From Octopus vulgaris (taxonomy: Eukaryota): 64,000 nucleotides of DNA. Shown here piece by piece: positions 1 to 64,000 of the stretch. The stretch spans positions 133,238,001 through 133,302,000 of the forward strand of contig OX597818.1 of NCBI GenBank assembly GCA_951406725.2, read 5' to 3'. The notes under the pieces are model-generated. The model saw only the letters and a program-made list of their open reading frames with translations, was not told the DNA's origin and did not search any database. Numbering within the stretch: position 1 is the stretch's first letter; every line of letters starts with the position of its first letter. Position numbers and translations under genes: made by a program.

Positions 1-1079
1 ATGGAAGTAATCTTCCCTAATAATTATAATATATATATATATAGTGAGAGAGAGAGAGAGAGAGAAGGAGAGACAGAGAGAAAACCATGATACATATACA
101 TACATGCATAGACAGTTATACACATGTACAAACATATGCATATACGCATATATATTTGTGTGAGTGTATGTATGAGTACTCACAAAACAGATAAGTGAGG
201 TAGGAAGGAAAAAAAGATGTGAATTTTTATATTACAGCAAAAGGAAGCAATGCAAAGGAAAGACTGTCAGTTCTGAAGAATTCCTATATCACTCAGCATT
301 GTGAATTTCTTTTCTGAGACAAAGACAAAACACTTCCATTTGAAGCCATCCAATTCAGGAAGAGCAAACCAAATGCTAAGGATGTACTGAGCATCTACTT
401 AACAGAGAACTTCTGTTTTAGACAATTCTATGCATAATGCTTTATTCAAAGTTGTAAAGAAGAGCGGTACTACACTTCTTTTGGAACAAGAATACTGAAT
501 TTGATGGTGAGAAATTATTTCATTGTCAGCTATGTTTATAAAGACTATTCCATAAATTATTTGCCAGCTGCTGTATTTTTGTCTATTTTCCTTTTCAGTT
601 TGATTATTTTTAAGAATTAAACATTGATTCTGTATCTTTTATGATTCCAAATCAATATATTTATTGCTTAAAGGCAATGAAGTGGAACAAATGGTGGAGT
701 ACCCTATTAAATGCCTTAAAGAATTTTGTTTCAGTCTTTTATGTTAAGAGTCTGAAAACTGCCTGTGAAAAGGAATACAAGTTCTAGTTTGTTCAATGCT
801 AATGTGGTCAGTAATATCAGTAATATATTGGTGTCAATACACTGTAAAATAAATAACTCAACTATGTCGTTTCTAACCCCTTTTTGAGATGGGATGATAA
901 GAGGAGGAGGAATGAATGAGTGGACATGGCACAAGACCAGCCATCCCCAAGGAGTTGCAGCTACTGGAGAGAAAGAGAGAGAGAGAGAGAGAGTGAGAAA
1001 GAGTGAGAGAAAAACAGGGAGAGACAGAATGAGGGAGAGAAAGAGATGGCGAAACAGAGAGAGAGAGAGAAAGGAGATA

Positions 1080-1242
1080 GTACATCAATTGGCCAGAGAT
1101 TGGAGGATGGCCACTGTGATTGCAGTAGAAAATACAAAGAGGAGACAGCTATGCATATATGTATACAAGTAATGTACCGAACTCAAAACGGAATATTATA
1201 TATCCTCAACTGCACCGAGTGAAACCAGGCTTAGCTGCTAGT
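1080..1242 (+). mobile_element. Possible non-autonomous Helitron 3' end
   Basis: GC-rich decayed hairpin ccgagtgaaaccagg about 8 nt upstream of CTAG|T (1238-1242). Confidence 0.35.
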
Positions 1243-1261
1243 ATATATATGCATATATATA

Positions 1262-1303
<42 letters not shown>

Positions 1304-1529
1304 CACACACACACATATAAATGTCAAATGATGAAATGAGTTCTCAACACTGCATTAGTGGATATATGATTTCTTTATTCGGGAATTAACACTACCATTG
1401 GTCTCATGGTGTATATATATATAGTGATTATATAGCACATGAAATGATGGTGTAGTGTATTCAGGTTGAAGGCAATTGTATGTTTATGAGTTCTGCCAAA
1501 TGTGAGCTTTCTTTTCAGATACATGCCAT

Positions 1530-1795
1530 TACAAACCTTCAAATCCTTGCTTTCAAATGCCTCTTTCCATTTCCAAAACTTCTCACTCAATCCCTCCATC
1601 ATCTCACTCATCAGAACAAGGCCATCTGCATACAACATCTCCATTAGCAATCCCTCTCTTCACTCACTATTACCACATCAACCATTATTGCAAACAACAA
1701 GGGTGACAACACAGATCCCTGATGCATGCCAACTTTCACTGCAAACTCTTCCAACAGTTCTGATCCAGCTCTAACTCTTGTCTTTACTTCTTCAT
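1530..1795 (-). mobile_element. RTE-clade LINE reverse-transcriptase remnant
   Basis: Translations VGMHQGSVLSPLLFAIMVDVV and MLYADGLVLMSE..KWKEAFESKDLKV (QG..LSP and YADD-like RT motifs), frameshifted. Confidence 0.85.
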
Positions 1796-1899
1796 ATAAA
1801 CTCATCCCTGTATATATATATATATACACACATATATATATATAAATGTATGTATGTATGTATGCATATACGTATGTATGTATGTATGTGTGTGTGTAT

Positions 1900-2260
1900 A
1901 AAGCACCATTCGAGCATGATCATTACCAGTGTCACCTTACTGGCACTTGTGCCGGTGGCATGTGAAAAAACATTCAAGTGAGGTTGTTGCCAGTGCTGCT
2001 GGACTGGCTCCTGTGCAGGTGGCACGTAAAAAACACGATTTGAGTGTGGCTGTTGCCAGTATCACCTGACTGACTCTCGTGCCGGTGGCACGTAAAAGCA
2101 CCCACTACACTCTCGGAGTGTTTGGCGATAGGAAGGGCTTCCAGCTGTAGAAACTCTGCCAGATCAGATTGGAGCTTGGTGTAGCCATCTGGTTCGCCAG
2201 TCCTCAGTCAAACCGTCCAGCCCATGCTAGCATGGAAAGCAGATGTTAAACGATGATGAT
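1900..2260 (+). mobile_element. SINE family B (RTE-like 3' end, (GAT)n tail, internal ggtggcacgtaaaa repeats)
   Basis: ccatgctagcatgg hairpin + gttaaacgatgatgat tail. Confidence 0.8.
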
Positions 2261-2586
2261 GTCTGTTTTGGCATAGTTTTTTTCAGCGGGATACCTTTTT
2301 CAAATGCCAACCATTTTACTGAGCATACTGGGTGCTTTTTCGTGACACTAACACTAGTGAAGTCATCAAGTAAATTGTAAGACAAATATAAAAACTCAAA
2401 GTGGAATTTCAGCAGAGGGGGATGGGTAGGTTTTATGCTGGTGGTGGGCGACTGAAGCATGATAGGATAGGGTATATACAGGAGTATTACTATCAAGGAA
2501 ATACATGGCACCATTGTATAAGGGTAGGTGGGAGTAGCTGGAAAGAAGATAAAGATGATGGTGATGAGTTACAAGAGCATAGTAAT

Positions 2587-2625
<39 letters not shown>

Positions 2626-2804
2626 GTCATGTCAAAATGCATTTTTCTGCTCATCAGACGAAGGAAATAACATCATAATATCAAGTAAATTGAAACTAAT
2701 ATATTAAAATAATTCATAAAAATGTGTGATCTTTGAAATAAAGAATACATGTTAGTGATTGTCATGATGATGATATGCTGCTGACAATGACAACATTTCT
2801 TGTA

Positions 2805-3012
2805 TTAACCCTTTAGCTTTTAACCCATATCAGGCCCTCATATTCTATTTGTTTTATGTTCAAACAGGTCAGATTTAGCTTCTTCACGTTGTCCTTCTAA
2901 AAAAAAAGTCACAACATCAAAATCTTGCAGCTACGAAATAATGCAGGATTAATTCAAAACAATGTGAATAAATAAGCATTACAGCAGATTAATGCGAATG
3001 CTAAAGGGTTAA
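2805..3012. mobile_element. piggyBac-type MITE family 1
   Basis: TTAA-CCCTTTAGC ... GCTAAAGGG-TTAA; related copies at 43586-43762, 61982-62196 and 62205-62400. Confidence 0.75.
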
Positions 3013-3140
3013 ATTGAGTATTTTCCATGTGTCATCAAGTATAGCGTGCTGGCGACAAGTCAATACTTAAATAATCCTTTCTTATAAAAGAAATAAATAT
3101 AGTGGCTGTGGAAAGAGAGACAAAGTGCATTCTATAGTAT

Positions 3141-3515
3141 ACTCTTTTCTCTTTACTCTTTTATTTGTTTCAGTCTTGTGACTGTGGCCATGCTGGAGCA
3201 CAGCCTTTGGTCGAGCAAATCGACCCCAGGACTTATTATTTGTAAGCCTAGTACTTATTCTATTGATCTCTTTTGCTGAACCTCTAAGTTACGGGGATGT
3301 AAACACACAAGCATCGGTTGTCAAGCAATGTTATGGGGACAAACAAGACACACAAACACACACACACACATATATATATATACATATATATGACAGGCTT
3401 CTTTCAGTTTCCGTCTACCAAATCCACTCACAAGGCTTTGGTCGACCCGAGGCTATAGTAGAAGACACTTGTCCAAGGTGCCACACAGTAGGACTGAACC
3501 CGGTACCATGTGGTT
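3141..3515 (-). mobile_element. tRNA-derived SINE family A (5' truncated)
   Basis: Matches the ~400-bp family with internal (TA)/(TG) tract and (AAGAGT)n tail. Confidence 0.85.
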
Positions 3516-3550
3516 CATAAGATGTAAATCTGTGAAAAGTATTAAAAAAA

Positions 3551-3715
3551 GGTGCAGGTGTGGCTGCGTGGTAAGAAGCTTGCTTCCTAACCCCATGATT
3601 CTGGATTCAGTCCCACTGTGTGGTACCTTGGGAAAGTGTCTACTACTATAGCTTTGGGCTGACCAAAGCCTTGTGAATGGATTTGGTAGAAAGAAAATGA
3701 AAGAAGCCAATCGCA

Positions 3716-3787
<72 letters not shown>

Positions 3788-3978
3788 TCTGTGTGAGTCT
3801 GTGTTTGTAACCCCATCATCGCTTGACAACCAGTGTTGATATGTTTACATCTCTGTAACTTAGCAGTTTGGCAAAGAGACTAATGGAATAAGTCCTGGGA
3901 TCAAATTGTTTGTCAAAAGCACTTCAAGATGGTGCTCCAGCATGGCTGCAGTCAAATGAGTGAAACAAATAACAGAAT
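3551..3978 (+). mobile_element. tRNA-derived SINE family A
   Basis: A box TGGCTGCGTGG, B-box-like GATTCAGTCCC, internal (TG)n. Confidence 0.85.
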
Positions 3979-5041
3979 ATCATATATTTTTAAATAAACC
4001 AAGCCTAAATTTATGACCAGTTATGGAGAAATGTACTCTATGTATGTATTTATTTATAAGTATATTCCTCTAAATTGTGAATGGAATAGTGTTACATTTA
4101 GAGTAGAAAAGAAATTTTTAAAGATGGAAAAATATTTAGAACAAAAAGCAGAGATTTAAAAAAAAAATACATATTGTTTTATCACATAAATATATAGAAA
4201 AAGGGAAAAAGGTGAATATTAAATATAACTGAAGAAAACATTGATTTGATAAAACAAAAACCAGTAGAAGAGGTAGAAAATTACATGATGTCAGTGGAAC
4301 ATGGCAGAAAAGGGACTAGAGAAGAAAATGGATAAATAGACTAAGGGGGAAATTTTTTTTAGAGAAAGCATTGCCGATGTTTTAGTAAAAATAGACAAAA
4401 ATAAATGTGTATTGGGTGGTGGGGGATTAAGAATCATCATTTTTTTTCTTCTTCTTGGGCTAGGTTAGAGGTAGTGAAATAAATAGAAATGAAATCATGC
4501 ACAAAGATAAAAACTGCACAGGGGAAAAAAAAATCTTGTAAAGAAGAATATTACTAATGTAAGGCTTAAAACTTGCCATAAGCACTAGAGGCTGCTGATA
4601 TCATGGAACTAATTTAGGAGATGAGAACTCTAAAATAAAACAGCAAATAATAATATAAAAAAATAAGGTATACAGATGGACCCCACTAAATAAAAAAAGA
4701 AAAAAATGCTTGTCTAACTAAAAAAAAAAAAATTAAAGAAAGTGTAGTAGGATTAACTCATAGATGTAACAGATCAGTTTCTGGATGTAAGAACAGTAGC
4801 AAGGAATCCTTCAAGTTCTGAGCTGTAAACAGAATTTTCATTTAGAACCAAATGCCTACGACCACCACTATGACCACCCAGCCTTAAATTTTGCTTAATA
4901 TCTCCAATTTTAATCTCTTCATTCTTTGTTGTTTACAATAAACTTCATAACAATTTCTGTCTAAATGTCATCACAAGTTCTTCTCAAGTACTGAATGTGA
5001 AAAATTATGGTATTTCAAATATTAATTTACTTTCACTTCAG

Positions 5042-5098
5042 CAATACAGATTTCTATGAACTAGTGTGCTTTATTTGGTATTCAGTAACACAAAGCGG
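5042..5098 (+). pseudogene. Candidate exon (NTDFYELVCFIWYSVTQSG), signal-peptide-like
   Basis: tttcacttcag acceptor, gtgagg donor, phase 2-2, joins the next exon in frame. Confidence 0.4.
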
Positions 5099-5543
5099 GT
5101 GAGGCTTTGGTGAGGTAACTGTTCTATCATAAATATAAGATGCACAATTGTTCCACATCTGTGTATCCCAAAACACCTGTAATTAAATTGCAAGTCATGT
5201 TACTTCTGGCAGTAGACATTATTTTATGTTACATTCACTGAAAGTTCAATATCTTATTCACATAGTGATTTCACCACTATATGTAGTCATTAATCCATGT
5301 TTAAAGCAATCTAATTATGACAATAATAATAATGGCTACAAATTTTGGCACGCGGCTAGCAGGTCACTTACACTAACCCCAATACACAACTGGTACATGT
5401 TTTATTGAGCCTAAAAGGAGGAACAGCAAAGTTGACTTCAATTACAAAGCATGTAATGTTACTTAAAGGGTCATGTAAATAGTCGATAACAATGAAAAAT
5501 ATAAACAAAGAAAAAGCCTAAAATAATAATAATAATAATAATA

Positions 5544-5575
<32 letters not shown>

Positions 5576-5600
5576 AATAATAATAATAATAATAATAATA

Positions 5601-6148
5601 ATGCCCAGATGCAGTACCAGGCAGTGGATCTCGTGGCTTCTGATCTTAACTGATTGGAAGTGTTATCATGTACATTATTTTGTCTTGGTATAAAAGATGG
5701 GCTACATCAAATATTCTGCTCAATACCACAGATTTGCTTGTCAGTTGCTTGACCATAACCAGTTGAGTATGTCCCTTAGTGGCTGAGAATGTGATCATGT
5801 GCAGAAGTAGTGGGGGAGCATCATAGTCATGTGTCGAGAAGAATTCTTTGGGGTTTGGATAACTCACCTCTGGAAACATAGGTGTTTCATTCAATATCCT
5901 CAAGCAACCCTTATTCAGGGACCTTTCAAGCGGGATGGGCTGCTCGACCTGAAGAAAATTCTAACTGGGCCCTCACCTGCAAGGTCATGCACTGTTTATC
6001 TTCATATGAGATCACCATGTCACACACATATGGTTATGATGCATGTGCCTGGTGTACCCTTATCAGACAAGTAGTCATGATGGGTACACTGGGCTTCGTA
6101 TATTTTACTCCAGTGTCACTTTGGTGGCATGCACTGCTCTCTCACTCA
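5601..6148. mobile_element. Unclassified ~550-bp element embedded in an (AAT)n/(GAT)n microsatellite
   Basis: Higher-GC island with long TAA-type tracts on both sides (5522-5600, 6149-6255). Confidence 0.45.
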
Positions 6149-6555
6149 TATAATAATAATTATAATAATAATAATAATAATAATAATCATCATCATCATC
6201 ATCATCATCATCATAAATAATAATGATAATAATCATAATAATAATAATAATAATGAAAAAAGGATACCAGATATGACTATAGAGGATGAAAGAAATAGCG
6301 TAAAATCATAGATTTTGCAATACCATATGATAATGCAGTGAAGGTGCATGGCTCAGTGGTTAAAGCATCAGAAACACAATCATGAGGTATTGAGTTCGAT
6401 TCCCAGCCATGGTGTTTTGTGTTCCTGAGCAAGACACTCTATTTCACATTGTTCCAATTCATTCAGCTGTAGAAATGAGTTGCAACATCGTTGGTGCCAA
6501 GCTGCATTTGCCTTTCCTTTGAATGACATTGGTGGTGTGGCGAGGGGAGGCTTGT

Positions 6556-6844
6556 GGATGGAAGCACTCCGTCGGTTACGACGACGAGGGTTCCGGTTGA
6601 TCCGAATCAATGGAACAGCCTCCGGCCCTTTGAAATACAGATACAACAGAAACAGGAAGTAAGAGTGAGAGAAAGTTGTGGTGAAAGAGTACAGCAGGGA
6701 TCACCACCATACCCTGCCGGAGCCTCGTGGAGCTTTAGGTGTTTTCGCTCAATAAATACTCACAACGCCCGGTCTGGGAATCGAAACCGCGATCCTATGA
6801 CCGCGAGTCCGCTGCCCTAACCACTGGGCCATTGCGCCTCCACA
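6556..6844 (-). mobile_element. SINE family D (internally deleted) nested in SINE family E (6338-6955, +)
   Basis: tRNA head gtggaggcgcaatggcccagtggttaggg..ggtttcgattccc; 11-bp TSD gggaggcttgt at 6545-6555 and 6845-6855. Confidence 0.85.
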
Positions 6845-7171
6845 GGGAGGCTTGTATACATGGATGACTACTGGTCTTCCATAAACAACCTTGCCCAGAC
6901 TTGTGTCTTGGAGGTGAACTTTCTAGATCTAATCCCATGGTCATTCATGACTGAGTAACTTAAATACTTTGCATCACATATTTACTTTCATTCCTTTACA
7001 TTTTAGTGCTCAAATATTAGATGGGAGGTTTATGGCTTTCATCTATCCAGAATTGATTAAATAAATATCTGGAAAACAACTTTATTGTACTTCTATTATT
7101 TTGGCAATTTTGTTGACAGTTTTTATTCATAATGTTTGTTTTACAGCCAAGCAAAAAAATTCTGTTTTCAG

Positions 7172-7241
7172 ATGGAGTTCCAACTATAACTGGGGAGGTT
7201 TAGTTAAATAGGATCTTTGCTTAAACATTCATATTATAGCT
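7172..7241 (+). pseudogene. Candidate exon WSSNYNWGGLVK*DLCLNIHIIA
   Basis: tctgttttcag acceptor, gtaagt donor, in-frame TAG at 7209-7211. Confidence 0.5.
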
Positions 7242-7526
7242 GTAAGTCACAGAGTATTTTGAAGTGTAATCCACTTTGGCATAGAGGTTGTAGGATTGAT
7301 TTCGATAGGACTAGTGTGAACATTCCTTCTATAACCCTAACCAACAGAGTATCTTGAACACAGAACTACAATCTCAGGAAATAATTTACTTTAAGTTGTT
7401 CAGATTTTTACAGCTGAGCGGTAAGCAACTATTGTAAATGCTTCTTTGTTCAAAATGTACAATCTTCAGCATATTAGAAGGGTGTTTCAAGATAGTCTTT
7501 GTGAATGTTGAATAATTTTGTTATTA

Positions 7527-7567
<41 letters not shown>

Positions 7568-8089
7568 TATATCATTACTCCTATGAGTGACATCGAAGTC
7601 AATTCAAGGATAGATTCACATGATAGACTCTTTAAATTTGCAAATCAATTAGTAAACTTTCCTTTGAACATTTCTCACAGATATCTATTATCAAATCCTC
7701 ATGAAAAATTGCTCTCAGATAATATGTCAAACATGATATCAAACCAAAGTTAGGAAGAGTGTTAGGAGTGTTTCTGTTGGTCAATAGAAAAAAAATGTTA
7801 TTGTTCACAGAATTATTGTTAATTATACATTGCCCATACTTTTGCAGTTAGCTAAATTGTAGCTACAGATGGTGATGATGCAAGTTAGTGAAACAGGCAT
7901 TAATTGCAGAGGTTGAGCAAAGGTTGGAGAAAATTAAAGTAAGCACACTTTTTTCCCTACTGATTCCCTGTTTGGCTATATTCACTTTTACTTTCTTCTA
8001 TGGCTTTACTGATATTACATTAGCTCCATTTTATACACCCAGTTAACATACTTTTCTCAAACAATAACTCATCACCAAACATAACAGTA

Positions 8090-8509
8090 TTTACTCTTTA
8101 CTCTTTTACTCTTTTACTTGTTTCAGTCATTTGACTGCGGCCATGCTGGAGCACCACCTTTAATCGAGCAACTTGACCCCCGGGACTTATTCTTTTGTAA
8201 GCACAGTACTTATTCTATCGGTCTCTTTTGCCGAACCGCTAAGTAACGGGGACATAAACACACCAGCATCGGTTGTCAAGCAATGCTAGGGGGACAAACA
8301 CAGACACACAAACACACACACGCACACATATATATATATATACATATATACGACGGGCTTCTTTCAGTTTCCGTCTACCAAATCCACTTACAAGGCTTTG
8401 GTCGGCCCAAGGCTATAGTAGAAGACACTTGCCCAAGGTGCCATGCAGTGGGACTGAACCCGGAACCATGTGGTTGGTAAACAAGCTACTTACCACACAG
8501 CCACTCCTG
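8090..8509 (-). mobile_element. tRNA-derived SINE family A
   Basis: Near-identical to other copies. Confidence 0.9.
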
Positions 8510-9080
8510 TGATTTTTTAACAATATCCTTTCCAATCTTGCAGTGGTTTGATTTGCATCTCATCTCCTTAGCAGTCAATAAAATATTTACCAATAAGGCA
8601 CCATTATCAATTCATTCAACTGTAGCTATCTACTATGAATTTAATTGTCTCATACTGGTGTAAGACATCAATATTGCTTCATCAAGGAAGATAACATAAG
8701 CTATCTCTAGTCTGACTTCAGTTTCAGAACAAGACATCATCAAATTCATCATCTTTTTTTATAAAAGCTGGTCTTGTGCCTAGTCAAAAGGAATCCATAA
8801 AGAACCAGATTAAGCAAGTACTTTTGAACAAATAAAAGCTCCTGCCAGAGTCAAAAGTATGAACCAGTTTTCATTTCCAGCTGAAGCTTGATCATAACAC
8901 CTACCAACATTCTGAACCCTTTTTATATCAATCCACCTGAGATTGCCCTTAGCTCTATGGTAAAAACATATAGTTTTTCAAGAGTTCTGAATTAAAATCT
9001 TTCATTAGAATTTAGTGTTAATTTATGATCCAAACATTAATTACTAATGATAAAGTTATTTTACTAAATTCTTCATCATT

Positions 9081-9484
9081 AGGCACAGGAGTGGCTGTAA
9101 GTAGCTTGCTTACCAGCCACAAGGTTCCGGGTTCAGTCCCACTGCATGGCACCTTGGGCAAGTGTCTTCTACTAGAGCCTCGGGCTAACCAAAGCCTTGT
9201 GAGTGGATTTGGTAGACAGAAACTGAAAGAAGCCCATCGTATATATGTATATATATATATGTGTGTGTGTATGTTTGCATGTCTGTGTTTGTCCCCCTAG
9301 CATTGCTTGACAACTGATGCTGGTGTGTTTATGTCCCCGTCACTTAGCGGTTCAGCAAAAGAGACCGATAGAATAAGTACTAGGCTTACAAAGAATAAGT
9401 TCCGGGGTTGATTTGCTCAACTAAAGGTAGTGCTCCAGCATGGTCACAGTCAAATGACTGAGACAAGTAAAAGAGAGTAAGAGT
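9081..9484 (+). mobile_element. tRNA-derived SINE family A inserted into a MITE
   Basis: Family consensus; MITE family 2 sequence resumes on both sides. Confidence 0.9.
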
Positions 9485-10214
9485 ATTTTAAAAATTAATT
9501 GAAGAAAAAGCAGATTATCTCAACAGAAATATAACAAAACAGTTAATACTATGAGAATACATTTAGTACTCTTTAGAAAAGTGAAACTTCTCTTAATCAG
9601 AGGAAATGATATTAAATAAGGAATATTTCATGTTTAGAGCTTCGATGGTGAATAAAGAAAGGGACTTAACAATCAAATTAAAGATGAGGGTTTTATATCC
9701 TTTCACCATGACTATAAGTAACTATATCCATGACCTAAGTTCCTCTCAATGACTGATATATAAGTACAGTGTATATTATGTAGTTTACTGTTGTAAGCAT
9801 TGGAGGCATCAATGAGAATACCATTGACTTAAAAATGCTCAGTTCAAATGGCAAAAAAATTTTTGTCGTGTCCACTTTAAAATTATGGTAATCAAAAAGA
9901 AGTGCTGAACATAAAGAATCTTAGGATTATGAAAAGGATTAACATTATAGTTTCAACACATTTTAATTATACTCTTAATTCATTTTTTATGTAGTTATCA
10001 TGAATTAAGGTTTTTTTAAAGTTTATTCCCGTGAAATATTTGCTGTGGATTTAAGATTATTTAAGTTATTGCAAAGTTCAATTAAAAGAAATTAAATATA
10101 TTTAAGATTATTTAAGCTTATTTTTAGTCACAATGCAAAATAACAAGAAATATATTTCTATAATTGGGATATAGTTCCTTGATAAACATTTCTTTATGGA
10201 ATTCTGATTTCCAG

Positions 10215-10411
10215 AAAATATGAAACATTACAAGCACCATGATAACTGTGATAGTTCTTTGTATTTCTTTTCATTTGCCATATCCTAATAATTCTTGAGA
10301 ATACAATCTAAATCTCAACTTTGTTGATACAAGATGTTTCACTATTGACATAGTTATTAGAGACATACTTTCAGAAAAGTTTCCAAAATATCTTTATAGA
10401 ATTTTCTTCAA
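10215..10411 (+). pseudogene. Candidate exon KI*NITSTMITV...NNS*EYNLNLNFVDTRCFTIDIV...RIFF
   Basis: ttctgatttccag acceptor, gtaagt donor, TGA stops at 10221 and 10296. Confidence 0.55.
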
Positions 10412-10501
10412 GTAAGTAAATTGTCATTTTATCCATCAATAAATACAAATCAAAATCAATCTTCTATTATTTCCTATGTAGCTTTCACATCTTTTGTTAG
10501 T

Positions 10502-10541
<40 letters not shown>

Positions 10542-10615
10542 AACCACCACCACCACCACTTTTGGTAATATGATTTGTTTTTTTTTTTTTGATTTTGGTT
10601 TTTCATAGTCAATAG

Positions 10616-11013
10616 TGATTTGAAGATTTTTCACACTTTGGGGCAAGATGATATTCAAGATACTTTCAGAGAGACTTTATTGGCTGAATATCTTTATATT
10701 ATTGTTGAAAAACTTGATGTTTCAGGTAGTCGTGACTTTAGTCATCACAAGGCATGGCACCATAATTCAATACCTTCATCTTCTGTATAAACCACAAGAG
10801 TATATGTTATTATTTCTTACACTATTTCCAAAGCATTGCTATTCTTTGGGTAACTCTGCATAAAGTCCAGAGGGAAATGCAATTGTTTATCATCGTCTGA
10901 ATCACTGGACAAAAATCATATGGTGCGTTTAGATTATATAATTTCAAACCCTATGGGAGAAGTGTCTGCAGTAAATCTATCTCTTTTTATAGCCATGTAC
11001 ACTGTTTTGTTAA
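10616..11013 (+). pseudogene. Candidate exon DLKIFHTLGQDDIQDTF... with stops/frameshift
   Basis: Long polypyrimidine tract, AG at 10607-8 and 10614-5, gtgagt donor at 11014; TLGQ, LTLFP and SPEG motifs. Confidence 0.55.
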
Positions 11014-11565
11014 GTGAGTGTAGTGATTATAGGTATAGGCGATGATGCTTTTGTTCAGTTGTGTATGTTCTACTATAGAAAGAATGAAAGCTTTCCTATG
11101 TATTCATTCTTTCATAACAATCTGAATGTTTATACATGTACACATGCATAAATATATGAATTCAGCTCTAATCAAATCTCATAAGTATCTGTTGTTTTAA
11201 ATAAACTAGAATTTTATAGAATAAATACATAGAGAACCAGTACAAATTTCATTAGTGTATATAAAGAATGGATTTGGAAAAGATATTTCCTTATATTCAT
11301 TTAGATAAGAGAAAAGTAAATTTTCTAGCCTAATCAAAAACAACGTTATCTCTGAAAGGCATTTGTCATCTAAATCTCTATGAAATACAAAGTAAAATTA
11401 TATTTAAGTTGGCTTTATTTGCTGCATCCATCTTAGAAGAAAGACTGAAAAAGAAACCCCACCACCATCACTTTATATAGATTGTTTTCAGATTATTGAG
11501 GGTTTTTCTTTGCATTTTAAAAATTTCATTCTGTTTCACAATATTCTTTACTTTGTTATCTTAAG

Positions 11566-11712
11566 GTAGAGAAATTGGATTTATCTAATTGGATTTAAAT
11601 TTTTACTATTAAATTTTGGAGAAAAATTTTGCTCTTCAAATTATATTTCATTAAACAATTGCTGGTATCGGAAAACGGTGCGTTAACATTAGAATGCTAA
11701 TTTCATGTTGAA
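11566..11712 (+). pseudogene. Candidate exon VEKLDLSNWI*I...IKQLLVSENGALTLEC*FHVE
   Basis: ctttgttatcttaag acceptor, gtaagt donor, 147 nt phase 0-0, two stops. Confidence 0.55.
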
Positions 11713-12534
11713 GTAAGTCTGTCTTTGACTGATTTAATCTCAGATTCAAAGGCTAAAGAATGGTTAGCCTTAAAATTTCATGAAAAGTAAAAGCTGTTAT
11801 CACTTAACAGAATCTGCTATATAAGAATATTTAGGTTTAATACTAATATTTGACAGCTTAAGTATTACCTGTCTGAGTTCAGTTGAATTCAAAATTAAAT
11901 TGAAAATATATAGCTTCAGAAAGAGTCACAAAAAGCAGTTTTATCAGAATTCAAGGATTATTTAAATGGTTTTGAAACACTAAGTCCAAAGTTGTCTCTG
12001 TATTGCCAAAAATCAAACACTTCTGCCCCCACAACATCCAACTGTAAATTAATTGAAAGCAATTTAAATTATGGAATTGTCTCCTTTACTTTTCATCACC
12101 AGATTAGTTAAGTTACATGTTTTTGTCATCCTTAATGATTTTCTTAATTAGTCTTAATTAAAACTTTTTGGCTTACTATTATATGTCAATGCCTATTTTC
12201 CTATATATTCTTTCATCCCAGTCATAATTTCAAGTTACCACAATATTCAATGCACATAAATAAACAGCCTATAACCTCTCCAGTCATTTAAGACCTGGAG
12301 GCATAGTAAGCCTATTCTTTGCTGATAAGGTTTAATAGAATTGAAACATGTTTGGAGTTCTCACCATATTGTAAAAATCAACAATGTATTCTATATTTCA
12401 GTTATTGAATAGTCTCCCCTGCTATTCTTGACCAGAATTAGTCATTAAGATAATGATTTTTTTCTCATCACTAAGGTTAAGGATGTAACTTTCATTAATT
12501 AAAAATCTTAGCACATTACATTTTATATTATATA

Positions 12535-12582
<48 letters not shown>

Positions 12583-12586
<4 letters not shown>

Positions 12587-12755
12587 ATCCAAACAAGAAA
12601 GCACAAAAAAACACAACAACGCGAGGACGTGGAACAAATATAGTATTATAGTATTATCAGGAAAGAAGGAGGGTTTAACATTTCGAGCGGAGCTCTTCGT
12701 CGGAAACATAGGAGAAGGAAAGATCCAGAGAAGGGAAGACAGAGGAAAAAAAAAA
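12583..12755 (-). mobile_element. Small HHR-bearing element at (TA)n (Penelope pLTR-like/retrozyme)
   Basis: Flanked by TA tracts; reverse-complement copy at 51070-51283. Confidence 0.6.
12673..12707 (-). ncRNA. Minimal hammerhead-like motif, paralogue of 51147-51181
   Basis: Reverse complement: GTTT-CCGACGA-A-GAG-CTCCG-CTC-GAAA-TG-TT-AAAC. Confidence 0.55.
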
Positions 12756-12837
12756 ATATATATATATATATACAGAGAGAAAGAGAGCCAGACAGACAGA
12801 CATACAAGTGGAGAACATACATACATACATACATACA

Positions 12838-12869
<32 letters not shown>

Positions 12870-13379
12870 AACATGCATGCATAAATACATAGGTACAATG
12901 GGCCAAAGGAGAGTATCATGCTTCAATGTCTGCCTTGGCATGGATTCTAAGGCTGCTTGCTCTTTCTAATGCTGACCACATAACAGTATGTACTGGGTAC
13001 TTTTTTATTGTGCCACCAATATCAGTGAGATTGTCATGCAATCTGCAAGACTACAAAGTCCAGGGTGGGGAACAACTTTATGCAAGGCGATGAGAAGCAA
13101 ATGATGGGTTATAGTGTATTACAGAAGGGTCCAAAGCAAAACAGGTTTCTACATCATTACTTTAATCTGTATGTATACACACACACACACACACACACAC
13201 ACAGCTATATATCAAAAGAATACTTAATTTTGCTGGCTGAATGGAAGGGAGCAATAAGAAATGAAATGTTTTGCTCCAGAACCAAACGCATTGCCCAGTC
13301 CATGAATTAAACCACAGGTTTATGATCATGAGCCCAACATCTTAACCACTAAGCCATGTACCTCCATTGTGTGTATACA

Positions 13380-13835
13380 TCATCATCACCATCATCATCA
13401 TCATCATCATTTAGCGTCCGTTTTCCATGCTAGCATGGATTGGACGGTTCAACTGGGGTCTGTGAAGCCAGAAGGCTGCATCAGGCCCAGTCTGATCTGG
13501 CAGTGTTTCTACGGCTGATCAGACGCCAACCACTCCATGAGTGTAGTGGGTGCTTTTTACGTGCCACCCACACAGGAGCCAGACGGAGCTGGCGAACGGC
13601 CACGAATGGATGGTGCTTTTACGTGCCACCGGCACGGGGGCCAGGCGAGGCTGGCAACGGACACGAACAGATGGTGCTTTTACATGCCACCGGCACGGAG
13701 GCCAGACGGGGCGGTGCTGGCAATGGCCACGAACGGATGGAGCATTTTACATGCCACCGGCACGGGGGACAGGCGAGGCTGGCAACAGCCACAAATGGAT
13801 GATGCTTTTTACGTGTCACCAGGACGGAGGCCAGT
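13380..13835 (-). mobile_element. SINE family B with five internal ~60-bp repeats
   Basis: Repeated ggtgctttttacgtgccaccggcacgg units. Confidence 0.85.
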
Positions 13836-13941
13836 CGAAACTTATATATATAGTTCAAATTCACAGAAAACAAAAGATGCATTCAGATATAGGAACAACA
13901 AGGAGGTGTATTAATTTAACATTCAGGAAGACTGGAAAAGT

Positions 13942-13977
13942 CTTTTACATTTTGAGCCTACACTCTTCAACAGAAAG
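13942..13977 (-). ncRNA. Degenerate minimal hammerhead-like motif
   Basis: Reverse complement: CTTT-CTGTTGA-A-GAG-TGTAGG-CTC-AAAA-TG-TA-AAAG. Confidence 0.45.
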
Positions 13978-14039
13978 GATTAAGAAGAAATCGAATGAGA
14001 GAGAATGAAAAAGAACAGATATATATATATATATATATC

Positions 14040-14334
14040 TGTAAATGTAATATGTGACAATTATTCGGTAGCCATGATAAAACTCCGAGTTTTGGATGCT
14101 GAGGTGGAAATCCACGTTGCCATCTCTTCAGTTATCCAGCCATCGAAAAAATGCTATGAAAAATGACCGTTATACAAAGGGAAATTACTGTGTGATTGAC
14201 CGTCGTTAAGACAAAAGGGCTATTCAAATGACCACTAAGTAAGGGGAGGGAGTAAAGTAAGGGGGTAAAAAAGTTCATAGTAATCGCGTAAGCATGCCTG
14301 TTCTTACCTATATGTGAGCTTGCACCATTTTTAT

Positions 14335-14338
<4 letters not shown>
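14040..14338 (-). mobile_element. Small HHR-bearing element between (TA)n tracts
   Basis: CpG-retaining ~300-bp island bounded by TA repeats; contains an HHR. Confidence 0.55.
14076..14136 (-). ncRNA. Type I hammerhead motif with GAAA>AAAA change
   Basis: Reverse complement: GATAA-CTGAAGA-GATG...CATC-C-AAAA-CTCGGAG-TT-TTATC. Confidence 0.65.
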
Positions 14339-14384
<46 letters not shown>

Positions 14385-14391
<7 letters not shown>

Positions 14392-14630
14392 TAAATTAGA
14401 GATAAAACCACTATTAGGCAAATCAAACAATGAAAAACATAAGCCAATACATAAAATTAATTAATTTATATTATTTTAAATATATATCAAAAGTATTAAA
14501 AGTTTAATAAAAGATAAAGAGTAAAACACTAAGATCGTTTCATGGCTGTACAATTCGTAATAATTCGAGTTATGGTTACAGTCAATCTTCAGGTAATTGA
14601 AATATTTATCTTAGCGATATATTATTTATA
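14385..14630 (-). mobile_element. Small HHR-bearing element at (TA)n
   Basis: Shares sequence (ttaaattagagataaaaccactattaggcaaatc and the HHR) with 51442-51770 in the opposite orientation. Confidence 0.6.
14527..14595 (-). ncRNA. Type I hammerhead motif, paralogue of 51483-51545
   Basis: Reverse complement: TAC-CTGAAGA-TTGACTGTA...TACAGCCAT-GAAA-CGATCT-TA-GTG. Confidence 0.7.
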
Positions 14631-15329
14631 TAATTACACCTAAAATGTATACACAAATACATATTGATATGTGTATACATTTCTGTGTATGTGTGACTGT
14701 GAGTTCATATCTCTTTGTCTTGAGATTGCACCCTAATTGTAAGCAAATATTAGCCTCATACAAGCAGTGCCATTCATTTGCAATCTGCCATTAAAACATG
14801 TCCAGCCAATGTGCTGTTTGTGTTCAAAGGAAAACACATGTAAAAAAAAAAACTACCTTGCTTGTAAGCAAGGAAAGGTTTGTGAAAAATGAAAAAAAGG
14901 ATCCACCCATAGAAAATCTACCTCGATGAATTTCACTTGACTCATGCAAGTATGTGAAAGAGGGAATTAAAATAATAACAGTGTCAGTGACAATTATAGT
15001 GGTGATGATGACAATGATGATGATAACAATAATGATGATGATGATGTAGCCTATGTTTGTTAGTTCTAAATCCATAATTATTGTCTTTTACATGTAAGAG
15101 TCATGACTAAAAGTAAATTAGAAAACAGGTTAGACACTGGGTATTTATCAGAAACTTATGCTATTTAAAATATTCATTTATCTGTGGAAAAAACAGTCAT
15201 GTTATGACTACAGTCAATTACCTCAAACTTCTAAAAATGCATAACTTATCAACTCCCATTTAGCACATGGAAAACTCTGCCTCAGAAATAATTATCATTA
15301 AATAAATAATAAATTTTATAGACAAGCAT

Positions 15330-15412
15330 CTATCTATCTCCCTATCTCTCTCTCTCTCTCTCTCTAAATATGTATATATATATATATACACACAGATATA
15401 TATACATATATA

Positions 15413-15457
<45 letters not shown>

Positions 15458-15550
15458 GTACGTACGTACATACATACATACATACATACATACATACATA
15501 CATACATACATACATACATACATACATACATACATACATACATACATACA

Positions 15551-15582
<32 letters not shown>
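15330..15582. repeat. Compound (CT)/(TA)/(TACA)n microsatellite
   Basis: Directly visible. Confidence 0.95.
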
Positions 15583-15583
<1 letters not shown>

Positions 15584-16924
15584 TCTATCATGTTTAAAGG
15601 AAATTATTTATAAAATATAGGAATAAATATCAAGCAGAACCACCTGGGATACATTCTAAAGTATAAACTTATTCAGTGAAATATTACAGAAGTTGCCTTT
15701 GACAATTAGGCAGCATAAATCACAGTTATCTATGTGCATAAAACTATTAATTTTGCTAACTTCAATCAATGAAATGCATTGTTCTTAAATGTAAAATGCT
15801 TGCTGCAATATTTACTCATCTACCTTGGGACTCATTAAACAGTAGGATGCCTGCATGAAAATATGCAGATGTGCAGCAGGGATTTAAAACAATAGAGAAC
15901 AGTAAAAATTAGGAATATTAGAGAAAATTGACAAACAAAACCCTGGTCTATGGATATCATTATTTTATATTCTTCGAAGGTGTCTCATACCCACAGCAAT
16001 TTAAGGCCTGCCTAACACACGCCTGGCTATGATGCCACTTACACAAGCCATACTTACAACAACTATAGGATGCATATATCTGTGCATATGATTGTTTGCT
16101 ACACACACTGGCATACATTGATATCTAGAGTTTGCTTAAAGCAATGCACAATTCATTAGGTTACTATTTTGATGAATCACTGGATAAATCTGTCACTAAA
16201 ATAAATATAATTTCTAATGATGGTGGAACTATATCTTCAATACAGTTGTTAACATCTTGGATGCAAAGAACACAAACATATCAGGAATAAATTGTTGAGA
16301 GTCAGAATTAATAGCAATTGCTAATGGCATCAATTGGGCATGCTATTGCTAGCATAAAAAAAAAAAAAAACATTTACTAATAGAAACTTTCTTGCTATAT
16401 ACTTTCTAACTGAAGGCAATTTAGTCTGCATTCATGTCTGTTCCATTATTGGAGGGGAATAAAAAATAATAAAACATATTTTATGTATAAGGAAGTTTTT
16501 GTTACATTTTTCTTCATTTTAGCAGAGCATTTTAAAAATTGAAGTTGGTCAAAAACACACAATTGATTCTTTTATGTACATGAATCAATAACATAATTTT
16601 TTTTTTTTAATCTTTGTATGTAAATGATTTCTATTTAAATACACTACAACATACAATTTAATGGCTAACTTTGACTTTTCCTTTTTTGTTTATTTTATCA
16701 TACAGATTTTTATCTTAGGTAAAAACGATCTAAAACGTTTAATATTGCTTATTGAAAACATTGAGATTCTTTACATACACAGAAAAATGCATAAATATAT
16801 TAAGTAGAGACCCAACAACTAATAAAATCAGCGTTTTATATGTATGTTGTAAATCTATTACTTTGTCAATTACACTTTCCATGAATTTTTAGCAATTAAA
16901 GTTTGTTATAAAACATCAAATGAT

Positions 16925-17060
16925 CTATAATAACAAATTGCCTTTATTAATATTTACTTTTCAATAAGAATTCTATAATAATAAATTGCTATTATTAATA
17001 TTTACCCTTCTATCGGTATAATCTGATAATAAATAGCCTTTATTAATATTTATTCTCCTA
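16925..17060. repeat. Three imperfect ~50-bp tandem units followed by a TA-rich low-complexity tract (to 17307)
   Basis: ataacaaattgcctttattaatatttac repeated. Confidence 0.7.
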
Positions 17061-17097
17061 TAAATATACACACGTGTATGTGGGGGTGGTGTATATA

Positions 17098-17150
<53 letters not shown>

Positions 17151-17260
17151 TGTGTGTATTATATATAATGCATATATATGTATTTATAAATATGTTTGTA
17201 TGTATATAATATAAAATATACATATGTATAATATATCTATATATATACATGCATATATGA

Positions 17261-17308
<48 letters not shown>

Positions 17309-17958
17309 CAAGAGTTGATCTTCATTAGCTACTAATAAAGCTAAATATAAACCTGAAGAACTGAGATATTGCCAACACAGCATCAGAGACTACTTTTACC
17401 TTCAAATTCTCAACTAATTCTTAAAACTTCTACACAGTATCAGTAAACAAGGGTTATGAGAATAAATGTATATCACTAATACAATTCAATGCATTTCAAA
17501 CATTTGTTGTCTTACCATTTCTATCAACATACATATATATATTTACTCATACACACACATGTATATAAAATGGAAAACCTTTAGCTGTAATAGTACATTA
17601 TAAGACTGTGTATACATTCCTTCTATGCTATCAATGTGAAGAAAAAATAGAGGGACGTTTTTCAATGGGCCCTTTCACATTTTGCTGATTGCTCCCCGGA
17701 AAAGACACACACATTCTGTTTTATAAACCACTTATGTTTTGACTGCTATAGATTCAGGAAAGGAGAATGGGCATGACTTCTCTGAGGAGCTTTCAACAAA
17801 TCATAAAACAGTCTATCAGGAAACTAACTCCTCTTATCATAGATCAAAAGCATAGAAGAAATGTGTGAAGATTTTCATAAGTTACTAACTTTCTAATGTT
17901 AAAGGCTTTCTAATGTTTAAAATTTATGTCATTCTTTCTGATTAATACTGTAGTGTAC

Positions 17959-17998
<40 letters not shown>

Positions 17999-18001
<3 letters not shown>

Positions 18002-18172
18002 AGAATTCACAAAAAAAAAAAACAAAAGACAAAGACAGGTGGTGTAGACAACAAACAGATGTATTAGTTTAATGCTTGGGAAGTGAAGAAGTCTTTAACA
18101 TTTCGAGCCTACACTCTTCCACATAAAGGAACACAGAAAGAAACAAGGAGAGAAAATAAAGAGAGAAAAAGG
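17999..18172 (-). mobile_element. Small decayed HHR-bearing element at (TA)n
   Basis: Similar to 13850-14020 (aattcacaaaaaa..ggtgt..tattagtttaa..tttcgagcctacactcttc). Confidence 0.5.
18093..18128 (-). ncRNA. Degenerate minimal hammerhead-like motif, paralogue of 13942-13977
   Basis: Reverse complement: CTTT-ATGTGGA-A-GAG-TGTAGG-CTC-GAAA-TG-TT-AAAG; core decayed. Confidence 0.4.
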
Positions 18173-18230
<58 letters not shown>

Positions 18231-19174
18231 CATATGCACATATATATGTCTATACATATATGTGTGTGTATTTGAGTATTACTGTCACCTTGCCTTGACA
18301 TCATGTGATAGTTGTAACAAGTGTCAGTATCATGTAAGTGGTCTCTCTCATTTTGCAATGCTCTGTGAAAACATACCTGGTCTTGGGGAAATATTACCTT
18401 ATTTGGAAACAGATGAAAAGCTGTGACAGAATGGACATCAGGTGTGTTTTTTATGTCTCAACAAACTCTGTTTAACCCAAGCAAGTATGGGAAAATGGAC
18501 ATTAAAACAATAACGATGAGGATACCTTTTTATCATTTATTTGTTTAAGTCATTAAACTGTGCCCATGCTGGGGCACCACCTTGAAGAATTTTTAGTTGG
18601 ACGAATGTTCCATGTGAAGAGTTGCATAATATTTGCAGAATTAAATACTAGAGTGGCACTTCTTCAGACATGCATCAAAGGTACACTCTTACAATATATT
18701 TTACTCTTTGCTAAACTCACAAATTAATTTTACCAATGACACCTGCATTTTCTACACCAGAAGATTTTTGATCATACTTAAGGCTACAATTCAAGCATAT
18801 AGACAGTCTCAACCTTGGGTTGCATGCTGCATTGAAAATACCCTGTCTTTTTACCATTTAAGGACCTTAACATATATTACGGGCTGGGATTGCCACGCAG
18901 TGATGTGTAAAAATGCAATGTTATAACCAGTACAAATATACCAGTGGCATGTTCTGACTTGTGAAGAAGTCATTCACTGTATTTTGTCATGGAGAAAATT
19001 TCTCACTATAGGACAAATGGTATCAATGCACCTAAATCGTGGCACCTATCTAGGCTGTGAGATGCAAGCATTTCACAGTGGTTATCTTCTCCTCAGTCAC
19101 AGAAACTGAGCAATGGTGCTGCGAGCTGAGAAGAGAGACAATCTATCGTGTTATTCCAGTCAAAATATGTCTTT

Positions 19175-19862
19175 TATCTTTTACCATTTACTTGTCTGTC
19201 ATTTGATTGTGGCCATGCTGGGGTACCACATTGAAGAACTTTTTAAAGCCTGGTACTTATTCTATCAGTCACTTTTGCTGAACCACTAAGTTACTGGGAC
19301 ATGAATAAATCAGCACTGATTGTCAAGCAGTTTGAAGGTACATACACAGATGCAAAGACATATATATATATCATCATCATCATCATCATCATCATCATTT
19401 AACGTTTGTTGTCCATACTGGCATAGTTGGATGGTTTGACTAGGGCTGGCAAGTTAGAAGGTTGCGCCAGACTCCAGTCTGATTTGGCATGGGTTCTACA
19501 GCTGGACGCCCTTCCTAATGCCAACCACTCTGAGAGTGTAATGGATGCTTTTATGTTGACACCAGTATCTGCCATGACTACAATTTTACTTGGCTTAATG
19601 GGTCATCTTCTCAAGCATGGCATAATGCCAAACGTCTCAGTCATTTGTTATTGCTTCTGGAAGACCAACACTCAACAGGTGCTTTATATATATATATATA
19701 TACATATATGACGGGGTTCTTTCAGTTTTGGTCTACCAAGTCCACTCACAAAGCTTTGGTCAGCCTGAGGCTATAGTAGAAGATACTTGCCCAAGGTGTG
19801 ATGCAATGGGACTGAGCCTTGAACCATGTGGTTGAGAAGCAATCTTCTTATCACACAGCCAT
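19175..19862 (-). mobile_element. SINE family A interrupted by a family B element (19371-19680)
   Basis: 3' half at 19175-19340, 5' half at 19685-19862. Confidence 0.7.
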
Positions 19863-20039
19863 ATGATATGATATGATATATATATATATTAAATTTTGAA
19901 AGTCATGATAGCCATTAAAGTGATATTTGCTTTTGTTGTGTTTGTAATATAGCATTTTTTACAATAACTCTACGTACCTCACTCAGTTACCACTACATTG
20001 CTGGAAGACTATTCTTGGGCAGTTTTTGTGGACTGTGAT

Positions 20040-20087
<48 letters not shown>

Positions 20088-20446
20088 GTGTGTGTGTTTG
20101 TGTGCACGTGCACAAATGAGAAAGTAGTTTTTTCTTCAAATTTTATTGTTTTCAAATTTAATTCCTATTTCATTTTAGCATTATTTTCTGTTTCAAATTG
20201 CTATTATCTTATGTGCTCTGAATGCTCTTCATCGGATTATATGCACACTTATTTATAACTTCACATTTAACTAATATGAATTTTTTCACACACACACACA
20301 TGCATATTTATTTATAATGATAATGATGATGATTTTAATGTATGTGTATACACACACATATGTTTGTGTGTGCCTTGTAAGGGAGACATGGCCTGGGCCA
20401 ATAATGACCAAAATGTATCCAAGTTACATATATGCATGTGTGTGTG

Positions 20447-20496
<50 letters not shown>

Positions 20497-20629
20497 CATA
20501 TATACATATATGAATATGTATATACACACTCACAATTACCTGTCCTTATGTAAGCATGCAATTTCTCTGATATATATGATGCATATATTCATTTTTTACT
20601 GATACAATGGAACATATAACATTTACATA

Positions 20630-21312
20630 GGCATGATGAAAAAGGGATGTCAGAAACATCTAGATAACACCCCAGGAGAACCAAGTCTCAGAGAAATCCC
20701 CAAAAACAACAACAATACTGATAATAATAATAAAACACCAGGACTTATTGATGTATATAACATGCAGAAAATAGCACTACTAGTCACCATGCACATCCTA
20801 TGTAAAGCACTTTCAATGCAGTGAAAGTAAGAGCACCACAACAAACCACAGCACATACTCTAGGCACCTGATAAAAATAAGACTATTGGATAATAATGAT
20901 AATAATAATGGACAAGGTGCACCACATATGCTACATAGTTGGTGTTGCATGTTCCTTTGACCCACAAATAGTCAAGGAAAAGATAGATAAATTCAACCCT
21001 CTTAAGTATGAAATAGACCATCTATGAAAAATGAAGAAGGAGAAGTTAATGGCAATTATTGTTGGGACCTTGGGAACAGCATCAGAAGGCATCAAGGGTT
21101 AGGGTTAAAGGAAGTTGGAATAGAGTACCCAGTAGAACTATTATGAAAGGTTTGCCTCCTCGGCACGGCCAGAATAATCAGAAAAATATTATTTGAAACA
21201 AATGGCTAGCATGGTACTGTAGGCTGCATGTAGCAAGCCTGCTACACATGCAAGACTCCAGGAGCTCCAACAAAACCTGTGATAAAGAGAAATAATAATA
21301 ATAATAATAATG
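20630..21312 (+). mobile_element. R4/Dong-like (REL endonuclease) LINE 3' fragments in (AAT)n context
   Basis: MQKIALLVTMHILCKAL and IIVGTLGT...KVCLLGTARIIRKIL match the C-terminal QK.ALLGTA.ILRK motif; fragments end in (AAT)n, the known Dong target. Confidence 0.75.
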
Positions 21313-21676
21313 ATAAGTAAAAAGGATTAATAAATCTAGACAGATATCTATAAAGCACTCAGTGTTATATGAATTTGTTTAGCTACATAAAGCACACACA
21401 CATTAGTATATTTAATGTGGTTAATAACTTTATTTGACAGTATTTCAGATAAAGAATATGTTCAAAAACTAGTTAAACTTCATTTTATGGAAAAAAAAAA
21501 AAAAAGATTCAACTAAAATCAACACTGAAAACTTGTTTAGTACAAAGTGGTGTTTGAAAGGAATGTGTCTCTGCTTTGGCATTGATTAAAATTTTAAAGT
21601 TGGACAAGATTATATAAAACAAAGTATCATAAGTCAAGAGCTGGGGTTGATTTAATATTCCCATAATTCATACTAG

Positions 21677-21885
21677 ATGTGAATGGAATTATAATAGAAG
21701 ACCTTCGATGACCACATGCAACAGAACTCAACTTATAACATTCAGATGTAATCATTCCATTTTCAATTTGACAAGAACGGCAGTTAATGAAGAGAAACTT
21801 ATTCATTAGACGTAGAATTATTTATAGATTACACTTCAATATTTGAAGAAGATACGGCATTCTGGTCTCATGGAAGTAATTACAG
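21677..21885 (+). pseudogene. Candidate exon ending SIFEEDTAFWSHGSNY, with internal frameshift
   Basis: tactag acceptor, CAG|gtaaaa donor; two long partial frames. Confidence 0.45.
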
Positions 21886-22076
21886 GTAAAAAATATATAA
21901 AGATGTTCTGTTGTTGAGATTTATTTCATATATAAAGATGTTCTGTAGGTGGTAATATTTTCATTTGCTATATCTCCATCATATATAACATATGGCCCTT
22001 AGGGGTCCATAAATCTTGCTTGTTAAAAATTATGTGCAAAATTTGCTTATATTTCTACAATACATAAAATATTTTA

Positions 22077-22480
22077 ACAGGAGTGGCTGTGTGGTAAGTA
22101 GCTTGCTTACGAACCACATGGTTCCAGGTTCAGTCCCACTGCATGGTACCTTGGGCAAATGTCTTCTACTATACCCTCAGGCCGACCAAAGCCTTGTGAA
22201 TGGATTTGGTAGATGGAAAGTGAAAGAAGCCCGTCATATATATGTATATATATGTATGTATGTATGTGTGTAAATGTTTGTGTGTCTGTGTTTGTCCCTA
22301 CCAACATCGCTTGACAACCAATGCTGGTGTGTTTACATCCCTGTAATTTAGCGGTTCGGCAAAGAATCTAATAGAATAAGTACTAGGCTTACAAAGAATA
22401 AGTCCTGGGGTTGATTTGCTCGACTAAAGGCGGTGCTCCAGCATGGCCACAGTCAAATGACTGAAACAAGTAAAAGAGTA
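22077..22480 (+). mobile_element. tRNA-derived SINE family A
   Basis: Family consensus. Confidence 0.9.
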
Positions 22481-22523
22481 ATGTTTTTTTATACAATACC
22501 TAAATAATATTTAATTATAAGGA

Positions 22524-23089
22524 TATTCTTTTATTCTTTTATTTGTTTCAGTCATTTGACTGCAGCCATGCTGGAACACCACCTTTAGTCAAACAAATTG
22601 ACCCTAGTACTTATTCTATCAATCTCTTTTGCCAAACTGCTATGTTACGGAGATGTAAACACACCAACATCAGTTGTCAAGCAATGATGGGGAGACAAAG
22701 ACAGACACACAATCATATATATATACATATATATATATACATATATATACAATGAGCTTCTTTCAGTTTCCATCTACCAAATCCACTCACAAGGCTGTGG
22801 TTGGCCTGAGACTATAGTAGAAGCCCCGAAAGGATGAAAGGCAAAGCCGAGGTCGACTTTGCCTTTCATCCTTTCGGGGTCGATAAATTAAGTACCAGTT
22901 ACGCACTGGGGTCGATGTAGTTGACTTAATCCCTTTGTCTGTCCTTGTTTGTCCCCTCTGTGTTTAGCCCCTTGTGGGTAGTAAAGAAATATATAGTAGA
23001 AGACACTTGCCCAAGGTGCCATGCAGTGGGATGGAAAACAGAACCGTGTGGTTGGTAAACAAGTTACTTACCACACACACACTCCTGTG
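22524..23089 (-). mobile_element. SINE family A interrupted by SINE family C (22824-22991)
   Basis: 11-bp TSD tatagtagaag at 22813-22823 and 22992-23002. Confidence 0.85.
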
Positions 23090-24020
23090 CCAATGATAGG
23101 ATTTTTTAAACATCAAACAACTATGATGGTCTGCCTGAGTAAAACTGGTATTGAAGGAACCCACAGGCAAAAAATGTTTGAGAATCACTAATATATATGT
23201 TTCATATATTCTAGGTTCAATTTTAATCATTGTCAATTCTGATTCCATCTCATCACAATCGGTTGAAATAAATCTCAACAAATTGTTGTTAATTTAATGA
23301 ATATACCCTTACACCAATGCACAACTGGTCATGGACAGCTAATGAAAACAAATCAGGAAAATATATATAAAAGTGACAAAAATAGTAGTGGGTAGCAGAA
23401 TGAGAAGATTATGGAAAAGAAATGTTTTAAGGTATTTCCTTACATTCACCTCTAAGTTACATGTTCAAATCTGTCTTTTATGCATTCCTAAATCAATAAA
23501 AAAAGTACCCATCAAATATCAGGGGTGGGTGGTTAAATGGTCTATATACCTCCTCTTCTCCTAAATGTCTGGTCCTGCCAACATCAGGCATCAATATCTA
23601 AAGATGACAAAACATAACTGTGATAATATAAAAGAATAAATAAAGAAGTTTATTTTGATTCAAGTTGTCATCAGATTTGATTTGTGGCACCATTTACTTG
23701 AAACTTAGTCTTAGTTTTAATCTGGAAATCTAATGTACCATCATATATTGTTTCATAGGAGATACTTTGTTTGATGAAATATTAGAAGTTGAGAAACTGG
23801 TTCAAATAACTTGAATACCATAAATAATAGATACAACTAAAAAGCAAAAAAGAAATCCCTAAAAGATAAGAAATTTAAACAAATATTTAAAAAAAAATTA
23901 AGAACATATTTTGAAGTGGTAATGACAAAACATAAGAAAAAAGTAACAACATTGAAAAGATGTATTTATTCATACTGTTGTACTGCATCTGAACACTGTA
24001 TACAATAAGCTCATCATCAG

Positions 24021-24062
<42 letters not shown>

Positions 24063-24077
24063 TTTTCTTTTTTTTAG

Positions 24078-24118
24078 GTAATTATATGGACAAATTTATA
24101 TTTCACCTCATTCTCATT
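24078..24118 (+). pseudogene. Candidate exon VIIWTNLYFTSFS followed by a 62-nt canonical intron (24119-24180)
   Basis: T-tract-AG acceptor, gtaagt donor, next acceptor ttttgttattttag at 24180. Confidence 0.55.
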
Positions 24119-24612
24119 GTAAGTTGTTTTTTTTATACTTTTTTCCAAGAAATAACATTTTAAATATTTTGTTATTTTAGACACTCTTATGAATCATGAT
24201 CATCTACTGTTACATACAAACTATTAAATTTTACACGAGCAGAGCAACAAGAAAGATCCTAGAAATAGCAGTAAAAACTCTCTCATATCTCACTCCATCA
24301 TCTTAAGAACAGAAAGATGCATTTAGATAATGCAATCCTGAATAAAGTATCAGGCAATAAGGAATAAAAAAAATTATCAGGTAGTCAATAAAAAAAATTA
24401 TCAGGTACATCATAGGTTTGTTTATTCAGGACTGGCCCAGGGCTTAAACTACAAGAACAACTTATTTTACACCTACATGTCATATTATAGAGAACAAGCA
24501 AGATATGCCAACTAAATGATTTTTTAGAGTAGAACAGAATTAGTTTCAACAGTAGAATAAGAACATTTTATAAGCTTTTTGTCTGAGGATATTCATGATA
24601 CTTTCTCTTCAG

Positions 24613-24779
24613 GTTTTCCAGCTGAAAATAACTTTTGGTTCCACCTTGTGATTAGGGACTGTCCCCAGATCATAATAAGTCCTTGGGCAAAACAATACAT
24701 TGGAGCCCCTACATATACAACCACAGAATATATAGATTAGCATCAGGTCCCTTTTAAGTGTTATTGGTCTATTTTTAGG
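24613..24779 (+). pseudogene. Candidate exon GFPAENNFWFHLVIRDCPQ...EYID*HQVPFKCYWSIFR
   Basis: ctttctcttcag acceptor, gtgagc donor, single TAG at 24738-24740 in a 55-codon frame. Confidence 0.55.
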
Positions 24780-25055
24780 GTGAGCTTCTTTTCAGATTTA
24801 TGAACTACTGACAGATTATATATACATATATATTAATCTTTTATTCTTTTACTTGTTTCAGTCCCTGGGATAATGCTTTGAAGTGTTTAGTTAAACAAAT
24901 TGACCTTAGTACTTATTTTTTAAAACTGGTATTTATTCTATTGGTCTCTTTTGCTAAATTGCTAAGTTATAGGGTTGTAAACAAACCAACATTAAAAGCA
25001 GCAGAGGAACCAACACAAGACACACACACACAACGCCCTTCTCTCTCTCTCTCAC

Positions 25056-25100
<45 letters not shown>

Positions 25101-27313
25101 ATATATATATATATATATGCAAAAAACTTACTGTTGACAAAAGCTGTATGACGTTCAATTATAGATAATTAAAAATACACATTAAGTACAGGACATCACT
25201 TAATGTGTATTTTTAATTATATGTATATATATATAGTGGGTCAGAGTTTTTGTAGAAGACACCTGCCCAAGCTGTTATGGAGTGGAATTGAACCCATAAC
25301 TGGATGGTTATGGAGCAAACTTTTTAATAACACAGTCATGTCTCCACCTGTATGCACGTGTGTATGTGTGTGTGTGCGGGTGTGCATGTGTGCAAAATGG
25401 TGCAATAATTGACATCCAAAAAATAGAAACTATTGTCAATGCTGCAAAAATGGATTTAATGCTATATATAAGTGCTTGTCCATCTTTTGTTCTTTTGACT
25501 CCTTATTACTGCTCAAACTAAACATTTCTTTGTTGAACTATTTTACTTTGATTAGGGAGTTGGAGTTTAAGAATCTGCATTAGTCTAAGCACTAATCTGA
25601 TTCATCTACTCTATGCTAATGCAAGCATTTTCTCACCATTTGTAAATATGGAAAATATATTTACTAATTGTGAATATAAGTGAAATTGCACGTGATAGCA
25701 CTGCATCCTTCAAAACTTCCATGCTTTCTGAGATTCGCCAACACTACACCTGATTTTCTCCCCTCCAAACACACACAAGCATGTATCTGACTCATGCATT
25801 GTTCGCTTTCCAGACATTTGTACATTACTGCATGTACTTTATATGCACTGTCTGACAAGTTGTGGTGCACCTGAGCGCTGTTTACAATAATTTCATTATT
25901 ATTATTTTTTAATACAGGGTAAAAAGTTGAAGTTGAAATGCTGACAAATTTCACTATCAATACTAATATTATTTTCTACAACAGGTACAATGTCTGAAAC
26001 TTGGGAGGTAGAAGATCCAGTTGGTTACATCACTCCAGTGTTTAACTGGTATTTTTTCTGTCACCCATGAAATTGTGAAAGACAATGTTGTCCTTGGCAG
26101 TATTTGAACTTAGAACATAAGACCAGAAGTTATGCCACTAAGCATTTTGTTTAACATGTTAACGATTCAGCCAGGATGGCCACCTTACTACCATTACTGA
26201 TATTGACTCAAATTTAAGGCAGAGAATGTATGACTTCTTTTTTTATATTTTATTTTTGTAGTTGTGGAATATTATCAAATTGTAGATTAGCAAGAATCAC
26301 ACAATTATATTCACATTTTTAAGGTATCAGTCCTAGGGATTCATTTATTATTTTCCCATTTTATTGTTATTTCTTAATTCTATAGTGATTTCTTATCAAC
26401 AAACAAAACTGAAAGATATAACAATAACATGAAAACCAACAACCAATTATATAAGATAATTCTATCATACAACAATAATAGAAAAAATAATACAGCACGC
26501 TGAATTTATATTTATTTGAAATAAATATTTTTAATGGGATACTCAGAGAAGGAGAGCCAGCACCTATGGCCCTTTACAGGGCCTCCAAAACTGGGAGAAG
26601 GAAGAAGACACAACAAAATGGCAATCTTGTAAGTTATACATCTTATTGATCCACTGTCATCAGTTTGAGACAAACGTATTAAGTGCAAATAAATAACAAA
26701 AGGTAAAAAGTTCACTAAATTTGATTTGTTCTTCTTGAATGTGACCCTAGCTGAAATAAAGAGGTTACAAACAATATCTTATCAGTTCTAGAAATATTCT
26801 GGAATAATGAAAAGACTAGGATCCATTCTTGACATAACAACTATTGCAGCCATACAATGTAGTTTCAATAGTTTCTTGAGGACAATATTTGTAGATAATA
26901 GAAGTGTTCTGATAAATAGCAAGAAAAAAAAAACAATAATGGCAAGAACAATAATAAAAGTGAATTCTATATGCTGCCTGGAGAATCAATTAACTAAGAT
27001 TCTCACAGCATTTGCATATACTTCATTTGCATATACTTCAAATAAGAATTATAGTTAATAAAATGAATAGTGTTATATTTAATATTACATTTCCAATATA
27101 TTTAGAGAAATTAAAATGTTTTGTGCATGTTGGATGGGTGAACAGTGGCAAAATCTTTATTTGAAATTTAACAATATTGATTATTGAGGTCATATATATT
27201 CAGATGTCAATGAAAATGTAACAAATCAAAATTTAAAAGTATGAAAAGAATATTAAAAAAATATTCCATTTTAATTAAAATTTTGTAGAGTTTTTCATAA
27301 AATTAATTAATAG

Positions 27314-27666
27314 GATTTGTTGGTTCTCTACTGTGACATAAGCCGTAGCTATTTATGGTGATACAGTATAATGGAACACTTGCCTGCAGTATTAGCACAA
27401 AAAAAGACAAAAACAATCTCAGCAATTACATTGTAAGTCAACTGAAAATGTGCAAAAGGCCTCTAGTCAAAGATGAAGTTGTTAGTATTGTTCCCACTAT
27501 CTCAAGTGAAGTATCCCGGAACTCCCAAAGTAGCTGAATGAAACTTGTACAAATATACTGTCGGTTCCAGCAGTACCTTGTAATGAGTTTAATATTGATA
27601 AGATGATTTTTGCCATCACTAAAATGACTATTTTAAGTTAACACGAGAATGTTAATTCTCTGGAAT
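27314..27666 (+). pseudogene. Candidate exon DLLVLYCDISRS/..IQYNGTLAC..NYIVSQ.., frameshifted
   Basis: AG at 27312-3, gtaagt donor at 27667; includes ORF 27355..27537. Confidence 0.4.
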
Positions 27667-28377
27667 GTAAGTGATGGGGAAAGAGAAAAAAAAATAATAA
27701 TAAAATAAAAAACTAAAAGAGAAAGAAAGTGTGAGAGGTGGAAAAGAAAAAGTGAAGCTTCCAGCTTTAAGTGTCAAGTGTAGTGGGCCAGAAGGCTACA
27801 CATGCAAAGTAATTCTCTCATTCTCAGAATATTTTATGAATATTATCTTAAGTAATCAATGCTTTGCCAATTCATTTTTATTTCAATCAGAAATACCTTC
27901 CAGGTGATAGCAAGAATTATTAACATCTTTTGATAAAAACACAACTAATTCCACAGATTAACATGATGTAAAGGCCGAAATGTCTCCATGCCGGTCATTT
28001 CCTCAATTGTCCACCACCACCACCACCATCACCACCACCCTACCCAATAATGCTTCCAGTGTTTCTTTTTCTTTATTCAATCTTTTTTTTTTTTTCATTT
28101 AAAAGATACTTTCTTCAGTTGATATTTTTGGTGTTTGAATTTTCTTTTCACAATTTCTTTATAAAATTATATTTTATTTTGTTTAAGTTATTATCATACT
28201 GGTTTGCATATTTTTTTGTTTCTTTTTTGCATATTTAGCAACTTATTTGCATTAGAACTCCCCTCCTAGTTCTCTTCATATTTGCTAACTCTATTTTCTG
28301 TTTATTTATTATTTTATTCGTTTATGTATTTAATTTTTGTAACCCCTTTTTTTGGGGGGGTTCTTATTTTATTCTAC

Positions 28378-28574
28378 CTGTTACCAACAAACAGTCACAC
28401 CAGCAACCTATTCCTTTACGCTACCAATCAATAAACTTATTGCTTTTCTCAACTTTCACCCTTTATCTAATTTAGTTATTCTCTTAGTGTGGTTTTCACA
28501 ATTCAAAATAATCGATGTTACATCTACTTACAATGATGCAGTATCAATAGCTTTCTTCTTTTCAAAGAAACAAG
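28378..28574 (+). pseudogene. Candidate exon ..CYQQTVTP..FSQFKIIDVTSTY..FFSKKQG
   Basis: CAAG|gtacag donor; resembles the CATSPERE C-terminal KILDPNYSFC region; 5' boundary uncertain. Confidence 0.45.
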
Positions 28575-28922
28575 GTACAGAGAAGAAGATATTTAAAAAA
28601 TAAAAAAAACATCAAGAAAAATACCAAAAAAAATCTATTTCTCTTCTCTGTCTCATAACTCTACTTTATCACCTTATGGCATCCCTATAATTATGTGCTA
28701 AATTAACTAAATTATTAGATAAATAATGAAACATTTTAGTTAATTAACAAATGTGGCCATTTTTCCTACCTTTCACATGTAATCATAATGACCTGACTAG
28801 CATGATAATCATTTTTCTCAAATCAAATAAAGCTCCTTCACTAAATTCATTAATATTTCTAATTAAAAAAAAACACATAAATGCACAAATTTTGCACAGA
28901 CATACACACACACATATATATG

Positions 28923-28962
<40 letters not shown>

Positions 28963-29731
28963 TACATACACATGTATGTATGTATGTATGTATGTATGTA
29001 TGTATGTATGTATGTATGTATATGCATGCATACATCTATGAACATGCTTCAAAACAGGAGCCATTTCAATATTTTGGCTTTATCAAAGATCTATGAAGAT
29101 GGTTCAAATGTAATCCAGATATTTTTACTTTTAAAGTAATAAATTATGTACAGATAAATAAATTTATATATTCTAATGTCTTATTTTGTTCTTTTTTTTT
29201 TTACCAAAATAAAAAGGCAAAATTCAGATTATCTTACAAAATATTAAAATAAATTTTGTATGTGGAGATAATTTTGGAATCTTACTTTACCATATTTCTA
29301 AACTAACTGAAGCCTAGCTTAACAAAGCAGAACAAAAAAACAGAAAGAAAATAGATGATTTTTTCCTTTTAAAATAACTCTTGACCCACTCCAATCTCTC
29401 TAAACCTGAAATATCAGCTCCCTACGCATCATGGTCTATTTTCATCAGATTCTATTATTACTGTTTAATCAACATTAGATAATCATTCATCTCTTGGATA
29501 ATTTTGATAAGAAACTTAATCTGAAATCATGAGATAAAACACATAACTTTTGAATTTTGGTTAAGTCAAATTTTCTAGTTATTTTTCCAGTTAATAAACA
29601 CCTAAACATTTTTTTTTAAATATTCATTTTCTTCTCTATTTGGCTAGTTACTGTTATCACTGGAGACACTTGTCCCACTCTTGTAATTTGATCACCAACA
29701 TCAACTGAGTTGCAGTATATTATAATGATAA

Positions 29732-29946
29732 GGCGGTGAATTGATAGAAACGTTAGCATGCCAGGCGAAATGCTTAGCAGTATTTTGTCTGCCGTTACAT
29801 TCTGAGTTCAAATTCCACCAAGGTCGACTTTGCCTTTCATTCTTTCAGGGTTGATACGCACTGGGGTCGATGTAATTGACTTAATCCCTTTCTCTGTCCT
29901 TGTTTGTCCCTTCTATGTTTAGCCCCTTGTGGGCAATAAAGAAATA
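29732..29946 (+). mobile_element. SINE family C (tRNA head + Nin-like core)
   Basis: gcctttcat(c/t)ctttc(a/g)ggg core; 18-bp TSD agtatattataatgataa. Confidence 0.85.
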
Positions 29947-30636
29947 AGTATATTATAATGATAATTAATTGGCAAATATCAAACGTGGCTACTTCAAAAA
30001 TACAATAACCAAAGAGCCTTCTCTTAACACACTAAAACTATTTTGGTTATCTGGAGCTTCGTCTCTGCTTAAGATATAGAATAACATTTCATTAATCTTG
30101 GTTATCAATATCAACATCATCATTGTCATGTCTGCATTTCCATGTTTACATGTATCAGACAGAATTTGCTGTGGCAGATTTTCTACAGTTGGATGCCCGT
30201 TCTGTCACCAAACCTGACCTATTTTCAAATAAGGTATTTCTCCGTGACCAGAAATATTTTAACAGAAGTTTGGAAATGAAACTGTTTTACATGATAATGA
30301 CACTAATTTGCAACTATCATGAAATGTCATGGAAAAGAGACAGTAACACTCACATGCACAAACATATATATGACTTCTGGTACTTGACTGAGGAAAGAAG
30401 GCCATGAATGACCTGTCTTTTTTTGCCTGTCCTTCTAATTGTTGTTTCTCCTGTCCACCTTTGTATCATTTATCTGTCTGAATGTTTCATTGTCTCCTAT
30501 TGAATTTTTGTTCCATTTTTTATATTTATAGATACACACACACACAATCGCATGCACGCAAACACACACACACACGCATGCACGCATGCACACATGCACA
30601 CACACACACACATACATACATACATAAATACATACA

Positions 30637-30686
<50 letters not shown>

Positions 30687-31259
30687 CTAAGCAATTAAGG
30701 GTTTAGCAACGAATTGCCTTACCGCACACCGAATTTAGAAATAGCAGTCAAAGAGATTATAGCTATTTCTTCTACTAAAAGGGAGATCTCAGTAAAAACA
30801 CAGCATTTGAAAGGCAAACACAAACATTTAAAGAGAATGAATAGACGGCAATCTATCATACAGTTTTAAGTCACCTACGGACGTACGTTTCGAGATCAAG
30901 TCTTCGGAAAGCATAAGAATTAGATAATTCTACCTTACTCATACTTCTTCTCTCATTAGCGCAGGATACAAACAATCATGAATGATTGTATATTGAATTT
31001 TGAGATACTAGAAGGCACCAACTCAACTCAGTATCGGAGCGAGCTAGAAGCCACAGCTAGTATCACCAAATTCAAAGTGTGAATGAAAGTTTGTGTCACC
31101 AGTCCCTTCCCACCCGCGTGTAGCCAAGACAAAGTGCTGTGGTCATTTACTGGGATGAATATGGTTATCAGTAACAATGAAGGGTGAAATTAATTAATTT
31201 AGAATAATTATCAATTACACCAAGTAGTCTTCGGCATGTAAAAGCCTCATTCGAGGAAA

Positions 31260-31263
<4 letters not shown>
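30687..31263 (-). mobile_element. ~580-bp HHR-bearing element between (TA)n tracts
   Basis: TA tracts on both sides; contains HHR 30874-30965. Confidence 0.6.
30874..30965 (-). ncRNA. Type I hammerhead motif with G5>A core change and long loop II
   Basis: Reverse complement: CCTGCG-CTAATGA-GAGA...TCTC-GAAA-CGTACG-TC-CGTAGG. Confidence 0.75.
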
Positions 31264-31304
<41 letters not shown>

Positions 31305-31306
<2 letters not shown>

Positions 31307-31646
31307 CTGGGCTTCTTTCAGTTTCTGCCTACCATATCCACTTGCAAGGCTTTGGTTTGTCTTCTGAAGCTATAGTAGGAGACACTTGCCCAAGGTGCCA
31401 TGTAGTGGGACTGAACCTGGAACCATGTGGTTGGGAAGCAAGCTTCTTACCACACAGTCACTCCTGCACCTATATATATATAATGATATATATCTTTCAG
31501 CTTCTGTCAACAAAATCCACTCACAAGATTCTGATTGGCCCAGGGCAATAGTCAAAGACACTTGCCCAAGGTACCACACAGTGGAACTGCACCCAGGACC
31601 ATGTGGTTGAGAACCAAGCTTCTTACCACACAGCCATGCCTGCACC
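31305..31646 (-). mobile_element. Two tandem 5' halves of SINE family A
   Basis: tRNA head repeated at ~31380-31470 and ~31555-31646. Confidence 0.75.
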
Positions 31647-32320
31647 TCTTAGTAAGAGACATTTTATTCAAATAATTTTATCAGAGCTATTTCATTCAGG
31701 ACAAATGTTACGGAGTAACTGATGACACAATAGCATTTACTTCTTGTGTTATAAAACAGAATTATGTACCACTTCTCTGAACAAAGTAGAGATTCCATAT
31801 AGAAGGAAATTCAGGAATCACCACTCCTTAGTTTGCAGGAGGCCTCTTCATTTTATATAGTTACAAATAATATAATCTTTCATCTTTTACTTGTTTCAGT
31901 CATTAGACTGCAGCCATGCAGGGACACCATCTTGAAGAATTTTTTAACAACCACAAATAATTCCATTTGGTCCTCTACAGGTGTTGAACATATTTCTAAA
32001 AGAGTGCACATTTATTATACTTGCTACTCCAACTTTATGAGGGAAAGAAAATGGCCAAAGTAACTAATATACTTTTAGCTGTTGCCATTGATGACAATAA
32101 TAATGAGAAGTCGAAACTGCCAGACTCAAATAGAAAGTGGATTGATTATTGTAAAATAGCATTATATTCTCAGCCACATAGTTCAATCAACAAAACCTCA
32201 TCATGATAACAGGCTTCAGCTAAAAAAAAAATAAATCAACTATTCTCCTCCCCACCTCTGGACATATACAATCCTCTGTAAAACTTTGATGAAATACATA
32301 TCCTTTGTAATATAAATAAC

Positions 32321-32409
32321 CTTTAATCATCTCCGCATGGTATTATCACTGGCTTAGGGACTGGCTGTTGATAGTCTTGTCGTATTAATGAGGCAATTTG
32401 TTGTCTTGA
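32321..32409 (-). pseudogene. Candidate exon SRQQIASLIRQDYQQPVPKPVIIPCGDD*
   Basis: Strong polypyrimidine tract ending ttttgtatctgcag, AAG|gttatt donor. Confidence 0.45.
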
Positions 32410-34036
32410 CTGCAGATACAAAAGCTAAACTAAAACAAATCAGGGAAAACAACAGAAACATAAATCTTACAGTGTCTTTTCATTAGAAAAAGTAATAATA
32501 TTCTCACATCGTAACATTAAACAGTTTCACTCAACAACATTATCCCTCACATATCTATCATTTCTCTGACTCTCGTTTACTCGTTTACTCGTTTACTTGT
32601 TTCAGTCATTTGACTGCGGCCATGCTGGAGCACGTTACTGTTTGATTTGATTTTTTTTTTCTTCTTTCTTTATAATCATAATTTCGTTAAAGAAACTATA
32701 ATCTATTTCTAGTAAATTAATCCAGCATCACAGGAATTATGAATTTGATTGCAGGTTGAAATTTTTGTTTTGCATAATTAATATTTCAGAAAGGAAGGAG
32801 GGGGTAAGAGGAAAGGAGGGAAACGATGAAAAAAAAAACTGGAAACAATGGCAAGGTGAGTGGAAAAACGTAGCCCAAGTTGTAATTTCTTTCAATTTAA
32901 GAATTCAAAATGTCATTAGCAGCATGCGAAATAAATATCAATGTCAAAAAATTTGTTCATGTTCTCTATAACAAATAGTCTTAGCTAGCTATTTATAACT
33001 GGATTAAGGTTTCTGGAAGACTTTGTGCAAAGAAAAGCAAACAAGTAATTAGTCATTGTCCTCTTTAGATAAAACTTATTAACATTCACTGAATTAAGAA
33101 TACTGTTAAGTTGTTTGGCAAAATTTTCATTCATCAACAATAGCAGCAATCTTATGACTTGAGGTGATAAATTTTATATTCGTTATGATAAGCTACACAC
33201 ACCAAAGTAAAGCAATAAAAATTCACTCTCTGGTTCATTACTTGAACATTCAAATACTCAACAGTTACGAAGTTAGAGTTGCTAGCACACAAACACAGCA
33301 TCAAGTCTGGGTGTTGATATTTGATTTAAAAAAAACAAAATTGTCAAGTTATACCCATTTACACAGGAAATTTTTGATCTACAGGAGTATTTTGGTAATT
33401 TGATACTTCATTTCTTTTCTCATTTCATATTCACTCCACTATACGTATGATGATTTATTTAGTGAAGCAATTATTTTATAGCCAGATGTCCTTTCTACTG
33501 CTAACCACTAACCAAATAGATTTTTGATCAGGTTAACAAACAGCAGCAGATAGCACAACACAGCAACATTATAAATACATAATATTTATTGATTCCCATC
33601 ATATTCAGATAAATGTATTTTGCTCAGTAAACCTAAGAGTAGAAAATGGATAAATGCCAACACAAAATCATAATCATAAAGTAAAACTAAAATTGATTGC
33701 ATCAACTTTGGTAGACTACTAGTACTTATTTTATCAAGTAATAAACTTGATAAAAGAGGAAATTGACTTCAATAAAATTTGATCTAACAGTAAAGAGTGA
33801 GGAGTAAAATGAAATGCTATTTAGTCTGATGCTCTGGAATGAAAACAACACTTCTTTTTTATGGAGATGTACTTGCATAGCAAGTGACCTGATCTGAGAT
33901 CGTGTGCTGGAACGAAAACAATTGCAGCGTGGAAGATGTTTATAAGCCATTTAAGAAACACACAAAAACCGTTAGATTCATTTCAACATTTAATCCCACT
34001 AATTACTTATTTTGGATGTCTGTGCTAAATTGAAAG

Positions 34037-34117
<81 letters not shown>

Positions 34118-34118
34118 C

Positions 34119-34343
34119 GGCGAGCTGGCAGAAACGTTAGCATGCCGGGCGAAATGCTTAGCGGTATTTTGTCTGCCGCTACGTTCTGAGTTCAAATTCC
34201 GCCGAGGTCGACTTTGCCTTTCATCCTTTCGGGGTCGATAAATTAAGTACCAGTTCACTGGGGTCGATGTAATCGACTTAATCCGTTTGTCTGTCCTTAT
34301 TTGTCCCGTCTGTGTTTAGCCCCTTGTGGGTAGTAAAGAAATA
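34119..34343 (+). mobile_element. SINE family C
   Basis: ggcgagctggcagaaacgttagc head, gcctttcatcctttcggggtcgataaa core. Confidence 0.85.
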
Positions 34344-35405
34344 TATATATATATACATACATACATATAGCTTCACCATTCCAGATCTCTGTGATTATAA
34401 AGTCTCTGTGTAGAAATGTCTAGAATCTATACCAAATATATATTTTTGTTCACAAACAGTTCTACATATTTCCTTTCAGCTTTTTTTTTTATCAACCAAT
34501 CTCAAAATAAGTATAAACATTAGAAGTTTTAAAAGGAAAGTGGAACTTCAATAATCCTAAAATCAAACCAGAAACTTAACCCCAATTCTGTAGAATCTCA
34601 ATTGTCAACTTTAATCCGAGTTGCTTAAGAAATGAGGCTACAAGTAACAATTTGTAGAGATTCTATATTTATGAAAATAAATCCTGTAACTACACTGTTG
34701 AATTTACTGGATTACTGTTTTTTTGAAGATAACATGAACTATCAGTTCCGTAAATATAGAGCTTAAAAGTATTTTGTATATCGAAAGCAATTAAAGAGTA
34801 AGAAATACCATATAATGTCAGAATTCATTGCTCATCACAGCACACAAGCTTCTTTTACCTTACAATGTTTATCTCCTCAGTTTATCTAGATATCTAAATG
34901 CTTGTTACTATTTTTTACATGGCAACTAAACAAAGGAACTTGTTTAGTTCTGGAGTACTTATACTACAAGTACTGAAGTACTTATACTACAAAATATTGC
35001 AATTAATTTAACCCCTGTTTTCTTTGGAAACAGATGTAAAATAATCAAAACAGAATATATAACAAACATGTTTTATTATACTTAGATCTAAACATCCTTG
35101 TATTTTGAATCATTTCAAATATTAAGAACTATGGATCTCTCTGTCAAATTAAAACAATCAAAGTTGACAACTTGAAACAGATTTCTCAACAGTAGCTTAA
35201 TGGCTTGGTGGGATGCCAAGCCCTTATACTAGCCTTGTACTATAAAATGTCATTTCTAAAGATTCTATTATTCCCCCCAAAATATTTTTTCTTTAAATCT
35301 AAATGTGCCTTAAACCAAAAGAAAAGCCAAAATAATGTAAACAGTCAATTCCATACCCATTTTCCCTTCTTTAAATCATGTATACGGTTGAATAAATTTT
35401 AATTT

Positions 35406-35918
35406 ACACTTGCAGAATGGTTGGCGTTAGGAAGGGCATCCAGCTGTAGAAACACTGCCAGATCAGACTGGAGCCTGGTGCAGCCCCTGGCTTCCCAGAC
35501 CCCGGTCGAACTGTCCAACCCGTGCTAGCGCGGTAAACGGATGTTAAACGATGATGATGTTGATGATGATGATATATGCTATAAAATAGAATTATAATAT
35601 ATAATGCATGAGACACAATGGGTGTGAGATTACAATGCTGAATTACTACTGAGTCAATGGTCAAAATTTCAAATTTTCCAACAATCATGCTCCCGAGAGA
35701 GATACAAAACTCTGCTTGCTCACTAGTTTGCCAGCCTGACAAAAACAGGTTCCATCTTAATTTCATCATCATCATCATCATCGTTTAACGTCCGTTCTCC
35801 ATGCTAGCATGGGTTGGATGGTTTGACCGGGGATCTGGGAAGCCAGAAGGCTGCACCAGGCTCCGGTCTTATCTGGCAAAGTTTCTAAAGCTGGATGCCC
35901 TTCCTAACGCCAACCATG
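35406..35918. mobile_element. Two family B 3' fragments in inverted orientation (35406-35572 +, 35763-35918 -)
   Basis: Mutually reverse-complementary ~150-bp bodies with (GAT)n tails facing each other. Confidence 0.8.
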
Positions 35919-37588
35919 CAGGCAGTACTTAAATTAGTTATCGCTTATTCTTTTTCTCTTACTTGTTTTTACATTACTACTGAAAACAGTGTTTTCCATG
36001 AATATGATGATGAGAAAATGGTTAAGAGAGATTTTCTAAAAATTTTAACAGCACCAAAATTTTGAGGAATGCAAATCCACATTCTCAAAAGTATGGAATA
36101 TGAATGTTTATTCAAGATTACTTTTATACATTCACATTCATTTTCTTCTTAAGTGTAATAAGTTTTGCTTCCAAATAAGACTAAATTGAAACTCAGCTAT
36201 CTGTATTTCTATATCTTAGATTCAACCACTCAAATATATCTAATTTTAGATCCATGATATCAGCTTCAACAAAATATCTATAAATCCTATTACATTTTTT
36301 TATTTTCAAACTCTCTAAATTTCTTAATCTATGAAAAACTACTAAGACATGACCATTAAAACTTTTACAAACTGTTTTATCATTATCATCATCACCATTG
36401 CTTTACATCCTCCTTTCATGCATTGAATCGTTTGACAGAAGCTGGCCAGGTAGGAGCCTGCACCATGCTTCTGTGTCTGTTTTGGCATGGTTTTTATGGA
36501 TGGATGTTCTTCCTAACACCAACCACTCCATAGAGTGGGCTGATTGCATTTTACATGGCACTTGCACAGGCAAGGTCAGTTTTGGCAAGGTTTTTACAGT
36601 TGAATGCCCTTTCAAATGCTAGCCATTTTACAGTGTGGATTGGGTGCTTTTTAAGTGGTACCTGCACTGGCAAGATCACCAAGTAACTTTACAAGACAAG
36701 AAATCTTTGAAAGGGAAAGGGACACTGTCTTGTGACAGATGATGACAGGTTAGAGTGTGACAGAGAGACAGAAACAGATGTTTTGCTTCAGAGGAGGTAC
36801 GTGGTTACCCAGCCAGAGGAAGAGAGGTATTTATGTATTGTACAGAAATCTTACAGCTAGTTTCTTCAACAAATTTCTTCTCTTTAGAAGGGTAATTGAA
36901 ATTTATAATGGTAAAACTTGCAGCTGCTAAATGGAAGAGTCTGTCAAGAATTTAAATAAGATCTCCAACTGACAGCATTTCTGCTTTAACAGTTGGGGTA
37001 TATATTGTTTGTGGTCTTCAACAGGTTTGGAAGAATGACTAGTGTTTAGTGTCAGAATACCTATTCCAAGTTCTACCTGCAACTAATTCCTTAAACAATG
37101 TGCAAAGACATTTATCACCATTATCAATACTAATATATTATTCAGTCCATCAGTTTTGACAATTTTATTCACTTTCTTTTATGATAATTTACTTTCTTTC
37201 CTTTTGTTATTAGTATTTGATACCATTATGATTAGGTATGGAAAACGAGAAAATTTTTTTTTTTTTTAATTTAAAAATATGTACTTGTCATATCATGTTA
37301 ACATGTGTAAGTGACTAATTCCTTAATTTGTAAGCAACTTTTAATTCATAGGATGTAATATAAAGTACTGTATGGTTAGGTATCACCAAAAATACAAAGT
37401 TTTGAGACTGTGTTAAACATCTAAAATTCTTTGTGAAATTTAGTGAGTTTTTATTACGGGATATTGTAGGGAGAGCTTTTTTTTTTCAAAAATCCATTGC
37501 ATATCCCCTAAAAGTTCACATATATCATAGTTTCCCATCACTGCCCTAAGATGTACTAATTTCCCCATCTTTTCCCCATAGGCCATGA

Positions 37589-37809
37589 TATGGGAGGGTG
37601 CTGAAATGTTCCTGGCTTTAAGGGTATCACAAAAGGCTTGGTTGGAGGCCCAACATTACGAATTCTTTTATAGGGCTTAGAAAACGTGAAGGACCACTAC
37701 AATAGGTCTGTGAATCTGAGAGGAGAATATGTTGATTAAAATCATAATTAACAGATCTTCCTGTATTTTCTTTTACCCAAAGCCAGGAACTTTTCAGCAC
37801 TGCCTCATA
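37589..37809 (+). mobile_element. Mariner-derived MITE
   Basis: ~30-bp TIRs ta.tgggagggtgctgaaatgttcctggcttt / aaagccaggaacttttcagcactgcctca.ta with TA ends; internal VNLRGEYVD* resembles the mariner transposase C-terminus. Confidence 0.8.
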
Positions 37810-38781
37810 TGTCTTGAAATTGATATTACACTCCCATTCTTCTCACTTTAGTATCAAAATTGAAGAATAGTTGTTACTCAGCCAAAAAGTTTCATTTGCC
37901 AGTTCCTCCCAACTAATGTAGCTTTGAAGTGATTAAGTGGTTCCTCCAAATCAGGAAACCGTTAGCAGTTGTTTGACAATCTTCCCTTCTGCATTGAAGC
38001 ATCACAACTGGCTCAGGTAAAAACTAAAAGAACAGTGTTTCATAACCTGTTAACGTGGCATGGCAAAGAAATACGTTCACTAGACAGCAGCCTAGTACAC
38101 GTTGATGCAAGTAGGAACACTTTGGTACATTTTATCACTCTAATGAGAGACAGTATTGTAAATTTAGAACAATTTAGAATATTTTACTTATAAATAGGTA
38201 CATTTTACAGAGTTGAACACTTAGAGCTCAGCATTAGGATTCAGAATGAACCACATGAAAACAAAAAACATATAATCAAAAAATGTAGCACCTGGCCAAA
38301 TAAAGGTGGGAAGCAATGACTACTTAAGTATGACTACTTTGGGTACACAGTGAATTTGTGCCAAAATATGGATAGATATGCTTCTTTTTTTTTTTTGCTT
38401 ATTAATGTGACAAGTGCATATTGTGCTGACTAATATTGCTGACATAACTGATTATCATAACAGAATACAACATTCTGAACAGAACTGAAATTATATAAAA
38501 GATTACAAGAACACAAAATAGAAAAAACATTGAGGAATATCGAGTTTTTTTTTTCTTTGAAATATACTTTGCTCCAACAGATTCTAATTCTTTTTATAAC
38601 TCTCCAATAAGCATTACAGTAATTTGGAATTTGATGTTGTAATAATAATATTCTAAATAAGTTCATATTTACAAAGTCATCTCAATGCATGGTACTTCAA
38701 AAAATCTCAGTTGAGGAGGTAAGTGAAAAGTTGACTAATATAGTCAAAAGAAAGATGAAAAAATACAAACATCGGAATTAC

Positions 38782-39070
38782 CTTTTCATGGCTTCCTGCT
38801 GAACATTGGAGTTATCCTCATTAACCAAATTATTCTTGTTTATTTCTTGCTCTTCTGTTACATTTTCTATGTTACCTAGGTCTGAGCTTACAACTTCTTC
38901 TTCTTCAGTTAAACTCGTTACATTCTGCAAAGATAATACCCTTAATTATAAACCTAATTTTGGAGAAATTTGCAACTTTTTCTCTGATGTGATTCATATT
39001 GCAAAAGCTCAAGACCCTTCACCATCAAAGTAATTGGTTATATTTAAGGAATGACCTCCCGGCATAACAC
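38782..39070 (-). pseudogene. Candidate exon GVMPGGHSLNITNYFDGEGS*...NVTSLTEEEEVVSSDLGNIENVTEEQEINK...QQEAMK
   Basis: tatgcag acceptor (alternative tctttgcag at 38925), AAAAG|gtaatt donor; the last 47 codons are open and Glu/Asn rich. Confidence 0.5.
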
Positions 39071-40022
39071 CTGCATAGTTTGTAATTAATTTCAACTTCA
39101 ATTCAATTTTTCAAATAAAGTTGTTGATTTAGTAATTCCAAAAGAAACTTTACAGTTATTTATGTAACTTTATAAATGTTACATATATGCAAATTTAAGA
39201 GAAATCTTTGGAATACTGTGTTTTATATGTAGGTCTTTTTAAAAATAAATATAAAAGCTACATAGCAGTGTTTTTACTTTTGACATGTTTTAAGAAAACA
39301 AAGCCACTAGAAATTATCATTAAAAAGTTACCTTCATAATAAAGTATTACTTTATATCTAAAGGTCAATAACATGAGGCTGACACAAGAAATTATCATGC
39401 CAACTAGGATAAACAATTCATGAAATGTTTACCTCATACATCAAACAATTAACAACACACTAATAAATATTTGATAAATAGAGAAAGATTGCACTTTAAT
39501 AAATAGTGAGGCATTTTCTTGCTCAAAGTAGGATTTTCATTTGGGTGTTCAGTACATTGGACAAAAGAAATACTAATTCAAAAATTTCAAGGAAAAAATA
39601 AATCTGGTGTCAGTGAGACTGCATGAGTGACCAAGTTGCAGTTATGGCATCAAAAACTTTGGTACTAAATAGTAAGTGTTGAAGTTAACAGCTTTTGTGT
39701 GATTTTGAATGGCTAATTTGTGTCTTCCGTGTTGTAATTTACATATATACATATGGACATGTATACATCCATGAATGCTTGTATGTATGTGTGTATGTAT
39801 GCATGTGTGTATGTACTTATGTATGTAAAGTTATATTTGAATGCGAACTGATATACACAGCTATATATGCTTATGCACAAAAATTATTGGAAAATAGATA
39901 TCACACATTAATACAGAGGCTTTATTAACTGATGATTAACCCCTTGCAGGTGGATTTAGTACTGACAGTCTGTGTTGTGTATCAGTATTAGGCCATTCAG
40001 TAACTACATAATTTTTCATATA

Positions 40023-40440
40023 AGGTGCAGGAGTGGCTGTGTTGTAAGTAGCTTGCTAACCAGCCACATGGTTCTGGGTTCAGTCCCACTGCGTGGCATC
40101 TTGGGCAAGTGTCTTCTGCTATAGCCCCGGGCCGACCAATGCCTTGTGAGTGGATTTGGTAGACAGAAACTGAAAGAAGCCTGTCGTATATATGTATATA
40201 TATGTGTATGTGTGTGTATGTGTTTGTGTGTCTGTGTTTGTTCCCCTAGCATTGCGTGACAACCGATGCTGGTGTGTTTACGTCCCCGTCACTTAGCGGT
40301 TTGGCAAAAGAGACTGATAGAATAAGTATTGGGCTTACAAAGAATAAGTCCCGGGGCCGATATGCTTGGCTAAAGGTGGTGCTCCAGCATGGCCACAGTC
40401 AAATGACTGAAACAAGTAAAAGAGTGAAAGAGTAAGAGTA
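40023..40440 (+). mobile_element. tRNA-derived SINE family A
   Basis: Family consensus. Confidence 0.9.
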
Positions 40441-41109
40441 TAAGGAATTTTACAGTGTACTTCCAGATTCTTCTCAGTGTAGTATATTTGAAAACACACT
40501 TCTGCACAGTGTGAAACATCACACTGCTCACACACACACACACACACAGTGTTTCGATGTGGTCAGTACTGCTTTCCAACTGCAAGAGGTTAATTAAATC
40601 TCCATAAAAAAATGTAAGAAGAAAATTACAGGTCCTGAGACACAAGTTAAAATTTATTGTATTTCTGAGCAAGACACTTTTTAATCTATGTCTTCAGTGC
40701 ACTTAGGTATCAGAAAATTTTATAAGACTTTTTTTTCTGTTAAGTGTTGATAACCAGCATTGTCCTTATAGATGAGAGATTTATCTCTCATCTATTTAAG
40801 ACTATAAAAACCAGAACTGCTGAGAAAAGATTGCTGAATGATTAGCAGTTTTGTTTTTTGTTTGTTTTTTTTTTTCTTTTGGTTTTTTTTTTTTCCATAT
40901 TATACACCACAACAATATCCAATTTTTCTTGTTTCTTATGTGCCTTTCAGAAAATTTTAACAAAAAAGTATTACAGTTTTGTTTAATATGCCAGATTTCC
41001 TATGCAATAAATATATTGTGTGCTTTTATGAGAGTATGAAAAGTAAAATATACAGAAACAAATTCCTAAGCAAAGGTAGATATACCTGTATAGGTGCACA
41101 AGTGCTTGC

Positions 41110-41500
41110 ACACACACACACTTAATGTATACTTATGTATACATATTTTATATGTATGTGTGTGTGTATAAGTAATCACATGCATATATACTTGTGTATG
41201 TACACACGTACACACACCCACTTGAGGTATGCATACATATAGTATACGTGTGTGTGTGTGTGAGTGTATGTGTAAGTAATTATACGCATATATATATATA
41301 TATATATATTGTTTATATATGCACACATAAACACATATACATATGTGCATGCTTATACGTACACATGTTTATACACTCATGCACACATATACACATACAC
41401 ACATGTACATACATATTTTCATGTGTGCATGTGTGTGTACATGTGCATGTGTGTGTGCATATATGTATGTGCATGTGTGTGTACATGTGCATGTGTGTAT
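41110..41500. repeat. Alternating purine-pyrimidine (TA/CA/TG) low-complexity tract
   Basis: Directly visible. Confidence 0.9.
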
Positions 41501-42512
41501 GTAGAATGAAAGAAAAGGAGAGACAGATATGCCTACATTCTTACATGCATGTGTGAGGAGAGTTATAAAATTCTTAATATGAGAAAGCTGTAAGCTATGA
41601 ATTTTTGTTTATGAAACATTCTTCACAAGAAGCAACAGAGTTACAGTATAATCAATCAGTAATTATCTATTAAAGAAATCCCAAGAAAACAAAAAAAGAC
41701 AAATAAAAATCAAGCACATTTCTTTTTTTTATTTCTTCTTTTTCTTGCTTGTCATTGTTTTCTTGCTTGTCTTTTCTTAAAAGTTAAATAAGTTGCATTA
41801 TATATATATAAACTATGTATAAATATAAAAAGTAATCTTTTCAACTGAAGAATGTAAGAATCATAAATTACAGATTAAAAAAGAAATGAAAAGGATGTTT
41901 CAAAAAGGTCATGGGCAAAAAAAACTAAAAAGAAAAACAAAAGATTAATTCCACAAATCATCTTTGCAAACCCATACAAATTTAGCAATGTATCAATAAT
42001 GATTAGTATGTTATGGCTATTGACAAATTAATAAATTCAAAAATCTAATTTTACTTATTAATTAATGAAAATAGTCTTCAAAAAATAATGCATTCTCTGA
42101 GTTTTTTCTTCCCTGCTAACAAAGCCAATTTTTATTATGAAAAATTAAAAGGATGCCCCAGCAATCAAAGGAAGTCCACACAATAAGGCATCATTCTGTT
42201 TTATTGTGGCTAAATATTGGTTTTAGTTTGTCTGACAATGATTTTGAGGAGTTCTTGTAAGTTCAAATAAAGTTTGCTTTTTTTATGTTGTTTTTTAAAG
42301 GTTATTCTATTTTATATTCAATAGATTTTATATTGTTTTGTTTTGTTTTTTTTTTCTTTATTTTCTAATGACAAGGAGTTACAGGTAGTGAATAGAACAG
42401 ATTAAACTCACTGCCAAGACCCTGTGAAACCTGTTATAGTTAGCCTAACAGGCATGGGAACCATTTCCTGTTAAAAGAAACAGCATGATACAAAGCTGTC
42501 CTTCTGTTTGCT

Positions 42513-42741
42513 TTAACCCTTTTGTAACCAAATCTCTGTTGAAATTCATTACCTTTGTTTCAATCGATTTTGAAAAGAATGAAGAATTTAGTAAAATAAT
42601 TTTGTCATTATAAACCTAGTGTTTGAAGCATAAATAAATGTAAAATATTGATGGAAGATTTTAATTTAGATCACTTTAAATAGGAAGCTTGTATCATAAA
42701 ACCTCAATCAGTCTTAGGCAAGTTGGTATCAAAAGGGCTGA
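42513..42741. mobile_element. piggyBac-type MITE family 2
   Basis: TTAA-CCCTTTTG ... CAAAAGGG; reverse-oriented relatives at 8913-9546 (split by a SINE), 49283-49512 and 63254-63850 (split by a SINE). Confidence 0.65.
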
Positions 42742-43317
42742 AAATGAAGCTCCACTGATCAGTATACACTAAAAGATCTATATATTTTTCCTTTTTGTCA
42801 ATAGCCCAGCTCTCCAAGGAACCTTACCTTTAATAATAAAAACTCTAATTGTCTCTGATCCTAATGGGAAAATAATTTTGTAATTAGTTGCCATTTCACA
42901 GTTAGTGATTGTCAACATCAGGACCGACCTTTTCCATGCTAATTGTGGCATGGATAATTCTAGCTTTTCATTGATGTTATTAATATTGTCCAAATATTTT
43001 TTTATTTATAATCAGAAATCAAGTGAAGCCGTGGCTGAGTGGTCAAGAAATTTGCTTTCTAACAATGTGGTTTCAGGTTCAATCCCACTGCATGGCATCT
43101 TGAGCAAGTATTTTCTACTATAGCACTGAACCAACCAATGTTTCATGCACCTATGAATCTCTTTTGCCAAACTACTAAATTATGGGGATGTAAACAAACT
43201 AATACAGGTTGCCAAGCATTGCAAGGGACATGCAAAATCACATGCACACAAACACATACATATATATATATATGTATGTGTTTGTATACATACATAATAC
43301 ATATATATATATATATA

Positions 43318-43578
43318 CTCTTGACTCCATTGGTCACGAATGACCTAAGAGGTTCATCTCCAGGGTACAAGTTTGGGCAGAAAGTTGACTCACTGGTGAA
43401 CACACAACCTAGGGTTGTTTTTATGGAAGACCAGCAATCACCTATGCATACCAGCCTCCCCTCTCCCCACCACCAATGTTATCCAAGGGAAAGGCAAAGG
43501 CTTGGCACCAGTGATGTCACAACTCATTTCTACAACTGAGTGAACTGGAGCAAGATGAAATAAAGTGTTTTGCTCAAA
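43318..43578 (-). mobile_element. SINE family E fragment
   Basis: Reverse complement of 6420-6555/6845-6955 (ggttgtttttatggaagaccagc, ctcatttctacaactgagtgaactggagc). Confidence 0.65.
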
Positions 43579-44317
43579 ATAGCTAATCTGCTTTATGTTC
43601 AAACTGACCAGATCCAGGCTCTCACACCTACCCTACAATGTTATTCTACATTAATTACACCATCAAGATCTTGAAGATATGAGATAATGCATGATTAATT
43701 CAAATCAATGGGAATCAATAGGCATTATGTTTGATAGAATAATCAGAACACTAAAAGGTTAAATTTGTTTTACACAAAAATAAGTAGCGGGTTGTCATAC
43801 ACGAGAGTGCATCTTCTACACCAGCAAATATGGTATTCTTTTAAAGTGTTTTGCAGCCAGGTTCAAGAATCGAACTCACAACCTCATGATCATAAGCTTG
43901 ATGCTCTAACCACATTTTAACAGAATGTGATGACTGCTTATATGATGAAAGGAACTCTGGCAAGTAATTTTTAAAAAAATAAACTGTTAATAGATATGTC
44001 AAAAGCAGTTTATAGAAAGACAAAGAGGAGAAAGAAAGAAATTAGCAGGAAACTAATAGTGGAGAAATATAGAGTGATAGGCGAATAGGGATAAAGCCTA
44101 AAGGTGTGAAAATAGATATACCTAGTGGAAATGAAATATAAAAAGACAGTTAAAGGTCAAGTTCTATAGCTTGGTAGAAATTATTTATAGGAACTAAAGG
44201 TATGTTTTTGCCAATGCTTGCAACAATAAACACATTCTTTAAATGTGTTTACAAGAGGATTCTCTGAGAACAGGATGAAATACAGTCCATCATTACAGAG
44301 CGAACAAAAATATTTAC

Positions 44318-44378
44318 CTTTATCATAGGGAAAGGACCTAGATAAAATTCTCTTCATTATATATGCCATCATCAGATT
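44318..44378 (-). pseudogene. Candidate exon
   Basis: tttttaacag acceptor and AAAG|gtaaat donor. Confidence 0.4.
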
Positions 44379-44734
44379 CTGTTAAAAATGTCTTATTGAC
44401 ATGTTTGGTTTCTTTTTTTTTTCCCTGATGAGAAGATCATGTTGTTTTACATCATTTTATTGCTTCTGGAATAATACCAATGTTTTCTTCAAAACATTTG
44501 ACAGAAGTATAAAGATTTGAATAACACCTGTGCTTAACTCCATTTATTTATTTATCAATGTTATACAAAAACACTTCACTTAACCCTGGAATTTCTACCT
44601 TTATATGTAGGCGGTTACACCCTTGATAATCATGTGAATTTTTGCTACCCTGGTAACTATTTATTTATTTTTTCCATGTTATTTGTACACATTGAAAAAT
44701 ACACTCACACACACACAAACATATATATATATGT

Positions 44735-44780
<46 letters not shown>

Positions 44781-44962
44781 TTTATGAAAGAATGGAGTTG
44801 AACGACTTGTTCTAGTCTATGCCCTAGGGATGTAACTTCAACTGTGTTCTTTCTGATGTGAATTTGCTACCCAGGTATCGGTTATCCTTCGAATTATCCT
44901 TAATAAGATAATTCATTCAACTACTCAAATATATATATATATATACATACACACTCATACAT

Positions 44963-45002
<40 letters not shown>

Positions 45003-45310
45003 TATATATATACATACACACTCATACATGCACACACACACACAGACACACACACACATATATATATATTATATATATATATATACATACACACTCATAC
45101 ATGCACACACACACACATACATACACACAAACAAACACACACACACACACATATATATATATACATAAGCATATATATTGTTTTCATATTTCGCTTAGGC
45201 ATTGCAAGACTAATATTCTGGTGTAGACATCAGCATATATATGCTTCACAATGAACTGTTAGACAAGTAGAGAGTGGTAATAAGAAAATGAGATGACAAA
45301 GAAAAAAATG

Positions 45311-45451
45311 ATGATTATGTTATGGACTTCATTAGCTTACAGCTGTAAGCTCTGATGAAGCTATAAGGTGTTATTCAGGCACTCAACTATGAATCCACTG
45401 TAGCTTATAGCAGAAACAGCAGCAAGCTAATGAAGTCCATAACATAATCAT
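45311..45451 (+). ncRNA. Hammerhead ribozyme closed by a 36-bp inverted repeat (type III-like topology)
   Basis: CTGATGA 45352-45358, 8-bp helix II GCTATAAG/CTTATAGC, GAAA 45413-45416; arms 45311-45346 and 45416-45451 pair with 2 mismatches. Confidence 0.75.
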
Positions 45452-45488
45452 TTTTTCCTTTGCCACCCCATTTTCTTATACACACACA

Positions 45489-45796
45489 CACTATCCGACT
45501 CGTGGCCGATGCCAGCGCTGCCTCGACTGGCTTCCATGCTGGTGGCACGTAAATTGCACCAATCCAACCGTGGCCGTTGCCAGCATTGCCTGGCACCTGT
45601 GCGGGTGGCACGTAAAAAGCACCCACTACACTCACGGAGTGGTTGGCATTAGGAAGGGCATCCAGCTGTAGAAACATTGCCAGATAAGACTGGAGCCTGG
45701 TGCAGCCTTCTGGCTTCCCAGATCCCCGGTCGAACCGTCCAACCCATGCTAGCATGGAGAACGGACGTTAAACGATGATGATGATGATGATGATGA
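45489..45796 (+). mobile_element. SINE family B
   Basis: Family consensus, (GAT)n tail. Confidence 0.85.
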
Positions 45797-46454
45797 CACA
45801 CACATATATTTATATTTTATGTAGTTGACAATCATGGCCAGTTAGAAAGCTGCCATTGATTTCACAACTATCACTGTACATAGAAAAATAGGCAACTCAT
45901 CAGATATGCTGACCACAGCCGTTTTTTAGCTATAGATGTAAAAATACAGTCTTGGTCAGCTTGATGGTGAAAAAAATTCTTGAAATGAAACTTTTAGAAA
46001 GTGAAAACCCCTTCTGAGAGAGACAGAGTTACATCCCTTTGAACGGTTCCAGTTGTGCCCTGAAAGGCATAAGTTTATGTAGGTTGCCCATTCATTAGTC
46101 AACAAGTGGGGAAAAACCCACATTTCCAACACGAATTTTCTATCATGATGACACCAACCTAAAATTTCACTTCTTCAAATAAAGAAGGATCTTGCCCTGT
46201 TGGTCAAGCAACGTTTGCATCATAATGAAACAGTTGCAGCATGGAAGACACAAGCTGATCATTCAGAAACACACAAAGATCATTGATATCACTTAAACAT
46301 TTATTATTTGCAATATACTGTTTAAATGATGGTAACAGTTTTGTATGTTTCTAAATGGCTAACCTGTGTCTTCCATCCTGCAATTATTTTAGTATCAGCA
46401 CAGGATTTCAGATGAAAACACATGCCATGCAAGTACACCTCTGTAATATGTAAT

Positions 46455-46455
46455 G

Positions 46456-46508
<53 letters not shown>

Positions 46509-46598
46509 TATGTATATATAGGTAGGTAGGTAGGTAGGTATATCTACACATATATACACACACACACATAAATAAATGCCTATCTATCAATCTATCAA

Positions 46599-46638
<40 letters not shown>

Positions 46639-46710
46639 TCTATCTACCTACCTACCTACCTACCTACCTACATACCTATCTATCTATCTATATATATATA
46701 TATATATAAC
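46455..46710. repeat. Compound (TA)(GA)(TAGG)(CTGT)(CTAT)(CCTA) microsatellite
   Basis: Directly visible. Confidence 0.95.
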
Positions 46711-47618
46711 GTATAAACAAGAGCAAAAGAAAAATTTTTTATATGCCAATATGCTGAGAACAGACTTTAAATCGTCAATTTCCATATTTCATTTTACATT
46801 CACTATAAATCGTAAATTTCCATATATATATATATATATACACACACATATATGCACATATGACAGGTTTATAGATTTCCATTATTATTATTACCATTAT
46901 ATACTTGCCTATCATATAAATCACAACCATTTATCAATTTTCTTTATACCTTAACTTTAAACAAAAACCATTTAAAAATTTTACAATAGATTTAAGCCTC
47001 ATTTTCCTATTTGTTTCACTAATATTTATATGTGATAAAATCAGCAAAAATCAAACTTAAAGCCAAGCAAGATGAGATAATATCTTTTGATATCATGTGT
47101 AATAACTATGTAAATTTAATCCTATACACACTTCTATGTCTTCCCTTGGATGGCTACAACCAAATTTTTATAATTTAGATTTAATTAATAACCAGTAGAA
47201 TTATAACCGATATATCTATAGTCAGATTGTGACCTACAATTTAAAAAAATTAATACTTTGTCGCATTTTATCAATCTAAATAATTAATATAGTAAATTAA
47301 TTTTTTAAAAACAGCTAATCTTTTACTGAATGCCAAGAATCATGGGACTGAATTTTCTTTAATTTCCATAATATGAAGCAAATGAGGCATATAAAAGTGT
47401 AATAGGCCAGCTGGATTGAACTCAGTACCTCAAAATAACAAGATGCTCACTATTTCTATAGTTCTGTCACTGGTAACACTAGTGAATTATGGTATTTACT
47501 AAAAATAGCTGTTGAATTAAATGTGTTGTGACTCCATATTTAATGAAATATGCAAAAGGTTCCCATCATAATTTTATAACCAGAAGTAGTCACAAATGAA
47601 TTGGTGTTGAAACCAAAC

Positions 47619-47722
47619 CTGTTTTAAGTGGCTTCATTGTAGATGCGATGCAGTAGCGGAACAAGAACTGTTGAATCTTTTGCTGGTTGTCCAGTACCAT
47701 TCCTAAGCCAACCTACTGAGAT
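47619..47722 (-). pseudogene. Candidate exon
   Basis: cttgttttag acceptor, CAG|gtttgg donor, higher GC than flanks. Confidence 0.4.
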
Positions 47723-48746
47723 CTAAAACAAGTAATTCTACAGGTCACATCTACTGAAATGAATTTATTGCAGACTAACCTACGACCAAAAGGCAAATAC
47801 ATGTTTAAATTTTGAAATGAAGTAAATAGGTGGTTTGTACAAAGGTTACAAATACTCTTTGAAGAAGTGAGAATAAAAACATGAGAATCTGTTTCATTTT
47901 TGTTTTAAGTTTGATAAATATCACTTTCCTGCATTTTTACTAATATTACTTTGTGGGAACTAAGTCAATGTGTTGTGCAGAAGTAAGATACATTCAGGTA
48001 AACAATTCTGAAAATACATCAAAACATCTATTTGGAAAATGTTTACTGGGAAAGAAAAGCTTTTAAAAGTAAGTAGTATGTACAATAAGAGTTGCATGTC
48101 ATTGATTTATACCCCTTCAGCAGTTTAACCATAGTAAAATAAATGTTGCAATTCTTTCACTATTGACAGCAGGGATTAAACAGAAAAGCATTAAAATTAT
48201 CTGAGAAATCTAAATTTAACAACAACATGTATTCTGATCTCATATACATTTACACACAAAGAAAAATAGATTCATGAGCAACTTTTATACATATTTTGAA
48301 AATAAAGCTTTTAAGTGTAACCTCTGCAGGAATTGGTTTCTGACAGACCCCCAACAGTCATGAATAATCCCAACTGAAATTACAAAATTGAGCATTTATC
48401 TTTTTTTTTTTTAACATTATAATCTGTGATATGAATACTTAGCTTCCATTACATTTTATAGATATTTTATTAAACTAAAGTCAAAATCAGTAAATGTAAT
48501 ATTAAACAGGTGAAAGACAGGGGTGAGAATATAGTATGATGTACACAAAATTAATTCCACATGAAATACTCTGATCCCAACAAGAAATGGACCCAACAAT
48601 TGCAAAAGTTTTACAACCTCATTCCACACATTAAAAAAATGGTATTATCATCACATATTTCATTTTTCCCTCCATATTTCATAACTTATTTTATTAAGCA
48701 ACAGAAATCTATGATCACCTAGCAGTTTTGTAAAGTAGTATAAATA

Positions 48747-49160
48747 GGCGCAGGAGTGGCTGTGTGGTAAGTAGCTTGCTAACCAACCACATGGTTCCGG
48801 GTTCAGTCCCACTGTGTGGCATCTTGGGCAAGTGTCTTCTGCTATAGCCCCGGGCCAACCTTGTGAGTGGATTTGGTAGATGGAAACTGAAAGAAGCCTG
48901 TCGTATATATGTATATATATATATATGTGTGTGTATATGTGTTTGTGTGTCTGTCTTTGTCCTCCTAGCATTGCTTGACAACCGATGCTGGTGTGTTTAC
49001 GTCCCCGTCACTTAGCAGTTCAGCAAAAGAGACCGATAGAATAAGTACTGGGCTTACAAAGAATAAGTCCCGGGGTCGATTTGCTCGACTAAAGGCGGTG
49101 CTCCAGCATGGCCACAGTCAAATGACTGAAATAAGTAAAAGAGTAAAAGAGTAAAAGAGT
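48747..49160 (+). mobile_element. tRNA-derived SINE family A (young, full length)
   Basis: ggcgcaggagtggctgtgtgg head, (aaaagagt)n tail. Confidence 0.9.
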
Positions 49161-49282
49161 AGTATGCAAGTATGATAAGTAGTTTAATGAACTACAGCTG
49201 TTGCTGTAGTTGTTTAGCACCATGTCAGCTCTGGTTGAGTAGACCTATGATCAAAAATCTCCCAATTAACTTGCTTTGTTCA

Positions 49283-49512
49283 TTCACCCTTTTATTACCA
49301 ACCCAGCTGAAACCCGGCTCTGGCTCTGTAGTACAAATGTCTTGTTTTCATAAGTTTTGAATTAAAATCTTCCACCAAACCTTAGTCACAATTTATGTTC
49401 CTAACACTAGCTTAATGATAACTAAGTTATTCTACTAAATTCTTTGTTATATCTAAAATAATTGAGAGAAACACTGAGGATCTCAAAATAAATACAGTAA
49501 CGAAAGAGTTAA
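49283..49512. mobile_element. piggyBac-type MITE family 2 copy
   Basis: CCCTTTT start, aattaaaatcttcca..aagttattctactaaattctt body, ends gagttaa. Confidence 0.6.
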
Positions 49513-50445
49513 GGACTAATATTCTGTTGTGTCTTTTCCTTTTTAATTAAGACAGTAAAGTATGATTTGAAGGATATTTGACTGCTCTTTCTAATAGGTT
49601 GAACAGCTGTGTAGAGGTTTCCTCATTGGCTCCTATAATAGTCTCTAACAATAAACACGAGTTAACAGCAGAAATGGTTGACTGAATAAAGCACCAGATT
49701 AAAGGCATTAGATATTTAAATTACCGGAGTCAATAAAATATGTACCAGAAATATTCTAAAATCTATTAACTTGTTTAAATCCTTCTCTATAAAAATTAGC
49801 CTTTTGTCTTATTAAGAAACCAAAATTAATTTATTTGGAAAGACGATAATGAATAACTAAACAATAAACATAATATAATGATGTATCATCGAAATTGTGG
49901 TTACAAGTATTGTATTTAAATTAACAAATGAAATTGAGAATGATATGTTGTACATTGAAATACCATGGTAACCTGGATCCATATCAGTTCTAAGGAGCTA
50001 GTCTTGCAAAGGACAAACAAGAAAATATTTATATTAAACTAAAGTTAAGGAAGCTGGAATAAATATAGCAAAATTAGATTTCACTGAGAAAAATTTTTAA
50101 TTTATATTAAGTTTTGTTTCATATTTTTATGGGAAATTATCAACAGAAACCTATTTAAATGTAGTATAAGAACAAATTATTGCCAAAAGCAGCCACATTC
50201 TCAAATTCTATAAGAAACAAATGACATCTAATTGAAAACAGAAAATAGACTTTCGTAATAGTTATAAGATTTCTTTTGATTAGCTTGAAGATAAATGACG
50301 ATTCTTTTTTTCTTCATTATAATTCTTATGCATACACATGCCTATCATAATTCCATTTTGACAATCTAGCAACCAAACTATCCTGAGAAGTTTTAATGTT
50401 TCTTGATTCCTTTCCTTTTTTTGTTCAATCCTTGTTAATATTCAA

Positions 50446-51441
50446 ATTATTCATTTTAACATTATATCCCACATTTTACTCCCTACTTATCTCAAGTAAT
50501 ACAAAAAGCTTAATTTCTAGTTCTGCTATTTCTCCATTTTCCCATAATTTTCTTTAATGTCTATGGATAAATATCAGTTTATAATGCTCTTTCATGTAAA
50601 CAATTTGTAAGCGCTTTATAATCATGTAATGTCTTTCTTTGCTGTAGAAAAAGAAGAAAAAAACTATAGTGAGAAAACAACTCTTGTGGTTTTCTTTAAA
50701 GAACTTTAAGCATATTTACACAACAAATTGTCTAATATTTTCTCTTGAATAGGCATGACAAATAGCATAGTTAATTTTCTAAAACCATTTTAAAGTAAAC
50801 CTTTAATATGTAGAAGAAATAACAAGGATTTATCATTAATTTAAAGAAATGATTGAGTTCTAAATGTTATGTTGTAAGGTCTCTTGACAAATTTGTGCAT
50901 TTTGCTGAATTCGTGTAATTACTAATTTTTCAAAATGACAATGAAATCTACCAGAAATGTAGAAATGGTCTAAATGTTTATATCTTTCTTTCTATACACC
51001 ATAGATTGAATTTGCCTACAAAAAATAACTTAACATTATATTATGTTTGATGTGTATACATATATATATTCAAAATGTGACCGCGTGTGTACCGTTGGCA
51101 ATTTTTTTCCTCCATCTTCTGTTCTCTGGATCTTTCCTTCTCCTATGTTTCCGACGAAGAGCTCCACTCGAAACGTTAAACCCTCCTGCTTTCCTCCTTT
51201 CCTGAGTGTCCAATAATACTATATTTGTTCCACGTTCCCGTGTTGTTGTGTTTTTTTTTTGTACTTTCATGTTTGGATTAACTATTGTTTACATGAAAGA
51301 GCATTATAACTGATATTTATCCATAGACATTAAAGAAAATTATAGGAAAATGGAGAAATAGCAGAACTAGAAATTAAGCTTTTTGTATTACTTGAGATAA
51401 GTAGGGAGTAAAATGTGGGATATAATGTTAAAATGAATAAT
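50446..51441. repeat. 158-bp inverted duplication (50446-50604 vs 51284-51441)
   Basis: Reverse-complement identity with about two differences. Confidence 0.9.
51147..51181 (+). ncRNA. Minimal hammerhead-like motif with variant core CCGACGA
   Basis: GTTT-CCGACGA-A-GAG-CTCCA-CTC-GAAA-CG-TT-AAAC. Confidence 0.6.
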
Positions 51442-51482
51442 ATATATTCATTGTTAAACCTCGTTAAGATAAATATTTCAAT

Positions 51483-51545
51483 CACCTGAAGATTGATTGT
51501 AACTCGAATTTTTACGAATTGGACAGCCATGAAACGATTGTAGTG
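51483..51545 (+). ncRNA. Type I hammerhead ribozyme motif
   Basis: CAC-CTGAAGA-TTGATTGT..ACAGCCAT-GAAA-CGATTG-TA-GTG; helix III derived from palindrome CGATCG. Confidence 0.75.
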
Positions 51546-51765
51546 TTATACTCATTATCTTTCTTTAATAACTTTGATATATATTTAAAATAATATAAAT
51601 TAATTAATCTTATGTATTGGCTTAAGTTTTTTATTGTATGATTTGCCTAATAGTGGTTTTATCTCTAATTTAATATAATATAATATTTTACTATAAAATT
51701 AGATTCAATCCTAAATCTGATTTTTCCCTGTAAGTTTGGATTTATTCCGTAATATTTTATTATTA

Positions 51766-51803
<38 letters not shown>

Positions 51804-52056
51804 GCTGGATCTCACTCATAAGGGAACCTTACATTGCTTATAAACTCTATATTTGGATGGACTTATTTTAAACTCTGCTGGACTTTTGGACTTTATTCAT
51901 AGGATATTGGAATATTGCATATATACCATTATGCCTAAAAAATGGATTTACAACTTCAATACCCATACATGTCTTGCATCTATTTTTTTTCCTCCACCTC
52001 ACTCTCTATTTTGTATCACATCTAAACTAACTATGACTTAACTATCCTCTCACACC

Positions 52057-52108
52057 GTCTCTGATGAAGGGGTATAATTAATAAATATCCTAGAAACAGC
52101 TGTAAGAC
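52057..52108 (+). ncRNA. Type I hammerhead ribozyme (Penelope/retrozyme-type), intact core
   Basis: GTCT-CTGATGA-A-GGGGTAT..ATATCCT-A-GAAA-CAGCTG-TA-AGAC: helix I GUCU/AGAC, 7-bp helix II, palindromic helix III CAGCUG, GUA cleavage triplet. Confidence 0.85.
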
Positions 52109-53372
52109 CTATCTATAAATGCTGTAATATCTACACAGCCTTGGTTCGTTATCTTATTACGCAAAAAATTCTTGTATATATATATATATATATGGCATCT
52201 ATAGTATTTATATATGAGATTTTGTTGATATATATATCACCCCTCTCAGTTGTTTGCAATGTTTCTGTAGCAGTATGGCACTCCTCTATATTTAGCGTGC
52301 TACAGTGTGACATTCTCTATAGTTAGAGAGACAATCAGAGAGTGAGGAATATGTATGAGAGAGAGAGAGAAAGGAGCATGCATGAGAGAGAGGAGCATGT
52401 GTGAGAGAGAGTGATAAGGCTTCAAAAAATAAATTTATCAAACATTATAGTTATTTTTCACACTATTTATAGCTACTGAAATTACATGGGAACATTGAAA
52501 ACAATGTAACAAACAGAACCACACTCTACTACATTAATCAAAGGATAACAGACTGCTGTGGTCATGGCTGGAATGCCTTTATTCCCACAAAAGCTGGATA
52601 GTTTAACTCTTGTTTCATAAAAAAAATAACCATGTCAACATCCAAAACAGATTTGGAAATCTAACAAAAACCAATATAAATTAAATTAAATCAAATATGT
52701 AATATGTAATTTTGGAAGACAGAGCCGACCAAAAAAGAAAGACTTGATTTATGAACATCATATACATGTATATTTGTTAGTTTTACTAACTCCATCCTCT
52801 GACATTACACTGATTGTCCCAGAAAACCAATCAATCAGGAAATCCTCCAGACATTTATTCATTTATTTTTTTGTTTATGATTCAGTCATTTTTATACTTG
52901 GGAAGAAATTGCATAACTTGTTTATTAATCAGGGTATGTCATTAATTTTAAGTTGGATATTTCACCACAAATTTGATAGTATGTCACCTAAATCTGACAA
53001 TAGTTCAGTTACAACTGAGAGGGAATTTTATATAGGTAGGATTACTAGATGTGCAAGAAATAACAGTCGAATCTTCTCCTTATCATACGTTACTATCTTC
53101 AAAAAAGATAGCGTAATCCTAGATACACTGTGTCTGAAATGAGCAAGATGGGCATGGATAGAATGCCATTTTATCATGAATCTACTTGAAAAAAGCTGAC
53201 TAAACAACTATAACAACAGTAATTGAGCAGTACTAGAATGCATCTCAACTTTCTTGGCACTGAGCAATTAAGAGAAAACTATCCTTTTGGATTGGATCCC
53301 CAATCAAAAAATAATTTAAATTCAACAGAGTTAACGAGCAAAACATATTTCAGATATACTATAGATTCTGAG

Positions 53373-53665
53373 TGAAGGCACATGGCTAAGTGGTTAGGAT
53401 ATTCAGCTCATGATCATAAGGTCGTGAGATCAGTTCCCAGTAGCATGTTGCGTCCTTGAGCTCAGCTGGCAAAAATTAATTGCAATAATTAGTGATACCT
53501 GTATTTCACATTTGGTGTGTCAAAATGAATCTTCCTGAGAACTACATAAAAGGTATTTGTGTCTGTGAAGTACTCAGCCACTTGCACGTTAATTTCATGA
53601 GCAGGTTGTTTGCTTGATTGAATCAACTGGAACAATCGTCGTCATAACCGGTGGAACACCAGTTA
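53373..53665 (+). mobile_element. Decayed SINE family D/E-like copy
   Basis: tRNA head gtgaaggcacatggctaagtggttag and tail ctcagccacttgcacgttaatttca. Confidence 0.6.
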
Positions 53666-55590
53666 AAGATTGTAGGTGATGTTTCTTTGCCCAGTTATAA
53701 CATTTGGCTATGGACACAACACTGTCATATAACAGGATACAAACTGTCAATTTTTCAGTCAATAGAATTATAGTCGAACAACTCAGCTAGCACCAAATCT
53801 CATACAGTTGGTGCTGTTGTTTAGGCCCCAGGTCAATGCTGATCATCAAGCAAACATAATTAGAGGCATTTCAGCTGTTACTTTCCCATCTTTTGTATAT
53901 TGAGGGCTACATTTTATTCAACGTGTCACTATCTAAGATAGTAGAGAATGAACTTGAAAGGAAGATTTGTCTTTTTATCTTTTATCTTAACACTTGTTTC
54001 AGTCATTGGACTGTGACTATGCTGGGGCACTAGCTGAGAGGGTTCTGTCAAACAAATCAACTTTAGTATTCATTTTTAAGTCCGGTACTTATTCTGTATA
54101 GTTTTTCACTAAAAACTGTTAAGTTACAGAGACATAAACAACACTGGTTGTCAAGTAGCAGTGGGGAAAACATAAACACAATGACACATACATATACATA
54201 CATTAATACATATCAAAAACAGTGGGACATGTTAAAGTGTGACACATGACAAAAATTTCAGTACCCAGTATTGTAAGATGTGGGGATAGGCTAGAGTCCA
54301 GAATACAAGTCTAATAACAGAAAGAAATAATAAGCAGAAAACAGGTGAAGTACTCAAAGCTTTAAAAGACATATGTGCATTTCAGAAAAATGCCAAAGTA
54401 ATTACATAACAAGCAGAGACATTATGCAAATAAGCATTCTGCTTCATCAATGTCCTACCATAAATGTTTTCTGATTATTATATCTTTCTCAGCCAACCAA
54501 ATTAACTCACAACGCATTGGTCAGTCTGTGGCTATAGTAGAAGACACATACCCAAGATGCCACACAGTGGAACTGAACTCAAAACTGTGTGATTTCAAAG
54601 CAAGCTTCTTAACCACTCAACCATGAAGAGTGAATGGTTTGTATGTCATAATATTTATGATAGCTGGTTAACCATGTACACCAACCATATATCTCAAAAG
54701 TTCTGATAATATTCAACTGTATAATTTAAATTGACTTTTCCCTAGTTTTCTTCCTTGTGATTAATTTATATTGAGATAAGAGGTATTGAAGATTGGTAAA
54801 AAGTACCAAAACCGTTAGCTTTTACTTAATTCATTTTTGCTTAAAATAAAAGGCAAAATTTCAAAACTCTGACAGGAATTATCAATTTTCATACATGAAA
54901 AGAATTGAAAATTATTCAATTTAACAAGTGCAGAATCTCTTAAATCTTCTAGTTTAGGATGTTAGGTGAAAGTGTGTAATTGTAAAGAATTTACATAATT
55001 TAAGTTGTTTGAAGAAAGGATAAAAATTTAAAAAATTTTTTCACTTTGTTGCTAAACACTGCTTCTGAGTTTCTTGAAATAAAGTTCACTTCTAAAAAGT
55101 TAATAAAACAACTCCTCTCTCATAGTTGTGTTGTCTATGTTATATACAGAAAAGGAAAGTGAAAGTAGAACAAAAAACATGGCTGTATGGTAAGAAGTTT
55201 GCTTCCTAACCCTATCGTTCTGGGTTCAGTCCCATTGCATGGCAGGGACTAGGTGGTAAGAAATTTTGCTTCCTAATCCCATGGTTATGGATTCAGTCCC
55301 ACTGTATGGCAACTTGGACAAACAACTGCTTTCTGCTATAGTCCCAGGCTGATCAAATCTTTGTGATTGGATTTGGTAGACAGAAACTGAAAGAAGCCTG
55401 TTGCGCATTTGCATTTGTGTATGTGTGCTGGTCTTTGTGTTTGTCCCCCACCACTGCTTCAAAGTGGTGTTGGTTATTCTTTTTTTTTATGTCCCTGTAG
55501 CATTTCAATTCAGCAAATGAGATCAACAGAATAAGTACCAGACTTATTCTGGTACTTATTCTATCGAATATGTACCAGAATCTGTCAAAT

Positions 55591-55823
55591 AAGGTGGTGA
55601 GCTGGCAAAAACGTTAGCACACTGGGCGAAATGCGTAGCGGTATTTCATCTGCCACTATGTTCTGAGTTCAAATTCTGCCGAGGTCGACTTTGCCTGTCA
55701 TCCTTTCAGGGTCGATTAAATAAGTACCAGTTACGTGCTGAGGTCGATGTAATCGACTTAATCTGTTTGTCTGTCTTTGTTTGTCCCCTCTGTGTATAGC
55801 CCCTTGTGGGCAATAAAGAAATA
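55591..55823 (+). mobile_element. SINE family C inserted in a decayed family A copy (55179-55900)
   Basis: Family consensus; TSD agaataagtaccagactt. Confidence 0.85.
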
Positions 55824-56594
55824 AGAATAAGTACCAGACTTTCAGAAGAAAAAAAAGGAGTACCTTCAAGGGTTCCAATGACTAAAACAATAAAAGACAA
55901 ATATTGCTATTTTATAGCTTCAGATACATGGAAACAATTACAAGAATGACTGAAACTTATCACTTTTATTTATGAAGATTAATACAGAAACTGCTAACAA
56001 CTCAGCAGTTGAGTCAACACTATGATTGTGCTACTGTAAATGAGGAAATGCATAGTTCACTTCTTAAGCAGCAAATCATAAAATGAAAATTAAAATCAAC
56101 AAACTTTACATTTCTTTAAATGGAGAAATACATGATCTTTTCTTTCTTGTATGTACATGTTTGGGTGTGTGTGTGTGCGTTTTGGTGTTGTTTTTATTTT
56201 TTCTTGTTTTTTTTTTTTTGCTATTTGGCAACCAATTGCAAGCTGATTAAATAGTTCAAGATCAAGTAATTTAAATTACCTGAAATTCTAAATTTAAAAG
56301 ACATAAACTTCTCCATCGAGCTGTCTCTAATTTGATCCCTCTTTGCATATCTCAGTAGTAGCCAGGCATACTGACAATTACGTTAGTATGCATCTTCCCG
56401 CTCACTCTCTCACACACTCACACACACACACACACACACTTACACACACATACAGACAGACAGACAAACACACACAAATATTAGAATTGTTAACTTTTGT
56501 ATTACAGTTTTCTTTAGGATACATAATGTGCTTAATCAATAAAAATAATAACTTTAAAAATAAATCTCAGAATTTAATTCATGTTAGAAATAGA

Positions 56595-56635
56595 TATTAT
56601 TATTATTATTATTATCATTATTATTATTATTATTA

Positions 56636-56682
<47 letters not shown>

Positions 56683-56697
56683 ATTATTATTATTATT
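56595..56697. repeat. (ATT)n microsatellite
   Basis: Directly visible. Confidence 0.95.
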
Positions 56698-58771
56698 TAG
56701 TAATAATTGCTTAATTTTTAATTATAGCTTTTTTATAAATCTAATGCACAAAATAATAGAAAAGGTCATTAAACAGAAGACAAAAATATTAAAACAGCCT
56801 CCAGCATATGAGTTCTGGATTGCCATTTTTCTTTCAGGCATCTCATTCTAGCAAGGATTCACTGAAGATGATGAATTCAGCAGTTTCCAATTGCTCTCAG
56901 ATGTTGATGCCTGAAGCAATCATAGTCATAACATGACACCCTAGCTGCTCTGTCTTTTTAAAAATTTATTTTTCATCTTGCTTTACTTTTCATTTCTAAT
57001 CTATGTTCTCCAATTTCTTATTTTTGTTAGACTACTTCATATTTGTTTTTATTTTGTTTCTGTTATGTTGTGTTTATTATTTTTAATTTTTGTAATTTGT
57101 AGTTTGTTCCAATGTCACAGTCAATGTTTTCTTTACCGATGCCGTCTTATTTGATCTATTGTTTCTTCTCAAGGTTTGGTTCCTCACATAGTTATTCTGT
57201 TGCCAGGTTGATTTAAATTAATCAAACTTAGTTTTGATGTTGCCTTGTTAGTTTTCATTTTCTTCTTTTTTTTTTTTAAATTTTCGCCAACATCTCTCCT
57301 TTGAATTTTTCTTCAGAAATTTCACTTATTACAACTCCTTATATTAAGACTAATGGAGAAATTTTAGCCCAAGACTTCACTGATTCCTCAGTTGTTACAG
57401 GAAAATCTTAAATTGCACAAGTTTTCATTGGTAATAATTATTAAAATAATGTAATATGAAACTTTCCTAACTTCATTAATGACAAGCAAATATTTCCCAC
57501 TATAAATCTGGTATGACCCATTAAATAACACCTGTATAGGAAAGAAAACTCTATGATTGCTAAAGCATTGGTTTAAGTTACTTTACATATTTTCCAATAA
57601 ACACCAAAGCAGGGCACAGTTGTTACCAAAATAATGAGAAAGACAATATAGAATTAATTAATCTTAATTGATTAGAGAAATAAGATTACCTCATTACATT
57701 TTATGCCATACAACAAATTTATATAATAAAAGTTGTTGATTGATTATGTGCATAACCCAGTTGTAAGAGATTTTCTCTTCATGTGTTTTAACACTGAATC
57801 TTTAGGTGGAAAGTTTTACATCTAAATTTCATTACGGGCAGCAATAATAAATTTCTTTGTATTAGTAGCTGTTAGTAAAGCAATAATGCTTGTGTATCAC
57901 AACCTCAAATTTATAAAGCTTGAATTAAATGCTAACAATGCTTGTTTAACATTTAGATTAAATTCTCGGTTAACTGTCTACCAAGTTCCAAATTAGTTAT
58001 GATTTTACTCTAATGATTAGAAAAAGACAAAAAGAATCTTTAATAAAAATAAAACAAATTATGTTTATAGTGACTGATATTTCTAAAATCATAAAAATAT
58101 TTTTAATATAATAGAATTTGGCACTAAAGACAGTGAGTAAGACTACATATTCTGTACAGTATGTGTTGAGTGTCATACATTTCTATTCAAAGTTCCCTAA
58201 AGTTTTTTTTTTCCTTCACCCCAAAATATAAACAAAGTATTCCAGTCAAATAACACAACGACAATCCTCTCTTTTACTTTTTGTAAAACCGGCATGGTAG
58301 CTAAAAGAGCAATTATGTAATAAAATTAAATACAATGCAGTGTATTCACAAAAATACAAGTTCAGATTCCAGCACAGAATATTCATTATGCCATTGTGCA
58401 TTGAATTCAAAACAAAAACAATGTGTGGTTGCAATCAACAAGGCCACCTGAAAACTACTATTTAAGGAATTTTAAACAACTTTCCAATATTCTATTAACT
58501 CTGAAATATAAGGAATGGGTAGAAAATATTTGTTTATAAGAAACTGTACATAATATAGTTATATTACTGGTTAATTAAAAATATTTCAGAACAGAAATAA
58601 TAATAATTTAATATTATAAAGATTGTAACTGTGAATCTACCACACACACACACACACACACACAAGACTGACATACACACAAATAGTTGATCTCATTAAC
58701 CACAGTGTTCTGTTTACCTATATAGGGTTCTATCTCTCAAAAGTTATCTCTCTCTCTCTTTCTCTCTCCCC

Positions 58772-58812
<41 letters not shown>

Positions 58813-58899
58813 AGTGTTTGTGTTGACCATCGTCCATTTTTCTCTTCCTCATGTGATCATCTTTCAGCACATATCCAATAGATAGAATTGGAAGAATAT

Positions 58900-59124
58900 T
58901 TATTTCTTTATTGCCCACAGGGGGCTAAATATAGAGGGGACAACCAAGGACAGACAAGGGGATTAAGTCGATTATATCGCCCCCAGTGATTTACTGGTAC
59001 TTATTTAATCGACCCGGAAAGGATGAAAGGCAAAGTCGACCTTGGCGGAATTTGAACTCAGAATGTAGTGGCAGACGAATTATGGCTGCGCATTTCGCCC
59101 GGCGTGCTAACGTTTCTGCCAGCT
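58900..59124 (-). mobile_element. SINE family C
   Basis: Reverse complement of the family consensus. Confidence 0.85.
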
Positions 59125-59903
59125 TGGATTGGAAACTTTGTTGCAATTGTTCAAAGTTGTTCATAAAATTTTAACTAATACAATTTGAATAACACTGAAC
59201 TAAGCAGATAACAGACAGACCTACGATTATTATGTATTATAAAGAAAAGTTCTTGATATATCTAGAGATACTTTTAAAAGAAGTATTCTGTATTCAAAAA
59301 CGAGAGTTGAAAACTAATATGCTATTGTCTTTTAACTATCAATAAGTAAAACTTAAATACATTTTAATTTATTAAAAATAAGTATTCAAGTAGCAGCAAA
59401 ATTTATTTCTTAATCATAGCAGTGTACTTATTCAGCAATATTTCAAGCAACAATATTATTATTGGTGATAAAATAAGAAACTATGAAATTCTATAGCTTA
59501 ATATATTAGGTGAAGGATGAAGATAAACTTAAAGTATAGGCCTCCAGGCATTAATATTCTTTTGTGGGGAGTGATAATAGGAACATTCTCTTGCTGCAGT
59601 CAATCAATACTTCCAGAACTGTGGATTCTATCTATGTATAAAGCAGAGTAATTAATATTCATACATAAAATTAAGTTTAGATCACTTAAAAAAAATTAAT
59701 AGTTAAAGGATAAGGAAAATGAAAAGGGAAAAACAAACATATACATCTTTAGATTAATTAATCCACCTCATTACTTCTTATACTAAGAGAAAGATGAAAG
59801 GCATATTAGATAGATAACATAATTTTAAAATGTATGGATAATGGATTGGAAATTAAGTTATTAAGAAGAGTATGTAACATAGCAATACATGTCTGCTGGG
59901 ATA

Positions 59904-60020
59904 TATTGCTATGTATGTATGCACGCATGTATGTATATAAGTATTGCTATGTATGTATGCATGCATGTATGTATATAAGTATTGCTATGTATGTATGCAT
60001 GCATGTATGTATATAAGTAT
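59904..60020. repeat. ~38-bp tandem repeat x3
   Basis: tattgctatgtatgtatgca(c/t)gcatgtatgtatataag. Confidence 0.85.
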
Positions 60021-60065
60021 GCAGGCATATTATATGTATGCATGTATGCATGCCTGCATGCATTC

Positions 60066-60097
<32 letters not shown>

Positions 60098-60280
60098 ATG
60101 GAGGTTGCATATATCAATACATAAATAAATGTAGAAATATGTAAGTATACTCATAAATAAAAAAAAAATTTATACACTTATCTCCACAAACAATATACCA
60201 TAAATACATTATGATCCATAGAAAAAAAATACAAAAATATCAAATATTGCATTCATATATATACATATATATACACATAT

Positions 60281-60311
<31 letters not shown>

Positions 60312-60678
60312 TACATACACACACAGACCTGCACACATAGTTTACCTACAAGTTTATATGACTCAGTATGTATTCACACACCTATCTCTGCATGTAAATC
60401 TGCATATAGGTAAAATATCATACTATATAACATTACTGAAGAAATAATAAACATGGGATAAACTTGAGGTTCTTATGATGTAGTTTCAAGTACCAAATTC
60501 ATTCCATGTAGGATGCATAAAATTAAGTTGGGGCTTAAACAATAAATCCCAAAGTAATGACCAAGTAGCATGTACATACATGCACATGTCTACTACTTAT
60601 TGATAACATAAAACATTATATAAGTTCCATATGTATGTTTTGTCGAAATATATTTGTTAAAAAATTTATCAAGAAATA

Positions 60679-61148
60679 TGTGGCTGTGTGGTAAGAAGCT
60701 GGCTTCCCAACCACATGGTTTCTGGTTCAGTCCCATTGCATGGCATCTTGGGAAAGTGTCTTCTACTATAGCCTTGGCTAGCCAAAGCTTCATGAGTGGA
60801 TTTGGTTAGACAGAAACTGAAAGAAGCTAGTCATATACATATATATGGATGTATATGTCTGTGTGTCTGTGTTTGTCCCCTGCCACCACTTGACGACTAG
60901 TGTTGGTGTGTTTACATCCCTGTAACTTAGGGGGTTGGCTAAGTACCAGGCTTTAAAAAATAAATCCTGGGGTTGAATTGTTCAACTAGAACCCTTTAAG
61001 GTGGTGCCCCAGTATTGACAACTGACAAGTCCCTTAACTTCTTGGGGATCGTTGGGGCATTGCAGCCATGCAGTGTATCTAGGGTGAGAAAGCCTGGTGG
61101 AGCACATCCCTTTCCAGTATGGGGCAGTGAAATGACTGAAGCAAGAAA
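60679..61148 (+). mobile_element. SINE family A with a 98-bp foreign insertion
   Basis: Family consensus interrupted at 61016-61113. Confidence 0.8.
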
Positions 61149-61429
61149 AATATTCATTGGGAAATAAATGAATAAATAAGAGTTCATAAGTCAGTGCCAG
61201 ATACTGAATTATGATTATATAAAGCTTCTATAGTTAATTGAATAAACTGATAATTAAACTTAATATTTGTAGTTTTAGGCCAAAAGTTATGTTCATATGG
61301 GTTACATGCAAGCTAGTAATGAAGTGAATGGTTGAATAAGAAGTTAATAGAATGTAAAGTAAACAGATGCAGAATTACATTCAGATTTACTAACTATTAG
61401 TAAAATATATTCATAATGTAAGCTCAGTG

Positions 61430-61430
<1 letters not shown>

Positions 61431-61460
<30 letters not shown>

Positions 61461-61760
61461 GTTTAACGCCCGCTTTCCATGCTAGCATGGGTTGGACGGT
61501 TCAACTGGGGTCTGAGAAGCCCGAAGGCTGCACCAGGACAGTCAGATCTGGCAGTGTTTCTACAGCTGGATGCCCTTCCTAACGCCAACCACTCCGTGAG
61601 TGTAGTGGGTGCTTTTTATGTGCCACCGACACAGGTGCCAGATAAGGCTGGCAAACGGCCACGCTCGAATGGTGCTTTTTACGTGCCACCGGCATGGAGG
61701 CCAGGCGAGGCTGGCAATGGCCACGATCGGATGGTGTTTGTTACGTGCCACCAGCACAGA
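61431..61760 (-). mobile_element. SINE family B
   Basis: Family consensus with three internal units. Confidence 0.85.
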
Positions 61761-61981
61761 CGAATATGCATATATATTTGTATATTGACACTGGACGGGA
61801 AAGGTTCGCTCCCTTGCTTGCAATATATCGGACACAGGCTTTGTATCATTAACCAGCTGGATGAGGAGTCCTCCTGGGGTTAAAAAAGAGTAGTAACATT
61901 GTTCCATACGGAGCAGCCATGTTGAAGTGGCAACAATCATTACTTTTCAATAAATTTGAACTTTTTGTTATCACATGATAT

Positions 61982-62400
61982 TTAACCTTTTAGCATTTAA
62001 ACTGACCATATCCAGCCCAAACATTCTACCTGTTTTATGTTCAGACTGGCAAGATCAGACTTGTCACACCTAGCCTACAATATCATTCTAATAATAAACA
62101 GTTTCCTCATCAAAATTACATAGCTACAAGATTATGCATGATTAATTCAAAACAATGTGAATAAATAGCAGTGTAATCTGAATGCTAAAGGGTTAAACAG
62201 GTCATTTCTAGCCCAAATATCTGTTTTATGTTCAACCTGACCAGATCTGACTTCTCACACCAACCCTACAGTGTCATTCTAAAACTAAACAATCAGGTCA
62301 TTGAAATTTTGAAGTTACAAGATAATGCAAGATTAATTCAAAACAATATAAATGAATAAGGATTACACATGATAGAGTAATCTGAATGTTAATGAGTTAA
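61982..62400. mobile_element. piggyBac-type MITE family 1, one full and one partial tandem copy
   Basis: TTAA-CCTTTTAGC...GCTAAAGGG-TTAA at 61982-62196, then a similar body to 62400. Confidence 0.7.
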
Positions 62401-62430
62401 TGTTCTTTTTTCTTCTAAAGAAACTTTTCA

Positions 62431-62827
62431 ACTCTTTACTCTTTTACTTGTTTCAGTCATTTGACTGCGGCCATGCTGGAGCACTGCCTTTAGTCGAACA
62501 AATCGACCCCGGGACTTATTCTTTGTAAGCCCAGTACTTATTCTATCGGTCTCTTTTGCCGAACCGCTAAGTAACGGGGACATAAACACACCAGCATCGG
62601 TTATCAAGCAATGCTAGGGGGACAAACACAGACACACTTACATATATAAATATATACATATATACGACAGGCTTCTTTCAGTTTCCGTCTACCAAATTCA
62701 CTCACAAGGCATTGGTCGGCCCGGGGCTATAGCAGAAGACACTTGCCCAAGATACCACGCAGTGGGACTGAACCCGGAACCATGTGGCTGGTTAGCAAGC
62801 TACTTACCACACAGCCACTCCTGCGCC
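62431..62827 (-). mobile_element. tRNA-derived SINE family A (young, full length)
   Basis: ~28-bp TSD ttttttcttctaaag(a/c)aacttttcaact. Confidence 0.9.
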
Positions 62828-63375
62828 TTTTTTTTCTTCTAAAGCAACTTTTCAACTATATATTAAATTTTCAAATCTTATTCAGTTCAATTTTAAGATT
62901 TAGTGCCTTACTGTCAAGGTGAAGGCAGGCTTATCCAGTATGACAAGACACCAACTTACAAACACTAATGTCACTTCAATGGAGTTTGCTATCATTTGTA
63001 CAACTACGAGATGGTTTCAACCAGTCTTTACTATATTATCCTTTCCACGTGCTCTCATGAGTAAGGAAACTAGAAAATTATCACATTGTTGCACTTGCAT
63101 TTAATACAGCGACCACAACAAGAGCTCCAATATCTACTTGTGGCACCAAGAAAACTGAATCTTTCTTGCAGTGGAAAGAAACTGGAATGCAAACGAGTAC
63201 CAACACATTAAATTCTAAAGTGACAAACACCATGTGACAAAAGGGTTACTTTTTATCCCTTTTGATACGAACCAACCTAAGATCATAAATGGTTTTACTA
63301 TACAAGCTTCCAGTTTGAAGCTGATCAAAATTAAAAACCTTCCATCAAATTTTCATGCTAATCTATATTCCAAGT

Positions 63376-63763
63376 TTTTGGAAGCACTCCGTCGGTTACG
63401 ACGATGAGGGTTCCGGTTGATCCGAATCAACGGAACAGCCTGCTCGTGAAATTAACGTGTAAGTGGCTGAGCACTCCACAGACACGTGTACCCTCAACAT
63501 AGTTCTCGGGGATATTCAGCGTGACACAGAGAGTGACAAGGCCGGCCCTTTGAAATACAGGTACAACAGAAACAGGAAGTAAGAGTGAGAGAAAGTTATG
63601 GTGAAAGAGTACAGCAGGGATCACCACCATCCCTGCCGGAGCCTCGTGGAGCTTTTAGGTGTTTTCACTCAATAAACACTCACAACGCCCGATCTGGGAA
63701 TCGAAACCGCGATCCTATGACCGCGAGCCCGCTGCCCTAACCACTGGGCCATTGCGCCTCCAC
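63376..63763 (-). mobile_element. SINE family D (full length) nested in a MITE
   Basis: Near-identical to 6556-6844 plus ~100 bp; TSD atattccaagt at 63365-63375 and 63775-63785. Confidence 0.85.
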
Positions 63764-64000
63764 GTACCTGTTTAATATTCCAAGTACCTGTTTAATAACA
63801 ACAAAGTTATTTTATTAACTTCTTCACAATTCTCAAGTTTTCAAACATATATACACAGTTTGCTGGACAGGCCATTGAATCTCCTGAGTTTATACACCCA
63901 TGCACAGATTTTCCTTCTCGTTCTGCATCATCCCAAAGTCACATATATTAAATGGTAGTCTCTTGCATCCAAGAAAGGGAGTTCTGTAATTGTTTAAAAT

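What the first reader, a model, noticed from the sequence alone, without database searches (positions are those of the whole stretch)
45311..45451. Hammerhead re-wired from type I to type III by a fold-back, with a palindromic helix I
Seen: arms 45311-45346 and 45416-45451 form a 36-bp hairpin (2 mismatches) that can act as helix III, presenting GUA at 45345-45347. It is followed by AGCU, CUGAUGA, an 8-bp helix II and GAAA. The type I reading is broken downstream (CAGCAG-CA instead of CAGCUG-UA, compare 52097-52104), whereas the type III core is intact. Helix I is just the self-complementary AGCU, so it could form only between two molecules. The junction AGCTTACAGCTGTAAGCT (45334-45351) is a perfect 18-nt palindrome. 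Inference: template switching at the helix III palindrome circularly permuted the ribozyme. This would be a snapshot of topology switching and of how inverted pLTRs arise.
Basis: partly seen in the sequence, partly recalled or inferred. Interest (0 to 1): 0.75.

Follow-up and report, generated by a model that had tools for sequence, protein, structure and literature searches.

The report
Permuted hammerhead relic in Penelope insertion
This is an old, back-to-back insertion of a common repeat that is likely the end piece of a Penelope-type jumping gene; its one-off joint rearranges a self-cutting RNA motif into a layout that lacks one required helix, so it likely cannot cut and is mostly ordinary.

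Summary
The sequence observations hold. The locus is one decayed copy of a large repeat family (631 exact hits to a 19-mer) that carries a type I hammerhead motif with a palindromic helix III, as in Penelope-like element (PLE) end repeats. A head-to-head inverted 5' arm is routine in this family: 32 of 91 copies have one, with breakpoints scattered from -50 to +183. In 30 of 32, exactly one end carries a ~95-nt tail, which fits two cDNAs primed on both sides of a break rather than one long fold-back. This copy's joint is unique in 2.8 Gb. It probably arose by a 5-nt snap-back at the helix III palindrome plus a GCT microhomology. That gives a type III core, but helix I collapses to 4 nt. The proposed dimer would also have to swap the long helix III; it is predicted 9-15 kcal/mol uphill, against a median of 2 for parental dimers. 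The arms differ by about 9%. Verdict: a real type III look-alike, most likely inactive. Inverted PLE ends with junction palindromes are published, and earlier scan notes report this layout for other repeats in this genome.

The parts
45186..45346 (-). Inverted, 5'-truncated copy of the family end repeat (family positions +64 to +222, with C3 = 0), including the ~95-nt tail
   Evidence: Alignment to family majority sequence
45347..45479 (+). Forward, 5'-truncated copy of the same repeat (about -5 to +128), carrying the hammerhead core and ending at the short, tail-less family end
45280..45479 (.).
45334..45351 (.). 18-nt junction palindrome: 13 nt of arm ending in the family's own 8-nt helix III palindrome, plus 5 nt (likely snap-back synthesis) ending in the GCT shared with the helix I 5' strand
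   Evidence: mechanism inferred
45345..45347 (+). GUA triplet in type III register (U16.1 = 45346 can pair with A15.1 = 45416)
45348..45351 (+). AGCU: both strands of the parental helix I collapsed into 4 nt; no intramolecular stem-loop possible
   Evidence: Sequence
45352..45359 (+). CUGAUGA core plus extra A (position 9.1)
45360..45411 (+). Helix II, 8 bp (45360-45367 / 45404-45411), with a 36-nt loop region
45412..45416 (+). Extra A, then GAAA core
45417..45428 (+). Decayed type I helix III and cleavage site (two substitutions, at 45421 and 45423, the latter at U16.1), followed by the helix I 3' strand AGCU
44930..45165 (.). (CA)n/(TA)n microsatellite tract on the left; a short (CA)n run also follows at 45480-45491

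Best explanation
The locus is an old head-to-head insertion of two truncated copies of a hammerhead-bearing repeat, likely a Penelope-like pseudo-LTR, whose single-copy joint places GUA-AGCU before CUGAUGA and so mimics a type III hammerhead that likely cannot cleave because helix I is only four unpaired nucleotides. Shown: the family, the two-copy anatomy, the uniqueness of the joint, and the one-long-end/one-short-end rule. Inferred: the element's enzyme primed two cDNAs on the two sides of a break in a microsatellite, one from the +222 start site and one from the +128 site, and their truncated ends were joined. Inferred, about 60%: the arm's end stopped at the self-complementary helix III, snapped back, copied 5 nt, and then annealed through GCT to the helix I 5' strand of the other cDNA. 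The same microhomology that permutes the core also deletes helix I. The locus has since decayed neutrally.
For: Family: 107 and 631 exact hits to two 19-mers, with 0 in the reversed controls; 2006 first-look candidates; median pairwise identity about 80%. An adjacent inverted 5' arm occurs in 32 of 91 exact-anchor copies and 0 in the downstream control, with inner ends from -50 to +183. Exactly one long end in 30 of 32; in the 25 not forced by geometry, 23 of 25, Fisher p = 3e-5. This matches the published PLE layout (PMC8557442 and PMC3846280 passages) and the two RT start sites and extension of both strands shown for PAc (PMC11167929). The joint 19-mer is unique at <=1 mismatch. Of 9 arm-plus-core hits only this one has an A after GU; the other 8 continue with T, reading on into the complement of GAAA. 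A looser pattern gave 3 hits, the other 2 from another family. Folding: an open-core monomer has P about 1e-6 or lower, and the double hammerhead is +9.3 to +15.4 kcal/mol over two monomers in 5 of 5 fragments, against a median of +2.2 for 25 parental copies. The family substitution spectrum is nearly strand-symmetric.
Against: No RT/GIY-YIG ORF could be linked to this family, so PLE identity rests on architecture. ViennaRNA ignores tertiary contacts, the dimer structures were hand-built, and 3 of 25 parental controls also scored +11.8 or worse. PLE hammerheads can be protein-assisted (PMC11167929). Both substitutions near the core fall in the type I site and leave the type III core and the first 5 bp of helix III intact, as selection would. 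The 5 junction nucleotides can also be read as the forward strand with one later G-to-A change (AA is present in 19 of 115 other copies). No target-site duplication could be read.
Confidence: 0.85

Rival explanations
1. The joint made a functional type III hammerhead that cleaves as a dimer sharing a palindromic helix I.
For: Core, GUA register and helices II and III are intact. The double-hammerhead structure is pseudoknot-free and can be drawn. Dimeric cleavage via a palindromic helix III is established for PLE hammerheads (PMC4209133; PMC6765202 passages).
Against: It needs strand exchange of a 36-67-bp hairpin for a gain of 4 bp, predicted +9 to +15 kcal/mol. UCUG (45351-45354) is predicted to mispair with CAGA (45411-45414), hiding the core. 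The parent's helix I extension, a likely contact for loop II, is gone. The locus is single-copy and there is no sign of tandem arrangement. There is also an extra A before G12.
Confidence: 0.05
2. The whole inverted arm arose by one fold-back (self-priming or template switch) at the helix III palindrome, and this is the general origin of inverted pLTRs.
For: This is the longest junction palindrome of 32, and one other copy has a 14-nt palindrome. Self-priming at junction palindromes is proposed in PMC3846280. 5 of 32 inner ends fall at +64 to +78.
Against: The arm reaches +222 while the forward copy ends at +128, so it cannot be a copy of the same cDNA. 30 of 32 insertions have unequal ends of two fixed kinds, and 30 of 32 junctions have no palindrome of 12 nt or more.
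Confidence: 0.05
3. The hairpin is a MITE-like or otherwise re-mobilised unit, or was co-opted as a double-stranded RNA source.
For: It is a long stable stem (-85 kcal/mol for 45280-45480). In the other family, two loci share one inversion joint.
Against: The joint is unique and the arms have diverged about 9%. The two loci also share flank sequence, so they look like a duplication.
Confidence: 0.05

Closest known systems
Insertions of endonuclease-bearing Penelope-like elements with an inverted 5'-truncated pLTR and a tail (Adineta Pen2/Pen2a, PMC3846280 passages; overview in PMC8557442 passages)
   Same: Head-to-head inverted truncated copy, tail at only one end, microsatellite target, palindrome at the inverted junction (an 18-bp palindrome is described at the 5' end of a Pen2 pLTR).
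   Different: The tail here is about 95 nt rather than 30-40 nt. No ORF was found for this family. The junction falls inside the hammerhead and permutes it.
PLE-associated type I hammerheads with a short palindromic helix III (PMC4209133, parts 1-2 of 4 read; Lunse et al. known only through the review PMC6765202)
   Same: The parent motif has a long helix II, an extra nucleotide after A9, G10.1-C11.1, a short helix I and a palindromic helix III. Motif pairs on opposite strands 100-700 bp apart were already noted in Schistosoma.
   Different: An extra A also sits before G12. In this copy the type I site is mutated and a second GUA lies upstream.
PAc (Poseidon of Anolis carolinensis), PMC11167929, parts 1-2 of 4 read
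   Same: Two RT start sites that define the tail, cleavage and extension of both target strands, and a predicted dimer. These fit the one-long/one-short end rule seen here.
   Different: PAc is an intact element tested in vitro. The parts read do not quantify end asymmetry in inverted genomic copies.
Type III hammerheads of plant LTR retrozymes (PMC7229834 passages)
   Same: Order of strands: cleavage triplet, CUGANGA, helix II, GAAA, with helix III open.
   Different: Those have a real helix I stem-loop contacting loop II and occur in paired LTRs. This one has no helix I and is single-copy.

Membership tests
Type III hammerhead ribozyme | CUGANGA and GAAA core in type III order after an NUH triplet | tested here: met
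   GUA 45345-47, CUGAUGA 45352-58, GAAA 45413-16
Type III hammerhead ribozyme | Helix III with U16.1-A15.1, formed by the 5' and 3' ends | tested here: met
   5 bp, then two mismatches, then a long stem; predicted P(U16.1-A15.1) about 0.5
Type III hammerhead ribozyme | Helix II closed by G10.1-C11.1 directly before G12 | tested here: inconclusive
   An 8-bp helix is possible, but an extra A45412 precedes G12 and the predicted probability of G10.1-C11.1 is 0.000
Type III hammerhead ribozyme | Helix I stem-loop between H17 and C3, with loop I-loop II contact | tested here: not met
   Only 4 nt (AGCU) lie between A17 and C3, which would need 1 bp with a 2-nt loop
Type III hammerhead ribozyme | Self-cleavage at NUH | not testable with these tools
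   Needs an in vitro assay; folding predicts it is disfavoured
PLE-type dimeric type I hammerhead (parent family) | Palindromic short helix III followed by UH and a helix I 3' strand | tested here: met
   631 exact genomic hits; commonest form in 116 copies; broken in this copy
EN+ Penelope-like element | ORF with RT and GIY-YIG endonuclease upstream of the pLTR | tested here: inconclusive
   The family was followed about 500 nt upstream into microsatellite-like sequence and no ORF was reached. The young 784-aa PLE family in the genome is not linked
EN+ Penelope-like element | 5'-truncated copies with an adjacent inverted copy | tested here: met
   32 of 91 copies
EN+ Penelope-like element | Tail at only one end of the insertion | tested here: met
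   30 of 32
EN+ Penelope-like element | Target-site duplication or microsatellite target | tested here: inconclusive
   Both ends abut (TA)/(CA) tracts; no duplication is readable
MITE | Many copies sharing the same terminal inverted repeats and internal structure | tested here: not met
   The joint is unique and family breakpoints are heterogeneous
Retrozyme (LTR or tandem non-LTR) | Two or more hammerheads in direct repeats | tested here: not met
   No direct upstream copy within 330 nt in this locus; the only other core in the window with this layout, at 52061, is from another family

The most novel reading that the evidence does not exclude
The symmetry of a PLE hammerhead (palindromic helix III, near-palindromic helix I) steers end-joining during insertion so that a type I ribozyme is permuted in one step into a type III one. 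This copy would then cleave as a double hammerhead that shares a 4-bp palindromic helix I with fully swapped helices III, a dimer geometry I did not find described (paper searches).
Probability: 0.05. Interest if true: 0.6.

Novelty: new member of a known kind. Interest (0 to 1): 0.18.

Why it matters
As read here it is a neutral relic. It is still a neat natural example of how routine PLE end-joining can reorder a ribozyme's strands, and of why such a product is likely stillborn. The more useful by-product is at family level: 30 of 32 inverted insertions carry the tail at exactly one end. This is genomic support for two-ended priming from two fixed RT start sites and counts against self-priming as the general source of inverted pLTRs; it can be tested in the PAc in vitro system. 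If the copy did cleave as a helix-I-sharing dimer, it would add a new dimer geometry and a concrete path between hammerhead topologies.

Tried and rejected
MITE-like family: rejected, the joint is unique. The exact patterns miss decayed copies, so a few unseen similar joints are possible.

A true type III ribozyme elsewhere in the family: none found. L130 has GUU but no helix I, and L197/L199 are arms of another family that read through the core.

Parent ORF: not found by translation of upstream flanks, two upstream walks, an ORF scan of all loci or tblastn with the young PLE ORF. The GIY-YIG fragment beside copy L060 (Pfam 18.5 bits, below the cut-off) belongs to an unrelated young family. 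One search used wrong coordinates and is uninformative.

A-to-I editing fossil: this copy has 5 T>C changes against about 2 expected, but 3 of 116 copies have as many and the family spectrum is nearly symmetric, so it was dropped.

Expression: no RNA holder listed. A run guessed to be RNA showed family pieces but no listed piece across the joint. This says nothing either way.

Rfam: no hammerhead match. One search crashed and was redone; one search had only one control passing its filter. Host-gene context was not established (ORF list showed no obvious exon; not scanned against Pfam). Lunse et al. (RNA Biol 14:1499) was not available, so whether an extra A before G12 is among its variants is unchecked. 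Supplements were not read.

Full report
Observation. The stem is longer than stated: 45280-45346 pairs with 45416-45479 with 6 mismatches in 64 pairs and one 3-nt gap. Helix II has an unpaired A on both sides (45359, 45412). One DNA contig bridges the joint (45275-45393, 1 difference), though that run may be the assembly's own sample. Rfam reported no hammerhead at E<=1.

The family. The window lies in a 2.8-Gb genome; an earlier scan note calls it octopus, which I did not test. The right half of the locus belongs to a large family: 2006 first-look candidates, 107 exact hits to the 5' core 19-mer and 631 to the helix III 19-mer, with none in the reversed controls. In 116 distinct copies the usual form is a type I hammerhead: a 3-4-bp helix I that can be extended by a second 6-7-bp segment, CUGAUGA, an extra A, an 8-bp helix II, an extra A, GAAA, the palindromic helix III and the GUA site. 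This is the architecture described for PLE hammerheads that work as dimers (PMC4209133, parts 1-2 of 4; PMC6765202 passages), apart from the second extra A. Median pairwise identity is about 80% and substitutions are nearly strand-symmetric (A>G 3.7%, T>C 4.7%, C>T 9.3%, G>A 8.9%), as expected for old, neutrally decaying copies. I could not link the family to an RT/GIY-YIG ORF, so 'PLE' is inferred from architecture.

Anatomy of this copy. With C3 as position 0, the locus is an inverted copy of +64 to +222 (45346 down to about 45186) joined head-to-head to a forward copy of about -5 to +128 (45347-45479), inside (CA)/(TA) tracts. This layout is routine. Of the 107 exact-anchor matches, 91 distinct copies were analysed, this one included; the rest were unlisted, not fetched or duplicates. 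Of these, 32 have an adjacent inverted arm, against none in a downstream control. Their inner ends scatter from -50 to +183.

The outer ends fall into two classes, near +128 and near +222. In 30 of 32 insertions exactly one end is long; among the 25 where geometry does not force this, 23 of 25 (Fisher p = 3e-5). A few short forward ends (26-90) may be later truncations. Inverted truncated copies, a tail at one end and microsatellite targets are described for PLEs (PMC8557442 and PMC3846280 passages). PAc extends both target strands and starts reverse transcription at two sites that define the tail (PMC11167929, parts 1-2 of 4). I infer two cDNAs, one from each start site, joined at their truncated ends. 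A single fold-back cannot explain this copy, because the arm holds about 95 nt that the forward copy lacks.

The joint. It is unique: 1 hit at up to one mismatch; 1 of 9 arm-plus-core hits with an A after GU, the other 8 continuing with T into the complement of GAAA; and 1 of 3 hits for a looser pattern, the other two from a different family. Exact patterns miss decayed copies, so a few more may exist. Only 2 of 32 junctions have a palindrome of 12 nt or more.

Two readings explain the 5 nt after the arm. They may be the forward strand in its AA variant, seen in 19 of 115 other copies. But 0 of the 30 and 2 of the 60 nearest relatives have AA, so this needs a later point change. Or the arm's 3' end, which stops exactly at the end of the helix III palindrome, snapped back and copied 5 nt, creating a GCT match to the helix I 5' strand of the other cDNA. 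I favour the second at about 60%. Copy L108 has an arm ending at nearly the same place, followed by what looks like a short templated duplication. Palindromes at PLE inversion junctions, and self-priming as their cause, are already proposed in PMC3846280.

Can it cut? Type III order, core and helix III are present, but only AGCU lies between A17 and C3, so helix I cannot close within one molecule. Pairing AGCU with AGCU of a second molecule is not enough. In a hammerhead, C3 follows the base that pairs with N1.1, so the core must come from the partner, and helix III must then also be intermolecular. That means swapping a 36-67-bp hairpin for a gain of 4 bp.

ViennaRNA puts this dimer 9.3-15.4 kcal/mol above two monomers in all five fragments tried, and the monomer hides the core by pairing 45351-45354 with 45411-45414. 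A similar calculation for the 25 of 116 parental copies with an intact core gives a median of +2.2, with 13 at +3 or less and 3 at +11.8 or more. The model omits tertiary contacts and protein help, so this lowers the odds rather than excludes activity.

Age and selection. The arms differ by about 9%. Runs labelled as two other organisms hold 74-78-nt contigs of the left arm with 1 difference and no gap across this copy's private 3-nt duplication. This suggests, but does not prove, that the insertion predates those lineages; none of the listed pieces bridges the joint. The loss of U16.1 in the type I site is what neutral decay of about 8% can give by chance. I found no positive sign of selection.

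Comparison and verdict. It works like, and most likely is, a standard PLE-type inverted insertion. It is not a member of the type III hammerheads, because a defining feature (helix I) was tested and not met. Metazoan hammerheads are mostly type I (PMC7229834 passages), and natural permutations are a live topic (PMC10085705 passages), which is why a working example would interest specialists. My paper searches listed no report of a type I to III switch at a PLE junction, judged from titles and abstract starts. I also read part 1 of 5 of bioRxiv 10.64898/2026.07.22.740005, which did not bear on the joint. Earlier scan notes describe the same inverted hammerhead-bearing layout for other repeats in this genome; a sequence look-up found none for this family. 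Interest 0.18; new member of a known kind.

Noticed in passing
family-wide; e.g. L042, L053, L082, L099, L056: In 30 of 32 inverted insertions exactly one end carries the ~95-nt tail (ends near +128 and +222), pointing to two-ended priming from two fixed RT start sites.
   Followed up: yes
window 52057-52175: A second, unrelated repeat family with an intact type I hammerhead motif of the same design (palindromic helix III, extra A on both sides of helix II), ending at a (TA)n tract.
   Followed up: partly
L197:1421-1650 and L199: Two loci on different contigs share one inversion joint of the 52061 family. The left flank of one matches the reversed right flank of the other, as in a duplicated locus whose interior flipped between the inverted arms.
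   Followed up: partly
G000, e.g. L179; pairs at C2:146676418/146678573 and C3:76888557/76891344: [quoted passage not shown] Its 3' end has a hammerhead-like fold with a non-standard core, read by eye.
   Followed up: partly
window 22396-22616: A long hairpin formed by two oppositely oriented pieces of the common SINE-like repeat; the Rfam MIR841 hit is far below its gathering score.
   Followed up: no
L108 junction: An arm ending in the helix III palindrome, followed by an apparent 9-nt templated duplication of the core start.
   Followed up: partly
window 45421-45470: Five T>C changes in the forward copy, four inside the stem; upper tail of the family (3 of 116) but not distinctive.
   Followed up: yes
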